A stretch of DNA of 39,234 nt from Elainellaceae cyanobacterium (GTDB lineage: Bacteria; Cyanobacteriota; Cyanobacteriia; CAZCXK01). Below, one piece after another: positions 1 to 39,234 of this stretch. The position numbers and the translations under genes are program-made. A model generated the notes under the pieces. That model saw only the letters and a program-made list of their open reading frames with translations. It was not told the origin of the DNA and made no database searches. Every line of letters starts with the position of its first letter. The first letter of the stretch is position 1. The stretch is from positions 21,423 through 60,656 of the forward strand of contig JBNPEG010000116.1 in the NCBI GenBank assembly GCA_051117555.1. The letters are read 5' to 3'.

Positions 1-98
1 AAAGGACAAACCGTTGGTATTTATTTGATCGAGATTCATTCGAATTTTTCTAGTTTTTGAACGTTTAGCCCCACACTAATGCACGTAAACAAGCGGCG

Positions 99-875
99 AT
101 GAGTGATAGAGTTCAGCCTAGATCCTTGAGACTCGCGGTCTTAATTGATGCAGACAACGCCGATGCGACTTTGATTGAGCCGCTGCTGAAAGAGATCGCT
201 AAATATGGAGTCGCTCATGTTAAACGAATCTATGGTGACTGGACGAATACCAACCTAAATAAGTGGAAAGGTAAATTAAATAAATTTGCAATCCAGCCCA
301 TCCAACAATTTGCTTACACAACAGGAAAAAATTCAACAGATAGCTCTCTCATTATCGACGCGATGGATTTGTTGTATACCCAACACTTCGATGGATTTTG
401 TATTGTATCGAGCGATAGTGACTTTACCCGACTCGCTAATCGAATTAGAGAATCAGGACTCGTTGTCTATGGATTTGGTGAACAGAAGACCCCAGAAGCA
501 TTTGTCAGTGCGTGTGATAAGTTCATCTATACCGAAATTTTGGGACAGTTGGACTCCTTGAATGAGGCAGAATTAAAAGAGAAAAATCGAGCTACTAAAG
601 GAGCTTCTGGCAATACGACAAAGACGTTAGGCAGTCAAAAATTGAGATCTAACAAAAAACTTGTCAGCCTTCTTAAAGATGCACACGAGGCTGTTGCTGA
701 GGAAGATGGATGGGCCCATCTTGGCCCGTTTGGTTCGCAGTTAACAAAGCTTTCTTCATCGTTTGATCCTAGAAATTATGGCTATAAGAAATTAAGTGAC
801 TTAGTGATTGATATTGATATGTTTGAAATTAAGAAGAACTCGAAAACGGTTCGAATTAAGTTAAAAGATCAGTAA
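99..875 (+). CDS. NYN (LabA/DUF88, PIN-like) domain protein with C-terminal OST-HTH/LOTUS domain
   Basis: Motifs LAVLIDADN, KRIYGDW, GKNSTD..LIIDAMD and IVSSDSDFTRL. The C-terminal GWAHLGPFG...FDPRNYGYKKLSDL is OST-HTH-like. Confidence 0.88.
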   Translation: MSDRVQPRSLRLAVLIDADNADATLIEPLLKEIAKYGVAHVKRIYGDWTNTNLNKWKGKLNKFAIQPIQQFAYTTGKNSTDSSLIIDAMDLLYTQHFDGFCIVSSDSDFTRLANRIRESGLVVYGFGEQKTPEAFVSACDKFIYTEILGQLDSLNEAELKEKNRATKGASGNTTKTLGSQKLRSNKKLVSLLKDAHEAVAEEDGWAHLGPFGSQLTKLSSSFDPRNYGYKKLSDLVIDIDMFEIKKNSKTVRIKLKDQ

Positions 876-940
876 ATAAATTGAATACTGCCACGTTTAG
901 CTCCCTATTCTGATTGTCTACGTTAGTTTCTATAATCCTC

Positions 941-2797
941 ATGAAGATTGCGATCGCCCAACTAAATCCTATAATCGGAGATCTGGCAGGCAATGCTCAG
1001 CAAATTTTAGATGCGGCTCATCGCGCTGCTGACCAAGGAGCTCGCTTGATGCTGACCCCTGAAATGTCAATATCCGGTTATCCGCCTCGTGATTTGCTGA
1101 TGCAGCCCAGCTTTGTTGCCAATATGGCAGACACCGTTGAGCAGCTTGCAAGCGACATACCTTCGACATTAGCCGTCTTAGTGGGCACGGCGGAGCTTAA
1201 TGAGCGATCGCTCGATACGGGTGGCAAACCTCTGTTTAACAGCATCGTCCTTTTAGACGGAGGCAGGATTCAGCATCACTTTCATAAGCGTCTCCTGCCG
1301 ACCTACGACGTCTTTGATGACGATCGCTACTTTTCGGCTGATTCTCAAAGCAATTTTTTCACGCTTGAGCCAACTGATTCAATCCACTCCCCCATTCGCG
1401 TCGGCGTCACCATTTGCGAAGACCTTTGGAATGATGAAGAATTTTGGGGCAAGCGGAACTACAAAGCTAATCCACTCGACGATTTAGCTGCCCAGTCGGT
1501 TGATCTGATCGTTAATTTGTCGGGGTCGCCCTATTCTCTTGGCAAACAACGGCTCAGAGAAGCCATGCTCAACCACGCGGCGATGCGCTATCGCATCCCG
1601 ATTCTCTATGTGAATCAGGTGGGCGGCAATGATGATTTGATTTTTGACGGCAGCAGTGTTGGGTTTAACCGCAGCGGTCAGGTCGTCTGTCGTGCGAAAG
1701 CCTTTCAACCTGACTTAGCCATTGCAGAATTTGACCCAGAACGCCGCGATTTTCTGGCAAGCCCTATTACGGCTTTACCTGAAAGCGACGATGCAGAAAT
1801 CTGGTCGGCGCTGGTTTTAGGCGTTCGTGACTATGCCCACAAGTGCGGATTTTCTAAGGTTGTGATTGGGCTGAGCGGCGGTATCGACTCATCATTAGTG
1901 GCGGCGATCGCCACGGCTGCATTTGGGGCTGAGAATGTGTTGGGAGTTTTGATGCCATCTCCCTACAGTTCTGAACACTCCGTTCGCGATGCCAACGATT
2001 TAGCTGCCAATCTCGGCATTCGCACTGAAACCTTGCCCATTCAAGATTTGATGACCGCCTACGATCAAACGTTTGCAGAGTTGTTTGCGGGCACTGAGAT
2101 TGGGGTGGCTGAAGAAAATATTCAGTCTCGGATTCGAGGTAACTTGCTGATGGCGATCGCCAATAAATTTAGCTATCTGCTGCTCTCAACGGGTAATAAA
2201 TCAGAAATGGCAGTCGGCTACTGCACGCTGTATGGCGATATGAATGGCGGGCTAGCGGCGATCGCAGATGTTCCTAAGACGCGCGTGTATTCGCTGTGTC
2301 GGTGGCTGAATGAGCAGGCAACTCATCAGCCCAATCAGGAGAATGGGCAATGTGACCCGCCCTTTCCGGTTCCTCGTCCTGCGCTCTCATCCACTGAAAT
2401 TATTTCGAGCAACGTGCTTTCAAAGCCTCCCAGTGCCGAACTCAAGCCTGGACAAGTCGACCAAGATGCTCTGCCGTCCTATGACATTTTGGATGACATC
2501 TTGCATCGACTCATTCACGAACACGAATCACCCCGCACTATTGCCGCTGCCGGACACGATCCGCACACGATAGATAAAATCGTTAAGCTCGTCACTCGGG
2601 CCGAATTTAAGCGTAAGCAAGCTCCCCCAGCGCTAAAGGTCACCGACCGCGCGTTTGGCACGGGTTGGCGCATGCCGATTGCCTGTAAGTGGTCCGTTGC
2701 CAGTGCTCAATCGGTTTCTAAGACGACCGAATCCAGTGAGACGGCACCACCCGCTCCTTCTGAAGCCGCCCAACTTATCGATAATATATCTCCCTGA
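941..2797 (+). CDS. nadE: Glutamine-dependent NAD+ synthetase
   Basis: Nitrilase-type domain with E-K-C triad (TPEM, HKRLLP, ICEDLW) plus synthetase domain (GLSGGIDS, ENIQSRIRG, TGNKSE, PSAEL). ATG at 941 (MKIAIAQLNP) preferred over TTG at 914. Confidence 0.95.
   Translation: MKIAIAQLNPIIGDLAGNAQQILDAAHRAADQGARLMLTPEMSISGYPPRDLLMQPSFVANMADTVEQLASDIPSTLAVLVGTAELNERSLDTGGKPLFNSIVLLDGGRIQHHFHKRLLPTYDVFDDDRYFSADSQSNFFTLEPTDSIHSPIRVGVTICEDLWNDEEFWGKRNYKANPLDDLAAQSVDLIVNLSGSPYSLGKQRLREAMLNHAAMRYRIPILYVNQVGGNDDLIFDGSSVGFNRSGQVVCRAKAFQPDLAIAEFDPERRDFLASPITALPESDDAEIWSALVLGVRDYAHKCGFSKVVIGLSGGIDSSLVAAIATAAFGAENVLGVLMPSPYSSEHSVRDANDLAANLGIRTETLPIQDLMTAYDQTFAELFAGTEIGVAEENIQSRIRGNLLMAIANKFSYLLLSTGNKSEMAVGYCTLYGDMNGGLAAIADVPKTRVYSLCRWLNEQATHQPNQENGQCDPPFPVPRPALSSTEIISSNVLSKPPSAELKPGQVDQDALPSYDILDDILHRLIHEHESPRTIAAAGHDPHTIDKIVKLVTRAEFKRKQAPPALKVTDRAFGTGWRMPIACKWSVASAQSVSKTTESSETAPPAPSEAAQLIDNISP
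950..957. repeat. HIP1 octamer GCGATCGC (one example of many copies across the window)
   Basis: The palindrome recurs in most genes and spacers, a hallmark of cyanobacterial genomes. Confidence 0.9.
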
Positions 2798-2804
2798 CTT
2801 TTCC

Positions 2805-3221
2805 CTAACGTTTATCTCGGCATATCCACGCCCACAAAGGATGGCTGCTTCCTTGCTGACGGATCTTGATAAGCTGTTTTTCGAGCCGACGGGTTTGTTC
2901 GAGAGAAACGCCCATTAAGATATTTCGGCTTTGCCAAACCAATAGCCCGATCGTTGCTCCGAAGCAGATAGATAGCCCCATCGCTGCGAGGGGATTAAAC
3001 GCCAGGCTATACCTCACAGCAGTCCATGTGAAATAGTCGACCCATAGAGCAATTTCGTCACGCAATGCCCATAGGCTGATGGAGCCAATCACTAGCCATA
3101 GCAATATCACAACAGCCCACCTGCCATAGACGGTCAGCCGATATAACCGCTCCATCTCCTGCTGAAAGGTAGGTGAATGCTCTCGAAAATCGTAATTAGA
3201 CGGCGATCTGAATTTCGGCAT
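2805..3221 (-). CDS. Hypothetical membrane protein (2 predicted TM helices) downstream of secF
   Basis: 138-aa ORF with two hydrophobic segments, co-directional with secDF. Start uncertain. Confidence 0.7.
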   Translation of the reverse strand: MPKFRSPSNYDFREHSPTFQQEMERLYRLTVYGRWAVVILLWLVIGSISLWALRDEIALWVDYFTWTAVRYSLAFNPLAAMGLSICFGATIGLLVWQSRNILMGVSLEQTRRLEKQLIKIRQQGSSHPLWAWICRDKR

Positions 3222-3284
3222 GAACGAGTGGAATGAGCCCCATGCAAACTAAACCAGGATGAAGCAAGACGGTATACCTGATGA

Positions 3285-4271
3285 TCACACGTCTTCGTTG
3301 GGTTGGGATGGCAGATCGCCCTCGGGAGTGGCCGGAATCGGCTGAGCAACGTTTTCTCGCCACAGCGCCAATAGCGTGCTAGACACAAAAATGCTGGAAT
3401 AGGCACCTAGAATAAACCCAATGATCAGCGCTAGGGAAAAGTATTTCAGTGTGTCTCCACCGAACAACAAAATCGCGATTAATGAAAGGGTCGTGGTTAA
3501 GGTTGTATTGATCGAGCGAGTCAATGTCTGACTCACTGCATCATCGACCACATCAGCAATGGGGCGATCGGGGTTGGGCTTTAGCGTCTCTCGAATGCGG
3601 TCATAGATCACGACCGTATCGTTGACTGAGAATCCCACGATGGTTAGCAACGCCACGATAAATAAACTGTCAACTTCGCGCCCTGCAACGAGCCCTAAAA
3701 ATGAAAACACTCCCAGCGTGATTAAAACGTCATGCACGAGCGCTAAGATGGCAAACATCGCATAGTCAAATTGAAACCGCAGGCTGAGATAGGCGGCGAT
3801 TCCAAAGAAGGCTACCAAAAGGGCGGTTAAGCCGGATGTAAAAATCTGTCGCCCGATGGTAGGGCCCACCGTGTCGATTTGAGTCTTTGCAGGATCAAAC
3901 TCACCGATCGTTTCTTCTAAAGCCGCTTCAAGCTGGGTTCGCTGCTCAACCCCTAACTCAGATGTGCGAATTGAGAGCCCTTGGCGGTCTTGCCCCAAAA
4001 TCTGAATGCTGCTGTTTGCCAATCCTTGGGCTGCGACAACCTGCCGTACTTCTGAAATATCAATGGGCTCGTCGCAATTACCAGCCTGACTACAGTCGAG
4101 TTCGAGCTGGAGGCGGGTTCCTCCAATAAAGTCAAGGCTGGGTCGGAGCGGTGCGCCAATTTGCTGCCAAGAAACAAGCATGCAAATGATGCTAGCGATC
4201 GCCAAAATGCCAGAAATAATCCACCAGAGCGATCGCTGTTGATTAACTCGAAACTTTATGGGTGTCATCAT
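3285..4271 (-). CDS. secF: Protein translocase subunit SecF
   Basis: [39 protein letters not shown] and [12 protein letters not shown] overlap with the secD stop. Confidence 0.96.
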
Positions 4272-5674
4272 GATGATGTCTCGGCCTGTCGTCTAGACGG
4301 CAAGGGGGGAGGGTTCGGGCAAAACCAACGCGGCTTCCGCAAATTGGGAACACTGAGGGACACAAGCAGCAACGTCCGGCTACAGGTCAGAGCCGTAAAC
4401 ATGCTCACGCCAACGCCAATGGCGAGGGTCAGCGCAAACCCTCTGACAAGCCCCGTGCCTAAAAAGAATAGAGCAGCACACGCAATCAGAGTTGTGACAT
4501 TGCTGTCTAAGATACTTGAAAACGCGCGATAGAATCCTGACTCCACGGAACGATACAGCGTGCGTCCTGCTTTGATTTCTTCGCGAGTCCGCTCGAAAAT
4601 GAGAATATTGGCATCAACCGCCATGCCAATGCTAAGAATGAACCCGGCAATGCCAGGTAACGTCAGCGTCACTTGCAGGAGGCTAAAGACTGCAAACGTC
4701 AATATCGCGTAGATGACTAATGAAAAATCTGCGATCAAGCCTGGAAGGCGATAGTAAATCGCCATGAAGATCAGCACAAGTATTAGCCCACCTGCCCCTG
4801 CGTAGAGGCTGCGGCGAATGCTATCTCGCCCCAGTGTCGCCCCCACGGTGCGGTTCTCGACGATTTCGACAGGCACGGGTAATGCGCCACCCCGCAGTTG
4901 GATCTCTAAGTCACGGGCTTCTTGAGCAGTGAATCGTCCGGTAATTCGGGCTCGTCCTCCGGTGATGCCGGTTTCAGCAAATTCAACGCCGACCGTCGGA
5001 GCACTAATTAGCTCGTTATCTAGAAAAATACCGAGCGATCGCCCCGTTCCAGCCAGGTTTTGGGTGAGTTCGGCAAAAAGCTCTGCCCCGGTGTTATTAA
5101 ACTCGATGGCGACTTCCCAATTATCGCCTTGGGTCAACGGCTGAGCCCGTGCATCGGTGAGCATATCACCCGTTAATCCTGTTTTATCAAACAGCGCGGC
5201 GATCGCCTCATTGGCTTGCTGAAGCTGCTGTTGTTTTTCCTCAAGCGATCCTGACTCATCGGTCAGAGTGCTTTGAATCTGGTCGCGCTGATAAATCAGA
5301 GCTTGCAACACTTGCAGCTCAGTGCCTTGCTTCTGCCCTCGGAAGTCGAGTTGCGCGGTGCCTCCCAAGACCCTTTCAGCCTGTTGCGGATCGCTAACGC
5401 CCGGAAGCTGGACGATGAGCTGATTGTTGCCTGCCGTTTGCACCACCGCCTCAGACACGCCAAGCCCATTGATCCGGTTTTCGATGACTCGCTGAACGGC
5501 TTCTAAATCAGTTTCAGTGATTTCTGGCACAGTCTCGGTAGGGTTGACCTGCAGCGTTAGTTGAGCCCCGCCTTGTAAATCAAGCCCTAGTCGCACCGGC
5601 AACTGCACAATCGCTACAATAGCAGCGATCGCCAGCACCACAATCAAAGCTAAAAGTGAACGTTGTCTACCCAT
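4268..5674 (-). CDS. secD: Protein translocase subunit SecD
   Basis: [33 protein letters not shown] and [13 protein letters not shown]. Start moved to ATG 5674 (MGRQRSLL, directly before the first TM helix). Confidence 0.96.
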
Positions 5675-5855
5675 ATCTCTAGTCGATATACCAAACGTTA
5701 TGATAGCGGTATTTTCCGCGACTCGGGGGAGTCGTGATAGGGAAGTAAACAGTTTGGCGATCGCAACGGGTCTGAGTTGGGACTGTCTCAACGTCCCAAT
5801 CGCCTCGTACAATGCTCACAAGACCCCAATCGACTTTCTAAATCGACTTTCTAAT

Positions 5856-6077
5856 ATGTTAAACAGCCATTCCCTCGCTCGCTACATGGAAGAGTCCGGC
5901 AAAGAATATCAGCCCTGGCTTCTTATCCAGCTTCGGTTACAAAAACTTCGAGAACGCCGAGCATCTCTCTCGACTGATCAATATCTGCACGAGCTTACAG
6001 TGCTACATCAAGATTTGATGAATTTGGGAGAATGGTGGGTCGGTCGAGACGATGAGGTATTTGGTCATAATTCTTAA
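5856..6077 (+). CDS. Small hypothetical protein upstream of ppk1
   Basis: Protein-like helical ORF (YQPWLLIQLRLQKL...LMNLGEWWVGRDDEVF). ATG at 5856 or 5886; the longer 5700 start runs through the secD promoter region. Confidence 0.6.
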   Translation: MLNSHSLARYMEESGKEYQPWLLIQLRLQKLRERRASLSTDQYLHELTVLHQDLMNLGEWWVGRDDEVFGHNS

Positions 6078-6168
6078 CCTAGGCTTTGACTTGACTTGAT
6101 AGGGTCTTAATTTAACTGCCACCCATCGCCCCATTTTCAGGCTGTAGACATTTTTAAGCGACTCTCCT

Positions 6169-8346
6169 ATGGCAAAGTCCTCAACTGCGAGCAAATCAGA
6201 CCGATCGACTCGACGCATCGATTTAAATGCCCCTAACTATTATTTCAATCGAGAGCTGAGTTGGCTAGAGTTCAATCGACGAGTTCTTCACGAAGCGCTT
6301 GATTCTCGAACGCCCCTGCTCGAGCGTCTGAAGTTTATGGCTATTTTTAGCTTTAATCTCGATGAATTCTTCATGGTACGGGTTGCCGGACTTAAACAGC
6401 AGGTCGAGGCTCAGGTCAGGAAACTCACGCCTGATGGTCGCACGCCCCAACAGCAGCTTGATGACATCAGCAACCTGCTCCATCCCGTCATCGTTCAACA
6501 ACATGAACATTTTCAAACCGAGCTTCGCCCCCAGCTCGCCAACCACGGCATCTATCTGATCGATTATGTCGATCTCAATCAAGAACAGCGACATTATTTA
6601 CAGGAATATTTCAAAGAGCAAATTTTTCCAGTGTTGACTCCGCTCGCTGTCGACCCCGGTCATCCGTTTCCCTATATCTCAAATCTCAGCCTCAATCTCG
6701 CTGTGGTCATGCGCGATCCGGATGCAAAGACTGAGCGATTTGCTCGAATTAAAGTCCCTAAGCCGCGCTTTGTGACCCTGCCGCCAGAACTACGGGTCCA
6801 GTCTAAAAATCGCCCTTCGATTTGGACGGGTGTTCCTCTAGAGCAGGTCATTGCCCACAATCTAGAATTTTTGTTTCCAGGCATGGATATTCAAGAATAT
6901 TATCCGTTTCGGATCACTCGCAATGCCGATTTAGCCGTTGAGGAAGATGAAGCCGATGACCTGATGCTGGCGATCGAAAAGGAATTGCGAAAGCGACGGC
7001 TCGGCGGCTCAGTCGTTCGGATGGAGCTCCAATCGTCGACTCCTGCCTTTGTAAAAGAGACTCTCATGAGGGAGATGGGATTAGCTGAAATCGATGTCTA
7101 TGAGGTCGATGGGCTGATCAGTTTGGGAGGGCTGATGTCGTTTACGGACCTGCCCCTCCCCCATCTCAAAGATCCGCCTTGGTCGCCCGTTGTCCCCCCT
7201 CGTTTGGCACGAGTCAGCGAGCCAGAGACCAGTTCAACATTTCCAGACGAGGAAGACGGCGAAGACTTTTTTGCCACTATTCGCCGCAAAGACATGATGG
7301 TGCATCATCCCTATCATTCATTTTCGGCAACGGTTCAGCGTTTCATTACTCAAGCAGCCCATGACCCGAATGTGCTTGCCATTAAAATGACGCTCTACCG
7401 TACGTCTGGCGATTCACCCATTGTCAATGCGTTGATTGCGGCCGCAGAAAACGGTAAACAGGTGGCTGTTTTAGTTGAACTGAAAGCCCGATTTGATGAA
7501 GAAAACAATATTGTGTGGGCTCGCAAGCTAGAAAAATCAGGCGTGCATGTGGTCTATGGGCTCGTTGGACTCAAAACCCACACTAAAGTTGTATTGGTGG
7601 TTCGCAAGGAAGATGATCGAATTCGTCGCTATGTGCATATTGGCACAGGCAACTATAACCCCAAAACGGCTCGCATTTATACCGATATTGGATTGCTGAG
7701 CTGTCGAACCGACCTGGGGGCAGATTTGACTGATCTGTTCAACTATTTGACGGGGTATTCACGGCAGCGATCATACCGTAAGTTGCTGATTGCCCCGGTC
7801 AGTTTGCGCGATCGCATGGTTGAACTCATTCATCGCGAAATTCAACAGGCTAATGATGGCAATCACGCTCGAATCGTTGCCAAAATGAATGCGCTGGTTG
7901 ACCCAGCTATCATTGCGACTCTCTATGAAGCCTCTCAGGCAGGGGTTAAGATCGACCTGATTGTTCGCGGCATTTGCTGCCTACGCCCTGGCATTAAAGG
8001 AATCAGCGACAATATTCAGGTGATTAGCATTGTGGGTCGGTTTCTCGAACATTCTCGAATTTTCTATTTTCATAACGGTGGCACGGAAGAAATCTTCATC
8101 GGTAGTGCTGACTGGATGCCTCGAAATCTTGACCGACGAGTTGAAGCCGTGACCCCTATGGAAGAGCCTGAGATTGCCAAGGATTTGCAAGAAATTTTGG
8201 GCGTAATGCTAGCTGATAATCGACAGGCATGGGAACTCCAGTCTGACGGCAGCTATGTTCAACGGCGCCCCAGTAACGACCACGCTGAACAGAGTGCTCA
8301 CACCATGTTGATGGCAATGGCGAACCAATCGGTTGGTAAGAGTTAG
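6169..8346 (+). CDS. ppk1: Polyphosphate kinase 1
   Basis: NRELSWLEFNRRVL, HHPYHSF, KMTLYRTS, ELKARFDEENN, KTHTK, HIGTGNYN, GRFLEHSR and GSADWMPRNL. Confidence 0.97.
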   Translation: MAKSSTASKSDRSTRRIDLNAPNYYFNRELSWLEFNRRVLHEALDSRTPLLERLKFMAIFSFNLDEFFMVRVAGLKQQVEAQVRKLTPDGRTPQQQLDDISNLLHPVIVQQHEHFQTELRPQLANHGIYLIDYVDLNQEQRHYLQEYFKEQIFPVLTPLAVDPGHPFPYISNLSLNLAVVMRDPDAKTERFARIKVPKPRFVTLPPELRVQSKNRPSIWTGVPLEQVIAHNLEFLFPGMDIQEYYPFRITRNADLAVEEDEADDLMLAIEKELRKRRLGGSVVRMELQSSTPAFVKETLMREMGLAEIDVYEVDGLISLGGLMSFTDLPLPHLKDPPWSPVVPPRLARVSEPETSSTFPDEEDGEDFFATIRRKDMMVHHPYHSFSATVQRFITQAAHDPNVLAIKMTLYRTSGDSPIVNALIAAAENGKQVAVLVELKARFDEENNIVWARKLEKSGVHVVYGLVGLKTHTKVVLVVRKEDDRIRRYVHIGTGNYNPKTARIYTDIGLLSCRTDLGADLTDLFNYLTGYSRQRSYRKLLIAPVSLRDRMVELIHREIQQANDGNHARIVAKMNALVDPAIIATLYEASQAGVKIDLIVRGICCLRPGIKGISDNIQVISIVGRFLEHSRIFYFHNGGTEEIFIGSADWMPRNLDRRVEAVTPMEEPEIAKDLQEILGVMLADNRQAWELQSDGSYVQRRPSNDHAEQSAHTMLMAMANQSVGKS

Positions 8347-8363
8347 TGAATGATTTAAGTCCT

Positions 8364-8783
8364 ATGTCTAGTCCCCAGTCAGATTTGTCCCTTGATGACG
8401 CGCGTCAGATCTTAAAGCGGTTCGACTGTCTCACGAATTCCCAGGTTTCTGCGTCAGACAAAGCACTCATCCGTCGGGCATTGCGGCAGATTATCCCCGA
8501 ATCTGATCATCAAATTTTAGGAATCTGCGCCGATGATTTGCAGCAGGGTCGTGCTGCTTTACAGAGCTATGCAGACGCATTGGGGTATTCGGTTAATGCC
8601 GACCTCAACCCTATGGAGGGAGCTGTTTACATCAAATTCAATCCGAGATCTGGCTTGCTATATGCTGATTCGTATCCAGGTGAACATCGAGGGGTGCTTG
8701 TGTCGTGCCAGTCAGATGATGAATCAGGACTCAATGATATGTTTGGTCATCTGCCAATAGACCTATTTTTGAACGGTGAATAA
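8364..8783 (+). CDS. DUF1824 family protein
   Basis: ILGICAD, GAVYIKFN, YPGEHRGVLVSCQS and GHLPIDLF resemble the cyanobacterial DUF1824 family. Alternative GTG start at 8346 overlaps the ppk1 stop. Confidence 0.75.
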   Translation: MSSPQSDLSLDDARQILKRFDCLTNSQVSASDKALIRRALRQIIPESDHQILGICADDLQQGRAALQSYADALGYSVNADLNPMEGAVYIKFNPRSGLLYADSYPGEHRGVLVSCQSDDESGLNDMFGHLPIDLFLNGE

Positions 8784-8937
8784 ATCACTCTCTCTAGGTT
8801 TGTTGAATTGCCGGGTGAGAGAAATACTAAAAATTAAGGTGTGCGATCGCTGAACTATCACGGCTATTAGAAGTGATGACTAGATAGTAGGGCGCTATAC
8901 CAACTTTGCCTCAACAATAATCCAGTGGAGAGAAATT

Positions 8938-9567
8938 ATGGCTGATGAGAAACAGCTTGCTATGCTGAAGCGAGGCATTGACGAATGGAACCAGTGGCGA
9001 ACCGAGAATCCCACCGTTTGCCCAGACTTGAGTGGTATTAATCTTCGCGCATTAGACCTTCAAGAAGCGAATCTTACTCAAGCCGATCTCTACGGCGACA
9101 ATCTCATTAGCAGCGACTTGAGCGGTGCCCATCTCAATCAAGCTGATTTTGGCAGCGCAAATCTGAATAAAGTACAACTCCGCGAAGCTGAGCTTAAATC
9201 GGCCAAACTCATTGAAGCAGATCTGCAGCAGGCAGATTTAAGTAAGGCTAACCTAAGCAAGGTGGATCTGATTCGGGCAAATCTTCAAAGGAGCAATTTG
9301 GTTGAAGCTGATCTCAGCAATGCAAATCTTATTGGCGCGAATCTTCACAAAGCAAGCTTGATCAAAGCTAATCTAAGCGGTGCTAATCTAAGTGAAGCGA
9401 ACTTGACGGATGCCGATCTGATCGAAGCTGACCTCACTAATGCCAATTTTAGTAGCGCTGACTTGAGCAATGCTAGCTTGACGGGTGCGAAAAGCGATGG
9501 CACCGATTTTAGTCATGCCAACCTTAAAAATACGGCCATGCCTGACGGCAAGATCAACAAAGAATGA
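8938..9567 (+). CDS. Pentapeptide repeat protein
   Basis: Long run of A(N/D)Lxx repeats, N-terminal GIDEWNQWR, C-terminal MPDG. GGAG upstream of the start. Confidence 0.93.
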   Translation: MADEKQLAMLKRGIDEWNQWRTENPTVCPDLSGINLRALDLQEANLTQADLYGDNLISSDLSGAHLNQADFGSANLNKVQLREAELKSAKLIEADLQQADLSKANLSKVDLIRANLQRSNLVEADLSNANLIGANLHKASLIKANLSGANLSEANLTDADLIEADLTNANFSSADLSNASLTGAKSDGTDFSHANLKNTAMPDGKINKE

Positions 9568-9728
9568 GGCAGACGGGAAAGCAGATTAAAGCGTTGTAAT
9601 ATTTTGAGTGGTCAAACTCGAAGGTGGCGATCGCCATTTTCCAGGGCGTTTGGACAGTGCAAGATCGATGCATCTCAGAAATTGAATGTCAACCTGCGGA
9701 ATGGTGGTGCAGTCATTCGAGTTGTCCT

Positions 9729-9833
9729 AGTACACACTTTAGGCTGCATCCAGAAATTTGCGCGTCCCGTACAAAAATGGTGGTGTGGGGCGCGCCGCGC
9801 CCCACACCACCGCACTTAACTCAAGCGCATACT
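9729..9833. repeat. REP/MITE-like element with perfect 16-bp GC-rich inverted repeat, between convergent genes
   Basis: GGTGGTGTGGGGCGCG-C-CGCGCCCCACACCACC at 9779-9811. Imperfect terminal IRs AGTACACACTTTAG (9729-9742) and CTCAAGCGCATACT (9820-9833), 10/14 match. Confidence 0.55.
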
Positions 9834-9835
9834 TT

Positions 9836-10783
9836 CTATAAGGCTTCTGCCCCGGCAACCACTTCTAGAAGCTGTTGCGTAATCGAAGCCTGACGAGCTT
9901 TGTTATAGGTCAACGATAGGGATGCAATTAGGTCACTTGCATTATCGCTCGCGTTGTTCATCGCGGTCATTCGAGCTGCCAACTCGCTGGCTGCAGCTTC
10001 TTGTAATGCCCGCAAAAGCTGATTATTTAGGTAAAGAGGCAATAGCGCATCTAAGATCTGGAGCGGATCTTGCTCGAAGATCATGTCTTGAGGAAGAGGG
10101 GCTGGCGTAGGCGCTTCGACTTTGCGGCGCTCGACTTCTAACTCTCCGCCTCGAGTCGTCAAACGAAAGATTTCATCGTCTGACGATTCTAGACCTTGGG
10201 GATCAAGAGGCAGCAATGTTTGAACGACCGGACGAGAACTCACCAGTGACACGAATTTAGTGTAAATAAGTTCGACTCGATCAACCGTTTCAGACAAGAA
10301 CAGAGACAGTAGCTCATCTGCAATTTGAGACGCTTCTTCAGCCGTTGGAATTTGCTCGAGATTGGCAAAGGTTGCTGTGATGGGCTGCTCTCGGCGACGG
10401 AAATATTGAATTGCCTTACGACCTACTAAAATCAGTTTGTAGTCAATGCCCTCAGATTGCAGTTCCTTCGCACGAATCTCAGCTCGACGAATCACACTAG
10501 AATTGTATCCACCACATAGACCGCGATCGCCCGATATGACCAAAATACCGACGGTCTCTACGTCTCGCTGCTTTAGCAGGGGCAGATTGGCGTCTTCAAA
10601 CCGCAAACGCGCTTGCAACCCATATAAAACTTGCGCCAAACGATCGGCAAATGGACGAGTTGCAATCACTTGCTCTTGCGCTCGTCTAACCTTAGCTGCT
10701 GCAACCAGCCGCATTGCTTCAGTAATTTTTCGAGTATTTTTGACCGACTGAATGCGATCGCGAATTGCTTTTAAGTTAGGCAT
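9836..10783 (-). CDS. atpG: ATP synthase F1 gamma subunit (cyanobacterial atpC)
   Basis: [33 protein letters not shown] and [20 protein letters not shown]. Confidence 0.98.
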
Positions 10784-10901
10784 AACTCGTATTGGAGTGA
10801 GAAATTAAATGCTAGACATCAGCAGTATCGGAGGTGTCAGAGATTCAGAACAGTTGCAAATATTGCCCAATCCTTCTTCCCTGACACCCGTTTCCCAATC
10901 A

Positions 10902-12440
<1,539 letters not shown>

Positions 12441-12643
12441 TCACAAACGGCGAATGGAATAATAAATCGGGAAGACGCTAAGGAATCAGGTATTACCTGC
12501 GTAACCTACAAATTATGCTTACACTGCATTCGAAACTAAGACGCGACGTAACCATGCTTTCTGAGCTTTTTCCAACCTTATGATCACTGACCACCCCAAA
12601 TCGATCGAGCAGATCAACGGGTAAATGCGAGACGCCATACCTA

Positions 12644-13201
12644 TCATGTCGTTGACGTCAGACGAACGCCAATCCGGCGCAATTGTCCACGCAAACTCGC
12701 ATCAATGACCTGAGAACCCACTTTAATAATCACACCACCTATTAAGTCTGGATCAACATGAGTCTCAAGTTCAACCTGATTCGCGCTAGTCATTTCGACA
12801 ACCTTTTGACGAATAGATTCTTGCTGGGCATCACTTAGCTCAACAGCAGAGACAATCTCGGCTAATACCGTCCGATTCAATTCACGGCGTAAGGCTTGAT
12901 ACTGCTTACAGATTCCTTCCAAGAACAGGATTCGCCCCTTATCAACCAACAGCATCAAAAAGTTAAAGGTATATGGATGAATTCTATCAGCGACAACCTG
13001 CCTCAAGACCGACTTTTTATCGTCAGCCCTCATCAAAGGATGAGATAAAAATTGACTCAGATCGTCTGATTCATTCAAAAGACCCAGCAGTATGGCAACA
13101 TCCTCGCCAAATCGCTCGACTAAATCATTTGACTTTGCAACAGACATCAGTGCCTGAGCATAGGGAGATACAATTTCAGTCGCAACCGCGCTTCCTTTCA
13201 C
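12644..13201 (-). CDS. atpH: ATP synthase F1 delta subunit (cyanobacterial atpD)
   Basis: PYAQAL, NFLMLLVDKGR and VDPDLIGGVIIKVGSQVIDAS. GTG start overlaps the atpF stop. Confidence 0.96.
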   Translation of the reverse strand: MKGSAVATEIVSPYAQALMSVAKSNDLVERFGEDVAILLGLLNESDDLSQFLSHPLMRADDKKSVLRQVVADRIHPYTFNFLMLLVDKGRILFLEGICKQYQALRRELNRTVLAEIVSAVELSDAQQESIRQKVVEMTSANQVELETHVDPDLIGGVIIKVGSQVIDASLRGQLRRIGVRLTSTT

Positions 13202-13740
13202 AGACGACCTCCTAACATACCAATACTGCGATCGACTAACTGCTGCTGTGCGGTGTCGTCAAGCTCTGACTTTAATTGAGATTCAACCTGCTGAATTGCC
13301 ATCTCAGCAACCCTTTGGCGCAGTTCTGCAATAATTTTCTCTTGCTGAGATGTCAGATCTTGAGCTGCAGCATTTCTCAACCGCTCAATATCACGTTGCG
13401 CCTGCTCTAGAATCGTCTCCCGTGCTGCTTTGGCATTTTCCTCGGCATTTGCTTTGATGCGAGCTGCCTCAGTTTGCGCCTGAGCTAATAACTGCTGTTT
13501 TTCTGCCAATGCTGCCGATGCTTTCCGCTTACGCTCCTCGGCTTCCCTAATTGCTGCTTCAATCTCTGAGCGGCGATCGCTGAGAGTCTTCCCCAAAAAC
13601 TTTCGCCCAAAAACGATTAGAACAGCAATGATAATCACAAGATTGATAATGTTTGTGTCTAAAAGATCTAAATTTAGACCAAACCCATGCTCTTCAATAC
13701 CTTCTGAAACAGAAGCAAATAATACCTCTACAGTCCCCAT
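13198..13740 (-). CDS. atpF: ATP synthase F0 subunit b
   Basis: FGLNLDLLDTNIINL, then a TM helix and a long coiled coil. ATG at 13740 preferred over the TTG at 13779. Confidence 0.93.
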   Translation of the reverse strand: MGTVEVLFASVSEGIEEHGFGLNLDLLDTNIINLVIIIAVLIVFGRKFLGKTLSDRRSEIEAAIREAEERKRKASAALAEKQQLLAQAQTEAARIKANAEENAKAARETILEQAQRDIERLRNAAAQDLTSQQEKIIAELRQRVAEMAIQQVESQLKSELDDTAQQQLVDRSIGMLGGRL

Positions 13741-13824
13741 AATGCTAAAGCCCGTCTGCTTAGTCTTCCAGTGTTCCAATCAATGAATTAGTGAACGAGT
13801 TGCTACCTACCTAGCCAACCTCGT

Positions 13825-14331
13825 TTATCCGACCGGGTGAGAACCCAAAAGCTTATCTAAAATCTGTCGGCTGAGTGAATCAACTTGCTGCTCAAGAGAA
13901 CTCATCGCCTCTTGCTTTTGTTGCTCAAGCTCTTGTTGCACTTGCTCCCGTCGGGCTTGAGCCTCCTTTTGAACATCCGCAATCTGTTGCGCAGCAACCT
14001 TCTGCGCTTCAGCCTGAGCAGAGGCAATAATATCTTGAGCCTCTCGGCGGGTCGATGCTAAATCTCGCTCATATTGTTCGGCCAAACGCTTCGTCTTTTC
14101 TAGACGCTCTTCTGCATCTGCAATATTGGTGCGGATATAGCCATCGCGTTCGTCAATGGACTTGCTGAGAGGTTTGTAGAAGACCACGTTCAAAACGGCG
14201 ACCAACAATAGGAATTGAATCGCCATCAAGGGCAAGGTGGCGTTGATATCAAACAACCCCCCACCCACGTCAATCTCTTCAGCAACCTCAGCGCCAGCTT
14301 CAACAGCCAGCAAAAGTATTGAATGAATCAT
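13825..14331 (-). CDS. atpF2: ATP synthase F0 subunit b' (cyanobacterial atpG)
   Basis: [32 protein letters not shown] followed by a coiled coil, at the expected operon position. Confidence 0.94.
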
Positions 14332-14407
14332 ATCGCGTCGCCTATGCCTTCAAGCGGGCTTAGATAACCTAACTCTGTAGAACACCACCATATTTCAACG
14401 AAAAATC

Positions 14408-14445
14408 GAGCAGGCAGAGGAATTTAGCCCCTGCCTAAACTGCTC
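14408..14445 (-). promoter_or_regulatory. Stem-loop immediately 3' of the c-subunit gene (probable mRNA-stabilising or partial-termination hairpin)
   Basis: GAGCAG-GCAGAGG...CCCTGCC-TAAA-CTGCTC inverted repeat, 8 nt past the atpE stop. Confidence 0.55.
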
Positions 14446-14453
14446 AAAATGCC

Positions 14454-14708
<255 letters not shown>

Positions 14709-14888
14709 TTACCTCAGACAAAATTAAATGAACGTCAACTTAACCATCATTATTAACCGCGATTAACACGCTTAATAAGATTTCAATCGGGCTGCAAAGC
14801 TTGACTTAGCAAACCGTGCAACCAAACCTCGCCATCCATGATTTAGACACAATCACATAGGGTTGCATCTTTCATGGGAGAAGACACC

Positions 14889-15647
14889 TCAATGCTCCTC
14901 ATGCTCTTCGCCATGATCTTCCATCGCTTCCCCGATGTACGCAGCCGCCAAGGTGGCAAAGATGAGAGCCTGAATCGCGCTAGTAAACAGACCTAGCGCC
15001 ATTAGAGGCAGAGGTACAAACAAGGGAACCAGGAAGACCAACACCGCGACTACCAACTCGTCTGCCAAGATATTTCCAAACAGTCGGAAGCTCAACGAAA
15101 GGGGCTTCGTAAAGTCTTCGATGATCTTAAACGGCAGCATAAAGGGAACCGGATGGACATAATTGCCAAAATATCCCAACCCTTTTTTGTTAAAACCGGC
15201 GTAGAAATACGCCAAGGACGTCAGTAGCGCTAGCGCAACGGTCGTATTAATGTCATTTGTTGGGGCTGCCAACTCTCCCTCTGGAAGCTCGATGAGCTTT
15301 AGCGGAACTAATGCACCTGTCCAATTACAGACGAAAATGAACAAAAATAATGTGCCAACAAACGGCACCCAGGGACGATACTCCTTCTCGCCGATCTGGT
15401 TTTTTGCCAAATCTCTAATGAACTCTAGTGCATACTCCATCAGGTTCTGAAAGCCAGATGGAACCATCTCGACTTTCCGAGTTGCCAAGATTGAAACCGC
15501 AATTAGAATAGCAATCACAATCCAGGATGCTAAAAACACCTGACCATGAAGTCTGAGGTTGCCAATCTGCCAGTAGAGATGACTTCCGACTTCTAATTCA
15601 GCAAGAGGACACAAGTTGAAAGCATTCAAAGAGTTCAGCATTTCCAT
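14889..15647 (-). CDS. atpB: ATP synthase F0 subunit a (cyanobacterial atpI)
   Basis: [31 protein letters not shown] and SAIQALIF. Confidence 0.98.
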
Positions 15648-15692
15648 TCGTATGGGTTCCCTAGCTAAGCTTCAGGAGAATCAAAAACCTAA

Positions 15693-16151
15693 TTAGTTTA
15701 AATCAGGAATGAGCGCTGTTCGCAGAACATAGATCATGAGAGCCGCTTTATAGGTTAGAAACCCCAAAAAAATTGGTAATATCTCTAGCTGATTAAGCCG
15801 AGATGCTACGACAATCAACCCAACGATCAACGCAAGCCGAGCGCTGCCCAACTGGCTTCGTTGTCTGCCAAGCTGCTCAACATTCTTGGCTAACAACCTC
15901 AAGTAAACCACACCCGTGCACGCTCCGATCACATAGTTGAGTGCGGTATTTAAGGAGTAAACAGCCCAGACAGAGATGAAAATTATTCCCGCTAACGCGA
16001 AAGTTACGATTAGCAATTCTCGCTGTAGACGAAAATATTCTTGCATCGATGCATCTGGATCTGGCGAAAGCTTAGACTGATCAGTCTGACCAGAGGCTTC
16101 GTCAGGAGAGGCTGCGGATGGTGTTTCAACAGGATAATCGGGCGAATTCAC
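15693..16151 (-). CDS. atpI: ATP synthase protein I (Atp1)
   Basis: First gene of the operon. [28 protein letters not shown] and [16 protein letters not shown] start. Confidence 0.9.
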
Positions 16152-16302
16152 AAACTTTAAAACCAGTCAAAAATCACTGCTTGACCCTCAAGGGGTCGCT
16201 GCGAACCACAGGAGATCATATCACGCGAGGGTAACAATACTTAAAACTAAATGAAATCCGTGTCGGTTTTCATGACCAAATGAAGCTTAAGTAAGCGATC
16301 GC

Positions 16303-16347
16303 CCTAATTGTCCTGATTGCCCTAACTGTCCTGATCGCCCTGATTCT
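16303..16347. repeat. Degenerate 9-nt tandem repeat x5 upstream of the atp operon
   Basis: CCTAATTGT CCTGATTGC CCTAACTGT CCTGATCGC CCTGATTCT. Confidence 0.7.
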
Positions 16348-16429
16348 CTTTTCAGATGTTCCTCTGAATCTTCGTTTGAGCGAATCTTCATGAAGAATAC
16401 GCTAGGCTGATGGGCTGATGGGTCGTCCC

Positions 16430-17617
16430 TCAGGACGGGGTCACCATAATTAAATGTCGATGGAGGAGCGATCGCACCCCGTTGAGATCCAAGGGAACGT
16501 TAGCCAAAATATCAGCAATAGTGCGGTGATCGGAGCGATCGCACGCTTGAAGAAACTGATATTCGTCATTGCTTAGATTGACAATTTGATAGTCATAATT
16601 GAACAGCGTTTGACTAGGCCATCCGTCTATACAGGGATTTAGCTCTGGAATTGCGCTGAGTAATGCGTCATCCGATGACCAATCGGCATGGGGCAATGGA
16701 GGACGAGCCAGGAAAAATTCGTAATGAGAAATGTCAGGATCGAGCAACTCGATCAACCGATAGCGTTGGCGATCGCTCAGGTGGTTGGCTCGTTGCATGA
16801 GATCGGGAGCCTTGCCCAAGAGACGCTCCAATGACCAGTAGTGGGGATTAGAAAACCCCACAAAATCTAGCCCAGAGGCATCGATTAGCTCAAATAATGA
16901 CTCGATGGTGTAGTCCACCTCTTGCGGGTGCACGTACATATCTGCAAAGTTTTCATCGCGCTGATTTTCTAGCGACCACCTTTCTTGTTCTCGCTTCACC
17001 AGCCGATTCGTCTCTGGGAGTGTCGAAAAAATCTGTCGCCCCACCCGAACGCCGTCTTGATAATCACCGCGGCGATCGCCTTGCAGAAGGGCGATCGCCT
17101 GCTGCATGAGTCGAATTTCCCAGCGTCCCAACTCAGCGTAGACAAAAATGTGCATCAGCCCGCCGGGTGCCAACTTGGGTGCAAGTGCCTGAATGCCGCG
17201 AATCGGATCAGGCAGGTGGTGCAACACGCCGACGCAGTTAATTAGTTGGAACTCACCCGGTAGCTGTTCTGCATCATAAAGACTGAGATGATGAAATTCG
17301 ACCTGAGTTGCCCCGGAGGCTTGACACCGCGATCGCGCCACGTCTAACGCGCCCACACTTAGGTCAACCCCAACAACATGAGCTTGGGGATTGAGATGAA
17401 CCAAGTATTCTGTCCCTACACCAGTCCCGCATCCCGCATCCAGAATGCGAATGTCTTGGCGGGCTGGTTTTTGCCCGGTGCAGAAGCTGTAGGCCGCCAG
17501 CCAATTCCATCGCCAGTTGTAGCCGGGGGGTGGCTCGTCTAATAGAGGTTCTGGCGGAAATGGATAGGTGTTATAAAGACTGGCAACCGCCGCACTAATC
17601 GATTCAGAGTCTGACAT
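16430..17617 (-). CDS. cpcM: Class I SAM methyltransferase, probable phycobiliprotein beta-subunit asparagine methyltransferase CpcM
   Basis: SAM motif ILDAGCGTG, GVDLS and CVGVLHHLPDP. 395 aa, upstream of and divergent from apcE, the position I recall for cpcM. The target motif PGGNMY is present in ApcB here. The name rests on synteny and size. Confidence 0.78.
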   Translation of the reverse strand: MSDSESISAAVASLYNTYPFPPEPLLDEPPPGYNWRWNWLAAYSFCTGQKPARQDIRILDAGCGTGVGTEYLVHLNPQAHVVGVDLSVGALDVARSRCQASGATQVEFHHLSLYDAEQLPGEFQLINCVGVLHHLPDPIRGIQALAPKLAPGGLMHIFVYAELGRWEIRLMQQAIALLQGDRRGDYQDGVRVGRQIFSTLPETNRLVKREQERWSLENQRDENFADMYVHPQEVDYTIESLFELIDASGLDFVGFSNPHYWSLERLLGKAPDLMQRANHLSDRQRYRLIELLDPDISHYEFFLARPPLPHADWSSDDALLSAIPELNPCIDGWPSQTLFNYDYQIVNLSNDEYQFLQACDRSDHRTIADILANVPLDLNGVRSLLHRHLIMVTPS

Positions 17618-17912
17618 AAAAACTATGGCGAAAAACTATGGCGATCCGGATGGCGATCGCCGCATGGATGGATTGATTATTCATTATGCAAGATGACGCA
17701 GTATCACGCGAACTAGAGTTCCAATCACTGACGACGGCATTCTGCGTTATTGCTGCATAAAATTCTTAGCTTTCTCTCACGGCATCTTCTGGGTGCTCTC
17801 ACGAGTAACTCAGCATCAGACGACATTCTTTACCTAAGAGAAGAAACCGACGAGAAGAAGAAGCAACCGTGCTGATTACGCTTTTTTTAAGGAGATTTCT
17901 AAGGAGAACATT

Positions 17913-18476
17913 ATGAACCGATGGTTGATTGGCATATCTCTGATCGCGAGCGTGGCGATCGCAGCCTGTGGCGAAAATCCTTCCCCAGTGTCCGAACCAG
18001 AGCCGATTCCCGAAACGACGACTGACGAAACCGCAGCACCCTCTAATGGCGCTCCCGCCGATACGGCATCGGCAGATACCAGCCCCTCTTCAGACCAGGC
18101 ATCAGAACCATCTTCAGAATCATCGCAACCTCTTCCAACAGGCAGCTTTGTATCAGGAGAACATCCTACCCAAGGCGCTGTCAGCATCATCGAAGAAAAT
18201 GGACAGCGCTATGTCGAATTTGCCAACGACTTCCAAACCGATAGCGGACCTGATTTATTCGTCATCCTGCACCAGTCAGAGGATGTAATTGGCTCGACAC
18301 TTCCCCCCGCTCACCCCATCGAAGAAGGAGACTATATAACGCTTGCCCCCCTCCAAACCGTCAGCGGCAGCCAACGATATCCCGTTCCTGAAACGGTCAA
18401 CCTAGATGACTACCGATCCGTTGCAATTTGGTGTCGGCAGTTTAATGCCACGTTTGGAGCCGCCTCAATAAACTAA
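17913..18476 (+). CDS. DM13 domain lipoprotein
   Basis: Signal peptide with lipobox-like IAAC, a P/S/T-rich linker, then GSFVSGEHPTQG, GPDLFVIL, GSQRYPVP and SVAIWCRQFNATFGAA. AAGGAG RBS. Confidence 0.88.
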   Translation: MNRWLIGISLIASVAIAACGENPSPVSEPEPIPETTTDETAAPSNGAPADTASADTSPSSDQASEPSSESSQPLPTGSFVSGEHPTQGAVSIIEENGQRYVEFANDFQTDSGPDLFVILHQSEDVIGSTLPPAHPIEEGDYITLAPLQTVSGSQRYPVPETVNLDDYRSVAIWCRQFNATFGAASIN

Positions 18477-18503
18477 TTCTGCAGAATACGATTCTGCAGA
18501 ATT
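18475..18503. repeat. Compound palindrome at the DM13 gene stop
   Basis: AATTCTGCAGAAT-ACG-ATTCTGCAGAATT: two copies of the palindrome ATTCTGCAGAAT. Confidence 0.65.
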
Positions 18504-18872
18504 GTCACCCAAGCGTTTAACGACATTTCCGCAAAAAATTCTCGCGCAGACCGCGATTTCAAAAGTAACAAAACTTATACTTCTTCTCAGGTTTCTGAGA
18601 GTTTTCCCCTATGATGACTTTGGAAATACATCGTAAGGGTAATGACACACTTTTTAATAAATCGATGTGTCATGACCGAAACGTTTTAATCTAAAAATTG
18701 AGCTAGTCGGTGTTAGCTATTTACCTGAATGAACATCAGTCGCTTTGCTCTACAGCCTTATCTGAAGACATGAAGCAAGCAACGATGTCCGGGGCTGTTC
18801 ATTGAAGGTTCACTAGCTAGTGCCATTCTGGGCAAACTCTTTTTGCAATTCACGTTTGAAGGGAGCTTTTGA

Positions 18873-21584
<2,712 letters not shown>

Positions 21585-21656
21585 TCAATACCGAGGGGTC
21601 GCAGTCAGCGGTGCATACCCTCACGTAAATTGGAGTTTATCCAAGCGTTAGCCGAC

Positions 21657-21696
21657 ATTAGGCAGATGTTCTGCTCGGTGTGGACATCTGTCTAAT
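21657..21696 (+). terminator. Hairpin downstream of apcE
   Basis: ATTAGGCAGATGTTC...GGACATCTGTCTAAT, preceded by a second hairpin at 21593-21622. There is no strong U-tract. Confidence 0.5.
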
Positions 21697-22255
21697 AGTA
21701 AAGAATGGATGTTCAGCACGTAGAGAGAGTGTGTTCCAAATTTTGTGTAATTAAGTGTGTTTGCCCTGGCAATGCGGAGCCTAACGTCTCGCTCACATCC
21801 CCCAGGTTAGGGCACACGCGACCGAGGACGGTCGCACTTACACGAAAATCTAAACGCTCTCATGATTTCGCCCTCTTAGCAGACGGGCAATTTTTGATGC
21901 GGTTTATTAGAGAGGTTTTCTACTCTCGCTCTACTCAATTTCTGGACGTCAGGCAAATCTTCTACTAAAGCCATCGATTCACAAACATGAGCAGTACTGT
22001 TACAAAATATTGCGAACAGACTAAGAATGTGAACTGAATGCCGCAAAATATTTGCGGAAGGTAGCTAAGCTTAACCACCTGAGTACATCGAGCTGTACTA
22101 CAACGAGGTTACTTAGGGCGAAGTGTGAAGATACCTGATTTAACCAGTCGCCTGGCTGCAAGTTATTCAGTGATTTGTTGCATTAGGCACCCTCGCTCCC
22201 TTACGAGCGGCTTTAAGCATACCTGGTTACATTATTCTTTTGGAGGAATCCATCG

Positions 22256-22741
22256 ATGAGTATTGTCACGAAGTCAATCGTGAATGCCGATGCCGAGGCA
22301 CGTTACCTCAGCCCTGGTGAACTTGACCGGATTAAGTCCTTTGTTTCGTCTGGTGAGCGCCGCCTGCGGATTGCTCAAGTTCTCACTGAGTCCCGCGAGC
22401 GGATCGTTAAGCAAGCAGGGGATGCGCTGTTCCAAAAGCGGCCTGATGTCGTTTCTCCCGGTGGAAACGCATATGGGGAAGAAATGACTGCCACCTGCCT
22501 GCGCGATATGGACTACTATTTGCGCTTGATCACATACGGCATCGTTTCTGGCGATGTTACACCGATTGAAGAGATTGGCATCGTCGGCGTCCGTGAGATG
22601 TACAAGTCTCTAGGCACTCCTATCGAAGCAGTTGCACAAGGCATTTCTGAAATGAAGGGTGCAGCAGTTGGAATGATGTCAGCAGATGATGCTGCTGATG
22701 CTGCTTCCTACTTCGACTACGTTATCGGTGCTATGCAATAA
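22256..22741 (+). CDS. apcA: Allophycocyanin alpha subunit
   Basis: [27 protein letters not shown] and TATCLRD (bilin Cys). GGAGG RBS. Confidence 0.99.
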
Positions 22742-22821
22742 GCGTGGCTGTTCTAGTTTAGGAAGACGTTAGCGTGTCATTTGATACGACAACTATCTAA
22801 GTTATTGAGGAACTGGAGATT

Positions 22822-23307
22822 ATGCAAGACGCAATCACCTCTGTTATCAACTCGTCTGATGTTCAAGGCAAGTACCTTGACGGTGCCGCAATGGAAAAGC
22901 TGAAGGGCTATTTCCAAACGGGTGAACTTCGGGTTCGTGCTGCAACGACTATTAGTGCAAATGCGGCAGCAATCGTTAAAGAAGCAGTAGCAAAGTCTCT
23001 GCTGTATTCTGACATTACTCGCCCCGGTGGAAATATGTATACCACCCGTCGCTATGCTGCATGCATCCGCGATTTGGATTACTATTTGCGCTATTCTACT
23101 TACGCAATGCTAGCGGGCGATCCTTCCATTCTGGACGAGCGAGTTCTAAATGGATTGAAGGAAACCTACAATTCATTGGGCGTTCCCGTTGGTGCAACCG
23201 TTCAGGCAATCCAAGCGATGAAAGAAGTCACCGCTAGCTTGGTTGGCGCTGACGCCGGCAAAGAAATGGGTGTTTACTTCGACTATATCTGCTCTGGCTT
23301 GAGCTAG
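22822..23307 (+). CDS. apcB: Allophycocyanin beta subunit
   Basis: [20 protein letters not shown] and [18 protein letters not shown]. Confidence 0.99.
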
Positions 23308-23605
23308 TTCAGAATGATAGATGAGATGAGCTTTGAGTTGGGGATATAGGTTCTCATTCAACGCTCGACACTAACCGCTCGAAACCCTTTTGAGGTCTGG
23401 GAAGTCAGGAGTGAGTGTTAGGTAGTCATTGGCTAATCAACGATGTTGCTTGTGACAGTCTAGGATTGACTCTTGACTCCCGACTCTCGATTAAAAATCG
23501 GTTAAAAAGGCATATATCATCAGAAATTTTTGAGGCTCGACGTTTTATTTAAGCTTCGATTCATTATCGCAAGTCTTTATCGGCACAATTGGGAGAAATC
23601 GACCT

Positions 23606-23809
23606 ATGCGCATGTTCAAGGTAACTGCCTGTGTTCCTAGCCAAACTCGGATTCGGACTCAACGCGAGTTGCAAAATACTTATTTTACGAAACTCGTCCC
23701 CTACGCAAACTGGTTTCGTGAACAGCAACGCATTATGAAAATGGGTGGCAAAATTGTGAAAGTTGAGCTAGCAACGGGCAAGCCTGGCACCAATACAGGG
23801 CTTCTTTAG
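23606..23809 (+). CDS. apcC: Phycobilisome 7.8 kDa core linker
   Basis: MRMFKVTACVPSQTRIRTQRELQNTYFTKLVPY. Confidence 0.99.
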   Translation: MRMFKVTACVPSQTRIRTQRELQNTYFTKLVPYANWFREQQRIMKMGGKIVKVELATGKPGTNTGLL

Positions 23810-23877
23810 ATCTAAGCTTGCTGGCTTCGTTGGGTTTTGTGTGGGGGGTTATTACTCTTTAGTGTTGTGGATTTAGG

Positions 23878-23902
23878 AGGAGTCAATGGTGACTCCTTTT
23901 TT
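23878..23902 (+). terminator. Rho-independent terminator of apcABC
   Basis: AGGAGTCA-ATGG-TGACTCCT followed by a T run. Confidence 0.8.
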
Positions 23903-24026
23903 GTGTTTGATATACGATTGATGATTATGGCAATGTGCAAGTGTTGGATACACTCAAATCGATGCTATTCGATAAGCTGTTCTACGAAAGGCGTGATTTG
24001 GACGGGCGATCGCCCGGATATTGGCT

Positions 24027-25184
24027 GTGAAATTTCGCCATCTGATTCCTGTATTTGACCCATCTGTCAAGGAATGGGCATTCGATGCCCGATTGTTACG
24101 ATGGCTGACGTTTCTTTGGTTACTGATCGGGTTAGCTGCATTATTCTCAGCATCCTATGTGGTAGCCGATCAAGACTTTGGCGATGGGCTCCACTACTTT
24201 AAGACTCAAATTCTTTGGATCTGTATCGGGATGGTGGGGTTCAACATCCTTGTTCACTCACCGCTTCGGTATATCCTGAGCATCACAGACTGGCTTTTTC
24301 TGCTGATCTTGGGTTTAGTCGTGGCGACCTTGATACCCGGTTTAGGAACCACTGTTTCGGGGGCAACGCGTTGGCTCGCGATCGGTTCATTTGGAATTCA
24401 GCCATCAGAACTCATTAAACCCTTGCTAGTGCTCCAAAGCGCTCGTATTTTTGGAGGATGGCATCGCCTCACCAAGACGACACGGGCAAGCTGGCTGGGT
24501 ATTTTTCTGGTCACGTTGGTTATTATTTTGCTTCAGCCCAATTTAAGTACGGCAGCGTTATGCGGGCTCGTCATCTGGCTTATGGCGCTGAGTTCGGGAC
24601 TACCTTATCGCTATTTGATGGGTACGGCTCTGGGCGGGCTTTTCCTAGCGACTATTAGCATTAGCCTCCAAGACTATCAACGTCGGCGTTTGACATCTTT
24701 TTTAGATCCGTGGGCGTATGCAAGCCAAGATAGCTATCAGCTAATTCAGAGCTTGATTGCGATCGGATCGGGAGGAGTGTGGGGAACCGGGTTTGGACTG
24801 TCTCACCAAAAGTTGTTCTACTTGCCAATCCAATATACGGACTTTATTTTCGCAGTATTTGCAGAAGAATTTGGCTTAATCGGCAGTTTGCTATTGCTGA
24901 CGCTGCTTGCAGCATACGCAACGTTGGGACTTCGAGTTGCGATTAAATGTAATCATCCAGTGCACCAGCTCATCGCGATAGGTGCAGTCGTTTTGCTGGT
25001 CGGACAGGCTCTGCTTAATATTGGCGTCGCGACGGGGGCATTACCCACCACGGGCTTACCCTTTCCAATGTTGAGTTATGGCGGCAGCTCGATGATTTCA
25101 AGCCTGCTTGCCGCAGGTTTGCTGATTCGAGTTGCGCGTGAAAGCAGTGGAGCGGAAGTTATAGCGTTCAAACTCGCCAGGTGA
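24027..25184 (+). CDS. ftsW: SEDS family peptidoglycan polymerase FtsW
   Basis: GATRW, IQPSELIK, LQPNLST, YQLIQSLIAIGSGG, LPIQYTDFIFAVFAEEFG and PMLSYGGSS. GTG start at 24027, or TTG at 24021. Confidence 0.9.
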   Translation: MKFRHLIPVFDPSVKEWAFDARLLRWLTFLWLLIGLAALFSASYVVADQDFGDGLHYFKTQILWICIGMVGFNILVHSPLRYILSITDWLFLLILGLVVATLIPGLGTTVSGATRWLAIGSFGIQPSELIKPLLVLQSARIFGGWHRLTKTTRASWLGIFLVTLVIILLQPNLSTAALCGLVIWLMALSSGLPYRYLMGTALGGLFLATISISLQDYQRRRLTSFLDPWAYASQDSYQLIQSLIAIGSGGVWGTGFGLSHQKLFYLPIQYTDFIFAVFAEEFGLIGSLLLLTLLAAYATLGLRVAIKCNHPVHQLIAIGAVVLLVGQALLNIGVATGALPTTGLPFPMLSYGGSSMISSLLAAGLLIRVARESSGAEVIAFKLAR

Positions 25185-25312
25185 TCAGACAACCTTGACT
25201 AACGCCCCGACGGAGCCATTTCGATAGAATAAGACAAGAAAGACACGTCAAGACATCATGATCAATCTAATGCCCTTGTGTCTAGTCGTTAGGAGAATGG
25301 TTGTCAGTCAAC

Positions 25313-26056
25313 ATGGTTGAAACGGTTCAGATATGGCTCTACGAGCTTAGTCAATTTGCAGATCAGCTTGTAGAGAGCCAGCTTGATCACCTCAGTGTTG
25401 TGAGTGTCGGCATCATTTTTTTGGCGGGCTTGCTCACGAGCCTGACCCCCTGCATGCTCTCGATGTTGCCGATTACGATTGGCTATATTGGCGGCTATGA
25501 AACCAAAAGCCGAATTCAAGCTGCCGCCCAATCGGCATGGTTTTCATTGGGGTTGGCAACCACATTAGCTGGATTAGGGATTTTAGCGGCGATCGCCGGA
25601 CGAGTGTACGGGCAAATTGGTATTGGTCTACCGATCATCGTCAGCATCATTGCCATTCTGATGGGGCTTAATCTGCTCGAAGCCCTGCCCCTTCGCTTGC
25701 CATCGCTGGGTGGCATGGAATGGATTTCGAACGACCTCCCTGAAGGCGCCCGATCGTATCTGATCGGATTAACCTTTGGACTGGTCGCATCACCCTGTAG
25801 CACACCCGTTCTGGCGACTCTGTTAGCTTGGGTATCTACAACAAAAGATCCCCTTCTAGGAAGTATTTTGCTCGCCTCCTACACCGCGGGATATGTTGCG
25901 CCTCTAGTGCTAGCTGGAACATTTACTGCATCCATCAAAAAACTTCTTGAATTTCGACGCTGGTCGGGTTGGATCACTCCAGCGAGCGGTGCTATTTTAG
26001 TTGGGTTTGGCGTATTTTCGCTGCTGTTTCGCCTCGTTCCAACCGCTAGTTTTTAA
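25313..26056 (+). CDS. ccdA: Cytochrome c biogenesis protein CcdA (DsbD transmembrane-like)
   Basis: Two redox Cys motifs (SLTPCMLSMLP, ASPCSTPVL) and multiple TM helices. Alternative TTG start at 25301 has AGGAG upstream. Confidence 0.92.
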   Translation: MVETVQIWLYELSQFADQLVESQLDHLSVVSVGIIFLAGLLTSLTPCMLSMLPITIGYIGGYETKSRIQAAAQSAWFSLGLATTLAGLGILAAIAGRVYGQIGIGLPIIVSIIAILMGLNLLEALPLRLPSLGGMEWISNDLPEGARSYLIGLTFGLVASPCSTPVLATLLAWVSTTKDPLLGSILLASYTAGYVAPLVLAGTFTASIKKLLEFRRWSGWITPASGAILVGFGVFSLLFRLVPTASF

Positions 26057-26138
26057 GCACTCGATTTAAAGCAACGATTCTAAGACCGCAATTCATGTCC
26101 ACGCATTAAAACCAACTTTTTATCATCCGCTTAATTCA

Positions 26139-27572
26139 ATGACCTCAGACCCCTCCAACCCGACGAATCGATTAAGCTGGAGCCATCACCTTCGGCAATA
26201 TTTTAGACAAGACCTATTGCCGTTGCTCGCAGATTTACGGCTGGCGATTCTTTTGCTGCTGGCGATCGCCCTATTTAGCATCTCAGGAACCGTCATCGAG
26301 CAAGGGCAATCCGTCCAGTTTTATCGAGAGAATTATCCTGAACAGCCTGCCCTATTTGGATTTCTGACGTGGAAGGTGATTCTCATTGCAGGGCTGGATC
26401 ACGTCTATCGCACCTGGTGGTTTTTGGCGCTCTTGATTTTATTTGGGGCTAGCCTCACCGCCTGCACCTTCACTCGCCAGTTGCCGACGCTCAAGTCTTC
26501 TCGAAACTGGAAATTTTATGGCCAGCCTCGTCAATTTCAAAAACTTGCCCTAAGCGCCGAATTGGATACGGGGTCTCCCGATTCGCTCGCCACCCTGCTT
26601 GATAAAAAAGGGTATCGAGTCTTTCAAGATGCAAACAAGCTTTATGCCCGGAAAGGACTTGCAGGTCGCATCGGTCCCATCGTCGTTCATGCCAGTATGT
26701 TAATCATCCTGACTGGAGCAATCATTGGGGCGATGACTGGATTCTTCGCCCAAGAAATAGTTCCGAGCGGTGAAACCTTTCAAGTCAGAAATATTTTTGA
26801 TGCGGGACCGTGGGCAGCCGCTCAGATTCCCACCGATTGGTCAGTCCGGGTCAATAAATTTTGGATTGACTATACGCCCGAAGGCACCATTGACCAATTT
26901 TACTCCGACCTGTCTGTGTTGAATCTCGATGGGGAAGAACTCGATCGCAAAACAATTCACGTGAATGAGCCCTTACGCCACGACGGAGTGACTCTCTATC
27001 AAGCAGATTGGGGAATTGCCGCTATTCGCGTCAAGTTGAATGATAGCCCCGTGCTTCAGTTGCCAATGGCACAAATCGATGCAGGCGTACCTGGACGCAT
27101 TTGGGGAACTTGGATTCCGACCAAACCCGATTTGAGTGACGGCGTTGCAGTCGTTGCCAAAGACTTGCAAGGGATGCTGTTGGTTTACGATACGTCTGGC
27201 AAACCCGTTGCGACCGTTCGCGAAGGAATGTCTACCGAGGTCAACGGAGTCACCCTATCTCTGGTTGAACTCGTCGGCAGCACCGGGCTTCAAATCAAAG
27301 CCGATCCGGGAATCCCGGTGGTGTATACCGGCTTTGGACTGCTGATGGTAGGGGTCTTGATGAGCTACGTGTCTCACTCTCAGATTTGGGCGCTCCGCCA
27401 GGGAGACAAGCTATACGTTGGCGGGAGAACCAATCGAGCTCAAGTTGTCTTTGAGCGAGAAACCCTAGGAATCTTGGATGAACTCAGTGCAGTACCCGAT
27501 GAGTCAGGGTTTCAACCGTCAGATGACCTTGGGATACCGGATCAAAGCAATTCACCTAGCGCAGTGTCTTGA
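26139..27572 (+). CDS. ccs1: Cytochrome c biogenesis protein Ccs1/CcsB (ResB family)
   Basis: [45 protein letters not shown] and GLQIKADPG. Confidence 0.94.
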
Positions 27573-27594
27573 GCCGCAATCTTGCGACGGGTGA

Positions 27595-27690
27595 TATAAC
27601 GCCCTACGGGCTTAGGTTTGTGTGGTGAGCCCCCGTGGCGCGGAGGCTCACCACACGTCCAACATCCTGACGCTAGAGCGTATGGCTATA
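27595..27690. repeat. REP/MITE-like element with central GC-rich hairpin
   Basis: GTGTGGTGAGCCCCCG-TGGCG-CGGAGGCTCACCACAC (27620-27656, 15/16 paired). Ends TATAAC...GCTATA. Confidence 0.55.
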
Positions 27691-27836
27691 CTGAGCCTAA
27701 TGCCGTTCGGTTTTTGAAGTTTTTGCTGGGCGATCGCCTCAGATTTTGGGTTTCTTTAATCTTTGATTGCCCCAGCAGGACAAATTTTTCGTCAGTATAG
27801 AAGAAACTCAATCGCACCACTTACTTACACAACATT

Positions 27837-27932
27837 ATGGAATCTGGTGAACTCTTTACATTGATTGCACTCCTCACGCCAGGGCTGATGCTGTCCATCT
27901 TGGTCATGGCGGTCTTCGCAGCAGGCGGTTGA
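27837..27932 (+). CDS. 31-aa single-TM microprotein (not in the ORF track)
   Basis: Translates as MESGELFTLIALLTPGLMLSILVMAVFAAGG*, with an uninterrupted hydrophobic stretch and an A/C-rich leader. Confidence 0.72.
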   Translation: MESGELFTLIALLTPGLMLSILVMAVFAAGG

Positions 27933-27967
27933 TGGCTTAGATCGCAAGGATTGTGCGAATTGGGACT

Positions 27968-28070
27968 ATACCAATTCTTCGAAGTAAGACTATAAATGAA
28001 CAGGCTAGAGCTCTTGCAAGGCGGGTGGCCGTCAATCCAAAATCGCAAATCTAAAATCGAGAATTGGTAT
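27968..28070. mobile_element. 103-bp MITE-like element with TIRs and internal heptamer array (copy 1)
   Basis: Perfect 11-bp TIRs ATACCAATTCT (27968-27978) and AGAATTGGTAT (28060-28070). Contains AATCCAA AATCGCA AATCTAA AATCGAG. Confidence 0.65.
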
Positions 28071-29389
28071 TAGCTGCTGCTTGGTCCGCTACTGCGAGGT
28101 TTTCGATCAAGCAAGGCAGCTTCTTCTAAGGCTACTTTCTCCTTAGCCCGACGCGCATAGGGTTGTAGATGCTCTAGGTCAACCCCCGTTAAGATGCTGA
28201 GATTTTCTAACGTCATACCCCGCATGAGCATTTCTACACACCAGGTTTGATGTGCTTGGGCGATCGCCGGAGGTTGCCCCTCGGGTGTTAATAAGCCTTC
28301 AATCCACATATGCCAGTGCTGACGAATGGTTGCATCTGACATCGGCTGATTCTCATCGATAAACATGGCTGAATGGTCATCTTTGCGGCTCTTTAACCAT
28401 TTGGTCAACGGGTTGTTGGTATACGAGCCATAACGCTTGCCCAAGATCCATTGGTTTACAGGAACTTGGCGTTTACCGCTCGGAGTCGTTACTTGTAATA
28501 CGTGCTGATGAGCATCACAAATCTGATGGGATCGCTGCAGCCCAGCTAATTCACCCGGCAACAGCCCCGCCCCGAAGAGGACATAGGCAAGCGCATAATC
28601 TTGAGGATTTGACTTGCGAGCATTTCGCAAAATCGTATGAACAAGGGTAGCAGGCAGGTCTAGGACATTTTGGTTTAACTGCTCCCTTGAATCTGCATCT
28701 GACAAGTCTGCTAATAAATGGTAACTCTCCCCTTTCAGCGGTGAAGAATTAGAGTTGATTAGTGGGTCTGTTTGGGACACGGTTGAGAAAGGCGAAAACG
28801 CACCGTTCGAAAATAGACGGGTTACCTGATCTAGAAATTCATCTCGATTTGACCAAAGTTGGTGAGAATCACTCGTGAATTCAACGATGGCATAGCCTAG
28901 CAAAATCGCATTCAACAAACTGGCAAATGTCTCAGAGTCGAGATGAGGCGCGAGGTGTTCTTGCTGAATGACATCCGCCAGAAATTTGGCGACACGACGA
29001 TTCGCTTCGGTCAATCCACGTCCGATTGCCTGTCGATTTTCTGGCGGATATTGGTCTGCTTCCCCAATGACTGACCTGACAAATTCTGGCATCCGATCAA
29101 GCGTTTTCAGGCATGAGCGAGCATATTCTTTGAGCATCTGATTCGCATCACCCGATACATTAATCCGCTGGATCAGAACCTCTGCCAAATTTGTAAACGT
29201 CGGCGATTCTTCGATAACGGCCAAAAATAATCCATATTTATTTCCAAAGTTGCGAAAGAGCGTCACTTCATTAACTCCCGCTAAGTTCGCAATTTGCCGA
29301 GTCGTCGTGCTGCTAACTCCCTGAGAGACAAATAATTCTAGGGCAGCTTGAATGAGCCGTTGGCGGGTTGACGTGGATTGAGCAGACAT
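28070..29389 (-). CDS. TetR/AcrR regulator fused to a degenerate tyrosine-recombinase-like C-terminal domain
   Basis: TetR HTH (TRQRLIQAALELF...TTRQIANLAGVNEVTLFRNFGNK). C-terminal box I-like QDYALAYVLFGAGLLPGELAGL and box II-like AQAHQTWCVEMLMRGMTLENLSILTG..LQPY. ATG at 29389. Confidence 0.85.
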   Translation of the reverse strand: MSAQSTSTRQRLIQAALELFVSQGVSSTTTRQIANLAGVNEVTLFRNFGNKYGLFLAVIEESPTFTNLAEVLIQRINVSGDANQMLKEYARSCLKTLDRMPEFVRSVIGEADQYPPENRQAIGRGLTEANRRVAKFLADVIQQEHLAPHLDSETFASLLNAILLGYAIVEFTSDSHQLWSNRDEFLDQVTRLFSNGAFSPFSTVSQTDPLINSNSSPLKGESYHLLADLSDADSREQLNQNVLDLPATLVHTILRNARKSNPQDYALAYVLFGAGLLPGELAGLQRSHQICDAHQHVLQVTTPSGKRQVPVNQWILGKRYGSYTNNPLTKWLKSRKDDHSAMFIDENQPMSDATIRQHWHMWIEGLLTPEGQPPAIAQAHQTWCVEMLMRGMTLENLSILTGVDLEHLQPYARRAKEKVALEEAALLDRKPRSSGPSSS

Positions 29390-29412
29390 AAAGCGTAATG
29401 ATGCAAACAACA

Positions 29413-29481
29413 TGCAAGTGATACTTGCACAAGCGTATCAGACTTGTTAGGATTGCAAATGTAAGTGATACTTGCATTTGC
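29413..29481. promoter_or_regulatory. Two palindromic operator-like boxes in the divergent TetR/desaturase promoter
   Basis: TGCAAGT-GAT-ACTTGCA (29413-29429) and GCAAATGTAAGT-GAT-ACTTGCATTTGC (29455-29481) share the core AAGTGATACTTGCA. Confidence 0.75.
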
Positions 29482-29516
29482 GTTAGAAACAGGCTGTTGC
29501 CTATAAAGGAATTTGT

Positions 29517-30377
29517 ATGAACTCACCCTTTGTGATAAAAGCCTCAGGCGATGAATCTTCTCTAAAACTGAGTTGGATCAGCGTTGCCTTCTTCGGCGCG
29601 TTTCATGCGTTAACGGTATTGGCTCCTTGGTTTTTCTCGTGGTCTGCACTGGGGGTCATGCTGTTACTGCACTGGCTTTTTGGAGGAATCGGCATCTGCC
29701 TGGGATATCATCGGATGCTGAGCCATCGGAGTTTTCGGGTGCCTCGATGGCTAGAGTATGCGATCGCCATTTGTGGAGCCCTCGCCATTCAAGGCGGACC
29801 GATCTTCTGGGTCAGCGGACATCGCCAGCATCATGCCTATACCGAAGATGTCGAAAACGATCCCTATTCTGCCAGGCGTGGATTTTGGTGGAGCCATGTT
29901 CTCTGGATTCTCTATCCTCAACCTAAGGCATTTGACCAAAAATGCTATAGCAAATACGCCCCTGATTTGATGCGTCAGCCTTTCTATCGGTGGCTCAACC
30001 GCAACTTTTTGTTGCTGCAAGTGCCACTAGCAGTCCTGCTGTATGCGATCGGTGGATGGTCATTTGTCATTTACGGTATTTTCGTCCGGGCAGTCTTTTT
30101 GTGGCATTCAACCTGGTTTGTCAATTCTGCGACTCATAAGTGGGGATATCGCACATTCGCTGCTGACGATAACGCTCGCAACCTGTGGTGGGTGTCCCTC
30201 ATGACCTATGGGGAAGGCTGGCACAATAATCACCATGCGTTTCCTCGCTCGGCACAAACGGGCTGGCGTTGGTGGGAAATCGATGTGACGTGGTGGACAA
30301 TTCGGCTTTTAGAAAGGCTCGGCCTCGCTAAAAAGGTCGGCGTCATTCCAGTCAAACGCGACAAGCAGCCTGTTTAG
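29517..30377 (+). CDS. desC: Delta-9-type acyl-lipid/acyl-CoA fatty acid desaturase (DesC-like)
   Basis: Three His boxes (GYHRMLSH, HRQHH, GEGWHNNHH), plus GFWWSH, WFVNSATH and WWEIDVT. AAGGA RBS. It may be a paralog rather than the primary desC. Confidence 0.88.
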   Translation: MNSPFVIKASGDESSLKLSWISVAFFGAFHALTVLAPWFFSWSALGVMLLLHWLFGGIGICLGYHRMLSHRSFRVPRWLEYAIAICGALAIQGGPIFWVSGHRQHHAYTEDVENDPYSARRGFWWSHVLWILYPQPKAFDQKCYSKYAPDLMRQPFYRWLNRNFLLLQVPLAVLLYAIGGWSFVIYGIFVRAVFLWHSTWFVNSATHKWGYRTFAADDNARNLWWVSLMTYGEGWHNNHHAFPRSAQTGWRWWEIDVTWWTIRLLERLGLAKKVGVIPVKRDKQPV

Positions 30378-30447
30378 AACCTATCCAAAACCTCGTTAGA
30401 GTTTATGGAATCCAAAGCCCCTGACGGGGTTTTCGGATAGGCACTTA
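30375..30447. repeat. Long imperfect inverted-repeat element between convergent desaturase and sfsA
   Basis: CCTATCCAAAACCTCGTTAG (30380-30399) pairs with CTGACGGGGTTTTCGGATAGG (30421-30441). It begins at the desaturase TAG. Confidence 0.6.
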
Positions 30448-30518
30448 TATCAACTCTCGATTCTGGATTTGCGATTCTGGATTTGCGATTTTCGATTGAC
30501 AGCCACCCGCCTTGCAAG
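30446..30518. mobile_element. Partial inverted copy of the 27968-28070 element with six NNNGATT heptamers (copy 2)
   Basis: The reverse complement reads CTTGCAAGGCGGGTGGCTGTCAATCGAAAATCGCAAATCC...AATCGAGAGTTGATAT, matching 28013-28070. Confidence 0.65.
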
Positions 30519-30542
30519 TTTTAGATGGACTCAGTCTCATGG

Positions 30543-31280
30543 CTACAGAGTTTGCGACTCCAAGCAAAGCGGGGCCAAGCCGAGATATCGAATCCCGTCA
30601 GGGGTGACATCAAATCGGCAGGGGAGCACCTCAACCCCTTTGGCGATCGCATCTCTCAGCAACCGCCCATATTTGGGATCGGCACTGTCTCCCGGTGAAA
30701 AATGAGTACAATCGCCTCGATTGATGTAATACAGCATGACGGCTCTTGCGTTAGGGCGCAGTGCCATTAGCTCAAGGAGGTGCTTTTGCCCTCGCGTTGT
30801 CACCGTATCCGGAAACAGTGCAAGTGTCCCTTGCACCCAAGTCGTGTTCTTGACTTCTAAATACAGGGGAAGCTGATTCTCCCCGGTTAACAAAAAGTCA
30901 ATTCGACTCTTACTATTTGCGCCGTATGCTACCTCCTGGCGGATGTTATGGTAGCACGCTAGCTCAGGAAATAAGGACGCCTGAAGCGCCGATTTAATCA
31001 CTCGATTGGGAAGCGCTGTATTCACTCCAACCCAGGTGGGCTCTGTGTCGGTTGCCTCAATCAATTCCCAGGTATAGGCAAGCTTACGTTTTGGGTTAGT
31101 GCTATGCGAAACCCGAACTCGGCTACCGACCTTGCATACGCCTGTCATTGGTCCAGTATTAGGACAATGGGCGGTAATCGTTTCTCCTGAATCAAGCTGA
31201 ATATCGGCAAAGAACCGTTTATATCGCTTAAGCAATATACCAGGATAGAGCGTGGGATACGGATAATGCCAATCAGTCAT
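30543..31280 (-). CDS. sfsA: DNA/RNA nuclease SfsA (sugar fermentation stimulation protein)
   Basis: KRYKRFFAD, AHCPNTGPM, SRIDFLL, LEVKNTT and FPDTVTTRGQKHL. ATG at 31280 overlaps the GNAT stop (ATGACTGA). Confidence 0.95.
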   Translation of the reverse strand: MTDWHYPYPTLYPGILLKRYKRFFADIQLDSGETITAHCPNTGPMTGVCKVGSRVRVSHSTNPKRKLAYTWELIEATDTEPTWVGVNTALPNRVIKSALQASLFPELACYHNIRQEVAYGANSKSRIDFLLTGENQLPLYLEVKNTTWVQGTLALFPDTVTTRGQKHLLELMALRPNARAVMLYYINRGDCTHFSPGDSADPKYGRLLRDAIAKGVEVLPCRFDVTPDGIRYLGLAPLCLESQTL

Positions 31281-31818
31281 GAGAGGGATGCTTGAGTTCA
31301 AAGAGGCTAAGGTTGATGCCGTAATATCGGGTTGTGCAACCTTTAGGAATCATACCAAGCCGCTGAGCAACGTGAATGGATGCTGTATTTTCAGGGTTTG
31401 CAACGGCATAGATGACGGGCAATTTAAGCTGATAAAACCCATAGTCAAGCGCCATTCGCCCGCCTTCAGTCGCATACCCGTTTCCCCATGCCGATTTTTT
31501 CAGATGCCAGCCCACTTCCCAGTCTGAAGTGGGGCGCTGATTTCCGTCGGGCAATCGTTTTAAGATAATTGTTCCAACTAAGACTTGTTTTGATTTGTCA
31601 AAAATTGCCCAAAATCCGCTGCCATCATTGAGTTGAATAATCTGATTAGCCCGGTTGCGAAGTGCCGCTTGCATCGATTCGACACTCCCTTGGGTTGCGC
31701 CATTGCCGATATAGCGCATCACGTCTGGATCACCATAAATCTCAAACGCTTGCTCAGCCTCAGTGTCAGGATTCCAGTCTCGAAGAATGAGGCGATCGCT
31801 CTCGGCTACGATGGTCAT
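31273..31818 (-). CDS. GNAT N-acetyltransferase (RimJ/RimL type)
   Basis: SDRLILRDW, EVGWHL, WGNGYATEG and NTASIHVAQRLGM. Confidence 0.92.
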   Translation of the reverse strand: MTIVAESDRLILRDWNPDTEAEQAFEIYGDPDVMRYIGNGATQGSVESMQAALRNRANQIIQLNDGSGFWAIFDKSKQVLVGTIILKRLPDGNQRPTSDWEVGWHLKKSAWGNGYATEGGRMALDYGFYQLKLPVIYAVANPENTASIHVAQRLGMIPKGCTTRYYGINLSLFELKHPSHD

Positions 31819-31857
31819 TCGTTAGTGGGATTGGTGAGGGTGACAATACATTCCGGG

Positions 31858-33102
31858 CTAAACTATATCACCTAGGCGATCGCGGCTTTCTTTTATTTTT
31901 AACAATCTTAGAAACGTTCGCCAGTTGAGCGCCTTTTGCTGCATTCGCTGCTTGAGATCGGTTGCGGCTGTCGTCAATCCGCCATCAGCTCCGTCAATAA
32001 AATGAACCTGTCGCCCATTACGTTCAAATACCAAGCATGTCATCAACACGCGATCGGACACATGCAGTCCGTAAACCAATTCTCCGGAGCGATATCGCTC
32101 GTCTAAATAGAGGCTGAGTTGCTGACTCTGGGACGAATTACCAGAAATAATCATTCTCAGCGTATCGTCAAATTTCTGATAATCTGTCGCAGCCACGACG
32201 CATGTGGGATATGCTCCCCAATCGGTGTCACCCAAGACCAGCTTAAAGCGCATGAAAACAGCACCCAGAAGGTTTTCAAGCCAAATCCGGCAGAGATAGG
32301 TAAAGCGCTTTAATGCGCCTTGCGAAACGGTGCGGACATTAACCTCAGTCGAAAGTTTGTGGGGATCAAACGTCAATTTTAGGTGCTGGCTGGCAAGAGG
32401 ATGAAAATTTTCGCTCGTTCCATAGATGCGTTGAATCGTTGCCAACAGGTCTCGATAGGTCTGATCAGCCCAGCGGCTGTGGGCGATCGCCACCACATGC
32501 AGGCTTACCACTTCGTCATGGGCAGCTTGAATATCTTGCCAGCGACATTCTAATCCTGAAAAATCAGCCTTAGAGAAAGGGTGAGGCTTTTGAAGCCGAC
32601 CCCCCGCTGAAATGCCATGTTCTTTAACGATTTCGGTGGCGTAGGTCAACCCACCGCCCTTAAACATGGCCTGATAATAGTGATCAGACACTTTGAGTTT
32701 TGCAATTTTAAGGCTGTAGCCTTTTTCTACTATCGTAGAAACCGGAATCGTGCCAATTCTGAGTTCAAGTTTGAATCGTGACCACGCCATGTGCTGATTT
32801 GCCAGCAGAGTTTCTTGAGCAGCCTCAAATAGCGACGGGGGAATCAAAATTGCTGCGCCGTCTCCCCCAAATACAAACGGCAACTCGATGTCACGGTTGA
32901 GGTTGAGCATCGACACGATCGAACAGGCCCCTAACATGTTGATATCTTTGTAACGTCCCTCGGCGATCGCCTGGGTTGATCCAACCACGTCAGTAATGAC
33001 GATGTACCAACTATTTGGAACGGAGACAAAGCGTTGAGGGTCTGTAATTTCGATCAGTGCACTCAGCGGTTTTAGTCTGGAATAAAAGTGATCGGTCAGC
33101 AT
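31858..33102 (-). CDS. DUF3095 family protein (nucleotide-cyclase-like palm motifs)
   Basis: VITDVVGST..I..GRYKDIN, PFVFGGDGA, GLECRW, KFDDTLRM and HFIDGADGG. Confidence 0.8.
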   Translation of the reverse strand: MLTDHFYSRLKPLSALIEITDPQRFVSVPNSWYIVITDVVGSTQAIAEGRYKDINMLGACSIVSMLNLNRDIELPFVFGGDGAAILIPPSLFEAAQETLLANQHMAWSRFKLELRIGTIPVSTIVEKGYSLKIAKLKVSDHYYQAMFKGGGLTYATEIVKEHGISAGGRLQKPHPFSKADFSGLECRWQDIQAAHDEVVSLHVVAIAHSRWADQTYRDLLATIQRIYGTSENFHPLASQHLKLTFDPHKLSTEVNVRTVSQGALKRFTYLCRIWLENLLGAVFMRFKLVLGDTDWGAYPTCVVAATDYQKFDDTLRMIISGNSSQSQQLSLYLDERYRSGELVYGLHVSDRVLMTCLVFERNGRQVHFIDGADGGLTTAATDLKQRMQQKALNWRTFLRLLKIKESRDRLGDIV

Positions 33103-33215
33103 TGGGGCAGCCTGAGGAGGATGAGCAAATGTCTCAATAACATCTCAATAACAATGGCTTCAGTTTGGGCAACCCTGATCTCTGAATTGATTTGTGAATT
33201 GTTGGCGTGGACGTT

Positions 33216-33316
33216 ATACCATTTTGGATTTTGGATTTTAGATTTTGGATTGCGGAAACTTGATGAAGCGACGATTTTGCTCCATCATCGGTCGCATCCT
33301 GGCTCTAAATTGGTAT
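33216..33316. mobile_element. 101-bp MITE-like element of the same TIR family with heptamer array (copy 3)
   Basis: ATACCATTTTGGA... and ...TCTAAATTGGTAT (11/13 inverted match). Internal TTTTGGA TTTTGGA TTTTAGA TTTTGGA. Confidence 0.55.
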
Positions 33317-33544
33317 TCCTATTGGTATCCCTAACATGATTACCCTCTAGAAATTAGAATTCCCAGAGATGCCCTGCTTTCATCTCTAGACGGGGTAATA
33401 ATTCAACTGGGAAAAATGAGTGATCAGTCGTCAGCAATGGTAGACCTAACCTCATTATAAATTTGTACTGATGGATAGGCGGGCACACTATGCGTCAATT
33501 CACGCTTAAATAAGTGAGTTCACCTTGCGAGGCATCTCTCAAAC

Positions 33545-35158
33545 GTGTCTGACACAAAACCCACTTCTCGATCGCTAGCGAACATCGCTGGTATTGTGGC
33601 GATCGCTACCCTCGTTAGCAAACTCTTTGGTTTGGTGCGCCAGCAGGCGATCGCCGCAGCGTTTGGGGTCGGGGCTGCCGTCGATGCATACAACTATGCC
33701 TATGTGATTCCAGGGTTTTTGCTGGTGCTCTTGGGAGGCATCAACGGTCCATTTCATAGCGCTATGGTGAGCGTCCTTTCGAAACGCAGCCGAGATGATG
33801 CAGCCCCCCTCGTTGAAACCATGACTACGCTGGTGGGCGGGGCATTGCTGGTCGTCACAGTAGTGTTGATTATTTTTGCCGAACCGCTGATTGATGTAGT
33901 AGCTCCAGGGTTGAGCCGCACCCCTGAAGGACTCGAAATCCGGGCGATCGCCATTCAGCAGTTGCGGATTATGGCACCGATGGCGCTACTAGCTGGGCTG
34001 ATTGGCATTGGCTTTGGCACCCTTAATGCAGCCGATCAGTATTGGCTGCCCTCAATCAGTCCTCTCTTTTCTAGCACTGCCCTTCTCATCGGCTTGGGGA
34101 TTTTGGTTTTTTCGCTGGGCGAAGATATCACCGCTCCGCGCTACGCCATGTTGGGGGGTGTCGTCCTTGCGTGGGGAACCCTAGCCGGGGCGATCGTGCA
34201 GTGGCTAGTGCAAGTGCCTGTACAGTGGCGGTCGGGCTTGGGGAAGCTACGCCTGCGGTTTGAGTTTCAACGCCCTGGTGTCAGCGAGGTGCTCAAGGTC
34301 ATGGGACCCGCAACCTTTTCCTCGGGGATGATGCAAATTAATGTGTACACCGATTTATTTTTTGCCTCGTATATTCCCCAGGCGGCAGCGGCGCTGAGCT
34401 ACGCTAACCTATTGGTGCAAACCCCGCTCGGCATTATTTCGAATGTGTTACTGGTTCCCTTGCTGCCTGTGTTTTCTCGGCTTGCCGATCCAAACGATTG
34501 GTCTGAGCTGAAATATCGCATTCGTCAGGGGATTATTCTCACTGCACTCACGATGTTGCCTCTCAGCGCGCTGATGATCACCCTGGCATTTCCAATCGTC
34601 CGGGTGGTCTATGAGCGCTACGCCTTTGATCAACAAGCGTCTCGATTGGTCACGTCGGTGTTGATTGCCTATGGGGTGGGTATGTTTGTGTATCTGGGGC
34701 GAGATGTGTTGGTGCGAGTCTTTTATGGGCTTGGCGATGGCGACACCCCGTTTCGTATTAGCGTTGTCAATATTTTTCTGAATGCGCTGCTCGACTTTTT
34801 ATTAGTGGGGCCTTTTGGGGCACCCGGGCTCGTACTCGCAACCGTGGGGGTCAATCTCATTTCTGTGATTATGCTGCTGTGGCTACTCGATCGCAAACTT
34901 CACGGGCTGCCGTGGCAGAACTGGAGCGGTCCGATTCTGGGATTGATTGCAGGCAGCTTGCTTACAGGGCTAACCTGCTGGGGGTCTCGCTGGGGACTTG
35001 AGCACCTTTTGGGCACCGATGGCTTTTTGATTCAGCTCTTGCAAATTAGCGTGGCAGGTCTTGTGGGGTTGGGAACTTTTGCTCTCTTCATCTCTCGTCT
35101 TGATTTGCCCGAAGTTGATATGCTCACTGCTCGTTTGCGTCAGCGTTTTCGTCGATAA
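33545..35158 (+). CDS. murJ: Lipid II flippase MurJ (MviN)
   Basis: SKLFGLVRQQAIAAAFGVG, LLGGINGPFHSA, QINVYTDLFFAS and RVFYGLGDGDTPF, with many TM helices. GTG start. Confidence 0.95.
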   Translation: MSDTKPTSRSLANIAGIVAIATLVSKLFGLVRQQAIAAAFGVGAAVDAYNYAYVIPGFLLVLLGGINGPFHSAMVSVLSKRSRDDAAPLVETMTTLVGGALLVVTVVLIIFAEPLIDVVAPGLSRTPEGLEIRAIAIQQLRIMAPMALLAGLIGIGFGTLNAADQYWLPSISPLFSSTALLIGLGILVFSLGEDITAPRYAMLGGVVLAWGTLAGAIVQWLVQVPVQWRSGLGKLRLRFEFQRPGVSEVLKVMGPATFSSGMMQINVYTDLFFASYIPQAAAALSYANLLVQTPLGIISNVLLVPLLPVFSRLADPNDWSELKYRIRQGIILTALTMLPLSALMITLAFPIVRVVYERYAFDQQASRLVTSVLIAYGVGMFVYLGRDVLVRVFYGLGDGDTPFRISVVNIFLNALLDFLLVGPFGAPGLVLATVGVNLISVIMLLWLLDRKLHGLPWQNWSGPILGLIAGSLLTGLTCWGSRWGLEHLLGTDGFLIQLLQISVAGLVGLGTFALFISRLDLPEVDMLTARLRQRFRR

Positions 35159-35176
35159 TCGTCAGTTGGACCCGTG

Positions 35177-35200
35177 ATATCAGTAAACTTTTGCTGATAT
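35177..35200 (+). terminator. Hairpin downstream of murJ
   Basis: ATATCAGTAAA-CT-TTTGCTGATAT followed by TT. The stem is AT-rich and weak. Confidence 0.4.
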
Positions 35201-35508
35201 TTAGACAGGCTTGCAGCAGGTGAACGCCCCCAATTTTGTTGACCGCTAGCGATGGGGTTAAACTAGCTCGAATTAGATATAATTGCCTATTTGTAGAAGA
35301 TTGGCATCTGATCGAGGGTTCAACGCGACAATCCGTTGTTTCTCATCAGACATGGATTCGACACGAATGGGTATGTTAAACAACGGGTCAAAACTTTGTC
35401 CGTAATAGTACGGATGGCGATCGCCCGACAGCGGGTGAGATGAATGGTCTGACTTGTTCTATCTAAACGATATCAAGCACGGTTTGCGTAAACAGGAGAC
35501 TCAGGTGA

Positions 35509-37140
35509 ATGGCTACGATCAACGGTTCTGACGATAATGATACGCTTCTCGGCACAGCCGATGTGGATAGTATTTCCGGCTTTGACGGAGATGACTTTTT
35601 GTTTGGGTTGGGCGAAGGCGATACTATGCTGGGGGGCGATGGGCGAGATCGGCTGGATGGCGATCGCGGAGATGACACGCTGTTGGGTGAAGACGGCAAT
35701 GACCTCCTCCTGGGCGCAGGGGGGAGCGATCGCGCGTTGGGCGGACGTGGCGAAGATCGACTCATGGGCGACGGCGGTGCCGACTTTCTCTTTGGCGATG
35801 ACGGAGACGATGATTTATTTGGCAACAATGGGAGCGATCGCCTCGATGGTGGCGACGGCAACGACACGCTGATTGGCAATAATGGCTTTGATATCCTCGA
35901 AGGCGGGCGTGGCAATGACCGACTCGAAGGCGGACGGGGTAATGATACGCTGCGCGGTGATGGCGGACAAGATACCCTCTTTGGTGGCGACGATGCCGAT
36001 ACCCTAGACGGTGGCGATGGCGATGATACGGTCGAGGGTGAACGCCAAGACGATCGGATCTTTGGCGGCGGCGGCAATGACACCCTCAATGGCGGCGGTG
36101 GCAGCGACACTATCAACGGGGATAGTGGCAACGACCAAATCAACGGTCAGGCAGGGGCAGATATCTTACGGGGCGATGGAGGAGACGATCAGCTCGATGG
36201 CGCAGGCGGAGATGACTTTCTAGAAGGCGGCAACGATAACGATACGCTCAACGGTAGGGGTGGGCAAGATGTGCTTCAAGGTCAAGCGGGGAGCGATACC
36301 TTGAGCGGGGGCGATGGCAACGATTTTCTAGAAGGGGGCGGGCGCAGCGACACCCTCGATGGCAATGGCGGCAATGACACCCTCAACGGAGATGCGGGAA
36401 GCGATCGCCTCAATGGGGGCGCCGGCAACGATATTCTCAATGGCGGAATCGGGAGCGATCGCCTGGAAGGCGGCGGCGGCAATGATATTTATGTAGTCAA
36501 TACCCGCCAGGATGAAGTTGTCGAAGGCAGAAATCGAGGACGCGATACCGTCATCTCATCCGTCAGTCTGACCTTAGCTGAGAATGTGGAGAACTTGTCT
36601 CTTTCAGGCAACGGCAACACCAACGGTACGGGCAACGCCCGTCGAAATCAACTCGTCGGCACGATTGGGCAAAATTCTTTAGACGGCAACGGTGGCAATG
36701 ATACCCTGTTAGGTCTAGATGGCAACGATCGCCTGGTGGGCGGCGACGGGAATGACACGCTCTCCGGCGGCAACGGCAATGATCGCCTGTTTGGCAACCG
36801 AGGTCGAGATACCCTGTTGGGAGGCTTTGGGCAAGACAATTTCTATTTTGATGCGCCTCGACAGGGTGTCGATCGCATCCTAGATTTCTCCACCCTCGAT
36901 GACACAATCGTAGTATCTGCCGATGGTTTTGGTGCGGGCTTGCGGTCAGGCAGATTTTTAAACGCGTCTCAGTTTACGCTGGGAAGCCGTGCTACAGCTC
37001 GCAGCCAGCGATTTATTTACGATCCCACTCGTGGAGGGCTATTTTTTGATGAAGATGGCGCAGGCGGACGCGCCAAAACTCGCATTGCAAATCTGTCAGC
37101 CGGTCTCAACGTCACCAACTTCGACATCTTCATTAGCTAG
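35509..37140 (+). CDS. RTX/hemolysin-type calcium-binding repeat protein
   Basis: Dozens of GGxGxDxLx nonapeptides, with a C-terminal DRILDF...RFIYD...GLFFDEDG...DIFI tail typical of cyanobacterial type-I-secreted proteins. AGGAG upstream. Confidence 0.92.
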   Translation: MATINGSDDNDTLLGTADVDSISGFDGDDFLFGLGEGDTMLGGDGRDRLDGDRGDDTLLGEDGNDLLLGAGGSDRALGGRGEDRLMGDGGADFLFGDDGDDDLFGNNGSDRLDGGDGNDTLIGNNGFDILEGGRGNDRLEGGRGNDTLRGDGGQDTLFGGDDADTLDGGDGDDTVEGERQDDRIFGGGGNDTLNGGGGSDTINGDSGNDQINGQAGADILRGDGGDDQLDGAGGDDFLEGGNDNDTLNGRGGQDVLQGQAGSDTLSGGDGNDFLEGGGRSDTLDGNGGNDTLNGDAGSDRLNGGAGNDILNGGIGSDRLEGGGGNDIYVVNTRQDEVVEGRNRGRDTVISSVSLTLAENVENLSLSGNGNTNGTGNARRNQLVGTIGQNSLDGNGGNDTLLGLDGNDRLVGGDGNDTLSGGNGNDRLFGNRGRDTLLGGFGQDNFYFDAPRQGVDRILDFSTLDDTIVVSADGFGAGLRSGRFLNASQFTLGSRATARSQRFIYDPTRGGLFFDEDGAGGRAKTRIANLSAGLNVTNFDIFIS

Positions 37141-37154
37141 TTGTCTACCCCACG

Positions 37155-37463
37155 CTAGAGCCGCCGCTGATACTCGTCCAACACTTCCATCAGGCTAATT
37201 TGGCATTGTCCTGGCACGAGTTCTGCTAAAGGTATTTCTCGTTTTCCAGCGCCAAGGGTCACTGGAATGGTTTTTAGCACATCCATCACGCGACTTTCAT
37301 CCACATCGCCGTCTGACAGCATGGGATAGAGGCGTTCGGCTAAGACCGTGTGCAAATGAGCATCTCGCAAATAGAGATGCCATTTCGCAACGTCGATATA
37401 GACATTATTGCCAATTTCAGCCGCGAGAGCTTCGATGGCTTCATTGGTGCTTGCGTACGTCAT
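37155..37463 (-). CDS. DUF3181 family protein
   Basis: IEALAAEIGNNVYIDVAKWHLYLRDAHLH...IPVTLGAGK resembles this cyanobacterial family. Confidence 0.75.
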   Translation of the reverse strand: MTYASTNEAIEALAAEIGNNVYIDVAKWHLYLRDAHLHTVLAERLYPMLSDGDVDESRVMDVLKTIPVTLGAGKREIPLAELVPGQCQISLMEVLDEYQRRL

Positions 37464-37526
37464 AATAGCTTACTCCCAGTCAATCTCATCCCTAGCCTAC
37501 AATCCACTGAGAGGTTTACCCGTCGC

Positions 37527-37817
37527 TCACGAGGAAGATTTTGGCTTTGCAAACCCCTTGGGTTGAGAGGAAGATTTTGGCTGCGGATATTGGGCGATCG
37601 CAAAAATATAGACGCCGTGGGTAAAGAGGGCGATCGCCCAAATTCCAGTCACCCAGACCACCCAAGGCCACGCTTGATTTTGAAAGAGATGCCCAAACCA
37701 TAGCCCTGAATTGGTTGCAGCAAAAACCGCCACATGGACTGCAAAATTCATGCGATCATCCAAACGCCGATAATCAGGGTCATTCCGATCAGGTTTTCGA
37801 GACCAACGAGGAGGCAT
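37527..37817 (-). CDS. 2TM domain small membrane protein
   Basis: MPPRWSRKPDRNDPDYRRLDDRMNFAVHVAVFAATNSGLWF...W..ALFTH. Start at ATG 37817. Confidence 0.78.
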   Translation of the reverse strand: MPPRWSRKPDRNDPDYRRLDDRMNFAVHVAVFAATNSGLWFGHLFQNQAWPWVVWVTGIWAIALFTHGVYIFAIAQYPQPKSSSQPKGFAKPKSSS

Positions 37818-38161
37818 AAGATAAAGCTCTATTGACATCAACGAGAAAAGTGAGACGGGGCGACCCTCCTTCACTATGAGAGAAAAGGCATACCCCATTC
37901 TTTCCCTTTTAATTGTAAAAGGTTAAGCCCTGTATGGGCGTTCGTCTGTCCTATTGAGTCGCTTGCAAATTAGCATAAATTTGACCTATGATTTGCCCGT
38001 TGAACCAGAATTCAGAAAATATTTTAAATCAATGAAGAATTGAGAATGTTTGAGGGAATCACGGTAAAACAGAACAGAAATGACTGAATTTCAAACCGCC
38101 AAAAACCCATGAAAAAGATAGTCAACCTATTGCCGTCAACTGGTGCACAGGGGGCACGGGA

Positions 38162-38869
38162 ATGAAGCTAAACGTTCTGACAGACACAATTTTCAAGCTA
38201 GAAACAAAGCAAGCCAGACTATTAGATGATTCGGGAAAATTAACCGTTTCAGAAGGAACTGAATACGAAGTCCTCGCTCACGCGCCCGCTCCGTTTAAGC
38301 ATGTGAAGGTGACCCTGGCATCAAATATTGGTCCCCAAGATAAAAATACGTGGTACATCTTTTCTGAGCACATCGAAATCGAGGGAAACGAGCCCGATAA
38401 CCTCCCTCAAGACGAGGAAGAACCTGAACCCAAGCGCACCGGAGGCTTTAAGTTACCCGGCTATCGCAGCACATTTTATCTACCTGATCCGGTTTTAGCG
38501 GGGGGAAATTTTACGTGGGCTGAAGCCACCAAAAATGGAACGCGGATGCCTCCTAATAAAGACATCGTCGAAGGTATTCTGCGAATTGCCGATACGATGC
38601 AGGAGATTCGAGAGCTGTATGGAAATCGCCCCATCAAGGTAACCTCTTGGTATCGCGACCCGGTGACAAACCGACGGGTGGGTGGAGCAACCAGCAGCCG
38701 TCATCTTACCGGAGGGGCGGTCGATTTCCGCATTACAGGGGTGTCTCCTTCTGATGTTCAAAAACGGTTGGATAGCTGGTGGGGAGGCCGAGGGGGTCTT
38801 GCTAGCGCTAGCAGCTTTACCCACATTGACAACCGCGGATATCGTGCTCGCTGGCGATACGGAATATAG
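38162..38869 (+). CDS. Peptidase M15 (D-Ala-D-Ala carboxypeptidase family, Zn) with N-terminal beta-rich domain
   Basis: NFTWAE, VTSWYR...NRRVGGA..SRHLTGGAVD (SxHxxGxAxD) and FTHIDNR. Confidence 0.88.
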   Translation: MKLNVLTDTIFKLETKQARLLDDSGKLTVSEGTEYEVLAHAPAPFKHVKVTLASNIGPQDKNTWYIFSEHIEIEGNEPDNLPQDEEEPEPKRTGGFKLPGYRSTFYLPDPVLAGGNFTWAEATKNGTRMPPNKDIVEGILRIADTMQEIRELYGNRPIKVTSWYRDPVTNRRVGGATSSRHLTGGAVDFRITGVSPSDVQKRLDSWWGGRGGLASASSFTHIDNRGYRARWRYGI

Positions 38870-38935
38870 CGCCAACGGCTGGTTTCCTAAAGTTAAGGGA
38901 TTGAGCCAGCTTATTTAGGCTGGCCTATTGGCGCT

Positions 38936-38971
38936 CTAAATCCCCGGCTTTTTAGAAAGTCGGGGATTTAG
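38936..38971. terminator. 16-bp inverted repeat between convergent genes (bidirectional terminator or REP-like)
   Basis: CTAAATCCCCGGCTTT-TTAG-AAAGTCGGGGATTTAG (15/16). A smaller hairpin lies at 38905-38924. Confidence 0.6.
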
Positions 38972-39108
38972 CTGGGAGTAGGAGTTGCCGGTCGCTTTTG
39001 AGATTTTGCCGCGCTACTGCAACAAAAACGGCGTTGCTCATTGACGGGATGAATCGCCTTGCTCAGACACCGTTCTTCGTGCAAGCTGGTGAAGGATTTT
39101 TCGTCATC

Positions 39109-39234
39109 TCATATCTTGCACCTGGTAATTTGAACTTCAATTCCCTGCTGTTGCAACAAGGAACGTTTTCGTTCGATATCGGCTAACAACAGTGTCACTA
39201 AAACATCTGCCAAAGCGGCTTCTAGCACTACCGT
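39109..39234 (-). CDS. 3' end of a gene entering from beyond the window
   Basis: Open frame from the window edge: TVVLEAALADVLVTLLLADIERKRSLLQQQGIEVQITRCKI*. Product not recognised. Confidence 0.4.
   Translation of the reverse strand, partial: TVVLEAALADVLVTLLLADIERKRSLLQQQGIEVQITRCKI

Follow-up and report, generated by a model that had tools for sequence, protein, structure and literature searches.

A TetR-family regulator with a degenerate tyrosine-recombinase domain is paired with a DesC2-type desaturase gene and two predicted operators in cyanobacteria

The locus described here raises two questions: which gene is controlled by a TetR-type regulator that ends in a recombinase-like domain, and what such a domain may contribute once its catalytic residues have been replaced. 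The window, i.e., the whole stretch of DNA that was analysed, is 39,234 nucleotides long and comes from an Elainellaceae cyanobacterium. The regulator is encoded on its minus strand. Residues are numbered here from an upstream in-frame ATG (29411-29413), which would give a protein of 447 aa (ORF 28070..29413, minus strand). The start is likely Met9 (29389), since the homologs begin at Met9 and the database annotation of the gene corresponds to 439 aa. The parts of the gene are as follows.

28070..29389, minus strand: coding sequence of the whole regulator, TetR part and dead recombinase domain together (Met9 to stop codon, 439 aa)
29216..29356, minus strand: TetR_N helix-turn-helix, DNA-binding, residues 20-66 (Pfam PF00440)
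28799..29203, minus strand: TetR-type helical ligand/dimerisation domain, residues 71-205
28664..28798, minus strand: variable, disordered linker, residues 206-250
28103..28663, minus strand: domain with the catalytic fold of tyrosine recombinases but not their catalytic set (C-domain), residues 251-437

The Pfam scan assigned the helix-turn-helix (HTH) to PF00440 with an E value of 2.2e-13 and 50.2 bits (cut-off 24), and the same HTH was present in all 13 scanned representatives of 321-462 aa (P0125 to P0171). The region behind it gave a borderline match to TetR_C_13 at residues 114-174 (27.1 bits, cut-off 27) and weaker ones to TetR_C_11 and TetR_C_7. In the full-length model, the ligand/dimerisation domain was all-helical with pLDDT above 88, the helices running over residues 59-204. 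The best PDB matches of the TetR part were AcrR/TtgR-type proteins, reaching approximately residue 160 of the domain, and no special similarity to DesT was found among the PDB matches at E<=0.001. With both an HTH and a helical ligand domain, the window regulator belongs, as judged from its sequence, to the TetR family. The linker had pLDDT values below 50 at residues 210-216 and 218-242, and the full-length model reached a pTM of only 0.51. The mean pairwise identity across 45 genomes was 0.74 for TetR_N, 0.61 for the TetR ligand domain, 0.15 for the linker and again 0.61 for the C-domain. By this measure, the C-domain is under selection as strong as that on the ligand domain.

The presumed target of the regulator lies directly beside it in divergent orientation.

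29517..30377, plus strand: DesC2-type Delta9 acyl-lipid desaturase gene, presumed target (Pfam FA_desaturase, E 9.6e-24)

The regulator was present in 45 of 401 cyanobacterial genomes, a set drawn as an even sample across the phylum, and was single-copy in all 45. These genomes span at least 16 of the coded family groups of the sample, with the protein identity going down to 37%. A DesC2-type Delta9 desaturase gene was adjacent and divergent in 45/45 sampled genomes and in 80/80 loci, and the orientation of the two genes was identical in 125 loci, although the loci are phylogenetically related and such counts exceed the truly independent support. In Anabaena PCC 7120, the orthologous pair is alr4992/all4991. 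No third neighbour was conserved; the cytochrome c biogenesis genes located beside the regulator in the window were absent from 80/80 Nostocales-rich loci. No association with mobile elements and no sign of inversion was noticed either, the pair being a stable, single-copy chromosomal one with the same arrangement in the 125 loci. The two desaturase paralogs of the window genome are only 51-52% identical. In the TetR family, regulator and target genes typically diverge from a shared operator region.

The intergenic region contains two palindromes and a predicted promoter directed towards the desaturase gene.

29413..29429, no strand: predicted operator O1, perfect palindrome TGCAAGT-GAT-ACTTGCA, fitting the conserved palindrome pattern
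29460..29476, no strand: predicted operator O2, TGTAAGT-GAT-ACTTGCA, 47 bp from O1, start to start
29445..29453, plus strand: predicted extended -10 of the desaturase promoter, TGtTAGGAT, between the operators, from a consensus reading
30016..30032, no strand: possible auxiliary site with one mismatch, inside the desaturase gene over the LQVPLA codons, a pattern match, uncertain
30819..30835, no strand: possible auxiliary site with one mismatch, inside the sfsA gene, a pattern match, uncertain

The palindromes follow a 17-bp consensus, TG(C/T)AAGT-N3-ACTTGC(A/T), and exactly two of them were found in each of 125/125 intergenic regions (117 distinct proteins, 122 distinct regions) when up to 3 mismatches in the 14 arm positions were allowed. 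Their position at the 5' end of the regulator gene, in 125/125 loci, is consistent with a TetR dimer that would bind close to its own gene. The spacing between O1 and O2 was 46-48 bp in 117/125. At up to one mismatch, the pattern occurred in 5 places of the 6.06-Mb genome, 4 of them within 1.4 kb at this locus, and at up to two mismatches, 4 sites were observed in the 39-kb window versus 0.36 in shuffles. The right arm of O1 contains the predicted -35 of the desaturase promoter, TTGCAC (29425-29430), and O2 overlaps its predicted +1. The most conserved positions of the spacer between the operators were TG, TA and T. TANNNT was located 4-9 nt before O2 in 122/125 loci, preceded by TGn in 119 of these, and the predicted -35 to -10 spacing was 17 nt in 106 loci and 18 nt in 14. 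For the promoter of the regulator itself, reading of the intergenic sequence by eye gave no consistent -10/-35. The site inside the desaturase gene, at +499, was present, with up to 2 mismatches, only where the protein has LQVPLA (5/6 loci) or LQVPVA (1/2 loci); the independent cases are too few to separate selection from a coding coincidence. The pairing with the desaturase gene together with the dual operator is the most informative feature of the locus.

The earlier note on this DNA had described a TetR regulator with a tyrosine-recombinase catalytic domain at residues 250-437 (28103-28666), and Pfam, a profile match to XerA and the structure comparison agreed on this architecture. All the motifs that it had quoted are present in the ORF: QDYALAYVLFGAGLLPGELAGL at residues 270-291, GKRQVPV at 313-319 and AQAHQTWCVEMLMRGMTLENLSILTGVDLEHLQPY at 385-419. 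The C-terminal 223 aa alone matched positions 8-170 of the 172-position PF00589 profile (Phage_integrase) with E 2.5e-4. The score of the window C-domain, 21.3-21.7 bits, is below the curated cut-off of 27.1, but some orthologs exceed it (P0122 with 39.5 bits and P0149 with 37.8 bits), and 42 of the 45 orthologous C-domains matched at E<=0.01, the best at 2.2e-12. A profile of the C-domain family matched nearly the whole catalytic domain of 4a8e (XerA) in the PDB with E 4.9e-9. The first matches outside the family, among 1.84 billion representatives, were genuine recombinases with Phage_integrase and SAM-like domains, with E 2e-9 and weaker, and a search of the ESM Atlas again led to a Phage_integrase assignment. 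The AF2 model of the C-domain had a pLDDT of 93.2 and a pTM of 0.87, and its top 50 Foldseek matches were tyrosine recombinases only (XerA 5hxy, E 5.8e-8, TMq 0.70). The C-domain is a tyrosine-recombinase catalytic fold placed behind a TetR regulator. It carries a family-specific, nearly invariant insert of 10 residues, WILGKRYGSY, after the beta-hairpin and ends in a long conserved helix. The real recombinases matched by the profile carry a SAM-like core-binding domain, whereas Pfam detected no Phage_int_SAM family in the window protein, where the TetR module occupies the N-terminus. Searched against the window's own genome, the C-domain profile gave no further match at E<=1. The five Phage_integrase matches of that genome were missed as well, and the data thus give no support for a recent descent of the C-domain from a recombinase of this genome.

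At the catalytic positions, the window protein has Leu285 for Arg I, Thr309/310 for Lys, Ala385 for His II, His388 for Arg II and Val411 for His/Trp III, whereas the Tyr position is occupied by Tyr419, the sole retained member of the R-K-H-R-H/W-Y set.

28559..28561, minus strand: Leu285 codon, position of catalytic Arg I (Arg in 35/40 real recombinases)
28157..28159, minus strand: Tyr419 codon, position of the recombinase nucleophile (Tyr in 43/45 genomes)

The reading of the C-domain as a recombinase that had lost these residues and kept its Tyr thus held for the window protein, and the alignment of homologs showed the same Tyr in 43/45. Across the 45 genomes, Arg I was kept in 1, Lys and His II in none and Arg II in 5, and position III was Trp in 11 and His in none. 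The Arg I position was mostly Ser (35), otherwise Thr (4), Leu (2) or, once each, Tyr, Asn and Arg, and Glu was found at the His II position in 17/45 members. Altogether, 26 residue patterns over the six catalytic positions were seen, with at most four of six residues kept and the full set in 0/45. The fold-stabilising residues were retained, Glu288 as 43 Glu and 2 Asp of 45 and Arg315 in 45/45. The proposal that GKRQVPV represents the K-x-R-x-V-P strand stood with respect to its conserved R315-x-V-P part, but K314 lies off the position of the catalytic Lys and varies within the family. Tyrosine recombinases cannot cleave DNA without both arginines and the lysine. The L116 ortholog retains Arg I, Arg II, Trp and Tyr, and this lineage may have residual chemistry.

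From these data, the regulator is probably a local, and probably autoregulated, TetR-family repressor of the divergent DesC2-type desaturase gene, with the C-domain as an accessory module. TetR dimers would bind the 17-bp palindromes O1 and O2. Occupancy of O1, just upstream of the regulator start codon, would cover the -35 of the desaturase promoter, and occupancy of O2 would cover its predicted transcription start, so that the promoter would be shut with both sites occupied. Release would follow a signal in the TetR ligand domain, the ligand probably being an acyl chain by analogy with DesT, FabR and FadR. The C-terminal 190 aa, tethered by the disordered linker, would act as an accessory module rather than as the reader of the operator. 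The best guess is that the C-domain strengthens the repression complex. It could touch DNA opposite the HTHs, the TetR domain standing in for the absent core-binding domain, or it could link the dimers bound at O1 and O2, re-using protein contacts of the recombinase type. An extra DNA contact is our tentative first choice for this role; the bridging of dimers and the binding of a signal or partner are both possible, each on its own rather unlikely. For the roles that the earlier note had put forward, DNA bending, second DNA binding or oligomerisation, the indirect evidence points both ways. The analysis establishes what the C-domain is, that its catalytic set is lost, that the two genes are paired and that the dual palindromes are conserved together with their placement relative to the predicted promoter; three points are inferred: that the protein represses the desaturase gene, what its ligand is and what the C-domain does. 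The constant spacing of O1 and O2 follows from the promoter geometry alone and hence lends no support to bridging.

The other role for the C-domain that deserves weight, possible though rather unlikely, is that of a module for signal input or partner binding, which would modulate the TetR part through the tether in response to a lipid or acyl ligand, temperature or a protein partner. Compared with real recombinases, the C-domain has lost most of its positive charge, with a net charge of +2.1 (sd 2.5, n=45), whereas 40 real recombinases have +8.9 over the aligned region. This, together with the Glu that 17/45 members place at the His II position of the former active-site cleft, argues against DNA binding in that cleft, and the WILGKRYGSY insert with the long C-terminal helix suggests a new surface. 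Two lineages, G017 and G272, carry short TetR orthologs without the recombinase-like domain. The G017 short ortholog keeps two perfect operators 47 bp apart, which indicates that operator recognition belongs to the TetR part. In a quick tree, it was nested among the long forms with SH-aLRT values of 82-89, which is not strong, and G272 was on a long branch with unsettled placement. A single substitution in MrpR, a repressor with the same fold, makes repression temperature-sensitive, which shows that a temperature signal can pass through this fold, in a mutant at any rate (PMC10516654). A signal-input role nevertheless has to postulate a ligand pocket or partner and to reckon with the lack of a conserved third gene nearby and with an intact TetR ligand domain, the usual sensor of the TetR family. 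Moreover, MrpR, the only studied dead recombinase-fold regulator that is known to us, binds DNA (PMC10516654).

It is improbable that the protein does not regulate the desaturase gene at all, with the adjacency being a frozen accident and the palindromes serving only autoregulation or another factor. The sites do track the regulator gene more tightly than the desaturase gene, O1 being 7-11 nt from the regulator start codon in 105/125 loci and O2 anywhere between 11 and 320 nt from the start of the desaturase gene. Furthermore, 23 sampled genomes contain a DesC2-like gene without any regulator ortholog, and so the regulator is dispensable for having the desaturase. Against such an accident speaks the divergent pairing itself, kept in 45/45 genomes from at least 16 family groups down to 37% identity, as does the layout of the predicted promoter in 122/125 loci, where a conserved extended -10 directed towards the desaturase gene stands between O1 and O2 and the -35 falls within O1. 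DesC2-like genes without a neighbouring regulator, in turn, lack the sites: in genomes without the long regulator, 23 of 26 such genes had no site, and so did 9 of 10 unpaired second copies in regulator-bearing genomes. Two of the remaining three of the 26 adjoin the short TetR orthologs (G017 and G272), and the third, L149, has one 2-mismatch site. Divergent pairs with a shared operator, as are usual for the TetR family, include DesT/desCB (PMC10634369).

That the C-domain still works as an enzyme, be it an unusual tyrosine recombinase, a nickase or a topoisomerase using its Tyr on the palindromes, is highly improbable: Tyr (43/45), Glu288 and Arg315 are kept, L116 retains four catalytic residues and the operators are palindromic like recombinase core sites, but the window protein has Leu, Thr, Ala, His and Val at five of the six catalytic positions and lacks residues needed for cleavage, these positions are free to vary, with 26 patterns among the 45 genomes, the core-binding domain is absent and the stable single-copy pair (45/45), in one orientation in 125 loci, bears no sign of mobility. 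MrpR, with a similar residue pattern, has no recombination activity according to its authors (PMC10516654).

A bolder form of the repression proposal is doubtful. The C-domain may still be able to assemble on DNA as recombinases do and, through contacts of the recombinase type, join operator-bound TetR dimers into a synapse-like tetramer without chemistry, by which the desC2 promoter would be locked between the two operators. The tetramer might, in some lineages, also loop to auxiliary sites within or downstream of the desaturase gene, such as those at 30016 and 30819. Its assembly, and with it repression, would be tuned by temperature or the state of membrane lipids. If this were true, a recombination synapse would have been turned into a transcriptional switch that controls membrane desaturation.

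Among known systems, DesT of Pseudomonas aeruginosa is the closest functional analogy for the TetR part of the regulator and, to our knowledge, has no extra C-terminal domain. It is a TetR repressor acting at the promoter of the desCB Delta9 desaturase operon under the control of acyl ligands (PMC10634369). The ligand of DesT is acyl-CoA, and its targets include fabAB as well. In the cyanobacteria, the presumed target is an acyl-lipid desaturase that works on the sn-2 position (PMC4390868, PMC2593844). As for the C-domain, MrpR (YopR) of the Bacillus phage SPbeta is a DNA-binding repressor with a tyrosine-recombinase fold in which most catalytic residues are gone but the Tyr remains (PMC10516654). 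SroF of phage phi3T, grouped with MrpR, is likewise a repressor with this fold and without recombinase function. MrpR and the window regulator share the loss of arginines and histidines, the retained Tyr and box-I Glu, and a role in repression, which on the side of the window regulator is predicted (PMC10516654). MrpR is, as described there, a stand-alone phage protein with core-binding and catalytic domains, which keeps the Lys and reads its own DNA element, whereas the window regulator has only the catalytic domain, behind a complete TetR protein and at a chromosomal housekeeping locus, with recognition presumably by the TetR part. It therefore does not show the MrpR/YopR-type arrangement, in which core-binding and catalytic domains together form the sequence-specific DNA binder.

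The best matches in sequence and structure were simple recombinases of the Xer type (archaeal XerA 4a8e/5hxy, XerH and XerD), aligned over the whole catalytic domain. These have in common with the window C-domain the box-I Glu, the R-x-V-P strand and the Tyr. The C-domain differs from them in lacking the SAM-like domain, in the replacement of Arg I, Lys, His II, Arg II and His III, in the 10-residue insert after the hairpin and in a net charge of +2 rather than +9. A eukaryotic parallel is provided by DUF3504 of the animal proteins ZMYM2/3/4, QRICH1, KCTD1 and WOC, domesticated from Crypton tyrosine recombinases, for which DNA binding or protein-protein contact has been proposed (PMC3212892). 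In DUF3504 and the window C-domain alike, most catalytic residues are gone and the domain is fused to other DNA-binding domains in regulators (PMC3212892); DUF3504 is transposon-derived, has also lost the catalytic Tyr and has a proposed function only.

A kinship with PfsR (Sll1392) of Synechocystis PCC 6803, raised by the earlier note, was not borne out. PfsR is a TetR autoregulator of 203 aa tied to iron homeostasis (PMC4092027), has no C-terminal extra domain and is set apart from the family of the window regulator by length and description. In the genome sample, the orthologs of the TetR part all adjoin a DesC2-type desaturase gene, and beyond them the identity falls to 31-32%.

MrpR/YopR of phage SPbeta had already shown that a dead tyrosine-recombinase fold can serve as a repressor (PMC10516654). 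New are the conserved single-copy pairing, the dual palindromes with their promoter geometry and the short orthologs. Literature searches, supplements aside, returned no transcription factor for any cyanobacterial desaturase gene and did not return alr4992; all4991 appeared in them, though not with regard to regulation. The literature searched contained nothing relevant on desC together with TetR in cyanobacteria. By title or abstract, no study of DesC2 regulation in cyanobacteria was found, and the accessible portion of PMC4390868 describes no regulator.

The finding supplies a named, conserved candidate regulator with predicted operators and a predicted promoter, and with Anabaena PCC 7120 (alr4992/all4991) as a tractable host, it makes the control of sn-2 16:0 desaturation directly testable. 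After the phage protein MrpR, it is also a second, independent bacterial example of a tyrosine-recombinase fold retained in a role other than catalysis, the fold being here one domain of a one-component regulator. Since the short orthologs are natural truncation controls, the family is a good system for finding out what a recombinase fold contributes without chemistry.

The regulator gene and the region between it and the divergent desaturase comprise the following features:

28070..29413, minus strand: regulator ORF, 447 aa from the first ATG
29413-29429: O1, putative operator, TGCAAGT-GAT-ACTTGCA
29425-29430: predicted -35 (consensus reading), TTGCAC
29445-29453: predicted extended -10 (consensus reading), TGtTAGGAT
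29460-29476: O2, putative operator, TGTAAGT-GAT-ACTTGCA
29517..30377, upstream of and divergent from the regulator: Delta9-type fatty-acid desaturase gene

As homologs of the regulator begin at Met9 and the database call for the window gene is 439 aa long, the likely start is 29389; residues are numbered here from the first ATG, not from Met9. In the Pfam analysis, residues 20-66 of the window protein matched TetR_N (E 2.2e-13) and residues 114-174 matched TetR_C_13 (27.1 bits, cut-off 27). The best PDB matches of this TetR part were AcrR-like proteins, and it is an ordinary TetR family member. The full-length model contained two confident domains with a pTM of only 0.51 and pLDDT <50 for linker residues 210-216 and 218-242, which indicates that the C-terminal tyrosine-recombinase (YR)-like domain is flexibly tethered.

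Cyanobacteria were sampled evenly across 401 genomes to collect the regulator; 45 of these contained it, one copy each, always as an open frame of 404-471 aa. Mean pairwise identity among these genomes was 0.74 for the HTH, 0.61 for the TetR ligand domain, 0.15 for the linker and 0.61 for the YR-like domain, the equal values for the ligand and YR-like domains indicating equally strong purifying selection on both. A regulator copy with 59% identity to the window's was also present on a 3208-bp contig (CAZZZY010000809.1, locus L069) from a bin labelled Acetobacteraceae; as all other regulator matches were cyanobacterial, it looks like a metagenome binning stray, not a transfer.

The earlier note had described the C-terminal part as a recombinase fold, and every motif quoted there was found at its place in the window ORF. 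The C-terminal 223 aa alone matched PF00589 Phage_integrase over profile positions 8-170 of 172 (E 2.5e-4) with only 21.3 bits, below the curated 27.1, and 42 of the 45 domains matched it at E<=0.01 (best 2.2e-12). The profile of the alignment A2, which comprised 45 C-terminal domains, one per regulator-bearing genome, gave archaeal XerA as its best PDB match (4a8e, E 4.9e-9), covering nearly the whole catalytic domain, followed by XerD and the Tn1549 integrase. A2 also served to build an AlphaFold2 model of the domain (pLDDT 93.2, pTM 0.87), which had 62 Foldseek matches in the PDB at E<=0.001, those listed being all tyrosine recombinases, with XerA 5hxy as the best one (E 5.8e-8, TMq 0.70). 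The recombinase likeness is real. Among 1.84 billion representative proteins, 253 matched the A2 profile at E<=0.001. TetR_N was detected in all 13 scanned family representatives (321-462 aa); the first non-family matches, from E of about 2e-9 onward, were 280-320-aa proteins, and the ten scanned all combined Phage_integrase (E 1e-32 or better) with a SAM-like core-binding domain.

Strand cleavage by tyrosine recombinases requires the arginines and the lysine of the catalytic set. The 45 domains and 40 real recombinases were aligned to the family profile and their catalytic positions compared.

Residues at the catalytic positions (position; window; family, n=45; real recombinases, n=40)
Arg I; Leu285; Ser 35, Thr 4, Leu 2, Arg 1; Arg 35
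Lys; Thr309/310; Lys 0; poorly resolved, loop alignment
His II; Ala385; His 0, Ala 18, Glu 17; His 29
Arg II; His388; Gln 36, Arg 5; Arg 36
His/Trp III; Val411; Cys 22, Trp 11, His 0; His 27, Trp 4
Tyr; Tyr419; Tyr 43; Tyr 23, 14 gaps

The six positions showed 26 different patterns across the 45 genomes. Loss of the catalytic residues with the tyrosine kept, read by the earlier note in the window protein, extends to the homologs (Tyr 43/45, His II 0/45, Arg I 1/45); the lysine of the window's GKRQVPV motif, K314, lies off the catalytic-Lys position and is not conserved. Non-catalytic residues typical of the fold were kept, namely Glu288 (43 Glu and 2 Asp) and Arg315 (45/45), and a nearly invariant 10-residue family insert after the hairpin, WILGKRYGSY, was absent from real recombinases. 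The least degenerate member (L116, G083:C14, C-domain 1501-2106, minus strand) retained Arg I (TGLRPQE), Arg II, Trp and Tyr, the richest catalytic pattern among the 45 genomes, with only the Lys and His II equivalents missing; of all members it may come nearest to the active domain of the ancestor. The same residue-loss reasoning was used for MrpR, whose authors conclude that it has no recombination activity (PMC10516654).

The protein alignment led to 80 public loci, most of them from Nostocales, and a desaturase ortholog occupied the same divergent position in every one. It did so too in 45 of 45 regulator-bearing sample genomes, with regulator identity down to 37%; the two sets share 8 proteins, leaving 117 of 125 distinct. 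In Anabaena PCC 7120, the regulator ortholog is alr4992 and its neighbour all4991, a Delta9 desaturase according to Table 1 of PMC2593844, which differs from all1599 of the desC-desA-desB cluster. The 857-nt desaturase type is placed in the sn-2-acting clade, DesC2, in PMC2593844 and PMC4390868. The window genome contains two more Delta9 paralogs with only 51-52% identity to the window desaturase. They are tandem DesC1-like genes (G000:C117:15709-17352), near which a genome-wide pattern search detected no operator palindrome.

With the line for DesC2-like genes set at 62% identity by our own count from the whole-sample match table, 80 desaturase genes in 69 genomes were at least 62% identical to the window's, the next ones reaching <=57%. 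The long regulator accompanied them in 44 of the 69 genomes and was missing from 25. In the 45th regulator-bearing genome, G346, a split desaturase gene adjoins an intact regulator (L107, G346:C29); its tblastn match falls into two pieces that overlap (residues 1-97 and 82-205), which suggests a frameshift or pseudogene, and it scored only 6.7e-91 in the whole-genome search. Cytochrome c biogenesis genes (DsbD_TM/CcdA-like and ResB/Ccs1-like), located convergently to the regulator at 25301-27572 of the window, were conserved in 0 of 80 public loci; in one other locus, L123, a CcdA-like gene stands on the far side of the desaturase.

The 127 bp from Met9 to the desaturase start hold the two near-identical palindromes. 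Exactly two such palindromes per intergenic region, allowing up to 3 mismatches in 14 arm positions, were found in 125 of 125 loci, with a start-to-start spacing of 46-48 bp in 117 of them. At <=1 mismatch the pattern occurred in only five places of the 6.06-Mb genome, four of them inside 1.4 kb at the locus; the reversed-pattern control gave 2+2; shuffles of the 39-kb window gave 0.36 sites at up to 2 mismatches versus four observed. Besides O1 and O2, the four places include 1-mismatch copies at 30016-30032, over LQVPLA codons inside the desaturase gene, and at 30819-30835, inside the convergent sfsA gene. The internal desaturase site was present at the same codons in L010, L082, L119, L120 and L125, and some Nostocales loci have a palindrome 0.9-1.4 kb downstream of the desaturase start. 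Where a genome has no long regulator, 23 of 26 DesC2-like genes had no site within 900 bp upstream. In genomes that bear the regulator, 9 of 10 second DesC2-like copies, unpaired with it, likewise had none. The operator goes with the regulator, not with the desaturase.

The three loci without the long regulator that bear a site were L149, with a single site at 2 mismatches, and those of genomes G017 and G272. In G017 (L165, G017:C1:1739630-1743600), ORF 1191-1913, divergent from the DesC2-like desaturase, encodes a 240-aa TetR ortholog adjoined by two perfect sites 47 bp apart; it shares 53% identity with the window TetR part, has no YR-like domain and closes with a Pro/Ala-rich tail. In G272 (L166), ORF 1215-1979 encodes a 254-aa ortholog (41% identity), also divergent from a DesC2-like desaturase and devoid of the YR-like domain, with one site at up to 2 mismatches. 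A search of the phylum sample with the TetR part only returned 45 long and 2 short orthologs, after which identity drops to 31-32%. The G017 form was nested among long forms in a quick tree (SH-aLRT 82-89), and the G272 form stood on a long branch without a resolved placement. Since both short forms keep sites, the TetR part probably reads the operators; the YR-like domain would be an accessory, which at least one lineage seems to have lost.

The best-conserved spacer positions form an extended -10, TGnTAnnnT, directed toward the desaturase. In 122 of 125 loci it precedes O2 by 4-9 nt (TGn in 119 of those), and the right arm of O1 holds a TTGCAn hexamer 17 nt upstream of it in 106 loci and 18 nt in 14. 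In this consensus reading, with the -35 in the O1 arm and the -10 just before O2, O1 would cover the -35 and O2 the predicted +1 of the desaturase promoter, a geometry which suffices by itself to account for the constant O1-O2 spacing. The distance from O1 to the regulator start codon was 7-11 nt in 105 of 125 loci, a position suggestive of autoregulation.

We infer that TetR dimers on O1 and O2 would repress the desaturase gene, and the same bound dimers would probably repress the regulator's own gene. By analogy with DesT, an acyl-type ligand may lift repression; DesT's binding at the desCB promoter is weakened by saturated and strengthened by unsaturated acyl-CoA (PMC10634369). Three roles of nearly equal likelihood are considered for the YR-like domain, none of them more likely than not. 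The first, by a small margin the likeliest, is an extra DNA contact in which the TetR module would stand in for the missing core-binding domain. MrpR is the precedent: its dead recombinase fold binds DNA, and its retained Tyr matters for stability and binding (PMC10516654). Against this role, the YR-like domain has a low net charge (+2.1, sd 2.5, versus +8.9 for the aligned part of 40 real recombinases) and Glu in the old cleft. Bridging of two operator-bound dimers is only slightly less likely; its positive argument is removed by the promoter-explained spacing and the G017 case. A signal or partner input is as likely as bridging, with the new conserved surfaces of the domain as the one positive point. 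The fold is common to the domain and recombinases, but because the domain lacks the defining catalytic set, the core-binding domain and a mobile-element context, it was not classed as a recombinase. An active enzyme is highly improbable.

The TetR/dead-recombinase regulator is a real feature. Repressors with a dead recombinase fold have bacterial-phage precedents in MrpR/YopR and SroF (PMC10516654). The eukaryotic precedent is DUF3504, a dead recombinase domain that forms part of transcription regulators by fusion (PMC3212892). Both Pfam labels, TetR and Phage_integrase, are already on some database entries, and a literature search of article texts found no paper on a TetR/YR-like fusion. New are the fusion of the recombinase catalytic domain alone to a TetR regulator, its strict association with DesC2 and with the dual operator, and the short forms that occur naturally. 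The interest of the finding is that cyanobacterial sn-2 desaturation gains a named candidate regulator that can be tested.
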